In this document: piece by piece, positions 1 through 64,000 of the stretch
Layout: every line of letters starts with the position of its first letter
Position numbering within the stretch: the first letter of the stretch is position 1
Translations under genes and position numbers: made by a program
Assembly (NCBI GenBank): GCA_000165345.1
Contig: CM000434.1
Location: 832,001-896,000 of the forward strand
Length of the DNA: 64,000 nucleotides
Reading direction: 5' to 3'
The notes under the pieces: generated by a model
Database searches by the model: none
Seen by the model: only the letters and a program-made list of their open reading frames with translations
What the model was told of the DNA's origin: nothing

Positions 1-69
1 TTCATAAATTTACGGAGAATTATATTGTCCAAAAAAGTGGAATATGAAGAACTACAGCAAAGGAAAATT
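1..69 (+). CDS. Possible 3' end of an upstream gene running off the window (...LRRIILSKKVEYEELQQRKI*, TGA at 67-69)
   Basis: Frame 1 is open from the window edge to the stop. Composition is plausible, but I recognise no homology. Confidence 0.2.
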
Positions 70-130
70 TGATTTGGAAGTTTTATCAGGAAAAAAACAC
101 TGAGGGGGATGGCTTTCCCGAAAATAAATA

Positions 131-138
131 GGCGCCAT
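131..138. promoter_or_regulatory. E2F-like GGCGCCAT site
   Basis: aggcgccat lies between the upstream gene end and tRNA-Gln. Confidence 0.3.
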
Positions 139-163
139 AAAGACAAAAAAAAAGTGGAAATAC

Positions 164-234
164 AGGAGCTACTGGGAATCGAACCCAGGCTACCGGAATC
201 AAAATCCGGGGTCCTACCGCTAGACTATAGCTCC
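164..234 (-). tRNA. tRNA-Gln (anticodon UUG)
   Basis: The reverse complement ggagctatagtctagcggtaggaccccggattttgattccggtagcctgggttcgattcccagtagctcc folds as a cloverleaf. The 7-bp acceptor stem pairs, the anticodon stem is ccgga/tccgg, the loop is ttTTGat, and the T-arm is gggttcgattccc. Confidence 0.85.
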
Positions 235-487
235 TTACGCCGCTATGGTGATTTTATAAAGAGTTAATCTATACAAATCAAAATATTAAGCTTAATAAAA
301 CTCAGATAAATTTTTGTTCAAGAAGGAAATTAACAAGGCATTCTATTTAAAGATTAATAAATAGATTATTCAATTAAATATTTTGGAAAATAAACGAAGT
401 TTAAAAAAATTTTTGATGAACTATTATGGAAGAAAATGATCAATGTTAAGTTTTGAGAGATAAAAGTATTAAGAAATAAATAAATAT

Positions 488-3220
488 TTAGTAGTTACTA
501 TATAAAAGTGGGTTAGATACAGTCTTTGCATTAATTGGAGTGAATCTGAACCAAAAAGGCATCCAAGGAGTAATTCCAAAAGAAGAAGAATCTAGTATTA
601 ATACATCAGCATGCGTCCTGACTTGTGTATGTGTGGGATTATAAAGAGGATTTACAAGCTCTTTGTGGAATATTATAGAGGAATTTAGAGAAAGAAGGGA
701 TTCAACTTGGCCATTATCCAGATTACCTTTAGAATTATTCTTAATAGAATACATTATTGTATCCCATAAAGAAACCGTCGAATTTCTAGAATCTATACAA
801 AATCTCTCATACTCATTATCACAATGAAAATTCCCAAATAAACTATTATTTAAGTGATCAGCAATAATAATTAATAGGTTTGGATGAAATTGGAATTCTG
901 TTGGAAACTGATTATAGCATTGGTAAACACAATCTAACCATTGGATAAATATTGGAGATCTTTCTGACTCGTTTTCTAAACAAGATTCTTTGCCAGGAGT
1001 ACCAGATCTGGAATGAAATTTGTGACCAGAAAGTATGAATTCTTTTTCTATAAGTGAAAGAAATCCCTGAATTGTTCTGTAATAAGGGTCCATACAAAGC
1101 ATTGCAAGTGCTGTTAGTTGTGAAGTTCTATCCCATCCATCACTACAATGTACCAAAACTCCTTTTTCCCTAATCAAATGATCAACAATCTTATTTGATG
1201 ATGCAAGGATCATACTAATTAAGTCATACCAGCCTGTTGAATCTATTTCTGAAATCAACTTTAATCCCGTTAAATTCTCTGAATTATTCATTCTATTCAA
1301 AGAAGCAAGTACTGATTGAGCTTGAACAGAACTGATATCTCCTTGGTTAAGTAAATTCATCACTTTCTCAAAATTAGCATTACCAACACTCAAATCTTGA
1401 TTTGATGAAGTTTTTTGAATTACTGAAACCAACTTATTCCAAGAATCACGAACCTTATGGATATTTTCAATATTCAAAAACTCTAATTTACAATTGGTAT
1501 AATGATCAATATTCTCAAATCCAGCTCCTGTTGCTTTATTAGCAAATGCATTCAATTTTGGTCTAGCATCCAGTATTGCAAAAGGTCTTTCTTCTTTTGG
1601 GTCTCCATTATTTTTGTAAAAGCTGGAAATGGTTGTTATCATCATCTCGTCCTCAATACATCTTTTAAACGCAGATTTTGGCTGACTAGACCTCCATAGA
1701 GTGCACTTTAAATCTGGGTTTGTCCAGCTTAAAATTGGTATTCTTCCCTTTGATCTAAATGCTGCTACTTTAATTAGTTGTGAATCGGATATGTTTTCAG
1801 GAACCACAATTATTCTTGGGTATGAAGAACAAAGCTCGAAGTTTTGATTCACATTTGTGAATCTTAAAGGAAATCTTGAAGTATTTTCATTAATTAAACC
1901 TGATGATATTGGAACTCCTTGTCTATTATATTCTTTCAAAATATCAAACTCAAAAATCCCATTAATTGAAGAAAATAATGGTAAACTCTCAAAATTCTCC
2001 CTAAAAGTATACGAAAACAAGTTTTTATGCAAAGTCTCGTTCAGAATATTTTGAATACTATTTTGAATTAGCTTTTTGTCTTGCTCAGAGCTTACTATTA
2101 GAATTTGGATCGATCTCAAATCTTTGGTTGAAATATCCAATGTGTAAGTACAACTTTTGGAATTCATATTTATTTGGCCATTCTGCCCAATTCCTGAACC
2201 TCCAATTGTTGTACCTAATGACCCTACTAGATTCAAGTTATTTCCAATATATTGTCCTGGAATTGTATGGTTATTACTGCCTTCTGTGTTTACTCCATTA
2301 TTATCATTACCAGAAATCAAAGAGCTAACCCCAATCTGAGTTATTGAATGAATTGGAATATGAAGAAAGCCTGATTTGTACATCCAAGATACTGAAAATC
2401 TTTTTACTATTGTCAATGCTTTATTGTTAATATTCTTTTGGAAAAGAGGAGCAAGAATTATTCTAAAGTTTGTCATAATGAAGGATCCAAAAATAGGACC
2501 TACCAGACCTTGAGCAGAAATTCCACACTCTTTACTAAATAACAACAACTTTTCACCAGGAAGAAGTATAATACTCATATTTTTAGTTATATTCTCCGCA
2601 TCAGCCTCACAAATTTCCAGACTTGTATTTGATATTGGACCTTTATTATTATGAATCTTGGAAAGGATCTCTGACCATCTGGATAGATCCTGAGCCTTTT
2701 GATTATTGCTATTACTCACTATCATATTCGAAGTGGTTTCTCTTAATGCATTCTGTATTTGAGAACTAATATTCTGCGTTACTGTGTTTGCTAAAGAAGA
2801 AAATAAACCTGAAACACTTGTGGATGTTCTTAAATTTGAACTGGATTTATTAATATTTGTTGTGGGGTTACTGATATTACTTCGGCTCTCTGGTACTATT
2901 GTTGGAGAAGCTAGCATAGGCTTAACTTCAACTGATCTTCCTTGTGTGCTTGGAAATGGATCAAATAATGAAAGATCTTCTAAAGTTTTATTCAACGGCT
3001 TTTTATCCATATCAAAGTTCTGATATTGTGAATTTAAGTTATTATTATCTCTACCTTCAAAACAATCATTCAAGGATGAAACCTGCTTGTATATTGAAAG
3101 AGGATCATTACCAGCTTCTAATGACTGAAGATTTATTTCTTCACTCCCCTTATACACTGAGTTATATAATCTATCAGTGGAGTCATTTTCAGTACTAATA
3201 CTTCCTAATTCCCCATTCAT
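488..3220 (-). CDS. Myotubularin-related phosphoinositide 3-phosphatase
   Basis: The CX5R active-site motif VHCSDGWDRTSQ is present, within a long Asn/Ser-rich N-terminal region. The track ORF starts on TTG at 3259; the first ATG (MNGELGS) is at 3220. Confidence 0.85.
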   Translation of the reverse strand: MNGELGSISTENDSTDRLYNSVYKGSEEINLQSLEAGNDPLSIYKQVSSLNDCFEGRDNNNLNSQYQNFDMDKKPLNKTLEDLSLFDPFPSTQGRSVEVKPMLASPTIVPESRSNISNPTTNINKSSSNLRTSTSVSGLFSSLANTVTQNISSQIQNALRETTSNMIVSNSNNQKAQDLSRWSEILSKIHNNKGPISNTSLEICEADAENITKNMSIILLPGEKLLLFSKECGISAQGLVGPIFGSFIMTNFRIILAPLFQKNINNKALTIVKRFSVSWMYKSGFLHIPIHSITQIGVSSLISGNDNNGVNTEGSNNHTIPGQYIGNNLNLVGSLGTTIGGSGIGQNGQINMNSKSCTYTLDISTKDLRSIQILIVSSEQDKKLIQNSIQNILNETLHKNLFSYTFRENFESLPLFSSINGIFEFDILKEYNRQGVPISSGLINENTSRFPLRFTNVNQNFELCSSYPRIIVVPENISDSQLIKVAAFRSKGRIPILSWTNPDLKCTLWRSSQPKSAFKRCIEDEMMITTISSFYKNNGDPKEERPFAILDARPKLNAFANKATGAGFENIDHYTNCKLEFLNIENIHKVRDSWNKLVSVIQKTSSNQDLSVGNANFEKVMNLLNQGDISSVQAQSVLASLNRMNNSENLTGLKLISEIDSTGWYDLISMILASSNKIVDHLIREKGVLVHCSDGWDRTSQLTALAMLCMDPYYRTIQGFLSLIEKEFILSGHKFHSRSGTPGKESCLENESERSPIFIQWLDCVYQCYNQFPTEFQFHPNLLIIIADHLNNSLFGNFHCDNEYERFCIDSRNSTVSLWDTIMYSIKNNSKGNLDNGQVESLLSLNSSIIFHKELVNPLYNPTHTQVRTHADVLILDSSSFGITPWMPFWFRFTPINAKTVSNPLLYSNY

Positions 3221-3500
3221 ATTGTATGAATTATTTAGAATTATAAATACCAATATCAATTACTTATTACAATAAGAAGCAACAAAAAGATTTCAAGATT
3301 TGGTGGATTCTTCTTTATCCTAAATTAGATTACTTTTCCACTCTTCTTATATCATTCAAGTCACCCTGAACCTCATCAAACAATATATTCAATTTCCCTA
3401 ACTCTTTAAATCATTCAGCAAATTCTTTAATCCGCACTTCATCTATTATTGAAAGTTATACTTTATATGTTAATACAAGAATATTATTAATTAACCATAT

Positions 3501-3508
3501 TGGCGCCA
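3501..3508. promoter_or_regulatory. E2F-like TGGCGCCA site in a divergent promoter
   Basis: attggcgccataac lies between the divergent myotubularin and Derlin starts. ataccggtaatgacgtg follows at 3586-3602. Confidence 0.4.
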
Positions 3509-3675
3509 TAACTCCCCTTAGAAATTGAGAATATTTTTATTATAGGGGGAAAAATGGCAAAGTAAAAAAAAAAAAAAAAGTTATATACCGGTAATGACGT
3601 GTTAATTTTTTTTGAGAAATTATATTAAAAAAATAAAATTGCTTAAAAAGACCAGAATTATTATAAAAGGAAAAT

Positions 3676-4503
3676 ATGTTCAATGATTCATCTCCACAAG
3701 GTTGGTATAAGAACTTACCTCCAATCACGAGGAGTATCCTCACAATAACATTTTTTTCAACTTTATTAATAACTTTTGGTATGTTGAATCCATGGTATAT
3801 TCTCTTTGATTGGGAGTACATTTTTCGCAAGGCACAAATTTGGAGATTCCTCACAAGCTTCTTTTTTGTGGGTCCATTTAGTATTGGATGGATTATGAGC
3901 CAATGGATGTTTACATCATTTTCATCAAAATTAGAGAGAAGTGGGTCGGTTGGTTCCTCATCTGGGTCTTATTTGTATTTTATATTGATTTTAATGACAG
4001 GAATTAACATAATAGGTACTGCTTTTGATTACCCCACAGGAAGAAAAATTGGAGGCTCTTCATTGATTTTTGGTATAATTTATTACTGGAGTAAGAAATT
4101 CCCAACTTCTTTGGTAAGTATTTGGGGATTCACTTTGCAAGCTTATCAGTTACCATATGCATTGTTATTTTTGGATGTTTTGACTGGTAACTCTTTGATT
4201 GACGATTTGATTGGATTATTAGCTGGACATTCTTATTACTATATTAGAGATATTATATATGAGAATAACGCAAATAACTTCTTAGCCAGAACTCCAAAGC
4301 ATTTTGACAAATTTGTTGACTACTCTTCTTTACTGATTAAGAACTATGTCTATGACTTTTCATCTTTAAATGGCCATCCTAATGTAATTAACTATCCAAA
4401 TTCAAATGTAAATAGAGCTGGTTCTTCTTACAATCCATTTTCAGGAAACTCTGCTCAACCTAGAGCCTTTTCAGGAAGGGGATTTAGGCTGGGTTCAGAT
4501 TAA
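3676..4503 (+). CDS. DER1: Derlin (Der1-like ERAD membrane protein)
   Basis: N-terminus WYKNLPPITR, four TM helices and a C-terminal GRGFRLGSD closely parallel Derlin-1. The start ATG is verified. Confidence 0.85.
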   Translation: MFNDSSPQGWYKNLPPITRSILTITFFSTLLITFGMLNPWYILFDWEYIFRKAQIWRFLTSFFFVGPFSIGWIMSQWMFTSFSSKLERSGSVGSSSGSYLYFILILMTGINIIGTAFDYPTGRKIGGSSLIFGIIYYWSKKFPTSLVSIWGFTLQAYQLPYALLFLDVLTGNSLIDDLIGLLAGHSYYYIRDIIYENNANNFLARTPKHFDKFVDYSSLLIKNYVYDFSSLNGHPNVINYPNSNVNRAGSSYNPFSGNSAQPRAFSGRGFRLGSD

Positions 4504-4851
4504 GCTCAGAAAAGTTGAACTAGAAGATATATAAGTTAGTATTTTCTTACCATAGTATGGCTTTCCTTTATTATTTTAACTGCTAGTTTATAAATCTAAT
4601 ATAATTTTACATCCTAGTTATATATGTATATGATTATTTCAATCGATAAGAATTTGAAGATACAGGAGGAGAGAAACAATGAAGAAGAAAAAGGTGATCG
4701 TTTTCTAGATAATTATTTAGTTGCTATTAGCCGAGTAGAATTTTGCATTGATAGTATTGATATATAAATAATTCAATAGATCTATATACCCAATTAAGGG
4801 AACACAAGACTCCATCGAATAAATTAACTACTCTCTTCATCAATCTTTCTT

Positions 4852-6120
4852 TTATACTGTCCTGGTAGCTTTTTCATATAAAACATCAACGACATTTGAA
4901 AGATTGTCGAATGTAGAGATAAGTTCAGGAATCTTTAAATTAGAATTCTGATTCTCATCATAGATAGTAAGAACTTCAGTTCTTTGATCAATATTTCCCT
5001 GAATCAACTTGTTTAAAATCATTTCAATAACCTTGGAATAAACTCTTTCGGAAGAAAGATTGAGGAATAAAGCAAGTTGAGAGATTTCAATGTGTGAATA
5101 AGATTCCAAAATTCTTAAAATATTCTGTTCCATCAAACTTTCATACAAGTTATTAATATGTCTGTGAATGACCATATCACTGCTTAACTCGGTTTCATAA
5201 TTCTTTAAAACATCCTCGAACATACTAAGAGATCTATTTTCGCAGCAAGATGCAACCATTCTCAAGGCTTCAATCTCTCTCATCTGGAACTTAACTTTAT
5301 TTTTACCAGAAAGTAGAGAAGCTAAATTATTGGTTTGTTGGGACATGATCTTTGATAACAACATATACTTTAATGATTGCAAGGCTCTTTCATCATTTGC
5401 AATATTAAATGCCTCGAAAGCTTCATAAAAGTACGAGAATGATGTCTTAAAATCTTCTTCATCAGCAAGTATAATGCCAGATTGTAGATCTATATCAGCC
5501 TGTAAGAGAGGAGGACAGTGAATGGAGTTTGCATTAGTTCTAGCTGCTGTCAAAGCTGCCTTAGACTTGGGTAAGTTACGAATTCTATACTCAAGTTTAC
5601 TTTCTATCAAATAAGCCTCCACTAATAGAATCTTATCGTCAACCTTTTTAACTTCTTTAATCAACTTTTCAATATAGTCTAAACCTTTAACAAATTGACT
5701 AGAGTTCAAATAAACCATTGCTAAACGAGCAGTAATTCTATGTCTCAAGAATGTACGCTTCTCTTCTAAGCACCATTCAATACACTCCAAACAAAGTTGT
5801 TCTTGTAGTTTTTCGGTATCTGGAATTTTTGACATCATATCCATTAGATTTCGAATAATCTTTGCAACTCTAGCTTTTGGTAGTCCACCAATTATTGGTC
5901 TAATAGTTTTAATAAGCTCTTTCAATTCATTTGCCATGCCTTGTTTCATATATATTTCTCCTAATGTATAGATTGCCTGCTCTTGAATTTTGGTTCCATC
6001 TTCTATTTCATCCAAGTTGTCTTTTTTAATCAATTCGATTAATATTGGAATTGATAATTTGAAGTCTGTCTCCATCAGAGACTTTGCCTTCTCAAAATCA
6101 TCCTTAATACTTATTTCCAT
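4852..6120 (-). CDS. RPN6: 26S proteasome regulatory subunit RPN6 / PSMD11 (PCI domain)
   Basis: 422 aa with a TPR-like helical repeat region and a C-terminal PCI/winged-helix region typical of Rpn6. The ATG is verified. Confidence 0.85.
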   Translation of the reverse strand: MEISIKDDFEKAKSLMETDFKLSIPILIELIKKDNLDEIEDGTKIQEQAIYTLGEIYMKQGMANELKELIKTIRPIIGGLPKARVAKIIRNLMDMMSKIPDTEKLQEQLCLECIEWCLEEKRTFLRHRITARLAMVYLNSSQFVKGLDYIEKLIKEVKKVDDKILLVEAYLIESKLEYRIRNLPKSKAALTAARTNANSIHCPPLLQADIDLQSGIILADEEDFKTSFSYFYEAFEAFNIANDERALQSLKYMLLSKIMSQQTNNLASLLSGKNKVKFQMREIEALRMVASCCENRSLSMFEDVLKNYETELSSDMVIHRHINNLYESLMEQNILRILESYSHIEISQLALFLNLSSERVYSKVIEMILNKLIQGNIDQRTEVLTIYDENQNSNLKIPELISTFDNLSNVVDVLYEKATRTV

Positions 6121-6375
6121 TATTACTACTCACTCAATCCCTAGTTTGTTTTTCTTTCTTCCTTTCAAATAAGGAGGGTGGCTTTTGGTGAAATCAAAAT
6201 TTGAATTTGTCGCACCTTCTTACTTGTCAAACTTTAAGAGTTGATTCTCAAATTAATGTATGAAATTATTAATTTAAAAAAAAAATTGTCGTTTTAAATA
6301 ATAATTTTGTATTTTTCCCCCTTTATTATTATGTTACAATTATTCTCTTCTTGAACTTATTAGCTTAGATGCATA

Positions 6376-6389
6376 TTGGGCGCGCCCAA
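6376..6389. promoter_or_regulatory. Perfect 14-bp palindrome TTGGGCGCGCCCAA (E2F-like)
   Basis: Read directly in the RPN6 promoter region. Confidence 0.45.
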
Positions 6390-6582
6390 ATAACCCCACG
6401 AAATACATAAATGTGCTGTTCAATGAATATCGAAAATAGATTAACATGCCAGAATAAATGTGATATTATAACTTTAGCTTCATTGAATAATTTGAATACG
6501 AAATGTGTCATTATTATTATTGAATTATATTGAAAGTTTGCTATAAGTGTTGTATGTATAAATATTTTGATGAAAAAAGAAA

Positions 6583-7332
6583 ATGAAATTCCAAAGTGAG
6601 AAAAATGAGGAAAATAAAGAAAGCATAAATAAGTCATCTTCAGCATTGATAAACTCATTAAGAAACCAAATTAATAAAGTATCAGCCTTGAATAAATTTC
6701 GCTTCATAAATAGTAATAAAAAGCCACTTGAAAATGAAGTCCAAATAAGTGATATTGCAGATAAAATTCGCAATAAGATCTCAATAAATAAGTTAAACAA
6801 GAGTCCAGGGCTTGAGCATACAAACAATAAGTATTCTGAAGAAATTGGAGGCGCTTATTCACCATTTAGAAAGAGAAATAAAAATAATGAAAAATATTCC
6901 TTGCAAAATAAAATGTCAAATTTTGAACAAACCAGATCAGAACTTGAGAATCTCTTACTTTATAATATCAACAAGCTGCGTCATGAGAGAATTAAGCTGA
7001 AAAACTGCCAAATGAATAAAAATAATAGTCATGATGAGAATGAAATTCTATTTCCAAATATTTATACACCTCTATCTTCAATGAAGTTTATGAATATCCA
7101 AGAATTATTTTTGTTTCTTTCATTGTTTTATCATAATTACCAAAGAGAGTGGATCTTACCATTATTAAATAACTTGAAAAATCTCGAAATAATCTTTTTC
7201 ACCCCAGAAAGTACTTCATCTTCATACTCTTCAACAATAATTACAGGTAGATACACTAAAATTTTAAATGAGGAATATTTGTTTTCAAGCAATGCACCAA
7301 TTTCAAAACTGATTTTAAATTCCGCAAAGTAA
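6583..7332 (+). CDS. Hypothetical Lys/Asn-rich protein (249 aa)
   Basis: Long ORF with ATG verified and no domain recognised. It ends in GCAAAG|GTAAGT, so a short 3' intron (7327-7420, acceptor TTATTTAAG) and a further small exon are possible. Confidence 0.4.
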   Translation: MKFQSEKNEENKESINKSSSALINSLRNQINKVSALNKFRFINSNKKPLENEVQISDIADKIRNKISINKLNKSPGLEHTNNKYSEEIGGAYSPFRKRNKNNEKYSLQNKMSNFEQTRSELENLLLYNINKLRHERIKLKNCQMNKNNSHDENEILFPNIYTPLSSMKFMNIQELFLFLSLFYHNYQREWILPLLNNLKNLEIIFFTPESTSSSYSSTIITGRYTKILNEEYLFSSNAPISKLILNSAK

Positions 7333-7783
7333 GTTACATTTATTAATTCCACTTTATAGCTTAATGCTTACTTAAAATTTCCTGAATAAATATTAATTTA
7401 TCTTTTATTTAAGGTGGCAAAAGGTTTCAAAAATTATAGAATCAGAAAATATTCAAGATTTCTCAACTGCTGTGTTTATATTTATTAACCCAAATATAAT
7501 TCAAACAAGTGAATGTGTATTTATCTCATCAGGTCTTTTCTTCATTTGCAACTTTGCACACCTCTTAACTTGTTTTGTTAGCAAGTAAAACACTAGAAAT
7601 TGTCGAACTTGGTCTTTTACCAACATTTAATATTATTTGTCTACTTCAACTTTTATTTACTCTTTTTTTAATTATTAATACTATTTCTATTTCAAAAATA
7701 TTTTGTCCACATGAAATTTATTAATTTTCACACATACCGGTACTAAATATTTCTGATGACGTGTATAATTTTTTTTAATAAGT

Positions 7784-7848
7784 TTGCATGTGGAAATTGT
7801 CATACCGGTATATGCAATTACTATTATGTGTGGAAAAATTGCATGTAA
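7784..7848. promoter_or_regulatory. Motif module (TGCATG ... ATACCGGTAT ... TGCATG) upstream of the WD40 gene
   Basis: tgcatgtggaaattgtcataccggtatatgcaat...attgcatgtaag, with a second cataccggtac at 7735-7746. Confidence 0.4.
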
Positions 7849-8366
7849 GAAGTAGATGTTTAGAAGTGGTTGCATTGATGAATTTTAAATATTAAAAATA
7901 TAATTTCGAGAGTTAATTAAAAAAAAATGCATATATAATAATAATAATTGTGGATGTAAATTTAATAAATAATGTTTCTTATTTATTATTGAATTGGCTA
8001 TAATCCAGAAAATAATCTACAATAAGTGAAATTGAGAAGAAAGTAACCTATGCTTAAAAAATACAAGTAAAAAAGTAAATAATTTGAATCAAGGGTAATA
8101 ACTAAAAATCAACAAATAATCATTTTTATCTACCCTTATATATTGCAAGAGATTCATTAATATTGATCGACTCATAATATTTAATATTAGCAAATCGGAA
8201 TTTTTTTTTATTCCATAATTCTAAAATGGTAATTAATTGCCTTTTTTAGACTGGGCGGGAAGTCGAAATATTATTTAAAGTTTAAGCTTGACATTAAGAA
8301 AAAAAAATTTGGATTTGGTGTTATTTAGGAAAAAGTTGTGAGAATTTGTTTGTTTAAGTACTAAAG

Positions 8367-9725
8367 ATGGATATGGAAATAGATTCAAATATTTCAGATG
8401 AAGAATATACTGGAATGGATGAAGATCCAGTATTGATAGTATCTGGAGATGAGCTTGATAGGTAAGTTAAAAGAAAATAACATTAGAACTTGATTAATAT
8501 TAAAATCGCACTAAATAAAACTTTTAGGGATGATGAAGATGAGGAAATGCCACTCTTTGATGTTCCTGATGAATCATCAGCTACAATCTTATCAATTGAT
8601 TCTCCAATTTGCTGTATAGATATAGATCCTACAAGAAGAGGTCGAATATTATTCGGAGGATGTGACGATAAAGCATATGTATCAAATTTACCAGAAAATC
8701 CTGTCTATTCTAGTGAGCAGGGAACTGAGAGACTTAACTTAGGTTTTGAAAAAGTATTTCAAGGTCATTCAGATACAGTTTCATGCGTTTCTTATTCAAC
8801 GGATGGAAAATATTTTGCAACAGGAGGTTGTGATGGAACTATAAGAGTTTATGGTAATGAAGTTTCAAATGAAGGCCAACTTATTTCAATTCTGGAGGGT
8901 CCATCTGATGAGCTTGAATTCATAAGGTGGCATCCGCGTGGACCATGTATATTTGGAGGTGGAGTAGATGGAACAGGATGGCTATGGATGGCTCCTGATG
9001 GAAGAGTATTATCTGTACTTTCTGGTCATGGAGATAGTATTACATGCGGAGATTTTAGTAATGAAGGTAAAATAGTTTGCACAGGATCTCTAGATGGAAG
9101 CGTAATTATTTGGAATCCAAAAAATGGAGAAAGTTTGCACAAAATTACAAGAAATAGTTTTGTTAATAACGCAGGTGACTCATCTTATTTAGAGGAATTG
9201 GGTATAGTTTCAATGAGAAGTCACAAAAAGAATCCGTTACTTGCTGTTGGGTTTACTAATGGTTTATTTTCTCTAATTCAACCTGATACTGGCAAAGTTC
9301 TAAGCTTAAACAACAGACATCATGATTCTCTAGATTGCATTGAATTCATTAATCATTTAGAAGATCCTCTGTTAGCTACTGGAGATATGTCTGGAGAATT
9401 AATTGTTTGGAATTATGAATACAATAGAGAAAATTTTGTAATGAAGAATCAGGAATTGGAACATTCAAATGGAGTCTTGCCTGGTATTACTAGTATATGC
9501 TGGGGTGGAGATAGAAACAATACCTTAATTGCAACGGGGTGTTTAGATGGAACTATTAGATTATGGGACTTTAGAACAGGAGAAAATGTTAAAATTCTTA
9601 AAGGGCATAAAAGTGGAATATTATCCATGAAAATCGTAGAATTCGGTTTTCAAGGAACCAACGTATTAAGGATGGTATCTACAGGAGATGATGGAAGATG
9701 CTTACTTTGGGATGTAAGAATGTAA
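8367..9725 (+). CDS. WD40-repeat protein (AAMP-like), 2 exons: 8367-8461 and 8528-9725
   Basis: The exon 1 ATG lies in an acidic leader (MDMEIDSNISDEEYTGMDEDPVLIVSGDELD). Donor GTAAGT is at 8462 and acceptor TTTTAG ends at 8527 (66-nt intron). The splice is in-frame with the track ORF 8490-9725, which contains multiple WD repeats (GH...WD). Confidence 0.75.
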
Positions 9726-9790
9726 TAAGGAAAAAAAACAAGATTCAAATCATAATAATTTTAAAAGTGACTAAATTCTGTCTATAATCA

Positions 9791-10981
9791 TTAACAAATT
9801 ATCTTTAATACATCTTGAAGAGCTTTTGTATACTGGTTTAAGGCCTGGACAATGTCATCATCTGCAGCTTCTCTATTTTGGGATTCTTTTGCAATATCGT
9901 TTTTTATGTGAGCAATCTCCTCAAGTACGAAGTTTTGGAATTTATCTTGAGTCTTTTCAATCTTATCTTTGAGCTGGTTAAAACTATCATTTATTGAACT
10001 CAAAACCATTTCTTTATTATTAACTTCTCTCCCAATCTCCTCCTCTACATGATTCTCAAGCTCCTTCAAGAACAGTTTCATTTGCTCCTCCTTTTCTTCT
10101 GCTATATTATATTCTCTCTCAGCAATTGACTTGGCATTCATTATTTCATTCACAAGACTTTGGTGCTTATGTTCGAATTCCTCAATTATTTGTGATTTTT
10201 CGCTCACCATCTCTTTCTCAATTACAGATAACCTTTCGTCCAAACTCTTGCAAGCTATAGAAAGCTGGTCCAATTTTCCAGAAAACACATCCTCTAATCT
10301 TTGTTGTATTGAAGACATTTGTTCCTCAAAATTTCTCTTCATGTTTGATTGGATTTCATTTCTTTGTTGGTTCTCAGCTTCTATGGCCTTCTTTAACTTC
10401 ATTGTATTCTCCTTTAATACTTGGAGCCTATTCTCCTCATATTCCCTTTTTTGGCGAGTATCATTTCTTAATTGTTTCTCTAACCCAAGTAATTGGCCTT
10501 GAATTTGTCCAAGCTTTTGTTTTGTTGATAGGGGAAGAGACGAATTACCGATTAAAGATGTAGGAGAATGAATAAGCCCGCTAGTACTTGTTTCTGCTAC
10601 AGTTATTGGACTCAAACTTGTTGTAGCAATTGATGTATTATTTGTTGAATTTAAATTACTAATGGTACCTCCTAATTGTTGAGAAAATAAAGCACTGAGA
10701 GACCCATTCTTTCTACCAAGTGAATTTTTTAAATTTGTCTGGTTCTGTTTTATGTTTCTACTTGATAAACTTAATTGCAAATGCTTTGGTGATTGTGAAG
10801 TTCCTCCTGTTTGGCTGTTAAATCCTGAAAGATTAAGATTCTCATTACCCACAACAACTTCATCAAGGTTTGTTGTAATATCCAAATTGGTCTTTATTTC
10901 GTTTACTGGTGCTACAATTCCTCCTGTTGATATTGTTAAAGACGACTTATTAATCAAATCCATTATTTCTTCTTTTAACAT
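9791..10981 (-). CDS. Coiled-coil protein with Ser/Thr/Asn-rich N-terminus (hypothetical)
   Basis: 396 aa with heptad-like Glu/Lys/Gln-rich C-terminal two-thirds. The ATG is verified. Confidence 0.6.
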   Translation of the reverse strand: MLKEEIMDLINKSSLTISTGGIVAPVNEIKTNLDITTNLDEVVVGNENLNLSGFNSQTGGTSQSPKHLQLSLSSRNIKQNQTNLKNSLGRKNGSLSALFSQQLGGTISNLNSTNNTSIATTSLSPITVAETSTSGLIHSPTSLIGNSSLPLSTKQKLGQIQGQLLGLEKQLRNDTRQKREYEENRLQVLKENTMKLKKAIEAENQQRNEIQSNMKRNFEEQMSSIQQRLEDVFSGKLDQLSIACKSLDERLSVIEKEMVSEKSQIIEEFEHKHQSLVNEIMNAKSIAEREYNIAEEKEEQMKLFLKELENHVEEEIGREVNNKEMVLSSINDSFNQLKDKIEKTQDKFQNFVLEEIAHIKNDIAKESQNREAADDDIVQALNQYTKALQDVLKIIC

Positions 10982-11580
10982 TATTCAAAATTCCAATTAA
11001 TCAATCAATTTTAAATTCCACATACAATTCACACACACTAAGTGCATCACAAAATAATAAACACTCAAGTACCTCACAATTAATACGTCTATTCAAGTCT
11101 TATTCCAAAGTTATAATATTTAATGTGAATACTAACTATTTGGATGATCCACTCGTGTTAATAAACCAATCAAATCCGAAAAATGTTTCAATAATATTCC
11201 TTTTCAGCTCTTTTTATTATGTAATTATTCCTATTCCATCCTTCTATTCCAGTATTATAGAAGAAACTAAATTTAATACAAGGATTTTCCTTATATATTA
11301 ATCCTTTTATTAAACCAATTTTTCTATTACAAGCATTGGCGCCTAATTCTCATTCATACAAAAAGAATTTACTCTATAAAAAATTAATATATAATACTAA
11401 ATTATAACAGATTCAAGATTCACAGCTTAAAAAAAATCATCCTTTCCTCAAATGTTATCTGAGCTTCGATATCCTTGTTTCTTATTCAACTAAGAAAATC
11501 AACATTTATTCACTCCAGATAACTATTATATATACTTTCTTTATTCAGCCAAAATATGGCTGATTTCGAGATCTCACATA

Positions 11581-24600: not shown

Positions 24601-25593
24601 CTTGTTATATGCCTTGATTTCTGGGAGTAATAGAGAAAAGATGACTTTTTTATCAAATCCTCTTTTAATTGCAGTAATAATACGAAGAATTTTATCCTTT
24701 GCATTGGCCAACTTTCTGTTAATTTCGGAAAGAGTTGAATTTAAAGGTAACTTTTCATTACTGGAAATATACTCGTTATCAATATTATTCCTCACAATAT
24801 ACTTGGAAAAGGAGGAATGTTCAATTAATTTATTTAATAACTTTTTGTTTCCTGACTCAATAATAAACGAAATCGCATCTTTTCCTTCAAGGGTTAAATC
24901 AGTCATAGATGCTCCGTAGTCCAAAAGCAACTCCAAGAATTCCTCGGTATTTGTTGACATTCCGTCTTTTAATAAGAAATAAAATGGGGTTAGCCCATTT
25001 CTGTCTGGAATATTTGGGTTTGATCCACATTTTAACAGAAAATGAGTCATCCTCAAATTCTTTGAGATTACACTGTAAAATAATGGAGACAAATCCCTAT
25101 TATCTGAGTAATCAATATTGGCTCCGTTAAGTAATAATAATGCCACTAATGGTAAGTTGCTTCTTTGAACAGCATTAATCAATGGACTGATTCCATTCGC
25201 ACCAACTATGTTTACATCTGCTCCATGTTCTATCAAATATAACGAGATAGTATAGGAAATATATCCATTTTGTCTAGTTGAAATGAGTAAGGCAGTTTCT
25301 CCTGTTGAATTAGAAATTGAATTAATATTATTAACGCATAACCTATCAAGCATAGCAGTGATTGCCTCAAGATCCTGTAGCCTAATACTTTCATGGAATT
25401 CATCCACTAAATCAAGACATTCTTCTGTGTAAGCAATATCTTTTTGGCATTCACAGTTATTTTTCTGGATTACATTTACCAATGAATCTGAAATACTGTT
25501 TAATGGGCAACCAATAGGAAATATTTGTTTGGTTCCTATGCAAAACAATATCTTAAACGTTAAAAGAAAAATTGAACATAGATAAATCTTCAT
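18601..25593 (-). CDS. Giant (2330-aa) ankyrin-repeat polytopic membrane protein
   Basis: Continuous ORF with verified ATG and signal-like N-terminus. About 4-5 ankyrin repeats lie at residues 100-260 (GETALLISTRQNGY...GADVN...GISPLINAV...). Long Asn/Ser low-complexity tracts are interspersed with three clusters of TM helices. Confidence 0.7.
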   Translation of the reverse strand: MKIYLCSIFLLTFKILFCIGTKQIFPIGCPLNSISDSLVNVIQKNNCECQKDIAYTEECLDLVDEFHESIRLQDLEAITAMLDRLCVNNINSISNSTGETALLISTRQNGYISYTISLYLIEHGADVNIVGANGISPLINAVQRSNLPLVALLLLNGANIDYSDNRDLSPLFYSVISKNLRMTHFLLKCGSNPNIPDRNGLTPFYFLLKDGMSTNTEEFLELLLDYGASMTDLTLEGKDAISFIIESGNKKLLNKLIEHSSFSKYIVRNNIDNEYISSNEKLPLNSTLSEINRKLANAKDKILRIITAIKRGFDKKVIFSLLLPEIKAYNKDICIVRDNEGRNLLWWMAHLGDEDLIRILVSFYKFQTNTGVLDFELCELHEPDIYGNLPIGHLIYKINYQEELMLKESRELNKENSLLYKPTISSKKSFKMFEEFDQINEFKFSGNNNNKLPKFQILEEMLMFQNPKTNTTLWYELAVSSGNDITGEHKIVEYLSSPAIDFHVSSFVVRCFCKPLKRYSIPTPRSIPIIGTSEYDNSISILSLLLLLNKNYTSKVVLQSILREAMLQSFWCIHALQHALITATILGKDDIIRNILLGRVQTLSEVLSSLDYSSEVSIQVASRLLGSLPPEFPNLDDLMAIPVTLLVRIIILSNGIEGEIREIDSNSETDSDETELDNLAKINSIEHNKIFQYINESLTASDSNGRDVNVSVKLENTTFNEKVKSSSSVEGSIYSNPEFSRDFFLQYQFDFTENNKEVEKQNELDEQNELEEQMNFVRSEMRRGYFEEDDHISQHDTSGEYESIFSNFDTIFSQKTKLFQNYTDKNDELVNLSKTKTEYRKTDSLGEAINLVKQLLSPEMTKFVRSSSFEHIIKILQNSTCNYPRNNEAELFLGKNVDFSKIQGLHTLKNRLENLNINDAIENTQSNNLNEKIQGILDDFDYFGQDNMETTPTHETGIDALYKKMDKKMGINTYLGNCLIELPNICNIMQIKEVLWVPMIFSQDHEHEFDPSSTLLIDSQCIGEKTECYIPSLNSDYQKIHLGYIPEIPAKANVTDLGPLISRSKLYGMMNKHPICDKSSSYTTFEELLAKKAKFITLLNTSPHNHIIPSAIRVSSAILLTSIIYILLWAIISYLKVFYIKNMINDWSKEKIKKKINSNKKTKSGLIRQNKKEKKRGISGVTNESQNSNFKSKSSIQLLTKNILKYTRKAFLNTLPYSVFRLRDFAEIFPVSASGKVIDSVLLALSLIFTSPWYIYKDNSLKENIKDKKSMNTIKTTKSNLLNAPMNYFKQKNSQKNTNLQSIIKYLFFFIQIISLIYLFTILFLISEYDYIWFLIGVIITATLCSSVRIYYTHEFVSNYCNKYFCGFSKEYYLYNYYYYKKSVENRKNIRNIYSNLLNCAMNSSTLIKNNYFSHNNNNEYDYDFDCDKSDIDKNSNNKINSEVPILDNQIEISPNMLIPQKLSSQKLSSRNKSHMDLIPELHAQVHHRFGGSFISELNNSQSGSSFSTSNYYINTKASHSYSNEVNGCSVTSQPDSSSNFSSPNTARFNLLGVSSSNVTTFGSRSYSRFTSYSSSSSKYFENNNFADDENLSSSESNEDTNSLGSDLESITKKNDDDKYINRIKLNPNHSKVNKVKVMKKSSVKVKKSSTGGEYICLPDLLSITSTISNDTSSGDKYLRTPWIQNYNSKIESNDINIAFDINSSKSSSFGLVNDKFCSTLSGPAIRITRSNTANKRFKSVLSNYCNRIKNTQQIYQSDTNISSKTSIYINSKRQKKIPSINDNFNNFIKSNNQVKRSIRLRKIRNIISSAEDNLSCDNIRTNIGNVVTNNQIHKPLYRLVDEVSYNTPYEYFNVVITCKIISCIVAMSSNISITLFKSNSYLIRDSTLYFLYNKSPITVYIIECIFTYWISNLIFEILKGLIILLFFVKQRKRLCIVLVQHIPTQFKYSNVQEFIQIVSYWRSAIQHILYKNTKLWTSFLNASVSINTLIFFCIGKIMLVAIYNKKNRIYNNRVSDLSSSTMLSKNPSSNQNLNGLSASGSTNIVRGSFDKDISRILTTSPNIIGGGISTNLLNELNSRSIGDHFMNNFFKTGSFSTNKNQFMDSISNIDYILNSNNEDNYNMNKYNDISSMIDLNDHYYTNIPGEGTNNFINNINLMRSIRSGMNNNDNNPVISHSTLTYSNLASISNIKTSALSFMLTIPQYATSYLSYQGTIPSSSENNMINTYSNCETIFLTMGIVMFIFSSYVIRLLYQINRTSVRTHSWLQNILHRTPPGAGIYIVIEKVLLVINSTPPLLKICGFDITEKLSGFCLYIFTPLAILTFFKFTT

Positions 25594-26180
25594 CTTTATA
25601 ATTCACCTTGATAACTTCAAGTTCATTAAATTTTCATATTATTTGCAGTTTATCTTAATCCAATTTAAATAGTAAATTATCTCATTAATCAGACTTGGAC
25701 TCTGCCTATGAGTTTATTACTTTATTTGATTTCTGAATAACTCTATCGGTGTGTTCAGTTTAATGTTATTGAATTTATTTCAATAGTGTCATTTCAAAGT
25801 TCTGGCACCTAGCTCCTTATAATAGCAAGCTGTATTAATCTTTTTGAAAATGTCTTATTAATTACTGCTGAAATACTAATAACCCGTTTTATTCAACTAA
25901 ATTACCTTATTAAAATTAAATTTCTTTCCTATTTCATTTATTAACATCGCCTTCACCATTAAACTCCCCCCATGTCGGTACCATAAAATAGCAATTTTTC
26001 CGCTCATTAATTGTAAAATTAATTTGCCCACATTAATTTGACAAAAAATTTCAAATCTTTAAATTAATTTACCATTTTTTGTTTTTAATTTAATTTCTTT
26101 AATAATTTTTTTTTTAACCTTTTTAACCCAAAACAATACAATTGCAATATAAATTGTCCACATTGAAAAAAAAAATTTAT

Positions 26181-26285
26181 TGCATGCATGCAATTTACAC
26201 GTAAGATTAAAAAAAGTGTGCATGTGGATGAATAACAATTGAACGAAGCTAATACCGGTATGTGAATTTTACATATTTACGTGGG
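26181..26285. promoter_or_regulatory. Motif module TGCATGCATGCAA-ACACGTAAG ... AATACCGGTATG ... TTTACGTGGG upstream of the giant gene
   Basis: Read directly. Confidence 0.45.
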
Positions 26286-26338
26286 AGAAAAAAAATTATT
26301 TGGAGAAAAAATAAATTATAAAATTAATATTTTAAAAG

Positions 26339-27562
26339 CTAACTATCCCATTGAAAATGGTCAGCAATTGTTAAGAAAACTTCAATAACAAGATCATCAG
26401 GGTTGTTTGACCCAATTCCACTTTTACTATTTGAAGTACTCGACTTGTTCTTATTAGTCGTTTTTGTGATTCTGGCAGAACCATCGGAAAGTCTTTTTGG
26501 CTTGCCGCCCGAAAGAGATGAATCATGCTGTTCTGAAGATTTATTGCCTAAATCTTTATCTTCTTTTCCTGAATTAGCATCAATTGACTTTTTGACATTA
26601 ATTGAGCTACCCCAAGATGCATAGAGTTGGTGCCATATCCTATGTCTTAGAATAGTCCCTGTGTTTACAAGATACTCAATTCTGGAAAGTTTGAAAACAC
26701 CATTTCCCTTCTCAGTAAGCATTTTTATTGACTTTAAAAACTCATAGAAATACATTGCAAGACGGTATCTTGTTAACTGCCTACTCCCTCTTATTAATTC
26801 ATCATCCATAACTTCCAGATGCATAAAATATTGCCTCACAAACCTAACAATATCAATCTCATCAAAAAAGACCTTTGATTGTCCTTTTATTTCTAATCTT
26901 GTATCGCATGTGTGTGGCTGAGGATGCTGGTGATCACAGAAGACTATATGTTCAGCTAAAAGTTTATCTAAAGTCACCACAACATGAGACTTCATTTGAT
27001 CTACAGAAACTGGTAATAACTTGTGATTATGTTTTAGAGCTGCAACTATTGGACTATATTTGAATCTATTAAGAGGTAAATTTCTTCCAGCTTCCAAAAA
27101 GAAAAATCTTATTGCTGCAAACCAGAAATCCATTGTCATTCTAGTTAGTGGAACATTAAAGAAATAGCAATTCTTTAAAGAATATCTAATATAGCCATCA
27201 CAATATCTATTTAACATCTTGCAAACAAGCCTCAATTCTAACAAATATTTATCTTCTACAAAATCAAACAAATTTCTTTTTGCTCTAAGACTCAGCTTTG
27301 AAAATACTTCCAACAATGTTACATTTACTATTGTTATTTCACGCTTTATTACAGGTTTTACTTCTTCTTTTACTTCATTATTTTTATCAGAATTTCCAAC
27401 CAATTTTTTTTCTTCGTTATTCTCATTATCGCTAGAGTGTTTACTTTCATTTCTGTCTAATTCATCTTCGCTTGTATTTGAGCTGCCACTGTTGGATCTC
27501 TCATTGCTACTTTCCTCATTTAATATAGAATTCCAGTTTACTACAAACTCTGATCTTACCAT
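26339..27562 (-). CDS. Hypothetical protein (407 aa) with an acidic Ser/Asn/Glu-rich N-terminus
   Basis: Long ORF with verified ATG. I recognise no domain. Confidence 0.55.
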   Translation of the reverse strand: MVRSEFVVNWNSILNEESSNERSNSGSSNTSEDELDRNESKHSSDNENNEEKKLVGNSDKNNEVKEEVKPVIKREITIVNVTLLEVFSKLSLRAKRNLFDFVEDKYLLELRLVCKMLNRYCDGYIRYSLKNCYFFNVPLTRMTMDFWFAAIRFFFLEAGRNLPLNRFKYSPIVAALKHNHKLLPVSVDQMKSHVVVTLDKLLAEHIVFCDHQHPQPHTCDTRLEIKGQSKVFFDEIDIVRFVRQYFMHLEVMDDELIRGSRQLTRYRLAMYFYEFLKSIKMLTEKGNGVFKLSRIEYLVNTGTILRHRIWHQLYASWGSSINVKKSIDANSGKEDKDLGNKSSEQHDSSLSGGKPKRLSDGSARITKTTNKNKSSTSNSKSGIGSNNPDDLVIEVFLTIADHFQWDS

Positions 27563-27752
27563 TCCTTATCTCCTCTCCAATAATTAATTTTTTTTTAAAT
27601 TCGTCTTTTTTTCATTATTATATATTTAGACGCTGTGTGAACACACGGCAATTTCCATCTAAATCCTCTAACACTAAGAAAAAAAAAAGAGGCAAGGCAT
27701 TTTTTTTCAATATTAACCTGCAAGCTAACCATTTTCCTAATTATAACTAACG

Positions 27753-28393
27753 TTAAATCTCCTCTCCACTTTCCTCTGTATCAATATCGCTTATATTCAT
27801 TCCATTATCATCCACAATGTATGATTGCATCTTGCAATTTTCCAATGGTGCTTTTTGAATATTCATTATCTATATAAAGAAAAATTAATTAAAACAATAA
27901 ATTTTTTCGAAATTATTAATAAAAACTCTCAATAATCACTTACCTTCTCGACTAAAGAATAGTCACCTTTCGAACATTGGTCGTACATTTCACAAATCAA
28001 CTCAGCGACCTCCAAATCACTATCATCTTCTACAATAGTAGAAAATCTTGTTTCCATTGCTTCCATTAAGAAATTTGCCAAATTATTCGAATTTACCTTC
28101 CTTCCTATAAATTATTAAAAGTTAATTTTTCAATGATTTTTTCCCACCTCTAGTAATAAAGAGTAACAGACGTTTCTACCTACCTGATTGAAAAGACATT
28201 ATTACTTCCTGAATTAATTCTTCACGCTTCTTATTTGCAAACCTGCCTGACCATCCTCCTTCTACTGAAAGGTTCAAAATAGTCCTTAAAATTGTTACTA
28301 TTGATCAAGAATAACATTACAGAACTCAACTCACCATGTGGAAAATACTTGGTTGACTCCTTGTACAAAAACTTGAAAACGTTGTGAGTCCAT
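27753..28393 (-). CDS. Four-exon gene for a 145-aa small acidic protein; exons 28335-28393, 28184-28284, 27944-28104, 27753-27869
   Basis: Donors GTGAGT, GTAGGT and GTAAGT; acceptors TTTTAAG, TTTATAG and TATATAG; introns 50, 79 and 74 nt. All are phase-consistent. Product MDSQRFQVFVQGVNQVFSTWTILNLSVEGGWSGRFANKKREELIQEV...DIDTEESGEEI. It is absent from the ORF track because every exon is under 60 aa. Confidence 0.6.
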
Positions 28394-28556
28394 TGGAATA
28401 TTAAAGCGAGAAAAAATCTTAAAATAATACTAAATGGTCTATATTGTAAATATTCAAGCTATAATTTAGAAAGTTTAAATAAATTATACTTATTCTTCAC
28501 TAATTCTTATATACCTTTTTTTTACCTATTATCTCTCAAATATTTAAAAAAGACTG

Positions 28557-28656
28557 TTGGCGCCTCTTTGTCGAAAAAGTCATGCACAGGTATATGCAAT
28601 ACTTTTGCATGTAGCTATATAAAATGTCATGCACTCATGTGGATAACACGTAATAA
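28557..28656. promoter_or_regulatory. TTGGCGCC plus CATGCAC/TGCATG/ACACGTAAT module
   Basis: Lies upstream of the 4-exon gene at 27753-28393. Confidence 0.4.
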
Positions 28657-28726
28657 ATGAAAATAATAATAGTGAAAGTTAAGAATGAGTGCTTGAATCA
28701 TTATAAAAAATGAGCTTGGAATCTAT

Positions 28727-29359
28727 TTAATTTTTCTCTAAATAATTAGAGATAATTTCTAATTCAGCTTGGCAGTTATAGCAATTAAATTTCTCAATTT
28801 TGTGAATTTCATCCAGAACTTTGTTATCAAATGGAGTTGACGAATTGTTTGGATATTTCTTATTCGAATCTATTAGCTTCTGCTGAACAAATTCATCAAT
28901 ATTATTTGCGATTATGCAAGTAAAGCTCAAAATAAAGTCATAATTCGATTTAATTAAAGTACAAAGTTTCAAAGAATTATGTAATACTTGGACTCTTTTA
29001 ATACTTGTTATTTTAGAATCTTTATCAGAATTATAATGATTAAAAGTTGAGTACTCATCATTAATCCATTTAATTGTTTTTTCAAGATTTGAAAAATGTT
29101 CTTTAAAAAACTGATTAACATAACTACGTAATTCTGAAGATAAATTTTTGATTCTAGTGGTAAGATCATTTATTATATTAAATCTGCTTGATTGAAGAGT
29201 TTCTTCTGAAGTTTGATTACAAATAATATCATTGGAGAAATGCAGCTCAAGAGTTGCAAGTAAATGAGATATGGCATTAACGGATCTCTGTATATACTTC
29301 GAAAGTGTATTCCAACCTTTCCCAATTTGGTGAGCTATTTCTATGTAAGTTTCCTTCAT
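28727..29359 (-). CDS. Hypothetical protein (210 aa)
   Basis: ORF with verified ATG and no recognisable domain. Confidence 0.5.
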   Translation of the reverse strand: MKETYIEIAHQIGKGWNTLSKYIQRSVNAISHLLATLELHFSNDIICNQTSEETLQSSRFNIINDLTTRIKNLSSELRSYVNQFFKEHFSNLEKTIKWINDEYSTFNHYNSDKDSKITSIKRVQVLHNSLKLCTLIKSNYDFILSFTCIIANNIDEFVQQKLIDSNKKYPNNSSTPFDNKVLDEIHKIEKFNCYNCQAELEIISNYLEKN

Positions 29360-29977
29360 TTTTTCCTATCTGTAATAAGCTACCCTCTCACAAGATAAGA
29401 AAATTGGCAATATAGAAATACTTTGGATCAAGGCAACTATTGGAAACTGGAATAAGTGAATATTTACAAATAAAAATTCAAGTCAAGTCCCCACATTCAC
29501 CCAACAAACTTGAATCAATGCAGAATGTGCTCCATGGAGTAAATATGATAATCTCAATTGCTATAAATTCAACATCAGACAAATCTAAATTGCTCAAGAA
29601 AAAATAAAGCTTATTTTATTCACCTACTATACAAATTTAATTAACCCAATTATATCTTTGTGTTAATATATAATATTTATATTATTATATGGCGACCCTT
29701 TGTTGAGACAAGACGTGCGAGCCCTTAGCACACTAGTAACACGCAGTCTTAATATGAATTTGTATAGATCTTTAAATGGTAATCTGTTGATGAGGGGAAA
29801 GGTCTGAATTTGAAGGTATTAAAAAATTAATCAGTTAAAAAAAAGGTCATGTCAAATTGAGGAGGTAAAGACAAGTAATATTTGCACGAAGGAAAATATC
29901 GAATAAAACTGAGGGTAATTAACCTTGGTGATCTATAAATTATATTAATTAAGTAAATTAATTTAATATAGTTAAAG

Positions 29978-31711
29978 ATGACTACAGTTAGCGAAGCAGT
30001 GAGAAATAGCTGGATGCATATCTTTTCTTTTGACAGTGCTATTCCTAGAAGTAACCAAAGGGAAACGATTGGGGAAGTTTTAAAAGAAATTAATCGCATA
30101 AAGGATGAAATGCAAACATTGCATTTAAGGTTTTCTGACATTGAGCAGGGCAAATTAGACATATTATCAATTGAAAATGTAGAATCTCAATTTGAGAAAC
30201 TTAAACAGCAACTTCAGTTACATACTCTTTTAATCAGCGAGTTAAGAAAGTATCATACTGAAATAGAAGATTTGAAGAATAAGGAAGAATATAGAACTCA
30301 AGAAGAGAGAGAATTGAAGAATGAAATTAGGAAGTTAAAAAGTGATTTCCATTTATTATCCGAGACTGTTAATAGCAGAAATTCAATTCAAAACTCTAAT
30401 ATTCCAAGTATTATATCAAAACTAGAAGGTTTACAGATAGAATTTGATTCTTTAAATAATAGAATGATTAAGAATGAGAAAACTAAGGCTGAAGTTGAAT
30501 CATTAAAAAGAGATGTTGAAAATTTATCAATTATGAAGAAGTCATATGATGATCAGAGTTTTATTATTAAACAAATGAAAGAAGATATTCACTCAATTCA
30601 ATCGGTAATACAAGAAGACATTCCTCAACTCAAAAACGAAATTCAAAGAAAGATGAACAAAACTATACAAGCTACTAATGAGCTTAAGGAAAACTTTGGG
30701 GAGCTTAAGGATCAATTTAAACAGATTACTGAAGAAAGAAGACATGATCACAATGTAATTACTCAATTAGCAACCCAAGCAGAGCAGCTAAGAATACAGA
30801 TACAAACAATAAAGATGAGTCAAAAAGACAGTTCATCTAGTAAAATGAGGCAAGAGGAATTGGTGAATCAATGTGTGAAAAATATCGCAAAATTGGCGGA
30901 AAGTGTTAACAACCTTCAAGAAAAAATTTCCAATCATCTTATCGGATTATCTATCGCAAAGTCTAATAATAGTTTTTCAGTTGTTGGGTCAAAAAGTAAT
31001 TCGCATATTAAAACTCCAATCGTAATTAACAAAACTACTCCAAAAGGTAATTACTATGAAGTAGCAACCAATGGAAGTGAAAACTATAAAAGAATGTCTA
31101 GCAAGTCAAAGAACTCACCAAGAAGTCATAATAAATATACAGGCAATCATTTCACTCTTCCTGATACTCCCTCAACCCAAGCTCCCCCAGTTTTATCATC
31201 CAGTTCTGTGGGAAGACTTAGTTCATTCTTTGGTAACAGAGAGTTGAGTGGAATTGCAAGCTCAAGTAGTCTTACCTCAAGTAACTACATTGAAAGTAGC
31301 AATATTGATAGTGCCAATAATAGTAGACCAACTACAAACAATACTTGTGATCAAGAAGATGATATTATCACGCCTTCAACTATTGAAGAGGAAAGAATTA
31401 TTACAAAAAGAAGAGTATCAACAGATGGATTTTTGCAGGATTGTAGTTTAAAGCACTCTTCCACTAGCTTCCTAGAGATCAAAAGCAGTGTGAACTCTTC
31501 TGAAGAAACCAACTGTACAACTTCTAGTGAAAATTTCTTAATTAGAAATACTCTTCATCCAAGAAGTGATTTAGTTATGATGTCTACATTAACTGAGTCC
31601 AATTCAAAGTTATCATCAAGTATCACCACTCCAAAAAAGTCGGGAGATAGATCCAAGACTACGAGTTGCAATGGCAATCATGCTATATCTGACTTTCTGA
31701 GTCATTTTTAA
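29978..31711 (+). CDS. Coiled-coil protein with Ser-rich C-terminal half (hypothetical, 577 aa)
   Basis: Verified ATG. A Glu/Lys/Gln-rich heptad region at residues 40-300 is followed by a Ser/Thr/Asn low-complexity tail. Confidence 0.6.
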   Translation: MTTVSEAVRNSWMHIFSFDSAIPRSNQRETIGEVLKEINRIKDEMQTLHLRFSDIEQGKLDILSIENVESQFEKLKQQLQLHTLLISELRKYHTEIEDLKNKEEYRTQEERELKNEIRKLKSDFHLLSETVNSRNSIQNSNIPSIISKLEGLQIEFDSLNNRMIKNEKTKAEVESLKRDVENLSIMKKSYDDQSFIIKQMKEDIHSIQSVIQEDIPQLKNEIQRKMNKTIQATNELKENFGELKDQFKQITEERRHDHNVITQLATQAEQLRIQIQTIKMSQKDSSSSKMRQEELVNQCVKNIAKLAESVNNLQEKISNHLIGLSIAKSNNSFSVVGSKSNSHIKTPIVINKTTPKGNYYEVATNGSENYKRMSSKSKNSPRSHNKYTGNHFTLPDTPSTQAPPVLSSSSVGRLSSFFGNRELSGIASSSSLTSSNYIESSNIDSANNSRPTTNNTCDQEDDIITPSTIEEERIITKRRVSTDGFLQDCSLKHSSTSFLEIKSSVNSSEETNCTTSSENFLIRNTLHPRSDLVMMSTLTESNSKLSSSITTPKKSGDRSKTTSCNGNHAISDFLSHF

Positions 31712-32266
31712 ATTAATGTGGAATATATTTCAATTGGAGTGGAAGAGAATGCTCAATTCTCGTCTTTTTTACTAAATAGGATTTAATCGCATTATTTAAT
31801 CCCAAGTTCAACTCCCGAATTACAAGAGTTCAACAATTCGAGTTAATATAAGTATTTAAGTAGACGAGTTAAAATTCCGTTACCTTAAGTGTGTATTCAT
31901 AAACTAATTAAGTAAGGAGAGATATTATAATTTATTTAAAGCTACCATATTTTAAATATAAACGAAAGAGAAATGATGTTAAGTGTTGTTTTTTCCCTTA
32001 ATGTTTATTTAAAATACAAATTAAAACAAAAAATAAAGAACAAACTTTTATTTGCACTAATTATGATGAAATAGAAATTAAGTCCCATGATATCTTAAAT
32101 TACTGTGGTTATTACTAAGGAAAAAATAGTTCTGAAATCTAATATCACTCCAGAAAATATGCTCTTGATTCTAGAGTATCATCCTTTTAATTATCTCTAA
32201 TATTAATAATAATCATGTTTAATTTGTATTCCCTTCTTTCTTTTAAATTGAGCATATAATTAGACT

Positions 32267-33772
32267 TTAAATGTCTTCATTTAATAGCTGAGCTTTAATA
32301 TAGTTCCCCTTTAAGGTATGATTAGGAGGAAGTTCTAGCTTAAAGTAAAGTTGAGCATTAGGAACAAATCCAGCTTTTAGTAAAGTAAGTTTTTTGTCTG
32401 GGATAACTTTTAAGATTGGAGGAGATTGATAAACATACCAATTCATGGAGGATATATTTGGATTGATGCAATCCTTAACAGATTGAATTAGATCATAAGT
32501 TGTGTGGTTGGGTCTAAATTGGAGTTGAAGAATATATTTATCTGGAAAAACAACTCTAATTGATGAATGGGAATGAACTTTCCTTTTCAAGAGTGACTTA
32601 AGATATTCATTAGTTCTGCTTTTAAATGTAGGAGCCTTTCCAAGTATTGAATCTTTAATTCTCTGAATTTCAGATTGTTCAAAATGAGAATTGTCATCTT
32701 CATCAAAATCTTCTGGAGATTCCATATCATTGATTGCTTTAACCAAGTTATCAAACTTTTGTATATTCGAAGAATGAATAACAAAGGGCTTAGTGCAAGT
32801 GATATTTCCACTATCTTGGAGATTTTGTTCATCTATAGTCCCATTTTCCATATCTCTTTCCCTTTTCTTGATCTCAGATTCCATTTTTCGCCTTTCTTCA
32901 ATAGCAGATTTCATTAGCTTCCTTGAAACATCATTATTTGTACTAACTGAGGTTGAAGATATATTTGAAACATATGGGTTAAAGTGAGAAATCTTAACTG
33001 AGCCTTCGCCTGAGGTATCAATTGAAGTTAAATCACAAGAGACAAGCTTTGGGTATTCGATCCTGTTTTTCTCACAAAAGATAGCTAATAGATGATGACA
33101 ATCTGTTAAACGAGATATATAAGCAATAGGAAGCTCGAGATATTCCTCTTCTTCTTCTTCTTCTTCTTCTTCTTCTTTGTCCTTAGTAATATCTACAGAA
33201 ATCCTGTGTATTTGGCTTGGTTTAAGCTTCACAATAACAAACCCCACAGACTTTAGCACATTCAATGCTTCTGAAAAGCTTCCAACAGTGGATGCAAATT
33301 TAGGATTTTTCATTTTAATTCTTCTAATTTTTCCTTTTCTAGGCTCTTTAATAATTGAATCAATGATCTTAAATAATATATCAGTTACTGCCTTTAACTT
33401 TTCCTTACAGATTCTGCCTAGTGATTCGACAGAATTATATAGTGATGGAGTCATTTCAAGATTTTCTGGTGTCAAGTACTCGAATTCCCAAGTATCATCT
33501 TCTTTTAATATTTCCTTTACTTCTTCTTTCGAGTCTTCTTCAGCTTTAGGCTCGTTTACTTGTGAAAATATTCGTTTTCTAATCATATCAACCAGCCTTA
33601 AGGGAATATTCATAGTTTCCCATTGCTCATTCGTAACATCCTTTAATAGTTCTATTTTGTCATACCAGTTCTTATTCACAATTGTATCAACAAATATCTT
33701 CATCTCCTGATCTTTCCTCCCCATTTCCTTTCCTAATTCCAATATAAGTTCCTCTACCTCATTTGCACCCAT
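32267..33772 (-). CDS. UBX-domain protein with poly-Glu tract
   Basis: C-terminal UBX-like fold (...TYDLIQSVKDCINP...KKLTLLKAGFVPNAQLYFKLE). An internal EEEEEEEEEEE tract is encoded by (GAA)11 at about 33145-33177. The ATG is verified. Confidence 0.7.
   Translation of the reverse strand: MGANEVEELILELGKEMGRKDQEMKIFVDTIVNKNWYDKIELLKDVTNEQWETMNIPLRLVDMIRKRIFSQVNEPKAEEDSKEEVKEILKEDDTWEFEYLTPENLEMTPSLYNSVESLGRICKEKLKAVTDILFKIIDSIIKEPRKGKIRRIKMKNPKFASTVGSFSEALNVLKSVGFVIVKLKPSQIHRISVDITKDKEEEEEEEEEEEYLELPIAYISRLTDCHHLLAIFCEKNRIEYPKLVSCDLTSIDTSGEGSVKISHFNPYVSNISSTSVSTNNDVSRKLMKSAIEERRKMESEIKKRERDMENGTIDEQNLQDSGNITCTKPFVIHSSNIQKFDNLVKAINDMESPEDFDEDDNSHFEQSEIQRIKDSILGKAPTFKSRTNEYLKSLLKRKVHSHSSIRVVFPDKYILQLQFRPNHTTYDLIQSVKDCINPNISSMNWYVYQSPPILKVIPDKKLTLLKAGFVPNAQLYFKLELPPNHTLKGNYIKAQLLNEDI
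33145..33177. repeat. (GAA)n/(CTT)n trinucleotide microsatellite, about 11 units, coding for poly-Glu
   Basis: cttcttcttcttcttcttcttcttcttc read directly. Confidence 0.8.
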
Positions 33773-34095
33773 TTAATCAAAGAAATTACAATATCTCCTT
33801 CAAAAATTGTCTAAGATGTTGCTTTTGTTCTCATTTGGGATGTTACCGCCAAATTCATTTTACTGCATTTTTGAATCTGTCAAATCAAAAATTAAAAATG
33901 ATTTTTAAAAAAAAAAATTATTGTAATTGTAATTGTACTGAGTTGAGAGCTTTCATACAAATAAATCGCTCAGATCAGCCATTTAACATTTATTTTACCG
34001 ATTCCATTGGAGCAAATATTGGATATTCATCCTTTTTAAATAAATATTTAATTTTGATTGCTTTCTTGAATAATTACATGCAAAAAATACGCATG

Positions 34096-34139
34096 TGGCG
34101 CCATTTGGTTTGAGCGCCATGTCTCGTTTTTGAGACGCC
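34096..34139. promoter_or_regulatory. TGGCGCCA plus GAGCGCCATGTCTCG-TTTTT-GAGACG hairpin element upstream of eS30
   Basis: catgtggcgccatttggtttgagcgccatgtctcgtttttgagacgcc. The inverted repeat is gtctc(g)ttttt(g)agac. Confidence 0.45.
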
Positions 34140-34383
34140 TTTAAGTATAGGTATTAAAAAGGAATAAATTTTGTCAATAATAGTATAGAAAACATTTAAA
34201 AATAATTGGATAGAAGGTTTAAATATTAATTTAAATAGTAAATAAAAGCTAATACTAATACGTATATTTGGAAATTAATAATAATAAAGTTTATAATAGT
34301 CCCTGCCAGAAGGGTTGAATTTCTTCCAATTGTTAAAGTTTATTTCATTAGTCGATAAATCTTATTTTAATAAATTCTGAAAT

Positions 34384-34560
34384 ATGGCTAAAGCACACGG
34401 TTCATTAGCTCGTGCAGGTAAAGTAAAGAATCAAACTCCACGTGTTGAGAAACAGGAGAAAAAGAAGGCTTTGACTGGAAGAGCCAAGAAGAGACAACAA
34501 TATAACAGAAGATTCGTCAGTGTTGTTGCTGGACGCAGAAAATGCAATCCACAATCATAA
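34384..34560 (+). CDS. RPS30: 40S ribosomal protein eS30 (58 aa, no ubiquitin-like fusion)
   Basis: [58 protein letters not shown] closely matches eS30 ([19 protein letters not shown]...GRAKRR.QYNRRF). It is too short for the ORF track. Confidence 0.85.
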
Positions 34561-35222
34561 GATTCTGGTTTGTGGCCATTTTATAGCCTTTATTAGTATA
34601 TTAATGTGACTCTTTTTACCAAGAGATATTGGAATTGGAAAGAAATCTAGGAACAACATTATATTCCTGTGTAACTATTTTCTTTGAATGACTGCATAGA
34701 GATATGAAGTGGGTACTAACATTCTGGTTTTATCGGACTGCCGTTTCTTCTAACTTTCCTTTAATTCTTTGAATCAATATCACTTATACGAGAGTTGTTT
34801 GGATCTTGGTTCATATTATTTGCAACTGAATACAAACAGCACGGACAATTTAGGTATACAATTGAAGTAGATTAGAAATTATTCTATAATTTTAATCTGA
34901 ACTTTATTAATTTTGACTATGTTATATAGTTTCATATATTAGGCATTTATGTCTGATTACTCAGCTTTTTTTTATGCTCTCTGAAGGGTGAACTAAGAAG
35001 TTCAGAGTATATGGTTTACAGATTAATTCGTTTTCGATGTTTGCATTACTAGTACTACTATAGTGTAAAAGAGGAGTTTCTCAGGAATATGAATCAAAAA
35101 TTTATTAAATATGAAAAAAAACATGAATATTAAGATCATTCTTTTTAGGTGATTTAATAATTTCGATTTAACGAAAACTTTAAACGAGAAAAAAAACGCA
35201 GGCCTCTCGCAAATATTAAAGA

Positions 35223-35294
35223 GGGGTTATCCGGGAATCGAACCCGGGACCTCATGTACCCGAAACATGAATCATACCACTAGACTAACAACCC
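35223..35294 (-). tRNA. tRNA-Pro (anticodon CGG)
   Basis: The reverse complement gggttgttagtctagtggtatgattcatgtttcgggtacatgaggtcccgggttcgattcccggataacccc folds as a cloverleaf. It is near-identical in its D and T arms to canonical eukaryotic tRNA-Pro, and the anticodon loop is ttCGGgt. Confidence 0.85.
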
Positions 35295-35365
35295 TAATGT
35301 ACACGCTGGTGTTTAAAATAAGTTAATTCATATAAAAATAAGGGATTAACAAATAGCTACTGGAA

Positions 35366-36318
35366 TTAATTCTTGCTAAGTTGATTGCATCTATCTAGTG
35401 ATGAGTAAAGACAATCTTGAAAAATTTTCCCAATTAGTCGATCCTCAAGTATATCAATTCCTGCTTGAGTAGAACCTCCGGGAGTAGATACTTTTGATTG
35501 AAAAACTTGTGGATCAATGGAAGACTCAAAAAGCAACTTGGAAGTGCCATACATCGTTTCTATGACAAGCTTTCTTGCAAGATCCTCAGGAATCCCAATT
35601 TTGATTCCAGATTGTATGAAATGATGAGCAATATTAGAAAAGTACCCAGGCCCACATCCACTAATGCTAGTACAATGCGAGAAGATATCTTCATTAATTT
35701 TATAAACTGTACCACATGAACTCAAGATTTCAATGATTTCATTTGAGTTATTTTGTTTATACTTAGTAAAGTGTGCGACAGGATTTTCATAATAAAGCCA
35801 TGTTCCCTGACAAATTGACAAGGTTAAATTTGGCATTACTCTTATGCAGTGTATTTCATTTGACTGAAATTCCTTTAATATATCACTAATAGTTTTTCCT
35901 GCACAAACTGAAATTAATACTTTGTCGCCTGACTTTAGATCACTTTCTATATTCAAATTATTTATTTCACTTAGAATTTGGCTCAAAATATGTGGTTTTA
36001 CGCATATAAATATTAATTCGGAATTACCAACTAAACTTTGAAAATTTTCTGATATATTAATTCCAGAGAATTCTCTCTTAAGTGATTCTAGCGAATTTTT
36101 ATTAGAATCAAATAAAAAAATTTGATCAGATTTTATTTTTTCGGACGATAAAAACCCTGATATAATTGCATTTGCAATATTTCCACACCCAATAAAACCT
36201 AAATATTGTTTTTAAATTATTATGATCAAAATTAAGAAAAATTAATTTTAATTGTAAACACTCCAACAGTATTATTAACCATTGCAATTCACATACCTAT
36301 TTTTCTCTCTGATATCAT
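35366..36318 (-). CDS. Pyrroline-5-carboxylate reductase, 2 exons: 36297-36318 and 35366-36198
   Basis: The track ORF (35366-35986) extends upstream in-frame to LGFIGCGNIANAII (Rossmann GxGxxA) with no ATG. A 22-nt first exon ATGATATCAGAGAGAAAAATAG, donor GTATGT and acceptor ATATTTAG (98-nt intron) give MISERKIGFIGCGNIANAII... The C-terminal VSTPGGSTQAGI motif is typical of P5CR. Confidence 0.75.
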
Positions 36319-36410
36319 CTCAAATCTTTGCTCAAATTAAAATTTATTCAGAAACAAAAGATGAAAGTATAATCATTAATGATTTTATTTTTTAAAAAAT
36401 TATAACGTAT

Positions 36411-36500
36411 TCCCGCCAAAATTCGTCAATTGCATGTAAGTCGTCCACAAAAATGCATGTAAATACCGGTTTATGAAAAAATGTGTATGACACGTGTATA
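36411..36500. promoter_or_regulatory. Motif module CCCGCCAAA ... TTGCATGTAAG ... ATGCATGTAAATACCGGTTT ... GACACGTGTAT
   Basis: Lies in the divergent promoter between the P5CR gene and the mucin gene. Confidence 0.45.
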
Positions 36501-36906
36501 TCAATTTTTTCAAAAAAAAATAGTGGGTATGACATCATAAATAGAAGCAGTTGCATGCGAAAGAAAAGTATTAAATTTTACATAAATTCGAGAGTTGTAT
36601 TATAATCATAATAAAAACAAAATAAAGATAGTAAATGTAAGGAAAGAATAAAAAGAAAGAATACAAAAAGAATATGATTAACAAAAAAAGTTAAAACTAA
36701 AGAATAAAGTTAAATATATTTGAGATTTACAGATATTTAATAACGTAATTATAAGTTAAATTGAAGATAGTATACATGGACATTAATAGGATTGAAATAA
36801 GATAGAAAAGTTAAAATACGAGAGAAAAAACTTAATATAAAGGGAACAAAAGCTAAGAGGCAATTAATATAGCAAAAGAAAAAGAAAATTCAATTAATTG
36901 TTTGAA

Positions 36907-39900
36907 ATGTTTACAGGGAGTGACTTGAAAAACTTAGTATTGAAAACTCTATTATTATTGCTACTGGAATACCTTATCATCAACTTTCCAGGAGTCTCAT
37001 CAATTGATGAAAAGGTTCAGGAAAGGAAAGATGATCCAGTAGCACATATGGACCCTGCCCCACCAATACTATTTAAGGAAATGAAAAGTCCAATTGTAGG
37101 AGTGGGTGATATTTGTTTTGGAAACAACTGTAACTATTACCAAGAAAGTAAAGAAAATAGTCCATCCAAAGACAGAGAAAGCTATCATTCAGTTGGTTCC
37201 AAAGTTACAAGGTATATATGTATATTATTATCAGAAAATACTTTTACTAGGGAAAAAGAGGCAGATTTGTTTTTTGAAAGATTAAATGAATATACAGAAA
37301 CTTCAGAATTGCCATTTTCATATGTTGAATTTTACGAGAAACTTGGAGTTTTTGTAATTGATGTTAGATCCAGTATTAAAGAGTATGAAGAACGCAGTAT
37401 ATTTCCCTTGGCTGAAGGTTTGAAACTTATCAAAAAGTTAGATATTTTAAACAAGGCTGACTGTACTAAAGATTCTCTTTTAAGTGAACAATCGGTATTT
37501 ACAAGTGGAAATGAAGATAAATCTACTGAGAATTACAGTAATAGCTATAAGTGGAATTGGAGCAGTATTCCTAATAATTTTGTAAATTTTAATCGAATCT
37601 TGAAATCCGAAGAGTCTCAAGGAAATATTACGAATAACAATCAAGGCACAGAATATTTAACAGATGAAGCAAAGCTATACAAAGAGTTGGATGGTTACTT
37701 TTTGAAAAAGTTCAATGAAGCATCTAATCTACTTAATAAACTAAATATGTTCTCTTCCCCATCCTCTTCATCATCAAATTTCAATAATCCTACTGTTTCA
37801 TCAACATCATTTTCCGGAGGGAGGCAATCTTCTCTTTGGAATGCACTCAACTTTTTATCCAGTTTCTCAAATAAGGAAGAAAAGTCTAGATCTACGCCAA
37901 TCCAGGAAATTGAAGATCCAATTTTTGGAAAAATGGACCCAACAGATGGTAATTCTAAATTAACAATATCTCCACTATACCTTCTTGGGATGAATCTCAA
38001 AGGAAAAAACATTACAGAGCTATCTCAAAAGTTCAAAAATCAAACATCTCCTATCGTTCCTGTAGATATGTCTAGAGAAGATATTAGCTTGGACAATGAT
38101 CTTGCAATGAATATAGCAACAGTAATCTTCAAAGGAATGAGTGATTCCGCTGCAAAGCTTCCACCTCCTTTTGGGAACCCTGCAGTCAAAAATGAGCAAA
38201 AGTTTCCAGAATATAATTACAAAAACCATATAAATTATCTTGAAACAAATGCAAATAATAACTATTATAATTCCCCATCAATCTCTAACTGGAGTTATAA
38301 ACCCATACCACAGGGTAACAATAATGTAATTGGTGGATATGAAAATGACCAAAGCCAACTCAATATTCAAAGTGATCACTTTAAAGGAGGAAGTTTTCAT
38401 CCAAGTTCAAGTAATAATGCTATCAATACAATTGATAATTCCATTATTGGATTTAATAGTGTTTCTCAAGTTAACTCAAATAGTAATTCTAATAAAGTAG
38501 GAGTTCATTCTCAATCTGGTTCTGGCTTAGCTCCAAATATTTTTGAATCAATAGATACATGGGGAAAACAGAGCTCAGCTTATCAATCAACTTCTTCTTC
38601 CGCCTCCCCTCCATCATATTATGCAACAAATGGTATTAAAACTATTAATCCAAATCAAGTGACTTCTAATGGAAAGAGTAATCCTGATTTAAAAGTACCA
38701 ACCATTAATTCTCCATCAACTTCAGAATGGATGAGAAAGACTATTTCAAAGCAAAATGAGGGTGGGATAAAGCAACCGTCATTTATTAACAGTCAAAATA
38801 ATCAAACAGAAATTAATAAATTTGCAAATAATATGAACCAAAATACCCCCCCAATTGTTAATTCAAATGGTAATCACTTTAATTCTCCATTTTCACAGCT
38901 TTCAAAGTTTTCTAACAATCCATTCCATGGAAATTCTGCCGGAACAACATTTGTCAAAATGAATGGTAGTGTTTTTGATGATGATAATGATATCACTTCT
39001 TTCCATCCTGAAGGATTTATCAATAAACTTCCAGAACATGTACAAAAGAATATGACTCAATCTCAAAGAGACAAAATTAACTTAATAAATGCATTTATTG
39101 GTACTGGATTTGATACAATTCTTCAGATGAATAATATAGATTCTAGTTCAAGTTATGGTAATCAGAATAATGATTTCTTTAGAAGTTCTCCTCCAAAAAG
39201 AAGATTATTTGAGATTGACTCTTCAACAAGAGGAAACAAAATGGTGATTGATGAAAACATGAAAGACCCGAATTTAAGTGATCAATCAAATAAAGAATAT
39301 GAAATGTATGCCAAATTGCTGAGTAATATTGATACGAACCAAGGTCAAGATACTGCAATGGCCTATGTGACAGGATGTGATTGTGATAGATTTCCTGAAG
39401 GAGTTGCATGTCCCATGGTGCTTTCAGGAGAAGCGAATATTGAATGTATTGGGTATAAAGTTTGGAATAGTGCAAGAAAAGGTGCTCCATTGAGTGAGAT
39501 AGCTTCAGCAATAGATTCTGCAATTACTTCTAAAGCAAGAAATATTATTTTGCCTTTAAAGTTTGATACAAAGACAATTGAAGAAAATCGAGCAGCTCCA
39601 AGAATTTTGAGGCACATCATGAGAAGAACTTCAAGAGAGAATGGAATACTATTTGCCTTACCAACAGGAAATAATGGTAAGCAGGAGTTGGATGGAAGCT
39701 TAGACTTTCCTTGCGACGATTTGACAGGAATGTACGCTTTTTGTGTGGGTTCAATTAACAACAAAAATGGAATGCCTTCGAGTTTTTCCAATGTTCCTCA
39801 GTTAAATAATGCAATCTATGCTAATGGTGAGGATGTTGAATCAATTGGAATAAATCAACAAAGACGATTATTTTCTGGTACCGGTATTGCTTTAGCTCAA

Positions 39901-42900
39901 TCAATTGGTGCTTTAAATATTATTCAAGGTATTACAAAGGATAAAACGAGCTCATTTGACCAGCTTGCTATCCTGTACAGTGCCCCTAAAAAACTTCCAT
40001 CAAGGAATTTTTTGGAGCAGCTTTTTGCAAACTCGAGTCCGATTACATTCAAGCCTCAACAGCAACAACAACAATTCCAGAAACAAAGCTCTAGGAACGA
40101 GACAGGTTCTTCAGATCCTGTTTTAATGTTTGGTATGGGATCTGGAAACAATACAAATGGTGCTTTAGGATCAGTATCTCATGAAAGGATCATGAATTCG
40201 AGTCTAATGAGTGGAAATAGAGACAATGATTTAGATGCAATAATGGCCAGGATTGAGAGCATTGAAAAAAGTCTTGCAAAGTCAGGTTTAGATGGTGGCA
40301 CCGTTTTCAAGGGAGAATTTCCAGTTGGTGGTCCATTTTCTTCACCTTCTGATTCCTCTACTTTCTCATCCTCTTCCACTACCACAACTACTACAACCAC
40401 CAGTCCAGTCAGCACTACAACTTCCAATGCTTCTACTCTAACCAATATAACCACAGAAATTCCTCAAATATTAAATTATACAAACATAAGTAGTTCCAGT
40501 ACATCCACTCCTTCTATTAGTCTCAACACTTCTACCCCTAACATCGTAACAACTCTTCCCTCTAACATCACAACAAACCCTCCTTCCAGCATCACGACAA
40601 ACCCTCCTTCCAGTATCAAAACAAACCCTCCTTCCAGCATCGTAACGACACCTTCCTCCAACATCGCAACAAATACTCCTTCCAATATCACTACTACCAC
40701 CACCACCAGTCCTTCCAGAACTCCCAGAGCCTCTAATCCTCCTCTTACGGAAAACAAAGAAGAAGAATATGGTCACTATAAGGAATCTAACTATAGTCCA
40801 GAAATAATAGGAGTTGTTCTAGATCCAAAGGAAGTAACTGAAGTCTCCAGATTAGTTCATTCCAGTAATGAACATTATAATGAGTACTATGATAGATATG
40901 GAAATCATGATACTGTTGATCACGAATATGAAAATGACGATGGGTACCGACAATACTATATTGATGGAAATGAAGACAAGAATCACAACTACGGCAATAC
41001 ATTTAATTCAGAGGAAAATATGTCAAGAAATCTTTGTTATGAAGAGGAAACCAGGTTTTACAGTCCCTTAGAAATGGCTATACCCGTAGATAATATTGAG
41101 CAGTGTATATTATCCTGTAGTAATACCCCAGACTGTAGATACTATTCGTATGGAGCATTCCTTAAAGGCCCTGGAAGCATTATTGGGACATGTATATTAA
41201 TGCCTGATAAACAAGGATCGGTAGCTTTACCAAACTTCCAATCTGGAGCTCTAGGATGCCCAGTTTCTGCTAGTATTGCTTATGCTCAGGCTATGGAAGA
41301 AAGACTAATACAAGGTATTAGTAATGCAAATGAAAATAGTCAAAAAAGTTCTTCTGCTCAAGTTAATAACAATTTAAACTCGGATTGGCCAGGCATACTT
41401 TCCACCTCTACTGTAGCAGTTAAAAGTATGAGTGGATTCTTATCTAGATTTCCTCTCAACGATATACTTCAAACAAGTATTTCCTTATATAATTCAGGAT
41501 TTCTCGATCAAAAAGGTGCTTTAAGACCAAGTGGAGCTTTTGAAAAGCAAAGTATATTACCCCCTCCTGGAGTTGGATCTCCACATGTAGTATGTACCCT
41601 ACAAGGTATGCAATGTTGTGTCCCACAGAAATCTGCTAAAGGATGGAGAAAAAAGCCACCAAGTTTTCTTAGAGTTGAAGATCCTTCATGCGAAGCTATT
41701 TATGTCTCAAAAACAGATATGTTCTGTGCAACCACATCATTATATGATAACCAGGATATCTCTTCATCAGGATATAATTCACTTGATGATTTTAGAAGCC
41801 AACCCTCATTTTCATCAAATTCTTATAGTACTAATCCAAAACCTTCAGGAAGCTGTGGAATGGTTATAATTGAAACAAGTGAGCATCTTATTTTTCAAAA
41901 CACTCTAAAAATGCCTTCTAAAGAGATGAATAATGCATTATGTGAATGTAAGCTGAATAAAAGAGATAAAAGCATACATGGATCTGGTACTTGGGAATAC
42001 TCAGTACAAGCAGTACAAGCTGCAATGAGTCGCAAAGTTGAAGGAGATCAACTTTCTTCTGGAGTTGCTCAAGCTTTAGCTTGGGTAGAAGCAGTTGGGA
42101 ATGATCCAAATCCAGCAGTGAATGGACTTGGTGAGCTTATTTCCCAAGTTGCTCAAAGACCAAATTCAGATGTTGAGTTAATTACTCAGATACCTGCAAT
42201 TAGTCAAAATGCTGTTTCTAATATGCTTTACAATCAACAACAACAACAGATTGAAGAGCAAGAACAAATTATTAAGAAACAACAATCTATTCAGCAATAC
42301 AATAATATGAGATATTTATTATCTCAAAATGAAACTGATACTAATAACGCTAACACTCAAAGTCAATCAGATCAATGTGTAACAAGTTGGCCAGAAAAAT
42401 GTCAAATTTGGAAATCTAAATGTGAGGATAACTTAATATATGGTTATAAAAATCCTCAATGCGTACCATTGACTATTTTAGAGAATGGATGTCCAATGAA
42501 ACAGGTTGGATTCAAGGTGAATCAAATAAATCCAGGAATTTTGAGCTTCAGTTTTAAACCTATGAGATTTTCAGATAATTCACCATTCAGAATTGCTTGT
42601 CAGTTTTCACTCATCAAATGTACTCTAGCAAATATTAAAAGCAAATGTAAATCAAATGGTACTAATAACTTTAAGAAACCAAAGAATTTGAACGGAGACG
42701 ATGAAAACAATGCAATTAATAACATTAGAAAACATTTAAATAATCATAAAAATCAAAATAATAATAAAAATAACAACTTATTTCACAGAAAAGACACTAA
42801 TGATAAAAGTAAAAATAATGAACTAAAACATTTATTCAAAATTCCAATGAACTATCTTCCGTATATTCCAAAAGATACAGGAGAAAGTGACGAGAAATCT

Positions 42901-43716
42901 GAGAATATTGTAGCAAAGTATATTAGAGTCCATTTTCCTCAAGCAGGAAACTTTTCAAATATGACAATGGTAAAACTATTAAACAAAGAGACTAAGAGAG
43001 AATTTGCAGCAAAAATGATTAATGAGGAGGAAATACCAAAAAACAATACTATTGAGGATGTATTAATTGACGAGAATTCAAATTTTGAGTATCTTGGTAA
43101 GGTAGAGATAGTTACTCAAGATGAAAATGATGAGGACTACTCAACTATTAAATATGAAAATACATCAATTATTTCTGATAGAATGGGAGTTGATATTGAA
43201 AATAAGGATGTTATTTTCAGTCATCTTATAAAGTCAAGCAACGAAAGTAAAATATACAAAGAACCTTTGCTTTTAGATAAATATCAACCAGATTTTACAG
43301 GTGAATCATTTCCTGAATTCAAGATGGAGAAAGTTGTAATTCCTAATGAAAAAAGTACTGAAAATGAAATATCTCAGAGTTTTAATAAAGATTACAACTC
43401 TGAATCAAAATTAGGAACAAACGAAAAAAAAGAAAATTGGAATAATCACCAAAATGAAAATGGAGATTTGGATGAATATGAAGACTTATACTACTATGGA
43501 TTTGAAAATGATTATGGAAGCAATCATAGCAAGAATCAAATTAGTGACTTTATTCCTTTCATTTCAACCAATAACAAGAAAAACAAATGGGAAGTTCAAA
43601 TAAACAAATCTTCTGGAGATAATAGAAATATACAATATAAAATAACCAAAAAGAATATTCTTTTATTTATATTTGCTTGTTATACTCCTATAATTCTCAT
43701 GTTTGGTTTTATTTAA
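36907..43716 (+). CDS. Giant secreted mucin-like glycoprotein (2270 aa) with PAN/apple domain, Thr/Ser-rich tandem repeats and hydrophobic C-terminus (GPI-anchor signal or TM)
   Basis: The track ORF starts on TTG at 36898; the first ATG at 36907 gives signal peptide MFTGSDLKNLVLKTLLLLLLEYLIINFPGVSS. Poly-Thr/Ser tracts (TTTTTTTSPVSTTTSNASTLTNITT..., NPPSSITT repeats) are present. The PAN/apple-like Cys pattern CILSCSNTPDCRYYSY...GTCILMP lies at about 41100-41210. Several Cys-rich modules lie downstream. The C-terminus is ILLFIFACYTPIILMFGFI. Confidence 0.8.
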   Translation: MFTGSDLKNLVLKTLLLLLLEYLIINFPGVSSIDEKVQERKDDPVAHMDPAPPILFKEMKSPIVGVGDICFGNNCNYYQESKENSPSKDRESYHSVGSKVTRYICILLSENTFTREKEADLFFERLNEYTETSELPFSYVEFYEKLGVFVIDVRSSIKEYEERSIFPLAEGLKLIKKLDILNKADCTKDSLLSEQSVFTSGNEDKSTENYSNSYKWNWSSIPNNFVNFNRILKSEESQGNITNNNQGTEYLTDEAKLYKELDGYFLKKFNEASNLLNKLNMFSSPSSSSSNFNNPTVSSTSFSGGRQSSLWNALNFLSSFSNKEEKSRSTPIQEIEDPIFGKMDPTDGNSKLTISPLYLLGMNLKGKNITELSQKFKNQTSPIVPVDMSREDISLDNDLAMNIATVIFKGMSDSAAKLPPPFGNPAVKNEQKFPEYNYKNHINYLETNANNNYYNSPSISNWSYKPIPQGNNNVIGGYENDQSQLNIQSDHFKGGSFHPSSSNNAINTIDNSIIGFNSVSQVNSNSNSNKVGVHSQSGSGLAPNIFESIDTWGKQSSAYQSTSSSASPPSYYATNGIKTINPNQVTSNGKSNPDLKVPTINSPSTSEWMRKTISKQNEGGIKQPSFINSQNNQTEINKFANNMNQNTPPIVNSNGNHFNSPFSQLSKFSNNPFHGNSAGTTFVKMNGSVFDDDNDITSFHPEGFINKLPEHVQKNMTQSQRDKINLINAFIGTGFDTILQMNNIDSSSSYGNQNNDFFRSSPPKRRLFEIDSSTRGNKMVIDENMKDPNLSDQSNKEYEMYAKLLSNIDTNQGQDTAMAYVTGCDCDRFPEGVACPMVLSGEANIECIGYKVWNSARKGAPLSEIASAIDSAITSKARNIILPLKFDTKTIEENRAAPRILRHIMRRTSRENGILFALPTGNNGKQELDGSLDFPCDDLTGMYAFCVGSINNKNGMPSSFSNVPQLNNAIYANGEDVESIGINQQRRLFSGTGIALAQSIGALNIIQGITKDKTSSFDQLAILYSAPKKLPSRNFLEQLFANSSPITFKPQQQQQQFQKQSSRNETGSSDPVLMFGMGSGNNTNGALGSVSHERIMNSSLMSGNRDNDLDAIMARIESIEKSLAKSGLDGGTVFKGEFPVGGPFSSPSDSSTFSSSSTTTTTTTTSPVSTTTSNASTLTNITTEIPQILNYTNISSSSTSTPSISLNTSTPNIVTTLPSNITTNPPSSITTNPPSSIKTNPPSSIVTTPSSNIATNTPSNITTTTTTSPSRTPRASNPPLTENKEEEYGHYKESNYSPEIIGVVLDPKEVTEVSRLVHSSNEHYNEYYDRYGNHDTVDHEYENDDGYRQYYIDGNEDKNHNYGNTFNSEENMSRNLCYEEETRFYSPLEMAIPVDNIEQCILSCSNTPDCRYYSYGAFLKGPGSIIGTCILMPDKQGSVALPNFQSGALGCPVSASIAYAQAMEERLIQGISNANENSQKSSSAQVNNNLNSDWPGILSTSTVAVKSMSGFLSRFPLNDILQTSISLYNSGFLDQKGALRPSGAFEKQSILPPPGVGSPHVVCTLQGMQCCVPQKSAKGWRKKPPSFLRVEDPSCEAIYVSKTDMFCATTSLYDNQDISSSGYNSLDDFRSQPSFSSNSYSTNPKPSGSCGMVIIETSEHLIFQNTLKMPSKEMNNALCECKLNKRDKSIHGSGTWEYSVQAVQAAMSRKVEGDQLSSGVAQALAWVEAVGNDPNPAVNGLGELISQVAQRPNSDVELITQIPAISQNAVSNMLYNQQQQQIEEQEQIIKKQQSIQQYNNMRYLLSQNETDTNNANTQSQSDQCVTSWPEKCQIWKSKCEDNLIYGYKNPQCVPLTILENGCPMKQVGFKVNQINPGILSFSFKPMRFSDNSPFRIACQFSLIKCTLANIKSKCKSNGTNNFKKPKNLNGDDENNAINNIRKHLNNHKNQNNNKNNNLFHRKDTNDKSKNNELKHLFKIPMNYLPYIPKDTGESDEKSENIVAKYIRVHFPQAGNFSNMTMVKLLNKETKREFAAKMINEEEIPKNNTIEDVLIDENSNFEYLGKVEIVTQDENDEDYSTIKYENTSIISDRMGVDIENKDVIFSHLIKSSNESKIYKEPLLLDKYQPDFTGESFPEFKMEKVVIPNEKSTENEISQSFNKDYNSESKLGTNEKKENWNNHQNENGDLDEYEDLYYYGFENDYGSNHSKNQISDFIPFISTNNKKNKWEVQINKSSGDNRNIQYKITKKNILLFIFACYTPIILMFGFI
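40549..40692 (+). repeat. In-frame 24-nt tandem repeat, about 6 copies (unit acaaaccctccttccagcatcacg, encoding TNPPSSI[T/K/V]), degenerating at both ends
   Basis: Three near-perfect copies at 40573-40644 are flanked by diverged copies. Confidence 0.8.
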
Positions 43717-43901
43717 GCATAGGAAAAACTACCCCACAGAATAATCATTCCAACTCTTCATGAATTACTTTGAAATAAAAAAAAAGATTTAAAAGGGAAC
43801 TAAGAAAAATTACAAAAATACCTAAGCAATAAAATTTGATTTCTTCCTCCTTCCCCCCATAAATCTAATATTAAAAATTTTTTAAAAAAAATATATAAAA
43901 A

Positions 43902-43949
43902 GGTACCCGGTACCTTTTTTTTGAAAGAAATTATATATGCCGGTATATT
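43902..43949. promoter_or_regulatory. GGTACC-C-GGTACC palindromic doublet flanked by A5/T6, plus ATGCCGGTATAT
   Basis: aaaaaggtacccggtacctttttt...atgccggtatatt lies 3' of the mucin gene and about 480 bp upstream of the TRAPP gene. Confidence 0.35.
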
Positions 43950-44421
43950 ATTTAACGGTGTGAAGATTAGCAAGAAAACTTTTTTTTTATTTAGGATCAT
44001 GGAAACTTGAAAGATTTGAGTTTTAATAGAGAAACAGTCAAAGCAGCTTTTTTTTTTTCTTCCTTTTATAACTCTAACTTAAGACACCAATAAATGGTGG
44101 ATCTGGAAATAAATATATATTAATATATTTCGATAATTCACCCGAAGTAAAAATTTGAAAATGCTGAAAATTGATAGGCAAAATAAAAAAGGGGCCTCTC
44201 AACCATTAGAAAGAAATATTATGAAATGTTCTCCTGAAGTAAGTTTTGAAAATGAGTAGGAAAGTTGGAGAAATGTATTTATAAATGTTATATTATATGC
44301 ATTACCAATTCCTTTATTTATTTGATTTCAACGTTATTATTATTCTATTTATATAAAATTCAAATTTTAAATATTTAAATATTAGATTAATTTAAGTTCC
44401 TTTGCATTTTTATTTTCTGAA

Positions 44422-45111
44422 ATGGTTCAATATTCCCTATCTTGCCTGAAACCAGGAATTAGGCTTGAAGATAAGTAAGTTGATAAAATATTGACTTTAT
44501 TACCTTTGATGGATTGCAAATTGTTAATTATTAACTCTTTTAAAATTAAAGACTTCATGAAATGGGGATTTCTGTTGGATTTAAAATAGTTGAGCTAATT
44601 TCAATTAGAGATAAAGCTCATCAAAAAAGAGAAACTAGAATACTTCAAATTCTTTCTTTTATATCTCAAAAGTGTTGGAAGTATTTATTTGGACATACTG
44701 GGGATTTACTTAAAGGGCAGGAATCTGATGATGAATGTAAGTTGAAAAATTATGATTTAAAGCTCAGAAAACCAAGAATATTTAAATTTCTTTTTCTCAG
44801 ATATGATCAATGATAAAAATCTTCTTTTAAACAAATTCATCTCTGTACCAAGGGTAGGTAGTGTTTGAATATTATTACAATAATAATAATTTTAACAAAA
44901 TGATTAATTAACCAATATTTAGGATCTTGAACATATTAATTGTGGTGCATATGCTGCAGGAATTGTATCAGGTATTCTAGATAGTTCAGAATTTCCTGCC
45001 AATGTGACAGCTCATACCACTGAAGATACCCCAAATAACTATAGTACAACCATTTTGATTAAATTCGACAAATCTGTACTTCTTAGAGATAAATCTATTC
45101 AATCATTTTAG
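44422..45111 (+). CDS. TRAPP complex Bet3-family subunit (Trs33/TRAPPC6-like), 4 exons: 44422-44474, 44552-44736, 44801-44853, 44923-45111
   Basis: Donors GTAAGT, GTAAGT and GTAGGT; acceptors ATTAAAG, TCTCAG and ATATTTAG; introns 77, 64 and 69 nt. Product is 159 aa. LHEMGISVGFKIVELI...SFISQKCWKYLF...YMINDKNLLLNKF...CGAYAAGIVSGIL...TAHT parallels TRAPPC6 (LENMGFRVGQGLIERF...KFICKDFWTTVF...YVLQDNKFRLL...CGLIRGGLSNL...TAEV). Only exon 2 appears in the track, as ORF 44562-44813. Confidence 0.7.
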
Positions 45112-45225
45112 TGAATAACTTTTTACTCATTTTCACTCTTATTTACAGAATTAGCTTGAATAATTATTTATATCAATATTAGATTATATACTTGATTACC
45201 AATAATTGTTGAATAATAAAAACCA

Positions 45226-47136
45226 TTATAAATTACAGAATCTATATATAGTCACAGAATATTTAGGCACATTCAACATATAGGATACATTATTTTCTGC
45301 AGAATCTTGTATTGAATACTTGATTTGCCCTTTTTTAGGGCTTGTATAGCTACCATCCCATCCTCCGTATTCTTCAGATTGAGAATTAAACTCTTGCTTC
45401 AATTCCCTACCAAAAGATTGGATAATGTTCTGATCTATCTTAACTTGGTAATTATTTTCAAGCCATTCAGTTTTATCCATATTTACAACACATAAAAATG
45501 CTTTGTCCTTGCTTTTTCTAATAAAAACAACGACAAAGTTTGACGTGTTTACATTAAAATGAGAGAAGTTATTGTAATTTGAGGCAAATACTTCTTTTTC
45601 TTTAGTTTTAAGAAGATTGATATCTTTAACCAATTTTCTCATTTGTTGTGTGACTTGGTCATTATTCTTAATTAATCCCCAATCATAGTTATAAGCTTTA
45701 TCTTTAGCTGACCACCATTTCCCTTGTAGATTCTCTGTACCCATAAAAACCATTGGTATTCCAAAAGATATACAAGATAATGAATACAATAACCTACAGT
45801 ATGCTCTTGCATCCCAATTTTGTCTTCCACCAAATTGATCTACTATATATCTCCCAATGCGATCATCACCAGAGGGATTACCACCATTACATCTATTCCC
45901 AGCTTGATCATGATTCCCTAACATTGTTAGAATGCATTGACTAGTGGAATCAAACCCACTGTGACCTTGTATTAGAGATTTAGAATATCCAGAATTCCAT
46001 TCTTGCTGAGTTTTTTGGTTCCTAAACTGAGAAATAATATCATAATATGATGAGTGAATCCAACATGAATCAAATCCACATTCTTTTAAATAGTTTGGGT
46101 TTTCAGGTACAACTTCTGCAATTAGAAACCTACCAGGAAATTCTTCCTTCAATCTAAATGTGATATTCTTCAATAACCAGTTTGGCATATTATGAACACT
46201 ATCAAAACGTATTCCATCAACTCCATACTCACCCAAAAGTACTCTACATGCTTCATATAACATATCTTGTACTTCTTTTTTATGGAAATTGAATTTGGCT
46301 CCCCAGCCAGTATCACCACCTCCCTCAAAGTATATTCCTCCTTGGTGATTATATCCATCAAAATTCCATAGTGAGTTAAGCTTGGATGCTCCGTGATGAA
46401 GAACTAAATCTACAACAATAAATAAATCTTTTTCATGGACTTTCTGGACTAAATATATGAAGTCATCAACCGACCCTAAGTGACTATTAATACTTAATAG
46501 TAGCCTTGGGTTATAGCCCCATTCTCCACAATACTCTACAATAGGCATAAGCTCTAAACAATTAAAGTTTAAATCCTTAATGTTGTCGAGCCCATAGTCA
46601 GCAATTTGCCTAAAAAAGCTCGGGTTCTTGCTAAATTTTGCTTCAGATTGAAGTGGAAAGTACTCTGAAAATCTTCGAATGTAACTTTCAACGTGTAACT
46701 CATAAATAATTAAATGATTAAACTCATGTTTTTTTAAATATTCTCGAATTGACTTATTAAAGTTTCCAAGAGTATCAGTAATGTAAGATGAATCAGTATC
46801 ATAATCAGTATATCTAGCATAAGGATCCCTCCTTGTTATTTTTTCTCCATTTGATGTTTCCAACAGAAAGTGATACCTTTCATTCATATTCACATTTTTC
46901 ATTATCACTCTTTTTATATTTATTTCATCGTCATTTTCCATTAAGAAGCTTTCATTTGTACCACTATTTACGAGCCAAACATTCTTACAATGCACTACCC
47001 ATAACCTAAAAATACATATACCAAATTCTTTATAAAACATTGCTCCCATCTTTTTTTCCTGTTTCTTAATGTAATTTGGCAACTCTTCATATTTAATTTG
47101 ACTCCATTCAACCTTTTCATTTCTCAATTCACTCAT
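45226..47136 (-). CDS. Glycoside hydrolase family 13 protein, 1,4-alpha-glucan branching-enzyme-like (amylopectin/glycogen metabolism)
   Basis: The four GH13 conserved regions are present: DLVLHHGAS (I), GIRFDSVHNM (II, catalytic Asp), FLIAEVVPE (III, catalytic Glu) and LGNHDQ (IV). An N-terminal CBM48-like segment is also present. The ATG is verified. Confidence 0.8.
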   Translation of the reverse strand: MSELRNEKVEWSQIKYEELPNYIKKQEKKMGAMFYKEFGICIFRLWVVHCKNVWLVNSGTNESFLMENDDEINIKRVIMKNVNMNERYHFLLETSNGEKITRRDPYARYTDYDTDSSYITDTLGNFNKSIREYLKKHEFNHLIIYELHVESYIRRFSEYFPLQSEAKFSKNPSFFRQIADYGLDNIKDLNFNCLELMPIVEYCGEWGYNPRLLLSINSHLGSVDDFIYLVQKVHEKDLFIVVDLVLHHGASKLNSLWNFDGYNHQGGIYFEGGGDTGWGAKFNFHKKEVQDMLYEACRVLLGEYGVDGIRFDSVHNMPNWLLKNITFRLKEEFPGRFLIAEVVPENPNYLKECGFDSCWIHSSYYDIISQFRNQKTQQEWNSGYSKSLIQGHSGFDSTSQCILTMLGNHDQAGNRCNGGNPSGDDRIGRYIVDQFGGRQNWDARAYCRLLYSLSCISFGIPMVFMGTENLQGKWWSAKDKAYNYDWGLIKNNDQVTQQMRKLVKDINLLKTKEKEVFASNYNNFSHFNVNTSNFVVVFIRKSKDKAFLCVVNMDKTEWLENNYQVKIDQNIIQSFGRELKQEFNSQSEEYGGWDGSYTSPKKGQIKYSIQDSAENNVSYMLNVPKYSVTIYRFCNL

Positions 47137-47278
47137 ATTAATTACTTGATTTGATTATTCAGTTTTGAAGCTTTTTATATATTCTTGTAAAAAGAATTTC
47201 TTTTTTTTTTTAAAAAAAAAAATAACTTTTTTTAAAGAATTATTTAATTAAAACAAATGTTAAACTATTTTTTTCCAC

Positions 47279-47395
47279 ATGCATTTGTACAGCTCTATAA
47301 ATTTGTTGTATACCGGCATTTTAACAAATTTGCATGCATACGAAGTGACGTGTCATTTTTTTTTAAATGACTAATCGACACGTATGTGGACAAAT
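47279..47395. promoter_or_regulatory. Motif module CATGCA ... TATACCGGCAT ... TTGCATGCATACG ... GTGACGTGTCA ... GACACGTATGTGG
   Basis: Lies in the divergent promoter between the GH13 gene and the 48103 gene. GTTGGCGCG occurs at 47731. Confidence 0.4.
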
Positions 47396-48102
47396 ATGTT
47401 ACAAAGAATAAATAACAAAGATTCGCTAAAATTTAGAATTTTGATTTTTTTTCCAATTTTTTTTTAAAAAAAGGGAATAAATGTAAAAATAAAATCATCG
47501 TAATAAGTGTCAAATACTACAATCGAAAGAAAAGAAAATCGATCTGGATATTTCTCTTCCATTTTAAATAATCATATTCAAAAAATAATATTATAGTTAA
47601 CTGAATATCATGGTAAATATATTTGGTGAAGAGTAATATTTTCAAATATTAAGTTAAACTCGATAAAAAAAAAATAATTTTTTGAAATATTTACAATATA
47701 TATCAATATTAAATAAATTATTAAAGTTGGCGCGTAAATGTTAATGTCAAATAGAAATAGCCAGATACTTTAAAACAGTCAAAAAGGGAAGATAAGTAGT
47801 TATTATATATTAAATTTCAATTGAAATTTAATATGTTTTTGCGTCAAAAATTTTAATATAAAAATTCAAAAATAGTTATTTGAGACTAAAAAAAAATTCA
47901 ACAAATACTTTAATATTTAATAAAAAGACTTTCAATATATAAGTTATACTCTTAAATAACAATTTATTATAGTAAAAGATTCATTGATAAAACAATTGAC
48001 TAAAAGCTATTCTTTTTGGTATTTATGAGCAAAAGTTCAAGTGTAGTTTTCTTTGGGTTTTATTGGGATTAGACAAAATAGATGAGACTGTGAGTATACA
48101 AG

Positions 48103-50520
48103 ATGAGCCAAGATCGAAATAATTCATATAAATTGGATAAATCTAATTTAAATATTAGACAGATTATTTCAAAAAATATATATCCAATTGAGGTTTTATT
48201 AAAACTTTATAAGCCTTTAAATGTTCCAAGAAGTATCTTCAAATTGGAAACAGCTATTCAAAGGAGTAATATTCACACTTCGAATAATTTTGGATTTTCA
48301 AGAAATTCTGGCTCTAATAGACAATACTCTAATTATTTAGAAAGAAAACATAAAAATGGATATTTTAATAATCAAAATAAAGCTTTCAGTACGTTTGATA
48401 CAAATCACTCCCCCACAAAAAATCCACAAGTTTTTGAAGAGGGAGGAGCTAATGGAATAAATAATGGGTATTCTTGGAGGAAGAATAAGCCTATAACAGA
48501 TAATAATGTTAATCAAGAATCTAAACGTGGAAATCATACCAAACCAAGTAAAAACACTGAAAAAGTGGAGACTGCAATAGGATTTAGCGCTCGTAACCAA
48601 TTAACTGATTTAGAGAAAGATATGTCATCCATTGAGAAAATCTTAAACAATAGGTTTGAAAAGGAGAGCATTGATTCTGAGAAATTTATTAGAAATAAGC
48701 TTGTTATGGCATTAGAAGGAATTGACTCGAGAATTTCTCAAAGTCACAATACCGAAACGCTGTCGGGTGTTAATAATAGTGAGAAAATCAAAGTGCCATT
48801 TTCTGATAAGTTAATTGATACTGGAAGTGATTTAACTGATGAAAAGGCTCATAATGTAATTCACAGTGATTTCAAAGACATAATGTTATCTAATTACTAT
48901 TATCATGGTAATTGTGCAACAGCAGATTCAAGACTATTTAAGAGTAATATAGTCAAAAACAATGTATTGAATGGTAAGTTTGTAAACAATTCAAGAACCG
49001 TTCAGAATATAAGCTGTAACAATGATCTTAATAGCTTTAATGAGAGTAATATAGGAATTGATAGCAATAATATAAATGTTAATTTATTGGGTATTGAAAC
49101 TAATAAAGACCATTCAAGGGTAAATAATATCCAAAACAACTTTAATAATTTCAGAATTGATAACCAATTAATTCAAAATCAACATAAAGTTGGTCTGGAA
49201 ATGAGACAAGAAATAGATATGCTTAATATTCCGATTTGGTTATATAAAGAATCAGGTTCTTTAACAGTGAATGGACCTTTTTCAACAAGACATATGAGCA
49301 GTTTATGGAAAAGTTATACATTTACTCATGAAACATTGTTTACAATGACTTCAAAACATGTTTGGGGACCAATAAACTTATTTTACCCAGATGTTAAATC
49401 AACATTTACTTATATTCCTGATTTGGAAGTAATATTACAAAGACTTACAGATTCTTCAATCCAAAATGATAAAGTAGAGAAAATTAAAAGTGAGGATATT
49501 TCATCTATTATTTCAGAAATCAATGAGCTACAATTAGATGTTGGTGATCACCATATTTCTGCTCCGAAGTTGATTAGTAATGAAAAGGTGAATAAAAGTT
49601 TTAATACTGAAAAGAATTTATCCAGTACTCTAAGTTCTGGAAAAGATTCAGTTAAAGTGAAAGATTTAAAGTCTGATCGTGATAACTCAGTTGTCGAATC
49701 ACAAAAAAGTGAGAATAATTGTGATCTTGTATCAGAAATAATACAACCTTCATCCGCAAAAGTTCCTTGGGGAGGGGTTACTACTGAAAATTTTAAAGCA
49801 AAGAGAGAAGTTGTGAATTTCCAGGATATATTAAGAGAGGAAGAGATCACTTCTAAGGAAAAGCTTAGAATAGAAGCTATGAATCGAGCAAATAATAAGA
49901 GCAATAATTTGGAAGCTTTCAATAATAAAGATACACCTAAAGGTTGGAAAAGAATTCCGAAGGAAAGATCGTGTATTTTTTTGGATTCAATTGATGAACA
50001 AGATTCTTCAGTCAATGATCAAACTAATCAGATCTTATATAAAGTACCTTACTCGAATAATATTAATATTAATAATGGGAATAAATGGAAAGGTTGGGGA
50101 ATCAAATCTGGAGAATCAACAAATGCTGATTTATTTGAAACCATTGCTTTGAATTCGGTCAATAACTTTTCAACGAATCAAATACAACGAAACAATCAAA
50201 AGGGTTTCTGGGAAATGTGTAATTCCGACTCTTTACACAAAAGTTATATGTGGGGTAATAATAATCGTATTATGACATGTAATCAAGTTAATGAAAACAT
50301 TGGTTCAGAGGTAATCGATCATAAAGCAGAATGTAGTTTTGATGAGATTGAGAAGGAAGAAATAAATAAAGACCTTTACAAGGAATCTGAGCTTAATACC
50401 ACAACCAAACTTTTAAATCATAAAAATAAGAGAAAAAAAGGAAAGAAAGTAGACTCATCTCTGTTAGCTTTTGGAATCCGTTCAGACAAACCACGAAATT
50501 TGAATTATGATTTGGATTAG
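48103..50520 (+). CDS. Hypothetical Asn/Ser-rich protein (805 aa)
   Basis: Long ORF with verified ATG. I recognise no domain. Confidence 0.55.
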   Translation: MSQDRNNSYKLDKSNLNIRQIISKNIYPIEVLLKLYKPLNVPRSIFKLETAIQRSNIHTSNNFGFSRNSGSNRQYSNYLERKHKNGYFNNQNKAFSTFDTNHSPTKNPQVFEEGGANGINNGYSWRKNKPITDNNVNQESKRGNHTKPSKNTEKVETAIGFSARNQLTDLEKDMSSIEKILNNRFEKESIDSEKFIRNKLVMALEGIDSRISQSHNTETLSGVNNSEKIKVPFSDKLIDTGSDLTDEKAHNVIHSDFKDIMLSNYYYHGNCATADSRLFKSNIVKNNVLNGKFVNNSRTVQNISCNNDLNSFNESNIGIDSNNINVNLLGIETNKDHSRVNNIQNNFNNFRIDNQLIQNQHKVGLEMRQEIDMLNIPIWLYKESGSLTVNGPFSTRHMSSLWKSYTFTHETLFTMTSKHVWGPINLFYPDVKSTFTYIPDLEVILQRLTDSSIQNDKVEKIKSEDISSIISEINELQLDVGDHHISAPKLISNEKVNKSFNTEKNLSSTLSSGKDSVKVKDLKSDRDNSVVESQKSENNCDLVSEIIQPSSAKVPWGGVTTENFKAKREVVNFQDILREEEITSKEKLRIEAMNRANNKSNNLEAFNNKDTPKGWKRIPKERSCIFLDSIDEQDSSVNDQTNQILYKVPYSNNININNGNKWKGWGIKSGESTNADLFETIALNSVNNFSTNQIQRNNQKGFWEMCNSDSLHKSYMWGNNNRIMTCNQVNENIGSEVIDHKAECSFDEIEKEEINKDLYKESELNTTTKLLNHKNKRKKGKKVDSSLLAFGIRSDKPRNLNYDLD

Positions 50521-50644
50521 GGATCAAATATAGTTAAATATTTAAAATGATCATTTATCAATCTTTTTTTTTACTATTTTTGAATATTTCTTGTATATTA
50601 TTTAATGTATATAATTGTAGAATTTTTCTTTCCCCCCACATACA

Positions 50645-50740
50645 CACACATGTGGACAAATAATTCAATACCGGTATTTCGTAATATGACAAAATTGCAT
50701 GCACATACGTGTAAAAAAAGTTTGCATGCAATTACGTGGT
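50645..50740. promoter_or_regulatory. Motif module ACACACATGTGG ... CAATACCGGTATTTCG ... TTGCATGCACATACGTG ... TTGCATGCAATTACGTGG
   Basis: Lies about 700 bp upstream of the 51438 gene, just 3' of the 48103 gene. Confidence 0.4.
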
Positions 50741-51437
50741 AGAAAGTAGATTATTATGCGAATAAGTAAATGCGATTAGTTTTTATAAAGTTAGTTTTAA
50801 TATATGAAATATAAGATTTTTTTTTCTTCTAAATTTGTTTCATCAGAAAAAAATTGGTAAAGAATAAATTTAGTTGAATAAAAAATAATAATAATAATAG
50901 GAAAACTTTAACTTTGATAAATAGTGGTTAAGTGAGTTATTATGGCCTTTAGCTACAAAAAAAATGGCTACACAGTTTGGCGGCAAGTGCGTAGAAATTG
51001 TGGATGTGTGTGAGAATGGAAATAAATTAAGCTGGAGAAAAAAAAAAAATCGTATTTAATAAAGTAAATGGAAAAGGCCTGCTCAAATAGAGAGGAAAGA
51101 AAGACCAAGAAAGAGAAATAGTATTGATCCAGCGAGAAGTGAAGAAAAGTAGGCGAGTAAAGATAGGAAAGAACGAAGATTGTGAAGTTGAAATATTGGA
51201 GTAGATGAACATAAATTGAGCCATAATAAAGAGGTATATATACATATATCTATATATGTATATATGCAATATATACGTGGAATGCATAATTAATAGAGAT
51301 ACAAGTTTCGAAGCAAAGGCATTTTCACGCACAAAATAATTTATTTTCTAGGTATTAAATTAAATTACATGAAATTAAATCGGAAATTTCAAAAGGAAAG
51401 CAAATATAATTGAAATTTTAGTGGATAATTCAATGAG

Positions 51438-52787
51438 ATGAGTTACAATATTGACTGGCCAAGGCAGGATTCCATTGATAATATTGGTTGTTCATATGAA
51501 AACTTAAATTATGAACATAGATCAAGTACCGCATCTAATGGTGGGAAGAGCAGAGAAAATAGCATATATGCTAACACTGCGTTATTCGAAGATCATTTTT
51601 CCCCAAGACTTTCGGAGGGTCTGAACTCAATGAGATTTTCGGATATTGGGGATATGACAGAGGAAGAGTGGTAAGTTGAGAAGCAAACATTTGTTTCATC
51701 TAATACGTTATCTAATTATTATTATCATTATTATTCTAGGAATAAACAACAACAAAGACAAAACTCACAGAGATATGATGCTTTGTATATTGTAAGTGAG
51801 AAAGAAGAAGATATCATGAAGATGAAGGGTACTAAGGACAAGTTGAAATTCAAGGAAATTGGTAATGAATCAAGAAAAACCAATAAAGATTCAATTTCAG
51901 ACACTTCACTGGGATATATTTGTAGTTTGATATATAACTTCAGAAACAATAATACAATAAGAAGTAAACAGTCACAACTTACTTTATGGGAAATTATGAA
52001 ACAGTTTTACCTGATTAACAATTTATTTTTTATACTTAAAGTCTTAAAAACTTTAATTTCAAGTAATAAGACTCATAGACTAAGTCAAGATATGGGATGG
52101 GTTTCTTTTATGTGCCTATTATCAACTTTCATGACCAGTATATTGGCATATTTAACGAGATCATTCATATTTTATCATCGTATTGCTGATAAATATACAA
52201 ACAAGTTATTTTCACCTTTTCATGTTTATTGCCAAATAAGAAAAGTTGGTGACGAAATGCCTGAAGCTTTATTCATGCTGGAAAGAGTTAATTGGACTTA
52301 TACTTTAATAATGCATATATTGGAAGACATTCCCCAATTATTTGCATCTTCAATTTTCTTATCATACTATGGAAATGATTTTTATGCATTCTTCATGATC
52401 ACATGGAGTTCTTGTATGATCATTACAACTTCCATCAGAATGGGTATTTCTTATCCTCTTATTGGAACTTTAAGTCTTATTTTCTCCAGAAAACCTCCCG
52501 TTGATTCGCCTACTTTGAATGAAGCAACCACAACAACATTGCATTTTCCTCTGTTTATGGCTGCAATCACTTTTATTTGGGCAGTTTCAGATAGTTTATG
52601 TCTATATTTCACTCATGGTTTCTGGACTATCCTTTTTTATTTTGGTCTAACAGCAAATATTCTTGCATCTACATTGTTTATATTATATTATGTACATCTT
52701 TCTAAGCAAGCATCAGCATATACGCGCCAATTAAATTCACTTTATTTTACAGAAGACTTTAGCAGAATTCAGTCAAGACATTTTTAA
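51438..52787 (+). CDS. Polytopic membrane protein (hypothetical), 2 exons: 51438-51670 and 51740-52787
   Basis: Exon 1 (MSYNIDWPRQDS...MTEEEW) ends TG|GTAAGT. The acceptor TTATTCTAG ends at 51739 (69-nt intron) and is in-frame with track ORF 51783-52787, whose listed start is a TTG. At least 6 predicted TM helices. Confidence 0.6.
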
Positions 52788-52903
52788 GTTTTAGTATATT
52801 TTAGAAAAACTGGTAAAGTTATTGCAAGACTCAAGTCTATTTTCTTTATTGTCAGAAAATAGGCTAGCTAGGTTTTGAAATGAAAGTATGACGTGGTAAT
52901 ATT

Positions 52904-53533
52904 ATGCAAAGACTAACTCATGTAACTTGCTTTTTTCTAATTGTGTGTGGATGGGTAATTAATGTATTTTGGCCTTTTGTTGAAGGAATAGGAATAAGAG
53001 ACTTAGAAATTCATGGTACTTCAAAAAATAGTCAAAAAAATTCTTCTAATATTACATACTCTTGGTTTTTAGAAAATCCCAATGAGTTTGTAGAAGGAGA
53101 AAGTAGCAATAATGATACTAACTTAATAGGTACTTCGATACCATATAAAATTGAAGATGAAGATTATAAGTTAACTAAAGATACATCATATTATCAAAGA
53201 AAACATCATGATTTACTCTACTTAGATCAAGTTGGGATCTGGGTAAAGTTTCACGATTATGCCTCAAATGTTGATATATTAGTAGAAAGTACACAAACAA
53301 GAAATACTTTAACAGATTCTAGTCGCAAATATGGAAGATTGTTGGAAGATCAAATCAAAGGAAATCTAAGTAGAAATGGTTCAAATGAAGATCTTGGGTT
53401 ACACTCCTTAAGAAAAAATGGCAGGAAAAGTGGTTGGTGTTTGTTTCATTCATTTTTCCAAGTAGTTTCAAAAGATTGGTTGCTTGGCTGGAACTTTATA
53501 TGCAATTATTTTAAAGAATTCATACTGAAATAA
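52904..53533 (+). CDS. Hypothetical protein (209 aa) with an N-terminal signal anchor
   Basis: ORF with verified ATG and hydrophobic N-terminus CFFLIVCGWVINVFWPF. Confidence 0.45.
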   Translation: MQRLTHVTCFFLIVCGWVINVFWPFVEGIGIRDLEIHGTSKNSQKNSSNITYSWFLENPNEFVEGESSNNDTNLIGTSIPYKIEDEDYKLTKDTSYYQRKHHDLLYLDQVGIWVKFHDYASNVDILVESTQTRNTLTDSSRKYGRLLEDQIKGNLSRNGSNEDLGLHSLRKNGRKSGWCLFHSFFQVVSKDWLLGWNFICNYFKEFILK

Positions 53534-54078
53534 TTGGATAACTTTAAAAATAACAAGTTAAAAGGGCAAATGTTTATTTAATATTTTGAAATGTATAGTT
53601 TATCTACAGTACAGAGCTCATTGTTTGAGTGATGAACTTTAAGTCTTGGCTAATGGGAGAAGCAGGAAAGTCAGAACAGGAAACAAAAGATTTAACTTCT
53701 TTAGAAAATTAAAATCTTTTTATTAGACAGATTAGGATAACTATTTCAGATAAATGTTTATAAACACCCATAAATTCCAGTAATATTTATGGAGATACGT
53801 GGTAGTGGCGATATGGTTGGCGGGCCATAAGAGGAAAAGTTATAAAATAACTCAAAGCAGATAAGCCAAAGAGTTGTTAATTAAGAGCGGAAAGATTAAG
53901 TACAATAAAAAGAAATAGAAATTTATGTTAGATGATGGAACATTAGAATTAGGAAATGTGTTGATTCAGTTTAATTCCTTTAAATTTTTTAATATCAAAT
54001 TTGCATGTAAATTTTTTTTTTATCAAATAATTCAGTATCGATAATATATAAATTTATGCTTGGAATTTAGCCAAAAAG

Positions 54079-54110
54079 GCGCCAACCAGGCTTGCATGTC
54101 TCGTATTCGA
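54079..54110. promoter_or_regulatory. GGCGCC plus TTGCATGTCTCG-TATT-CGAG hairpin element upstream of GAPDH
   Basis: aaaaaggcgccaaccaggcttgcatgtctcgtattcgagtatact shares the CATGTCTCG core and inverted repeat with the eS30 promoter at 34112-34139. Confidence 0.45.
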
Positions 54111-54324
54111 GTATACTAAGGATAGTATATTATATTGGATATTGGGGGAATTAATAATATAAAAAAGATAGGCGCATGGACAGAGAGGATACTGCACACC
54201 AATATTGTATATATAAAGAAATAACCCACTTTATTTAGTTGAATCTTAGATAGATAAACTAATATTTTCGATATTTCTTAATTTTTTTTTTAAAAATTTG
54301 GAAGTGAAGCAAAACTTTTGCTAA

Positions 54325-55386
<1,062 letters not shown>

Positions 55387-56007
55387 ACTAGAACTTAAAG
55401 ATAAGTAAGAACGGAGTAAAACTTTTCGATACATAAACTCTCAAATTGGCATCATTTTATCGGCAATTGTTTTGCAAACCCTTTCAATGTCAACATGTTT
55501 TTCTCTGGCGCAAGCTACCATCTATCTCAATCGGATTTAAACATAAATGCCAACTTTCCCTGCTTCAAATCATCCTCTGCCACCACAGTTCTCTCGACTA
55601 CTCGTAGGGAAATACTGATGTTAAATTGCTAGCGTTGAAAGTGGTTCTTTGGGGGGTCCAGGGAGTTAGCGAGTTGTGTGTAAATGAACATTTACTACCA
55701 AGACTTACTATCGCATGCAGTTTAATCGCCTTTGAAGACTTTCTTCATTATTAGTGTCAAATAGTTTATTTCTCTGTTAATCGAAATGTTAATTACTCAA
55801 TTTCAATCTCAATTAGACCCTTTTTTCTCGAAAAATCGATCTGAGCTTTACTTCATTTAGTTTAATGTTTAGGAGCGAACTGTCCACATAAAATTAGTCA
55901 AGCATTACGTATATTGCTATTATGCTTTGCATGAATGGGGGGCGAAATAGTATTTTTTTATACCGGTATGCAAGTGGAGTGCAAAGAAATTACTAATTTG
56001 CATGTTT

Positions 56008-56017
56008 TTGGCGCCAA
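56008..56017. promoter_or_regulatory. Palindromic E2F-like TTGGCGCCAA, with TATACCGGTATGCAAG at 55959-55974
   Basis: Lies in the hexokinase promoter. Confidence 0.45.
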
Positions 56018-56234
56018 AGTTTGTGAAAAATTTCTGAATTTATTAATTATTTAGAATTATCATTTAATATAAATTAATAAAGTTATTGGTAGAAATTAGT
56101 AAGTGTGATATAAGTATCAGTATAATTGAACGGTCTGATTAATATTTCTGAGCAAGGTAAAGATAGAAAAGAAATAAATTAGAAATTTACGACTATAATA
56201 TAAATATATATAATTAAATTAAAACAAAGCTAAA

Positions 56235-64000: not shown

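Follow-up and report, generated by a model that had tools for sequence, protein, structure and literature searches.

The best-described promoter site of the kind considered here is AP2_1, written TGCATGCA or TGCATG(T/C)(G/A), which in the texts compared is a known element of C. parvum promoters (De Silva 2008; Oberstaller 2013, 2014; Hasan 2024); according to the same texts, several ApiAP2 domains, those of cgd2_3490 and cgd1_3520 among them, bind TGCATG(C/T)(A/G) on protein-binding microarrays (PBM). Macrogamont promoters are enriched in TGCATGYR (Hasan 2024), and a 2025 review, in which only six motif families are distinguished, gives cgd2_3490 and AP2-F, both AP2_1-type binders, as female-specific (Table 4). 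The most abundant upstream motif of C. parvum is the E2F/DP palindrome TGGCGCCA / TTTGGCGGGAA (Oberstaller 2013; Xiao 2025 preprint). Sporozoite ATAC-seq peaks contain E2F motifs and no AP2 motifs, with MEME returning E2F and poly-T only. Bankier 2003 is reportedly a further source for the E2F/DP upstream motif. More distant comparisons are offered by the 'billboard' modules of animals and yeast, in which a fixed set of short words is retained while order, spacing and orientation vary and individual sites turn over. Among Myb-type proteins, yeast Reb1 has the site TTACCCGG, and Myb elements are written TAACGG or YAACNG.

The motif cluster at 26181-26285 and its known relatives

The window, that is, the whole 64,000-nucleotide stretch of DNA analysed here, lies on C. 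parvum chromosome 6 and spans the genes cgd6_3570 to cgd6_3840. A first-pass annotation had described a recurrent promoter module at 26181-26285, made up of GCATGCA, ATACCGGTAT and ACGTG, and all of these elements are present there. The features of this target module are as follows, in window coordinates and with no strand assigned:

26155-26163: TGTCCACAT (reverse complement ATGTGGACA), an accessory word just outside the module
26181-26192: TGCATGCATGCA, in which two copies of the ApiAP2 'AP2_1' site TGCATGCA overlap
26197-26204: ACACGTAA, an ACGT-core element
26219-26228: TGCATGTGGA, in which an AP2 site of TGCATGYR type and a TGTGGA word are fused
26252-26261: ATACCGGTAT, a 10-bp palindrome, the new element
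26278-26284: TACGTGG, a second ACGT-core element

The site at 26219-26228 fits TGCATG(T/C)(G/A), the motif reported as enriched in macrogamont promoters. As in the AP2_1 promoters, an AP2_1 site is found in every full cluster, and this site is intergenic, palindromic and conserved; the TGCATG words of the clusters fit the PBM-defined motif and are both over-represented and conserved. Unlike the AP2_1 papers, which deal with a single motif, the clusters couple AP2_1 tightly with ATACCGGTAT, CACGTA and ATGTGGAC, partners that are not described in the texts compared. Neither ATACCGGTAT nor CACGTA matches a motif among the 25 that Oberstaller 2013 lists, those in Table 3 of the 2025 review or the PBM motifs named in the text of Oberstaller 2014, none of which contains CCGG or ACGT. 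In the Cryptosporidium full-text literature we found no motif paper for CCGGTA, ACCGGT or TACCGG. The first-pass annotation was right that GCATGCA and E2F-type sites are known promoter motifs, AP2_1 and E2F/DP both being in published catalogues, and its view that the palindrome and its coupling are the new part agrees with the absence of CCGGTA and ACGTG from the published motif lists compared.

The likeness to the E2F/DP site lies in an 8-bp GC-core palindrome that is over-represented in the same spacers and conserved between species. The E2F/DP site, unlike the CCGGTA and ACGTG words, marks sporozoite open chromatin and has a known factor. We rejected ATACCGGTAT and CACGTA as E2F sites, [A/T][C/G]GCGC[G/C][A/T], for want of a GCGC core. 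In the part of Li 2021 compared, the MEME 'motif4' found upstream of lncRNAs (Supplementary Table S3) has instances including CCTATACCGGCTGTC and CCCATACCGGGTGGA, and so overlaps with the ATACCGG half-site; it differs from ATACCGGTAT in that it is largely a tandem repeat of CCCATACCAGGTGGA upstream of one lncRNA, is non-palindromic and is absent from the main text.

The clusters resemble the 'billboard' modules in all the respects given above, and differ from them in being very compact (60-150 bp) within spacers of about 0.5 kb and in often serving two divergent genes. The half-site TACCGG, in our estimation, resembles the Reb1 site TTACCCGG, with one inserted C, and the Myb element TAACGG, with one base changed; as with Reb1/Myb-type sites, it is found in promoters near upstream 3' ends, and unlike them ATACCGGTAT is a 10-bp palindrome. 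ATACCGG was nonetheless rejected as a Myb/Reb1 consensus, since it departs from TAACGG at one base and TTACCCGG is longer by one; the likeness is a resemblance only.

Further clusters, over-representation and coupling

The other clusters of the window, again with no strand assigned, are:

3585-3601: ATACCGGTAAtgACGTG, in the divergent promoter of the myotubularin-related and Der1 genes; absent from the first-pass list
7707-7848: CCACATG, TACCGGTAC, ACGTG, TGCATGTGGA, ATACCGGTAT, TGCATGTAA, upstream of the WD40 gene cgd6_3610 (ATG 8367)
16299-16387: TGTCCACATG, TGCATGCA, ACACGTAA, ATACCGGTAT, GGCGGGG, in the divergent Ank (cgd6_3630) / PDI/Trx (cgd6_3640) promoter
18529-18586: CCGGTACC, CACGTGCATGC, GGCGGG, in the convergent (3'/3') Trx/Ank spacer
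28558-28651: GGCGCC, CATGCA, (CAGGTATAT), TGCATG, CATGCA, CATGTGGA, ACACGTAA, upstream of the WGG-domain gene (ATG 28393)
36412-36559: CCCGCC, TGCATGTAA, GTCCACA, TGCATGTAAATACCGGTTT, CACGTG, TGCATGCG, in the divergent P5CR (cgd6_3720) / subtilase (cgd6_3730) promoter
43907-43946: two CCGGTA sites (CCCGGTACC, ATGCCGGTAT) without any of the partner words, upstream of cgd6_3740, an unannotated TRAPP gene
47275-47390: CCACATGCA, TATACCGGCA, TGCATGCA, ACGTG, CACGTATGTGGACA, in the divergent amylase (cgd6_3750) / cgd6_3760 promoter
50649-50740: CATGTGGACA, ATACCGGTAT, TGCATGCAcatACGTG, TGCATGCAattACGTGG, between cgd6_3760 and cgd6_3770
55928-56016: TGCATGA, ATACCGGTATGCAAG, TGCATGT, TGGCGCCA, upstream of hexokinase (cgd6_3800), without ACGTG
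60792-60884: TGCATGTAAACACCGGTACGTGGCC, CCACGTAATAGGC, GCATGC, in the divergent ASP5 (cgd6_3820) / Arf GTPase (cgd6_3830) promoter

The nine further places at which the combination had been said to recur all hold motif clusters, but not always the full set: the one at 28581-28656 has no CCGGTA, with the degenerate CAGGTATAT in its place in C. parvum, the one at 55959-55996 has no ACGTG, and the sites at 47311 and 18529 are half-palindromes only. The CCGGTA sites at 43907 and 43940 had been overlooked. The order, spacing and orientation of the words vary among clusters and nothing aligns outside the short words, while some word pairs, for example TGCATGCAATT(T)ACACGT and TGCATGTAAA(T/C)ACCGGT, recur at similar spacing.

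The placement 100-700 bp upstream of a start codon proposed by the first-pass annotation holds in that every cluster but one lies in a spacer with at least one gene 5' end, the exception being 18529-18586, which has no adjoining 5' end; the measured range is somewhat wider, about 90-790 bp. Five clusters lie between divergent 5'/5' gene pairs, 90-500 bp from both ATGs. Several clusters are 560-790 bp from the downstream ATG and just 60-215 bp past the stop codon of the upstream gene, for instance 50649-50740 (129-214 nt past the cgd6_3760 stop and about 700-790 nt ahead of the cgd6_3770 ATG at 51438), and three of five tandem spacers have their cluster 119-173 nt past the preceding stop codon, with 210-743 nt left to the following ATG.

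The intergenic enrichment of the words is strong. TACCGGTA occurs eight times in the window, seven of them intergenic, against 0.13 expected from dinucleotide shuffles, and is the most over-represented intergenic 8-mer of the window, above TGGCGCCA and TGCATGCA; allowing at most one mismatch, ATACCGGTAT occurs 11 times against 0.73 in shuffles. By an order-2 Markov expectation, there are 20 intergenic CCGGTA words where 1.16 would be expected, and 5 genic ones against 2.1. All 11 CACGTA words are in spacers (2.0 expected there, and 3.25 expected in genes, where none occurs). TGCATGCA has nine exact occurrences, six of them intergenic against 0.15 expected, and the clusters hold many TGCATGT(A/G) besides. 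The count of a single CCGGTA in coding sequence (39881) was too low, since two CDS loci carry it, 21153 and 39879/39881; further genic occurrences are at 61867, inside the intron-containing Arf gene, and at 191, inside the tRNA-Gln gene. The only structured RNAs that Rfam and ARAGORN gave in the window are tRNA-Gln (163-235) and tRNA-Pro (35223-35294), and a structured-RNA reading of the clusters was rejected.

The tight coupling of the palindrome with GCATGC and ACGTG is confirmed by a co-occurrence test within the window: of the CCGGTA sites with TGCATG/CATGCA or ACGTG in the same spacer, all ten are at most 60 bp from each, where a within-spacer null gives 2.5 and 2.2 (p<0.0002). E2F sites show weak proximity to CCGGTA and no coupling to ACGTG. 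Across sites, the CCGGTA half-site has the consensus ATACCGG, and 20 intergenic instances of the ACGT-core element give (A/C)CACGT(A/c/g), with the ACGT core in 20 of 20 oriented instances and CACGTG in 4 of 20, which come from two palindromic sites scored once per orientation. An asymmetric form is favoured, and the ACGTG element is better written (A/C)CACGTA. ATGTGGAC recurs too, which brings the word types of the module to at least four or five. CATGTGG was tried as the fourth word and dropped, its conservation not being above background; TGTGGAC / TCCACA makes the better core.

The cluster is also found beyond the window. In flanking C. parvum DNA, CACGTAA..ACCGGTAT..TGCATGCAA..TTACGTG lies upstream of cgd6_3550, and four lncRNA sequences of other loci bear the same cluster; Cp_lnc_62 starts inside a cluster and Cp_lnc_51 and Cp_lnc_256 each contain one. 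The 65 published macrogamont promoters (about 23.5 kb, Hasan 2024), one of which is the 588-bp cgd6_3720/cgd6_3730 spacer, contain eight TACCGGTA. A search for independent C. parvum loci by way of ASP5 paralogs yielded orthologues only.

Conservation across Cryptosporidium

Orthologous loci were compared in eight Cryptosporidium species besides C. parvum. Pairing of non-orthologous spacers was uninformative as a conservation null, because motifs present in many spacers inflate it, and was dropped in favour of per-species Markov ranks and conservation at aligned positions. Between C. parvum and C. ubiquitum, identity is 97% for CCGGTA, 87% for ACGTG and 85% for TGCATG, against a spacer background of 64%. 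An unbiased ranking of conserved spacer 6-mers is headed by CATGCA, ATGCAA, CCGGTA, ACACGT, CACGTA, GCGCCA and TCCACA, and GTCCAC and TGGACA, like TCCACA, rank among the most conserved of these words. The conserved fraction of CCGGTA is 80%, compared with 20% for non-motif 6-mers with at least four G or C.

At the target module, TACCGGT is the longest invariant block in an alignment of five species. TGCATGCATGCA is conserved out to C. ubiquitum, with TGCATGC retained nearby in C. felis. Of the ACGT-core element at 26197-26204, C. meleagridis and chipmunk genotype I retain ACGTGtaaatTGCATGCATGCA, and C. ubiquitum retains ACGTGttaacTGCATGCATGCA. Chipmunk genotype I has lost the second one, at 26278-26284, which is present in C. 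meleagridis and C. ubiquitum; all three have the TGTCCACAT word in the form ATGTGGACAA.

C. meleagridis retains the CCGGTAT of 16299-16387, its distance to the Trx ATG unchanged; in the convergent spacer at 18529-18586, C. ubiquitum retains both TGCATGCA and TACCGG, and TGCATGCA is also retained in C. meleagridis and chipmunk genotype I. Where C. parvum has the degenerate CAGGTATAT at 28558-28651, chipmunk genotype I and C. ubiquitum carry TACCGGTG at the orthologous position, and C. ryanae and C. andersoni carry TACCGGC. The word set of 36412-36559 is shared with C. meleagridis and C. ubiquitum and is reordered in the unalignable spacer of C. ryanae. The amylase/cgd6_3760 promoter has CCGGTA and GCATGC also in C. 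ubiquitum, C. felis and C. muris; ATACCGGTAT and TGCATGCA of 50649-50740, and likewise CCGGTACGTGGCC and CCACGTAATAGGC of the ASP5/Arf promoter, are retained in C. ubiquitum and C. felis; and C. ubiquitum carries ATACCGGCATGCAAG at the place matching the hexokinase-upstream cluster. Its L7Ae/SNF2 promoter carries TTACCCGGTAA.

CCGGTA recurs at orthologous promoters whose flanks are unalignable, out to C. muris, C. andersoni and C. ryanae, and takes a place between 3rd and 8th when intergenic 6-mers are ordered by over-representation in C. parvum, in C. ubiquitum, in C. felis (46-48% GC) and in the gastric species. CATGCA is the top such 6-mer in six of seven species sets, and stands third in the pooled gastric species and fifth in C. 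ryanae. Coupling of CCGGTA with TGCATG is found at 9 of 10 sites in C. ubiquitum, 6 of 9 in C. felis and 2 of 2 in C. ryanae, and is weak in the gastric species; the pairing thus extends to C. felis and C. ryanae, while the three-way coupling with ACGTG is confined to the parvum-ubiquitum clade. Judged from these alignments, the words are under purifying selection with turnover of individual sites, and ATACCGGTAT, conserved across the genus, is probably the binding site of a gene regulator.

Expression and competing explanations

A check against expression timing, proposed by the first-pass annotation, was made for genes of the window. In the time course of Mauzy 2012, nine genes with a CCGGTA cluster peak later than eight without one (p=0.002; genes with data), and the female-up list of Tandel 2019 includes 7 of 13 cluster-facing genes but only 1 of 11 others, with log2 fold changes of +1.3 to +9.2. 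Hasan 2024 gives cgd6_3720, cgd6_3730, cgd6_3750 and cgd6_3820 as female-specific. The cluster-bearing cgd6_3610, cgd6_3650, cgd6_3770 and cgd6_3550 are outside the female-up list, and the bias of cluster-facing genes to late or female-gamete expression is a weak one, drawn post hoc from about 24 neighbouring genes and not exclusive. At about 1.2 words per kb, CCGGTA is as dense in the 65 macrogamont promoters as in the window spacers, and so gives no evidence that the palindrome itself is female-specific.

The interpretation we favour, and consider likely, is that the clusters are cis-regulatory modules, with sites for several DNA-binding proteins in one class of Cryptosporidium promoters. 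Each cluster of 60-150 bp would be a working part of its promoter, in which TGCATG(C/T)(A/G) would be the ApiAP2 component and ATACCGGTAT, (A/C)CACGTA and ATGTGGAC(A) further putative sites. These would act on double-stranded DNA in a 'billboard' arrangement, free in order, spacing and orientation, so that one cluster could serve both genes of a divergent pair. The palindromic form of ATACCGGTAT suggests a dimeric factor; as candidate binders we assume a Myb-domain protein or an AP2 domain without an array motif. C. parvum is listed with one non-CCAAT bZIP. We take this single bZIP as the candidate for CACGTA. Expression from the clusters would be low in sporozoites and early stages and would rise late (36-72 h), notably in female gametes; as the AP2 factors that bind TGCATGYR are reported to be female-specific, the partner sites would modulate or gate their action.

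A rather unlikely alternative, and still the most serious one, is that ATACCGGTAT, rather than serving a stage-specific activator, is recognised across the genus by a general regulatory or boundary factor outside the AP2 family, probably a protein of Myb/Reb1 type. This factor would keep a nucleosome-free region open, block read-through and partition the tightly packed transcription units; TGCATG and CACGTA would be the actual stage-specific promoter elements, with stage-specific AP2 sites assembling beside the palindrome. The position of the cluster near the upstream stop codon in three of five tandem spacers, and of one cluster between two convergent 3' ends, would be expected of such a factor; yet the palindrome is absent from five of six true 3'/3' spacers and from several tandem spacers, and is found deep in divergent promoters, which have no 3' end in need of insulation. 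Its occurrence upstream of genes with unrelated expression (cgd6_3550, cgd6_3610, L7Ae), its equal density in macrogamont promoters and window spacers, its standing as the most conserved word and its over-representation in gastric species despite the weak TGCATG coupling there all fit a general factor, whereas the MEME motifs of sporozoite open chromatin are E2F and poly-T only. The resemblance of TACCGG to the Reb1 site TTACCCGG and to Myb TAACGG, together with TTACCCGGTAA at L7Ae/SNF2 in C. ubiquitum, would hint at the protein type, but a Reb1-like protein is not known from Cryptosporidium. It is more improbable again that the clusters are bidirectional promoters chiefly of antisense lncRNAs running into the upstream gene, rather than of the mRNA of the gene lying far downstream. 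Most antisense lncRNAs of C. parvum start at gene 3' ends, with E2F and AP2_1 motifs at most 100 bp upstream (Li 2021), and Cp_lnc_62, Cp_lnc_51 and Cp_lnc_256 begin in or contain clusters; such promoters would account for the 3'/3' cluster and for the clusters close to upstream stop codons. Set against this are modules 4, 5 and 9, which have no match in the examined part of the Li 2021 lncRNA sequences, the five clusters in divergent 5'/5' promoters near both ATGs, and the coherent late or female expression of the downstream genes.

That the clusters arose by chance or from base composition, or are what is left of a dispersed repeat, we regard as highly improbable. In AT-rich spacers words containing GC are rare and may look clustered, and the word pairs at similar spacing could be read as traces of a repeat; but the Markov and shuffle expectations are exceeded 17- to 128-fold, GC-containing words outside the motifs are far less conserved than CCGGTA, and the sites are orthologously conserved in nine species. 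A mobile-element remnant was specifically rejected, for the likeness ends at short words in variable order and the sites correspond by orthology rather than by transposition.

Few transcription factors can be recognised in Cryptosporidium, and the majority of the promoter motifs catalogued for it are without an assigned binding protein. The palindrome is the most strongly conserved spacer word and adjoins an AP2 site implicated in female-gamete differentiation; it offers both a bait for pull-down of its regulator and defined bases to mutate in the existing C. parvum reporter systems. Should it prove to be a boundary site, ATACCGGTAT would join E2F and ApiAP2 as a third pillar on which promoters are built in this ultra-compact genome. 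On the reading that we favour, that of modules for several proteins, the partner sites may give specificity to TGCATGYR sites that are bound by several AP2 proteins, which is a testable idea; and since female development is required for oocyst formation and transmission, its regulators are of practical interest.

Word composition of the spacers

Several lines of evidence identify the window as C. parvum chromosome 6, from about cgd6_3570 to cgd6_3840. The base composition is 30.5% G+C and the genes are eukaryotic; over the 14.9 kb that it shares with a C. parvum chromosome 6 record the window shows no differences, and the GAPDH ORF matches PDB chain 1vsu at 100% identity. The upstream lengths of GAPDH and hexokinase agree with the values of Mullapudi 2007 for cgd6_3790 and cgd6_3800, published RT-PCR primers for cgd6_3610 to cgd6_3840 have exact matches on the ORFs, and an antigen peptide of cgd6_3730 is encoded at 38596. 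Gene models were adjusted with the help of annotated records from orthologous loci and from the same species. Two large apparent spacers, 43717-45225 and 10982-13473, actually contain intron-bearing genes that a plain ORF scan overlooks; these are given here with two tRNA genes.

163-235, minus strand, tRNA-Gln(TTG), enclosing the seemingly intergenic TACCGG at 191
11717-12989, minus strand, 367-aa gene in the apparent spacer 10982-13473
35223-35294, minus strand, tRNA-Pro(CGG)
44562-44813, plus strand, exon of the TRAPP subunit cgd6_3740 in the apparent spacer 43717-45225

Occurrences of the palindrome and related words in the window
TACCGGTA, whole window: observed 8 (7 intergenic), expected 0.13 (dinucleotide shuffles)
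ATACCGGTAT, up to one mismatch: observed 11 (10 intergenic), expected 0.73
CCGGTA words, intergenic: observed 20, expected 1.16 (order-2 Markov)
CCGGTA words, genic: observed 5, expected 2.1
CACGTA, intergenic: observed 11, expected 2.0
CACGTA, genic: observed 0, expected 3.25

An unbiased k-mer screen placed TACCGGTA first among over-represented spacer 8-mers, above the known E2F octamer TGGCGCCA and AP2 octamer TGCATGCA. The first-pass annotation had described a module of GCATGCA, a CCGGTA palindrome and ACGTG at 26181-26285, and every element that it named is present there. Motif clusters occur at all ten places where it saw the combination, although CCGGTA is missing at 28581-28656 in C. 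parvum and ACGTG at 55959-55996. Its single CCGGTA in coding sequence was an undercount, as two CDS loci carry the word, and further sites lie at 3585-3601 and 43907/43940. An exact TGCATGCA was also seen in the GAPDH CDS (55269-55276), with the stop codon 117 nt on and the hexokinase ATG ~960 nt downstream; it could be chance or a piece of the hexokinase upstream region.

Within 60 bp of a CCGGTA word, TGCATG/CATGCA was found at 10 of 15 sites and ACGTG likewise at 10 of 15, where random re-placement over all intergenic bases gave null means of 1.9 and 1.4. Under a stricter null, in which sites were re-placed inside their own spacer only, the tight coupling originally proposed held: all ten CCGGTA sites with the partner words in the same spacer had both partners no more than 60 bp away (null 2.5 and 2.2, p<0.0002). 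By the same null, E2F sites were weakly coupled with CCGGTA and no coupling of ACGTG with E2F was seen, so that the pattern is more than a general accumulation of all motifs in promoters. The promoters seem to use two vocabularies that are partly distinct. The palindrome consensus is ATACC-GGTAT (26 half-sites), that of the ACGT core (A/C)CACGT(A>C,G) (20 instances), and ATGTGGAC(A) is an additional recurring cluster word. Order, spacing and orientation of the words all vary between clusters, which speaks for words that act on double-stranded DNA rather than copies of a dispersed repeat. Separately, ~270 nt ahead of the CFIm25/NUDIX gene cgd6_3810 (ATG 58221), TTGGCGCGCGCGCCAA (57940-57953) forms a double E2F-type site that is palindromic.

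The same words recur elsewhere in C. parvum. The chromosome beside the window, examined over about 13 kb, contains one further full cluster, upstream of cgd6_3550 (CACGTAA, ACCGGTAT, TGCATGCAA and TTACGTG within 125 bp), and a TACCGGG site in the SNF2-L7Ae promoter. Among the lncRNA sequences printed in the Li 2021 supplement, at least four have the identical word set (Cp_lnc_62, Cp_lnc_51, Cp_lnc_256 and one adjoining Cp_lnc_288). The 65 macrogamont-specific gene promoters of Hasan 2024 (~23.5 kb) contain 8 TACCGGTA, 21 distinct CCGGTA sites and 11 CACGTA/TACGTG, counts far above compositional expectation.

Conservation across Cryptosporidium

Syntenic loci of the F-box gene region were compared from C. 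meleagridis, chipmunk genotype I, C. ubiquitum, C. felis, C. ryanae and C. andersoni, and of the hexokinase region from C. ubiquitum, C. felis and C. muris. In a five-species comparison of the 26181-26285 cluster, the longest invariant block is TACCGGT; ACGTG-N5-TGCATGCATGCA and ATGTGGACAA are retained as far as C. ubiquitum, and in C. andersoni CCGGTA..TACCGG lies 110-127 nt upstream of the orthologous ATG. The C. felis loci have 46-48% G+C, where the other eight species have ~29-34%, and their synteny is preserved, so that motif retention there is a stringent test of conservation; TACCGGTA and TGCATGC are retained amid unalignable flanks. The amylase-cgd6_3760 promoter keeps CCGGTA and GCATGC out to C. 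muris, while ATACCGGTAT and TGCATGCA downstream of cgd6_3760, and CCGGTACGTGGCC...CCACGTAATAGGC in the ASP5-Arf promoter, are retained in C. ubiquitum and C. felis. The C. ryanae P5CR-subtilase promoter has the identical word set in changed order. In the 210-WGG spacer (28581-28600), chipmunk genotype I (L006 8999) and C. ubiquitum (L002 9004) have TACCGGTG/TACCGGTGCA where C. parvum and C. meleagridis have TACCTGTGCATG; this is site turnover, in which a CCGGTA site turned into a TGCATG site without a change of position.

Identity between C. parvum and C. ubiquitum is 97% for CCGGTA, 85% for TGCATG, 87% for ACGTG and 86% for E2F, against a spacer background of 64%, and a ranking of all 6-mers by aligned conservation is led by CATGCA, ATGCAA, CCGGTA, ACACGT, CACGTA, GCGCCA and TCCACA. 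Among over-represented spacer 6-mers, CCGGTA ranks 3rd in C. parvum, 5th in C. ubiquitum, 6th in C. felis and 8th in the gastric species, and is not near the top in C. ryanae, for which the sample is small; high ranks of CACGTA (6th-20th) are confined to C. parvum, C. ubiquitum and C. meleagridis. Coupling of CCGGTA with TGCATG was found in C. ubiquitum (9/10), C. felis (6/9) and C. ryanae (2/2), and was not seen in the gastric species.

Three other elements were observed. The C. ubiquitum Ank-Trx spacer (L002 ~19040-19075) has TGCATGCA grown to a (TGCA)7-like run where C. parvum has GCATGCACGTG. Between the 26181-26285 cluster and the cgd6_3650 ATG, the TATGGTACCGACATGGGGGG block (25966-25985, minus strand) is conserved to C. 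ubiquitum, with a similar GGTGCCGACGTGAGGGG in C. felis; it may be a core-promoter, TSS or G-box element. The coding sequence of the SET-domain gene cgd6_3840 holds ATGTGGCAAAATCCATTGCATGCATGCAACCAAAACATGTATATGGCGCCAAAAG (63240-63300), which joins a TGTGG word to TGCATGCATGCA and an E2F site and recurs nearly base for base in C. ubiquitum (L007 ~17070-17145) and GC-rich C. felis (L008 ~17005-17080); either an intragenic promoter or mere conservation of the peptide could account for it.

Promoter class and proposed role

As the first-pass annotation held, GCATGCA-type and E2F sites are known, both octamers being well described; both were reportedly noted for chromosome 6 in 2003. On arrays, the AP2 domains of cgd2_3490, cgd1_3520 and others bind the AP2 octamer (Oberstaller 2013, 2014), TGCATG(T/C)(G/A) is the most enriched macrogamont promoter motif (Hasan 2024), and in a 2025 review the binders of this AP2_1 site given as female-specific are cgd2_3490 and AP2-F (cgd4_1110); sporozoite ATAC-seq peaks have E2F motifs and no AP2 motifs. 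Cluster-bearing spacers are five divergent and five tandem, each with at least one gene 5' end, and one convergent exception. Expression in the Mauzy 2012 time course was later for nine genes that face a CCGGTA cluster than for eight without one (expression-weighted mean times 28-61 h vs 15-41 h; Mann-Whitney p=0.002). Eight genes of the segment are female-up in the sorted cells of Tandel 2019 (cgd6_3640, 3720, 3730, 3750, 3790, 3800, 3820 and 3830; log2 fold changes +1.3 to +9.2), seven of them facing a cluster: 7/13 cluster genes vs 1/11 others (Fisher p=0.027), a link that, like the time-course one, is post hoc and small, among neighbouring genes and divergent pairs with a common cluster. 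Four of the eight are labelled female-specific in Hasan 2024, and the cgd6_3720-3730 spacer is one of its 65 promoters. Given the gene 5' ends, the AP2_1 literature and these expression data, the clusters are probably cis-regulatory modules, compact and flexible, that belong to a class of promoters with late or female-biased activity; in them the known AP2 site would act jointly with orphan sites.

Two other readings persist. Some genes outside the female-up set (cgd6_3550, 3610, 3650 and 3770) have clusters upstream too, and CCGGTA density in the macrogamont set (~1.2 words per kb) is not above that of the window's spacers, so that the palindrome may be a general element and not female-specific; this would fit a site for a Reb1-like boundary or general regulatory factor, a reading that we consider unlikely. 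The distance from the upstream stop codon to the cluster is 119-173 nt in three of the five tandem spacers, with 210-743 nt from there to the next ATG, and another cluster has a 3' end on either side, an arrangement that suits both such a factor and promoters of antisense lncRNAs, whose starts in C. parvum are mostly at gene 3' ends (Li 2021). However, no match to the clusters numbered 4, 5 and 9 turned up in the part of the Li 2021 lncRNA sequences searched, and we regard lncRNA promoters as quite improbable.

ATACCGGTAT, CACGTA and ATGTGGAC are in none of the 25 motifs of Oberstaller 2013, are not among the PBM motifs named in the Oberstaller 2014 text, and do not appear in the 2025 review motif table, the ATAC-seq study or the macrogamont promoter work; full-text searches for Cryptosporidium with CCGGTA, ACCGGT or TACCGG returned primer matches only. 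The nearest motif in print is the lncRNA-upstream MEME 'motif4' of Li 2021, which, in the instances visible, shares only the ATACCGG half-site with the palindrome, derives largely from a tandem repeat and is undiscussed in the main text. The palindrome and its coupling, singled out at the outset as the novel part, are thus missing from the motif lists and texts compared, and the claim of novelty is limited to these. The finding is real and the interpretation first given to it is supported: without being categorically new, the palindrome and its partner words are an orphan promoter motif conserved across the genus, one that is useful and directly testable.

Follow-up and report, generated by a model that had tools for sequence, protein, structure and literature searches.

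cgd6_3730 of Cryptosporidium parvum: a female-specific gene for a putative surface glycoprotein with a subtilisin-like pseudo-protease domain, a PAN domain and ZP-like modules

A long open reading frame in a 64-kb stretch of the C. parvum genome (64,000 nucleotides, hereafter the window) raises the question of what its product does, since the protein is named a subtilisin in UniProt and was read in the initial annotation as an adhesin for host attachment. The frame lies on the + strand, like all features described below, and runs from the ATG at 36907 to the stop codon at 43714-43716 (CDS 36907..43716) as a complete single exon. It holds 2269 codons before the stop and no internal stops; the length of 2270 aa given initially had counted the stop codon. 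The product matches EAK89986.1 (C. parvum Iowa II) with 100% identity, and colinear orthologues are present in 8 Cryptosporidium sequences. An in-frame TTG at 36898 was rejected as a start, since it arises only from applying the start-codon rule of bacteria. The ORF is proven to be cgd6_3730, because the peptide SSASPPSYYAT, found at aa 564-574 of its product, is the immunogen given for that gene (PMC8710574). The gene is already annotated, and databases already record its signal peptide, PAN domain and hydrophobic tail. From N- to C-terminus, the protein would comprise a signal peptide, a conserved domain, a dead protease, a mucin stalk, a PAN domain, a ZP-N-like domain, a linker, a ZP-C-like domain and a GPI signal.

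Secretion, anchoring and the mucin-like tract

The N-terminus has a hydrophobic core at aa 7-33 by hydropathy, and a hydrophobic N-terminus is present in all orthologues compared. The predicted signal peptide (aa 1-32; 36907..37002) would be cleaved after VSS, as read from the -3/-1 rule, and cgd6_3730 was scored signal-peptide positive in a published supplement (PMC2575384). It is followed by a conserved domain with four Cys (aa 55-200; 37069..37506), defined by invariant columns of the Cryptosporidium alignment, with R-[YIV]-[IV]-C-[VIL]-L and DC[TS]xD as motifs that recur in gregarines and Vitrella; an I9 prodomain in this domain was unsupported (hhalign prob 0.08). At the other end, the predicted GPI-attachment signal (aa 2235-2269; 43609..43713) opens with an SSG patch of small residues, with Ser2235 as candidate omega site, followed by 13 polar spacer residues and then by a hydrophobic stretch of 19 at the end. 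Hydrophobicity covers aa 2250-2269 (the final 19-20 residues) with nothing beyond them, TMHMM gives o2251-2268i for this tail (PMC2575384 supplement), and no transmembrane segment with cytoplasmic tail of the TRAP/MIC type was found in the protein by hydropathy. From the candidate omega site to the C-terminal end there are 34 residues, a distance somewhat on the long side for GPI attachment. The GPI-type tail architecture is kept in orthologues of five other genera, Rhytidocystis, Cardiosporidium, Ancora and Polyplicarium among them, as it is in Cryptosporidium, its sequence itself being divergent. The protein is secreted and, judging from its tail, most likely GPI-anchored; the signal peptide and GPI-type C-terminus noted initially both hold, the latter as a real terminal hydrophobic tail within a conserved architecture.

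Between these ends lies a Thr/Ser/Pro mucin-like tract (aa 1136-1290; 40312..40776) with 24-nt repeats encoding NPPSSITT units. Over aa 1101-1300, Ser and Thr make up 40% of residues, with Pro at 16% in the second half. The poly-Thr run (T8 at aa 1158) and the NPPSSITT repeats described initially were both recovered, the latter as 5.2 tandem copies of a 24-nt unit at 40566-40691 that encode the NPPSSI units, three of which stand at aa 1224, 1232 and 1240. The tract may be O-glycosylated. It is a variable part of the protein: all 17 gap positions between C. parvum and C. hominis fall inside it, and no more than 16% of it is identical in C. ryanae, compared with 73-97% for the domains, which are under strong constraint from purifying selection.

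A subtilisin-like domain with replaced catalytic residues

The database name goes back to a subtilisin-like (S8) domain at approximately aa 719-1045 (39061..40041, with a variable insert at aa 743-798), which had been left out of the initial domain list. The family alignment matches BPN' (sequence checked against PDB 1sbn) in hhalign at 92-94%, E 5e-7 to 9e-8, over 240-250 columns (BPN' 16-271). Moreover, a six-sequence Cryptosporidium profile matches subtilisin 7xr8 (E 0.0044), in an alignment that pairs GNNG with GNEG and SGTGIALAQ with SGTSMATPH. In the BPN' alignment, however, Asp32 corresponds to Gly732 (39100-39102), His64 to Gln814 (39346-39348) and Ser221 to Gly993 (39883-39885), and only the oxyanion residue Asn155 is retained, as Asn922 (39670-39672); all four residues are invariant in 8 Cryptosporidium sequences. 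Because the catalytic Asp, His and Ser are replaced, the domain cannot be a serine protease, and the UniProt name is probably wrong. An active subtilisin-family protease, as implied by that name and by the listing of cgd6_3730 under GO:0004252, the term for endopeptidase activity of the serine type (PMC11078545 file 4), would accord with the real S8 fold homology and the kept Asn922, but is very improbable: besides the lost triad, the Ser221 position is Gly, Ala or Tyr in the compared orthologues except those of Vitrella and Selenidium serpulae, and Pfam Peptidase_S8 matches no family member, the C. parvum sequence included. The Vitrella orthologue retains the His, Asn and Ser motifs together with the subtilase insert 'DDDGNGxVDD', and 5 of its 5 PDB matches are subtilisins.

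Within the variable insert, RRLFE (aa 765-769; 39199..39213) forms an invariant island; nowhere else does the protein have an RxLx[EQD] motif. RRLFE is a candidate processing site, and RRLxE-type motifs occur in the equivalent loop of gregarines and Rhytidocystis.

Apicomplexan SUB1 proteases (CpSUB1, cgd6_4840; PfSUB1/PvSUB1; TgSUB1) have the S8 fold in common with cgd6_3730, TgSUB1 is also GPI-anchored, and the Vitrella insert 'DDDGNGxVDD' is common to the SUB1 structures 8coy and 4lvn. In contrast to these enzymes, cgd6_3730 has its Asp, His and Ser replaced, has no Pfam S8 match and no recognisable I9 prodomain, is far larger and carries adhesive modules.

PAN domain and ZP-like modules

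The six-Cys PAN/apple domain proposed initially (aa 1377-1451; 41035..41259) was borne out by Pfam PAN_1, which scores 25.2 bits on the isolated domain against a gathering cut-off of 21.4, no more than 19.8 bits in a scan of the full-length protein, and up to 35.7 bits in orthologues; PAN_1 had been listed at 1377..1451 before (PMC2575384 supplement). Its Cys residues (1377, 1400, 1404, 1410, 1429 and 1451) are all invariant across 8 orthologues, and the domain is 92% identical between C. parvum and C. ryanae.

The further Cys-rich modules, which the initial annotation could not place, are real, and they resemble, in the correct order, ZP-N and ZP-C, the two parts of the zona-pellucida (ZP) module known from animal egg coats, as their best match, at the level of remote, sub-threshold similarity. 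In the ZP-N-like domain (aa ~1559-1685; 41581..41961, with a low-complexity insert at aa ~1615-1647), Cys1563, 1595, 1650 and 1681 align with ZP-N C1-C4, next to four more conserved Cys, and the CG...Y/F-x-N-x-L motif is in register. Its alignment (A6) matches a UMOD/GP2 ZP-N profile in hhalign at 65-72% (E 4-6e-5) and a ZP3 plus UMOD profile at 26% (P 7e-4). In the ZP-C-like domain (aa 1824-1916, eight Cys; 42376..42654), the match to ZP-C is confined to its C-terminal half, where C5, C6 and C7 correspond, as does the 'F-S-x-x-x-F-R-F...C' strand, at 49-59% (E 1-2e-4) against UMOD/GP2 ZP-C. Between the two lies a conserved linker (aa 1691-1780; 41977..42246), 96-100% identical across Cryptosporidium and probably helical, the helix appearing only in a low-confidence model; two AlphaFold runs each had a mean pLDDT of 29 and gave no confident 3D model. 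Further downstream, the conserved region 'C4' (aa 1975-2070; 42829..43116) is specific to Cryptosporidium.

It is conceivable, although rather unlikely, that this likeness is due to chance or convergence of Cys-rich, beta-rich modules. The protein would then be a pseudo-subtilisin and PAN surface protein whose C-terminal Cys-rich domains have a lineage-specific fold. The scores leave room for this, since the Polyplicarium orthologue reaches 18.3 bits (E 0.003) with Pfam ZP-N, below the gathering score of 24.7, and Selenidium 20.3 bits (E 6.5e-4) with Pfam Zona_pellucida, below 24.6; a transcriptome protein (accession prefix GHVP) has 16.1 bits with the latter, and no Pfam ZP model matches the C. 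parvum sequence itself. The hhalign template is a narrow profile, built on UMOD/GP2 alone; one half of ZP-C has no counterpart; conserved Cys number 8 in the ZP-N-like part rather than 4; and no ZP protein came up in a PDB profile search with A6. With the ZP-C-like domain, uromodulin appeared in such a search at E 0.084. Against a chance match, two independent modules correspond to both halves of one module in the correct order, with the conserved Cys and the ZP-N motif in register. Both scores lie ~8 standard deviations above 100 column shuffles (ZP-N, observed 36.6 vs a shuffle maximum of 27.4; ZP-C, 32.5 vs 19.9), and reversed alignments stay at background. In a specificity matrix no pairs score but the three that were expected, the remaining 21 having a probability of at most 1.2%; cross and decoy comparisons are all at background, and the curated Pfam ZP-N and ZP-C models are the top-scoring Pfam families for the two regions.

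Among known proteins, uromodulin and GP2 are alike in being secreted and heavily glycosylated, with ZP-N and then ZP-C near the C-terminus, followed by a GPI-type signal; the ZP-N Cys, the CGT...Y-x-N-x-L motif and C5-C8 of ZP-C align. However, the resemblance is distant and below threshold, no counterpart was found for the first half of ZP-C with its internal hydrophobic patch, cgd6_3730 has extra Cys and no furin/hepsin-type cleavage site (no furin-type RX[KR]R after the ZP-C-like part), and its spacer from C4 of ZP-N to C5 of ZP-C has ~110 residues or more, probably helical in the model, vs 84 in uromodulin. The invertebrate matrix proteins LET-653 and NOAH-1 of C. elegans and NompA of Drosophila carry PAN directly upstream of the ZP module and are extracellular and membrane-tethered. 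cgd6_3730 likewise has PAN upstream of its ZP-like pair, but belongs to the Apicomplexa/chromerid lineage and adds a pseudo-subtilisin and a mucin stalk, and its homology to ZP is putative. Metagenomic relatives (P0039 and P0046) have PAN and ZP-like modules without the protease-like domain.

Expression and possible roles

Transcription points to the female gamete. cgd6_3730 is classed as 'Female specific' (macrogamont), with a value of 9.25; the values listed for differentiation inhibitors all lie below zero (log2FC -1.9 to -5.2), and that for the inducer lies above it (PMC11078545 file 3). The gene belongs to a co-regulated set tied to the AP2 factor cgd2_3490, and it and its promoter are listed in the main text and files 3 and 6 of that study (PMC11078545). 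Upstream of the ATG, at distances of 476, 453 and 355 bp, stand three TGCATGYR promoter motifs (36431..36559, + strand; starts 36431, 36454 and 36552). The motif is the one reported for macrogamont-specific genes and cgd2_3490 (PMC11078545); it has 33 matches across the window vs 4.9 expected. The protein is among those that TMT mass spectrometry quantified in material from excysted oocysts (PMC12548878 S7 Table), and a crude antiserum against one peptide, applied to sporozoites only, stained the pellicle, more strongly in the anterior half and with some granules, and not the micronemes (PMC8710574). No report of the protein's localisation in macrogamonts was found in the accessible literature.

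Could it be a sporozoite-surface mucin-like adhesin for host cells or mucus, like gp900, GP60 and the PAN-domain MIC proteins? The secreted, mucin-like, PAN-bearing and GPI-type features on which the initial annotation based this reading stand, and the pellicle staining and the presence of the protein in excysted oocyst material would suit it. Nevertheless, a role in host attachment is doubtful, and we regard such an adhesin as unlikely. The female-specific transcript co-regulated with macrogamont genes, the staining of the pellicle rather than the micronemes and the free-living Vitrella orthologue speak against the invasion factor suggested initially; moreover, the authors of the localisation study judged the protein non-micronemal (PMC8710574), a protection analysis does not count it with its highlighted antigens (PMC10425216), and the TRAP/MIC-type tail is missing. 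Orthologues occur across Apicomplexa and in Vitrella, and because the architecture recurs in parasites of marine invertebrates and in Vitrella, the protein is not tailored to a vertebrate gut as its host environment.

The families to which it has been likened also differ. TgMIC4, EtMIC5, cgd1_3550 and cgd2_1590 are secreted proteins with a six-Cys PAN/apple domain, whereas cgd6_3730 has a single PAN domain, is non-micronemal by IFA and is transcribed female-specifically. The mucins gp900, GP60 (gp40/15, whose gp15 part is GPI-anchored) and Muc25 have a length-polymorphic Thr/Ser/Pro-rich tract, as cgd6_3730 does, but here the tract is ~7% of the protein and constrained globular domains dominate.

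Altogether, cgd6_3730 is best read, with moderate confidence, as a protein without enzymatic function that serves in the matrix or in recognition on the female gamete, zygote and oocyst. A secreted, most likely GPI-anchored, modular glycoprotein transcribed in the macrogamont would persist in oocysts and on the sporozoite pellicle, and would work non-catalytically at the surface, by binding or by forming a matrix. The PAN domain and the dead protease cleft may serve as ligand-binding modules, and the ZP-like pair, by analogy with animal GPI-anchored ZP proteins, as a module for self-association or recognition, which may extend to polymerisation. It would act on the surface of the female gamete or the zygote, or else under the oocyst wall.

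The cgd6_3730 product and its family

Within the window, where the G+C content is about 30%, an ORF without interruption runs on the forward strand from an ATG at 36907 to a stop codon at 43714-43716 (2269 codons), and its translation is 100% identical to EAK89986.1 of Cryptosporidium parvum Iowa II (GenBank). Residues 564-574 read SSASPPSYYAT, which agrees in both sequence and position with the peptide immunogen reported for cgd6_3730 (PMC8710574) and identifies the ORF as that gene (36907-43716). The initial annotation had described a single large ORF with a signal peptide, Thr/Ser tracts including a poly-Thr run and NPPSSITT repeats, a six-Cys PAN/apple module and a hydrophobic C-terminal tail, and this description holds: no internal break is present, the N-terminus is hydrophobic and was scored as signal-peptide positive in a published supplement (PMC2575384), a T8 run, three NPPSSI units and a Thr/Ser/Pro tract are found, and the last 19-20 residues are hydrophobic. 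The gene, signal peptide, PAN domain and hydrophobic tail had already been annotated, so this finding as first written is not new. In the literature search, cgd6_3730 occurs by name in the main text of one paper, and no match was found by the accessions Q5CWU1, EAK89986 or CPATCC_002934.

Neighboring ORFs lie at 35366-35986 (minus strand), 43717-45225 and 45226-47136 (minus strand), in agreement with the published order of cgd6_3720 (pyrroline-5-carboxylate reductase), cgd6_3730, cgd6_3740 (TRAPP subunit 5) and cgd6_3750 (alpha-amylase). As the 206-aa minus-strand ORF lacks an N-terminal part, the gene may contain an intron or begin upstream of this ORF.

The proposed PAN/apple module (aa 1377-1451) was recovered by a Pfam search, with PAN_1 scoring 25.2 bits on the isolated region (aa 1360-1470), above its gathering score of 21.4 bits, 19.8 bits in the whole-protein scan and 22.7-35.7 bits in orthologues. 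Its cysteines follow the six-Cys apple sequence pattern (C1377-x22-C1400-x3-C1404-x5-C1410-x18-C1429-x21-C1451), and all six are invariant among the aligned orthologues. An AlphaFold model of aa 1290-2269, built from a six-sequence alignment, is too low in confidence to be used (mean pLDDT 29.3).

Upstream of the PAN domain, aa 1101-1300 consist of 40% Ser+Thr, and Pro makes up 16% of the second half of this Thr/Ser/Pro tract. Its NPPSSI units are coded by a 24-nt tandem repeat in 5.2 copies. From its composition, this mucin tract would be densely O-glycosylated. The tract varies in length between species, and aligning C. parvum with C. hominis gives 17 gap positions, every one of them inside it. 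Between C. parvum and C. ryanae, identity reaches 81% in the subtilisin-like core, 92% in PAN, 97% in the segment before the ZP-N-like part, 83% in the ZP-N-like part, 96% in the linker and 73% in the ZP-C-like part, compared with 16%, with many gaps, in the mucin tract. The globular modules are therefore strongly constrained, with the stalk free to vary.

In all Cryptosporidium orthologues the very last 14-20 residues are hydrophobic and are preceded by a polar spacer and a small-residue patch (KSSGDN, KASAAN or SSSS...NSG), and the same layout, in unrelated sequence, is found in the orthologues of Rhytidocystis, Cardiosporidium, Ancora and Polyplicarium. A TMHMM call of o2251-2268i was published for the C. 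parvum protein (PMC2575384). Together with the signal peptide, the terminal hydrophobic segment and polar spacer, a small-residue candidate omega site is present at Ser2235 (SSG), at a rather long distance of 34 residues from the C-terminal end. No residues follow the hydrophobic tail, so that neither a cytoplasmic portion nor a TRAP/MIC-type transmembrane segment plus cytoplasmic tail is found. This architecture is typical of GPI-attachment signals, not of tailed transmembrane anchors, and a GPI anchor is predicted; no report of an experimental lipid anchor (PI-PLC release, ethanolamine labeling) was found in the literature searched.

An exhaustive profile search returned 38 relatives, among them sequences from C. 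muris, C. serpentis, the gregarines Selenidium, Ancora and Polyplicarium, Rhytidocystis, Cardiosporidium, Neospora, Besnoitia and the chromerid Vitrella. The product of cgd6_3730 belongs to an old family combining a pseudo-subtilisin, PAN, ZP-N-like and ZP-C-like units and a GPI tail, present in Cryptosporidium, gregarines, Rhytidocystis, Cardiosporidium and Vitrella. No description of this family architecture was found in the literature searched.

Several relatives depart from this layout. The coccidian proteins of about 2000 aa from Neospora caninum (BN1204_000500, search handles P0034/P0064) and Besnoitia (BESB_010910, P0035) carry the ZP-N-like unit and a helical segment at the extreme C-terminus; their architecture differs because no subtilisin-like, PAN or ZP-C-like part is detectable in them. 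Metagenome and transcriptome sequences (P0039, P0046/P0072, P0045 and P0043) have one or two PAN domains and a ZP-N-like unit without a subtilisin-like domain, and P0039 additionally has a ZP-C-like unit. The order PAN followed by ZP is also found in invertebrate matrix proteins. In C. muris, the orthologue is annotated as two adjacent genes (CMU_016980/CMU_016990, P0028 and P0027) split inside PAN, probably a gene-model or assembly split; the C. serpentis orthologue (P0069) is one ORF of 1943 aa. Unrelated TRAPP subunit 5/'41-2 protein antigen' proteins of the neighboring gene share a 90%-identity cluster with the C. canis orthologue, probably a clustering artifact from a fused gene model (a 2338-aa entry).

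The subtilisin-like domain

Orthologues of cgd6_3730 bear the UniRef name "subtilisin". No match to Pfam PF00082 (Peptidase_S8) was obtained at E<=10 for the C. parvum product or its orthologues, and Pfam scans of the whole protein and six sub-regions gave nothing besides PAN. The subtilisin-like region (aa ~719-1045) also had no match in the PDB by phmmer. A six-sequence Cryptosporidium profile (aa 755-1050) matched one solved subtilisin, 7xr8, at E 0.0044, placing PTGNNG opposite AAGNEG and SGTGIALAQ opposite SGTSMATPH. Against the reference subtilisin BPN' (in a sequence identical to PDB 1sbn), the Cryptosporidium-only profile was not significant in hhalign (prob 0.2), and significance was reached only once distant orthologues joined the alignment: probabilities then rose to 92-94% (E 5e-7 to 9e-8; 240-250 columns, spanning BPN' 16-271). 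The Vitrella domain on its own gave five PDB matches, all of them subtilisins. An AlphaFold model of aa 40-1060 from six aligned sequences is too low in confidence to be used (mean pLDDT 29). A candidate I9 prodomain at aa ~95-190 is not supported, hhalign against the BPN' prosegment (an unverified sequence) giving a probability of 0.08.

In the BPN' alignment, none of the three catalytic residues is retained: Asp32 is replaced by Gly732, His64 by Gln814 and Ser221 by Gly993, and the oxyanion Asn155 is kept as Asn922, within the PTGNNG stretch. These four residues are invariant in 8/8 Cryptosporidium sequences. At the oxyanion position, Asp is found in the compared apicomplexan orthologues from outside Cryptosporidium and Asn in Vitrella; at the Ser position, the other apicomplexans compared have Gly, Ala or Tyr, with the exception of Selenidium serpulae, which retains 'GHDTAVA' and 'GTSMA'. 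Vitrella retains the His, Asn and Ser motifs and a 'DDDGNGFVDD' insert, of a type typical of subtilases, with Gly at the Asp32 position.

Judging from these alignments, the domain is a subtilisin-fold pseudo-enzyme, and the cgd6_3730 product is predicted to be without catalytic capacity. The fold match and the conserved oxyanion Asn are what an active protease would share, and the loss of the whole triad makes that reading very unlikely. Because all three catalytic residues are absent, the name "subtilisin" and the GO term serine-type endopeptidase activity are probably wrong for cgd6_3730, which bears on protease inventories and drug-target lists.

A separate feature of this region is RRLFE (aa 765-769, 39199-39213), the sole RxLx[EQD] (PEXEL/TEXEL-like) motif anywhere in the 2269-aa product. 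Within an otherwise variable loop, residues K764-E769 are invariant in 8/8 aligned Cryptosporidium sequences. RRLxE-type motifs occur in the same loop in gregarines and Rhytidocystis, and RRL-type motifs recur just before the ZP-C-like domain in gregarines and Vitrella. RRLFE may be an aspartyl-protease processing site.

ZP-like units downstream of PAN

Two conserved units downstream of PAN are common to the family. In unit 1 (aa ~1493-1780), eight Cys are conserved, along with the motifs PPPGxGxPxVxC..GMxCCVP, CG(M/L)...(F/Y)-(Q/R)-N-x-L and MNNAxCEC. When 15 family members were compared with Pfam, zona pellucida ZP-N was the top family for this unit, in 3/15, with a best score of 18.3 bits in Polyplicarium (E 0.003, profile positions 1-78/101; gathering score 24.7 bits). 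In hhalign, the family alignment matched ZP3+UMOD (uromodulin), both sequences having been checked against PDB, at 26% (P 7e-4) and a UMOD/GP2 ZP-N profile at 65-72% (E 4-6e-5) over the entire ZP-N; this template is narrow, its homologue search having returned UMOD/GP2-type ZP proteins only. The UMOD/GP2 alignment places Cys1563, 1595, 1650 and 1681 opposite C1-C4 of ZP-N, and GSCGMVIIETSEHLIFQNTL of unit 1 opposite a 20-letter stretch of ZP-N. The observed score of 36.6 compares with a mean of 13.1 (SD 2.7, max 27.4) over 100 column shuffles and with 14.3 for the reversed alignment. Searched against PDB, the unit 1 family profile returned only a coiled-coil at E 2.4.

Unit 2 (aa 1824-1916) also contains eight Cys, and hhalign pairs it with C5-C8 of uromodulin ZP-C (49-59%, E 1-2e-4), placing 'EKCQIWKS' opposite 'TNCYATPS', 'ILENGCPMKQ' opposite 'IIQDRCPHTRD', and SFSFKPMRFSDNSPFRIACQFSLIKC opposite a 25-letter stretch of ZP-C. 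The score of 32.5 compares with a shuffle maximum of 19.9 and a reversed-alignment score of 17.4. Pfam Zona_pellucida (ZP-C; gathering score 24.6 bits) was the best family for this unit, at 20.3 bits in Selenidium (E 6.5e-4) and 16.1 bits in a second transcriptome protein, and the remaining Pfam match was to one toxin family (E 1.7). The match is confined to Pfam positions ~53-133/133, corresponding to UMOD module positions 170-261, and the N-terminal half of ZP-C and the internal and external hydrophobic patches were not located in unit 2. Against PDB, the unit 2 alignment profile found uromodulin at E 0.084, behind the adhesion domain of the yeast flocculin Flo11 (4uys, 4uyr; E 0.011-0.013 over 'GCP...' and the following strands). 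The Flo11 match is probably due to chance; Flo11 is likewise a cell-surface adhesin.

Across a 24-pair hhalign matrix, only three combinations scored, namely the subtilisin-like domain and BPN', unit 1 and ZP-N, and unit 2 and ZP-C; probabilities for the rest were <=1.2%. Every Pfam ZP match is under the gathering score, and none was found in the C. parvum protein itself. The spacer between the ZP-N part of unit 1 and unit 2 is long and probably helical, and the furin-type site that follows ZP-C (RX[KR]R) is absent from the entire protein. Downstream of the ZP-like module lies a C-terminal anchor of predicted type, the hydrophobic tail at aa 2250-2269, which is conserved in orthologues. On this profile evidence, a genuine ZP relationship, or failing that a common fold, is more probable than not, short of being established. 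None of the 15 best-ranked of 6,773 loosely matching papers tied a ZP domain to an apicomplexan protein, and the triad loss, the family-wide architecture across Apicomplexa and chromerids and the ZP-like modules all appear undescribed in the literature searched.

Expression, localization and possible function

In published data, cgd6_3730 is classed as "Female specific" (listed value 9.25), a class that rests on RNA-seq by Tandel et al. comparing FACS-sorted macrogamonts with asexual parasites (PMC11078545, file 3). Its values under differentiation inhibitors are all negative (log2FC -1.9 to -5.2), and the value for the differentiation inducer is +1.23 (PMC11078545). The motif TGCATG(T/C)(G/A), the binding motif of the AP2 factor cgd2_3490, is enriched in the promoters of 65 co-regulated macrogamont genes, and cgd6_3730 and its promoter are included in file 6 of that study (PMC11078545). 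Three copies of this motif lie 355-476 bp upstream of the cgd6_3730 ATG.

TGCATGYR is frequent in the window as a whole, with 33 occurrences versus 4.9 expected and none of 100 shuffles reaching 33; examples elsewhere lie at 26181-26226, 50696-50730 and 63257-63268. The palindromic TGCATGCA also forms several clusters outside cgd6_3730.

At the protein level, TMT mass spectrometry of excysted oocysts quantified the cgd6_3730 product, and its level did not change when cowp8 was knocked out (PMC12548878, S7 Table). With an antiserum raised to aa 564-574, staining was seen on the sporozoite pellicle and some granules, and the authors considered the protein non-micronemal (PMC8710574). In a protection analysis, the array fragments derived from this protein are flagged in the default grey (PMC10425216).

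The initial annotation had proposed a role in host attachment or invasion, which would make the product a sporozoite adhesin. This main rival is compatible with the pellicle staining and otherwise fits poorly: the transcript is female-specific, the location is non-micronemal, and the family also occurs in the free-living Vitrella. The cgd6_3730 product is better described as a female-gamete-transcribed modular glycoprotein, probably GPI-anchored by prediction. Its proposed role is in binding or in matrix formation, on the macrogamete or zygote surface or inside the oocyst: ligands would be bound by PAN and by the inactive protease cleft, self-association or recognition would fall to the ZP-like pair, and the mucin tract would provide a spacer. 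That apicomplexans and free-living chromerids possess a true, very divergent ZP module (ZP-N plus ZP-C), joined to PAN and a dead subtilisin and made as a female-gamete product in Cryptosporidium, is a tentative proposal, which we consider somewhat more likely to be wrong than right.

A 2026 review calls the interaction of female and male gametes in Cryptosporidium "a mystery" and describes early females as expressing secreted and membrane proteins with a presumed part in fertilization, oocyst-wall genes coming later (PMC13657310). Female-specific transcription and a ZP-like module together make cgd6_3730 a concrete candidate for fertilization or oocyst-matrix assembly. If the ZP reading is true, ZP-type 'egg-coat' modules would not be limited to animals, and cgd6_3730 would become a candidate component of male-female gamete recognition or of zygote/oocyst matrix construction, both unsolved steps in Cryptosporidium transmission.

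What the first reader, a model, noticed from the sequence alone, without database searches (positions are those of the whole stretch)
40549..40692. In-frame 24-nt tandem repeat inside the mucin gene - candidate length-polymorphic (VNTR) typing locus
Three near-identical 24-nt units (acaaaccctccttccag[c/t]atc[acg/aaa/gta]) are flanked by degenerate copies. They encode TNPPSSIx octapeptides. Such coding minisatellites in surface glycoproteins are typically copy-number-variable between isolates and are under diversifying or host-immune selection.
Basis: seen in the sequence. Interest (0 to 1): 0.5.

Follow-up and report, generated by a model that had tools for sequence, protein, structure and literature searches.

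The report
Species-fixed coding minisatellite in Cryptosporidium cgd6_3730
The 24-base in-frame repeat is real and lies in a sugar-coated spacer of a large Cryptosporidium parvum surface protein, but its copy number separates species rather than isolates, so it is an ordinary repeat and a poor strain-typing marker.

Summary
Window 40549-40692 is exactly six in-frame 24-nt (8-codon) units, with two degenerate units upstream. Lag-24 identity is 0.67; 10,000 codon shuffles never exceeded 0.55.

The window is Cryptosporidium parvum chromosome 6. The gene is cgd6_3730 (CDS 36907-43716, 2269 aa). It is not a mucin gene. It is a large protein with an N-terminal signal-like segment, a probable dead subtilisin-like domain and a PAN/apple domain. 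The repeat sits in a 139-aa Ser/Thr/Pro-rich linker that makes up 6 % of the protein.

The three near-identical units are a C. parvum-lineage triplication of ATCACAACAAACCCTCCTTCCAGC (ITTNPPSS).
- C. tyzzeri and C. hominis carry one copy, 48 nt fewer than C. parvum.
- C. meleagridis has 72 nt fewer.
- All C. parvum sources have the same count: 9 DNA sources, and four protein alleles on about 30 contigs. They differ by one SNP.
- C. hominis assemblies differ only by single codons next to the array.

dN/dS in the tract is 0.5-0.8, against 0.12-0.18 for the rest of the gene. That indicates relaxed constraint, not demonstrated diversifying selection.

No typing scheme or paper found uses this array. 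Verdict: a new but ordinary member of a well-known kind, useful at most as a species-size marker.

The parts
36907..43716 (+). CDS of cgd6_3730 (2269 aa plus stop). [quoted passage not shown]
   Evidence: ORF. 100 % identical to P0007 = EAK89986.1 and QOY41259.1. The published cgd6_3730 peptide SSASPPSYYAT is at aa 564-574, as stated in PMC8710574. The upstream neighbour P5CR is cgd6_3720.
40342..40758 (+). Ser/Thr/Pro-rich mucin-like linker, aa 1146-1284. S+T+P is 65.5 % against 20.9 % in the rest of the protein. It holds 7 N-X-S/T sequons.
   Evidence: It is the only stretch of the protein where 40-aa windows reach 60 % S+T+P.
40501..40548 (+). Two degenerate upstream units (TSTPSISL, NTSTPNIV).
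   Evidence: 10-16/24 identity to the other units. TRF period-24 row at 40524-40576.
40549..40692 (+). The array as reported: six 24-nt (8-codon) units in frame.
40567..40638 (+). Triplicated core in its most parsimonious phase: 3 x ATCACAACAAACCCTCCTTCCAGC (ITTNPPSS). Copy 2 carries 2 synonymous changes. Copy 3 carries ACA>AAA (T>K), which is polymorphic within C. parvum.
   Evidence: C. tyzzeri has one copy identical to copy 1, and C. hominis has one copy.
40645..40650 (+). Thr-Thr codons (ACG ACA). At the orthologous ACA ACA, C. hominis UdeA01 and TU502 (2004) lack one codon.
40690..40707 (+). Poly-Thr ACT/ACC run directly after the array. One C. hominis assembly (GCA_045269125.1) has an extra ACC here.
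39292..40059 (+). Highly conserved domain (aa 796-1051) with weak subtilisin (S8) similarity. The catalytic Ser position is Gly (FSGTGIALAQ), so it is a probable pseudo-protease.
   Evidence: 90 % mean column identity across 6 species; profile hit to 7xr8_A, E = 0.0033, with GTS aligned to GTG. Pfam and single-sequence PDB searches were negative.
41053..41232 (+). PAN/apple domain, downstream of the linker.
   Evidence: PAN_1 22.3 bits against a cut-off of 21.4 when the segment is scanned alone. It is below the cut-off on the whole protein.
43657..43713 (+). C-terminal hydrophobic segment ILLFIFACYTPIILMFGFI at the very end of the protein. It could be a TM anchor without a tail or a GPI-signal-like segment.
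Evidence: Kyte-Doolittle 2.49.

Best explanation
This is an imperfect, in-frame 24-nt coding minisatellite. It lies inside the 139-aa Ser/Thr/Pro-rich mucin-like linker that separates a conserved subtilisin-like (probably inactive) domain from the PAN/apple domain of cgd6_3730. That gene encodes a large C. parvum protein with a signal-like N-terminus, reported to be associated with the sporozoite pellicle.

Shown:
- The three near-identical units are a C. parvum-lineage triplication of one 24-nt unit (ATCACAACAAACCCTCCTTCCAGC, ITTNPPSS). This unit is single-copy in C. tyzzeri and C. hominis and absent or degenerate in C. meleagridis.
- The change is by exact multiples of 24 nt.
- The copies have since picked up 2 synonymous substitutions and 1 still-polymorphic non-synonymous substitution.
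- The unit count is the same in every C. parvum sequence available.

Inferred:
- The units were gained by replication slippage or unequal exchange between neighbouring degenerate units.
- The tract works as an extended, O-GalNAc- and N-glycosylated spacer. Only its composition and approximate length matter, so whole-unit indels and amino-acid changes are tolerated (relaxed constraint).
- The interruptions that now separate the copies keep the slippage rate low.

It therefore behaves as a fixed difference between species, not as a fast VNTR between isolates.
For: - Array and frame.
- Gene identity.
- Whole-unit differences between species: -48 nt in C. hominis and C. tyzzeri, -72 nt in C. meleagridis. 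The 16-aa indel is the only indel longer than 1 aa between the C. parvum and C. hominis proteins.
- Duplication phase: the copies differ by 2, 1 and 3 nt, and C. tyzzeri's single copy is identical to copy 1.
- Invariance in C. parvum: 491 nt between the anchors in the window and L001-L004, L008-L011. P0008 is carried by at least 24 contigs from separate runs and P0007 by 4. The 90 % cluster contains no other C. parvum length variant at the array.
- Relaxed constraint: omega in the tract is 0.55, 0.74 and 0.80, against 0.12-0.18 in the rest. N:S enrichment has Fisher p = 0.026 (C. hominis) and 4e-6 (C. meleagridis).
- Composition: 65.5 % S+T+P and 7 sequons.
- C. parvum O-GalNAc transferases modify Ser/Thr-rich domains of other surface glycoproteins (PMC5549699).
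- Pellicle-type immunofluorescence for cgd6_3730 (PMC8710574).
Against: - Sampling is limited and not independent. Many of the roughly 30 C. parvum contigs come from one run series (DRR7292xx), and only genes called full-length are indexed. A rare or lineage-restricted length allele cannot be excluded; the upper 95 % bound on its frequency is about 9 % even if the samples were independent.
- Within C. parvum, 5 of the 10 amino-acid differences between the window and the ERR14760746 allele fall in the tract (binomial p = 1e-4). This fits relaxed constraint but also weak diversifying selection.
- No glycopeptide from this protein appears in the one glycoproteomic supplement searched, so glycosylation of the tract is inference.
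- The slippage mechanism is inferred from the pattern, not observed.
Confidence: 0.78

Rival explanations
1. It is a true isolate-level VNTR. Copy number varies among C. parvum (or C. hominis) field isolates, and the available assemblies simply under-sample that variation, so the locus would be useful in MLVA.
For: - The array has changed by whole units at least twice in the genus.
- The interval does show length polymorphism among C. hominis assemblies: three protein lengths, 2251, 2252 and 2253 aa.
- The C. parvum sampling is shallow and clustered.
Against: - No unit-count variant appears among the 9 C. parvum DNA sources or the four protein alleles on about 30 contigs. This includes a divergent allele with 10 aa differences.
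- The C. hominis changes are 3-nt steps outside the triplicated unit.
- The array is imperfect (79 % matches), which disfavours slippage.
- The locus is absent from the validated 7-locus MLVA scheme (PMC9043402).
- It is absent from the 32 chromosome-6 loci of PMC3810731, which were chosen after a TRF screen of 325 repeats.
- 'cgd6_3730' appears in only one paper of the searched library, and that paper is unrelated to typing.
Confidence: 0.1
2. The unit gain and the amino-acid changes in the tract are driven by host immune (diversifying) selection on an exposed epitope.
For: - dN/dS in the tract is 3-6 times that of the rest of the gene.
- Half of the intraspecific amino-acid changes fall in 6 % of the protein.
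- The T/K polymorphism lies in copy 3.
- The protein gives surface or pellicle staining (PMC8710574).
Against: - Omega stays below 1 in all three species comparisons.
- The MK-type contrast for the tract is not significant (p = 0.38).
- Two of the three post-duplication substitutions are synonymous.
- Copy number is fixed within species.
- No antigenicity data exist for this protein in the searched literature.
Confidence: 0.08
3. The apparent copy number is an assembly artefact: repeats collapsed or expanded by short-read assemblers.
For: Tandem repeats are commonly mis-assembled. The TU502 2004 and 2012 proteins differ by one codon here.
Against: - The whole array is 144 nt and the triplicated core is 72 nt, shorter than typical reads.
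- Chromosome-scale NCBI assemblies, the deposited Iowa II and CAD98415 proteins, and several independent Logan short-read assemblies all give the identical C. parvum sequence.
- The C. hominis deletion is identical in five proteins and three DNA sources.
Confidence: 0.02

Closest known systems
cgd6_4290_9811 (MSC6-5) and the other coding VNTRs of the C. parvum MLVA scheme (PMC9043402)
   Same: An in-frame tandem repeat inside a large gene on C. parvum chromosome 6, detectable with TRF and flanked by conserved sequence suitable for primers.
   Different: Those loci were chosen because unit number varies among C. parvum isolates (for example, Hunter-Gaston index 0.32 for cgd6_4290). The cgd6_3730 array shows no unit-number variation within C. 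parvum in the data available, and it is imperfect.
gp60 (cgd6_1080) serine TCA/TCG microsatellite
   Same: A coding repeat that specifies an O-glycosylated Ser/Thr stretch of a surface glycoprotein. Its length changes stay in frame.
   Different: gp60 has a 3-nt unit, is hypervariable within species and is the standard subtyping target. Here the unit is 24 nt, there are three clean copies, and the count is fixed within species.
Mucin-like domains of GP900 and other C. parvum mucin-like glycoproteins (PMC9111948, PMC5549699, PMC9973360)
   Same: A Thr/Ser/Pro-rich low-complexity tract in a secreted or membrane-anchored protein, and a likely substrate of the parasite's O-GalNAc transferases.
   Different: In cgd6_3730 the tract is a short (139 aa) linker between globular domains, not the bulk of the protein. 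No glycopeptide evidence was found for it.
C6-3690 TCT microsatellite marker (PMC3810731)
   Same: A published chromosome-6 repeat marker that lies in the same window, 7 kb upstream.
   Different: It is a different gene and a different repeat (TTC x 11.7 at 33143-33177). In C. hominis it was polymorphic only through one SNP (2 haplotypes).

Membership tests
VNTR / MLVA typing locus | Head-to-tail tandem repeat of a unit of at least 6 nt | tested here: met
   TRF: period 24, 5.2 copies, score 145. Shuffle test: 0 of 10,000 reached the observed value.
VNTR / MLVA typing locus | Unit number differs among isolates of the same species | tested here: not met
   C. parvum: the same 491-nt interval in 9 DNA sources, and 4 protein alleles on about 30 contigs. 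C. hominis: the same unit count in 5 proteins from 6 assemblies, with only 3-nt indels. Sampling is limited.
VNTR / MLVA typing locus | Conserved flanks that allow one primer pair | tested here: met
   The flanks are near-identical in C. parvum, C. hominis and C. tyzzeri.
VNTR / MLVA typing locus | Homogeneous units, so that fragment size converts to copy number | tested here: inconclusive
   The core copies are 21-23/24 identical, but the whole array has only 79 % matches, and single-codon indels occur next to it in C. hominis.
Mucin-like (O-glycosylated Ser/Thr/Pro-rich) domain | High Ser+Thr+Pro content in a low-complexity tract | tested here: met
   65.5 % against 20.9 % in the rest of the protein.
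Mucin-like (O-glycosylated Ser/Thr/Pro-rich) domain | The protein enters the secretory pathway | tested here: inconclusive
   There is an N-terminal hydrophobic stretch at aa 7-33 (Kyte-Doolittle 1.8-1.9), and database names say 'signal peptide'. No dedicated predictor was run.
Mucin-like (O-glycosylated Ser/Thr/Pro-rich) domain | Dense O-glycan occupancy | not testable with these tools
   No entry for cgd6_3730 or TNPPSS in the supplements of PMC5549699.
Cryptosporidium 'mucin genes' (GP900, gp40/15, CpMuc) | The protein is dominated by mucin-type tracts | tested here: not met
   The tract is 139 of 2269 aa. The remainder is under strong purifying selection and holds globular domains.
Subtilisin-like peptidase S8 | Significant sequence similarity to S8 domains | tested here: inconclusive
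   No Pfam hit and no phmmer hit in PDB. A profile of 6 orthologues hits the S8 protease 7xr8_A at E = 0.0033 over about 105 residues. The structure model was unusable (pLDDT 34.6).
Subtilisin-like peptidase S8 | Catalytic Ser in the GTSxA motif | tested here: not met
   The aligned position is Gly (FSGTGIALAQ) and is invariant in 6 species. This depends on a weak alignment.
PAN/apple domain | Pfam PAN_1 at or above the gathering score | tested here: met
   22.3 bits against 21.4 on the segment, but 19.8 on the whole protein. Borderline.

The most novel reading that the evidence does not exclude
The C. parvum-specific triplication of ITTNPPSS is the only indel longer than 1 aa between the C. 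parvum and C. hominis cgd6_3730 proteins. It might lengthen a glycosylated stalk that presents the subtilisin-like and PAN domains on the sporozoite surface. On this reading it would contribute to the difference in host range or attachment between the zoonotic and the human-restricted species. Alternatively, unit number may vary in unsampled C. parvum lineages, which would give a new MLVA locus.
Probability: 0.05. Interest if true: 0.45.

Novelty: new member of a known kind. Interest (0 to 1): 0.15.

Why it matters
The practical value is small. A PCR across 40500-40750 should give about 251 bp in C. parvum, about 200 ± 3 bp in C. hominis, 203 bp in C. tyzzeri and about 179 bp in C. meleagridis. 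That is a simple species-size marker, but many such assays already exist. For strain typing, the present data say the locus is uninformative in C. parvum.

Biologically, it is a clean example of a whole-unit expansion in a mucin-like linker that became fixed in one lineage and then decayed. It also shows that the linker is the least constrained part of an otherwise strongly conserved, barely studied surface protein.

Tried and rejected
- Protein search with only the repeat region plus about 100-aa flanks. It returned nothing, not even the known full-length proteins, because the candidate list was swamped by Ser/Thr-rich word matches. One capped search was wasted.
- AlphaFold2 on the conserved aa 796-1051 domain with a 6-sequence alignment. 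Mean pLDDT was 34.6, so the model is unusable and no fold search was run.
- Pfam on the whole protein and on five segments, and single-sequence PDB search: no S8 hit.
- Metagenome scan with an exact 25-mer upstream of the array: 0 hits, so no extra isolates.
- Literature: 'cgd6_3730' occurs in one paper only. The VNTR-discovery paper of Perez-Cordon et al. 2016 is not held, so I could not check its list of 28 candidate loci. The supplements of PMC9317183 and PMC11293552 are not held. A search for VNTR-discovery papers found nothing relevant, one query was malformed, and PMC12636221 concerns gp60 only.
- Antisense ORF 40471-40776 (101 aa): rejected as a gene. It is the reverse complement of the repeat inside a conserved CDS.
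- Rfam scan of 39500-41500 on both strands at E up to 1: nothing.
- The known marker C6-3690 was considered as a possible identity for the locus and rejected. Its primers map to 32710-33603.
Full report
**1. What is in the sequence**

Positions 40549-40692 read as six consecutive 24-nt units:

| Window coordinates | Encoded octapeptide |
|---|---|
| 40549-40572 | TTLPSNIT |
| 40573-40596 | TNPPSSIT |
| 40597-40620 | TNPPSSIK |
| 40621-40644 | TNPPSSIV |
| 40645-40668 | TTPSSNIA |
| 40669-40692 | TNTPSNIT |

The outer units are 15-19/24 identical to them. Two more degenerate units (TSTPSISL, NTSTPNIV) lie at 40501-40548.

Tandem Repeats Finder gives period 24 at 40566-40691, with 5.2 copies, 79 % matches and score 145. 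It also gives a period-48 description of the same array.

Lag-24 self-identity over 40501-40716 is 0.67. The maximum over lags 9-60 in 10,000 codon shuffles of the same region was 0.55, and none reached the observed value. The 24-mer ATCACAACAAACCCTCCTTCCAGC with up to 3 mismatches occurs three times in the 64-kb window, all here, against 0 expected.

**2. Which gene**

The window has about 30 % G+C. The array lies in a 2272-codon ORF at 36898-43716 (+).

Homologues are all from Cryptosporidium. The 90 % cluster contains C. parvum, C. hominis and C. tyzzeri proteins. The annotated protein starts at the ATG at 36907 and is 2269 aa long (P0007 = EAK89986.1 from Iowa II, also QOY41259.1). The window is identical over 12.8 kb to three independent C. 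parvum sources at about 866-873 kb of chromosome 6.

The peptide SSASPPSYYAT, which PMC8710574 lists as residues 564-574 of cgd6_3730, sits at exactly 564-574. The upstream neighbour is pyrroline-5-carboxylate reductase, which is cgd6_3720. The gene is therefore cgd6_3730.

That paper reports immunofluorescence 'pellicle with some granulated signals', non-micronemal.

**3. Is it a 'mucin gene'? No**

Only residues 1146-1284 (window 40342-40758) are mucin-like. S+T+P is 65.5 % there against 20.9 % elsewhere, and the tract has seven N-X-S/T sequons. That is 6 % of the protein.

Upstream of the tract is a domain (aa 796-1051) that is 90 % identical per column across six Cryptosporidium species. 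Pfam and single-sequence PDB searches do not recognise it. A profile of the six orthologues hits one S8 subtilisin, 7xr8_A, at E = 0.0033. The hit aligns PTGNNG with AAGNEG, and FSGTGIALAQ with FSGTSMATPH. In that weak alignment the catalytic Ser is an invariant Gly. A structure prediction failed (pLDDT 34.6), so 'pseudo-subtilisin' is a supported lead, not a demonstration.

Downstream of the tract is a PAN/apple domain (PAN_1 22.3 bits against a cut-off of 21.4 on the segment). The protein begins with a hydrophobic signal-like stretch. It ends in a 19-residue hydrophobic segment with no tail.

**4. Variation**

*Protein level.* Alignments of 15 proteins show that the single large difference between C. 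parvum and C. hominis or C. tyzzeri over the whole protein is a 16-aa gap in this array. C. meleagridis lacks 24 aa there.

*DNA level.* The interval between conserved anchors has these lengths:

| Source | Interval length | Array vs C. parvum |
|---|---|---|
| Window and eight other C. parvum sources (three NCBI assemblies, five Logan runs) | 491 nt | reference |
| C. hominis | 440, 443 or 437 nt | -48 nt |
| C. tyzzeri | 440 nt | -48 nt |
| C. meleagridis | 395 nt | -72 nt |

The missing array sequence is exactly 48 nt in C. hominis and C. tyzzeri, and 72 nt in C. meleagridis. The 24-nt periodicity is therefore preserved between species.

*Within C. parvum.* The only difference in the array is one A>C SNP (K>T in the third copy) in run ERR14760746. 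That allele differs from the window at 10 amino-acid positions overall. Allele P0008 has the same array length and is carried by at least 24 contigs from separate sequencing runs. P0007 is carried by 4 contigs. The cluster contains no other C. parvum variant. The longer CAD98415 protein differs only through its gene model.

*Within C. hominis.* The three protein lengths (2251, 2252, 2253 aa) come from single-codon indels. One ACA is lost from an ACA-ACA pair just after the core, and one ACC is gained in the poly-Thr run. These steps do not keep the 24-nt period.

**5. History of the array**

That pattern is unlikely for random decay. Scanning all phases shows that a unit starting at 40566-40570 minimises the differences.

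In the codon-aligned phase, the unit is ATC ACA ACA AAC CCT CCT TCC AGC (ITTNPPSS), spanning 40567-40638:
- Copy 2 differs from copy 1 by two synonymous changes (ACA>ACG, AGC>AGT).
- Copy 3 differs by ACA>AAA only.
- In ERR14760746, copy 3 is identical to copy 1.
- C. tyzzeri has exactly one copy, identical to copy 1.
- C. hominis has one copy (ATC ACG GCA AAC ...).

By parsimony, the C. parvum lineage gained two copies. Three substitutions have accumulated in the copies, and both divergent C. parvum alleles carry all three copies. This suggests the gain is old within the lineage and is now fixed. The mechanism, slippage or unequal exchange among neighbouring degenerate units, is inferred from the exact whole-unit register.

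**6. Selection**

Nei-Gojobori estimates:

| Comparison with C. parvum | omega, rest of gene | omega, Ser/Thr/Pro tract |
|---|---|---|
| C. hominis | 0.118 | 0.55 |
| C. tyzzeri | 0.175 | 0.74 |
| C. meleagridis | 0.134 | 0.80 |

The excess of non-synonymous changes in the tract is significant (Fisher p = 0.026 for C. hominis and 4e-6 for C. meleagridis). Omega never exceeds 1.

Within C. parvum, 5 of the 10 amino-acid differences between two alleles lie in the tract (p = 1e-4). The MK-type contrast is not significant (p = 0.38).

This is what a composition-constrained, length-tolerant glycosylated spacer would show. It does not demonstrate diversifying selection, though weak diversifying selection is not excluded.

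**7. Function (inferred)**

C. parvum O-GalNAc transferases densely modify Ser/Thr-rich domains of Gp40, Gp20, Gp15 and GP900 (PMC5549699). The tract has the same composition, so it probably forms an extended glycosylated stalk between the subtilisin-like domain and the PAN domain. No glycopeptide of cgd6_3730 is listed in that paper's supplements.

**8. Comparison with known typing loci**

- The validated seven-locus C. parvum MLVA scheme has only cgd6_4290_9811 (MSC6-5) on chromosome 6 (PMC9043402).
- A TRF screen of chromosome 6 found 325 repeats and tried 46. It ended with 24 new loci plus 8 older ones (PMC3810731).
- The nearest of those loci, C6-3690, maps by exact primer matches to window 32710-33603. 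It spans the TTC repeat at 33143-33177 in another gene.
- 'cgd6_3730' occurs in one paper of the searched library, and that paper is unrelated to typing.
- The list of 28 candidate loci of Perez-Cordon et al. 2016 could not be read.

**9. Other strand and other readings**

The 101-codon antisense ORF at 40471-40776 is a by-product of the repeat inside a conserved CDS. Rfam finds nothing on either strand.

Assembly artefact is unlikely. The array is 144 nt long, and independent chromosome-scale and short-read assemblies agree with each other and with the deposited Iowa II and CAD98415 proteins.

**10. Verdict**

It is a fixed species difference, not an isolate-level VNTR, on present evidence. 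The gene is not a mucin gene, and diversifying selection is not shown.

It is a new but ordinary member of the well-known class of coding minisatellites in apicomplexan mucin-like domains. Interest is low. The main uncertainty is the shallow, non-independent sampling of C. parvum isolates.

Noticed in passing
window 32710-33603 (repeat at 33143-33177): The published chromosome-6 MLST marker C6-3690 (TCT/TTC microsatellite, PMC3810731) maps here by exact matches of all four primers. TRF shows TTC x 11.7. The window therefore already contains one known typing locus, 7 kb upstream of the finding.
   Followed up: yes
window 39292-40059 (aa 796-1051 of cgd6_3730); motif FSGTGIALAQ at 39871: A very conserved domain with weak S8-subtilisin similarity (7xr8_A, E = 0.0033). 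In that alignment the catalytic Ser position is an invariant Gly in six Cryptosporidium species. The database name 'subtilisin' or 'peptidase S8/S53' probably labels an inactive pseudo-protease. The structure prediction failed (pLDDT 35).
   Followed up: partly
window 43657-43713: The protein ends in a 19-residue hydrophobic segment with no cytoplasmic tail, preceded by ...NKSSGDNRNIQYKITKKN. This looks more like a GPI-attachment signal than the annotated transmembrane domain.
   Followed up: no
window ~40342-40365 (aa ~1147-1154, PSDSSTFS): C. meleagridis lacks another stretch of exactly 24 nt (8 codons) in the same Ser/Thr-rich tract but outside the array. The chipmunk genotype I sequence lacks 21 nt at the same place.
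   Followed up: partly
P0012 (CAD98415.1) versus window 36907-43716 and the downstream TRAPP gene: The older chromosome-6 gene model removes 13 aa (TRYICILLSENTF) as if it were an intron. It also adds 79 C-terminal residues that appear to come from the downstream TRAPP gene (not verified). This is a difference in annotation, not in sequence.
   Followed up: partly
C. hominis proteins P0015 (TU502, 2004) and P0009 (TU502_2012): Two sequencings of nominally the same isolate differ by one Thr codon next to the array (2251 against 2252 aa). Either the 2004 draft has an error or the passaged isolate has changed.
   Followed up: no
window 15707-15772, 51235-51276, 60698-60740: AT-rich TA/TATA-type microsatellites, seen in the TRF output. 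Whether they are intergenic was not checked. These perfect short-unit repeats are a priori more likely to vary between isolates than the 24-nt coding array.
   Followed up: no
window 45226-47136 (-): A 636-aa ORF with a weak alpha-amylase-family Pfam hit, downstream of a TRAPP-subunit gene. These are ordinary housekeeping neighbours. The locus is not a mucin or antigen gene cluster.
   Followed up: no
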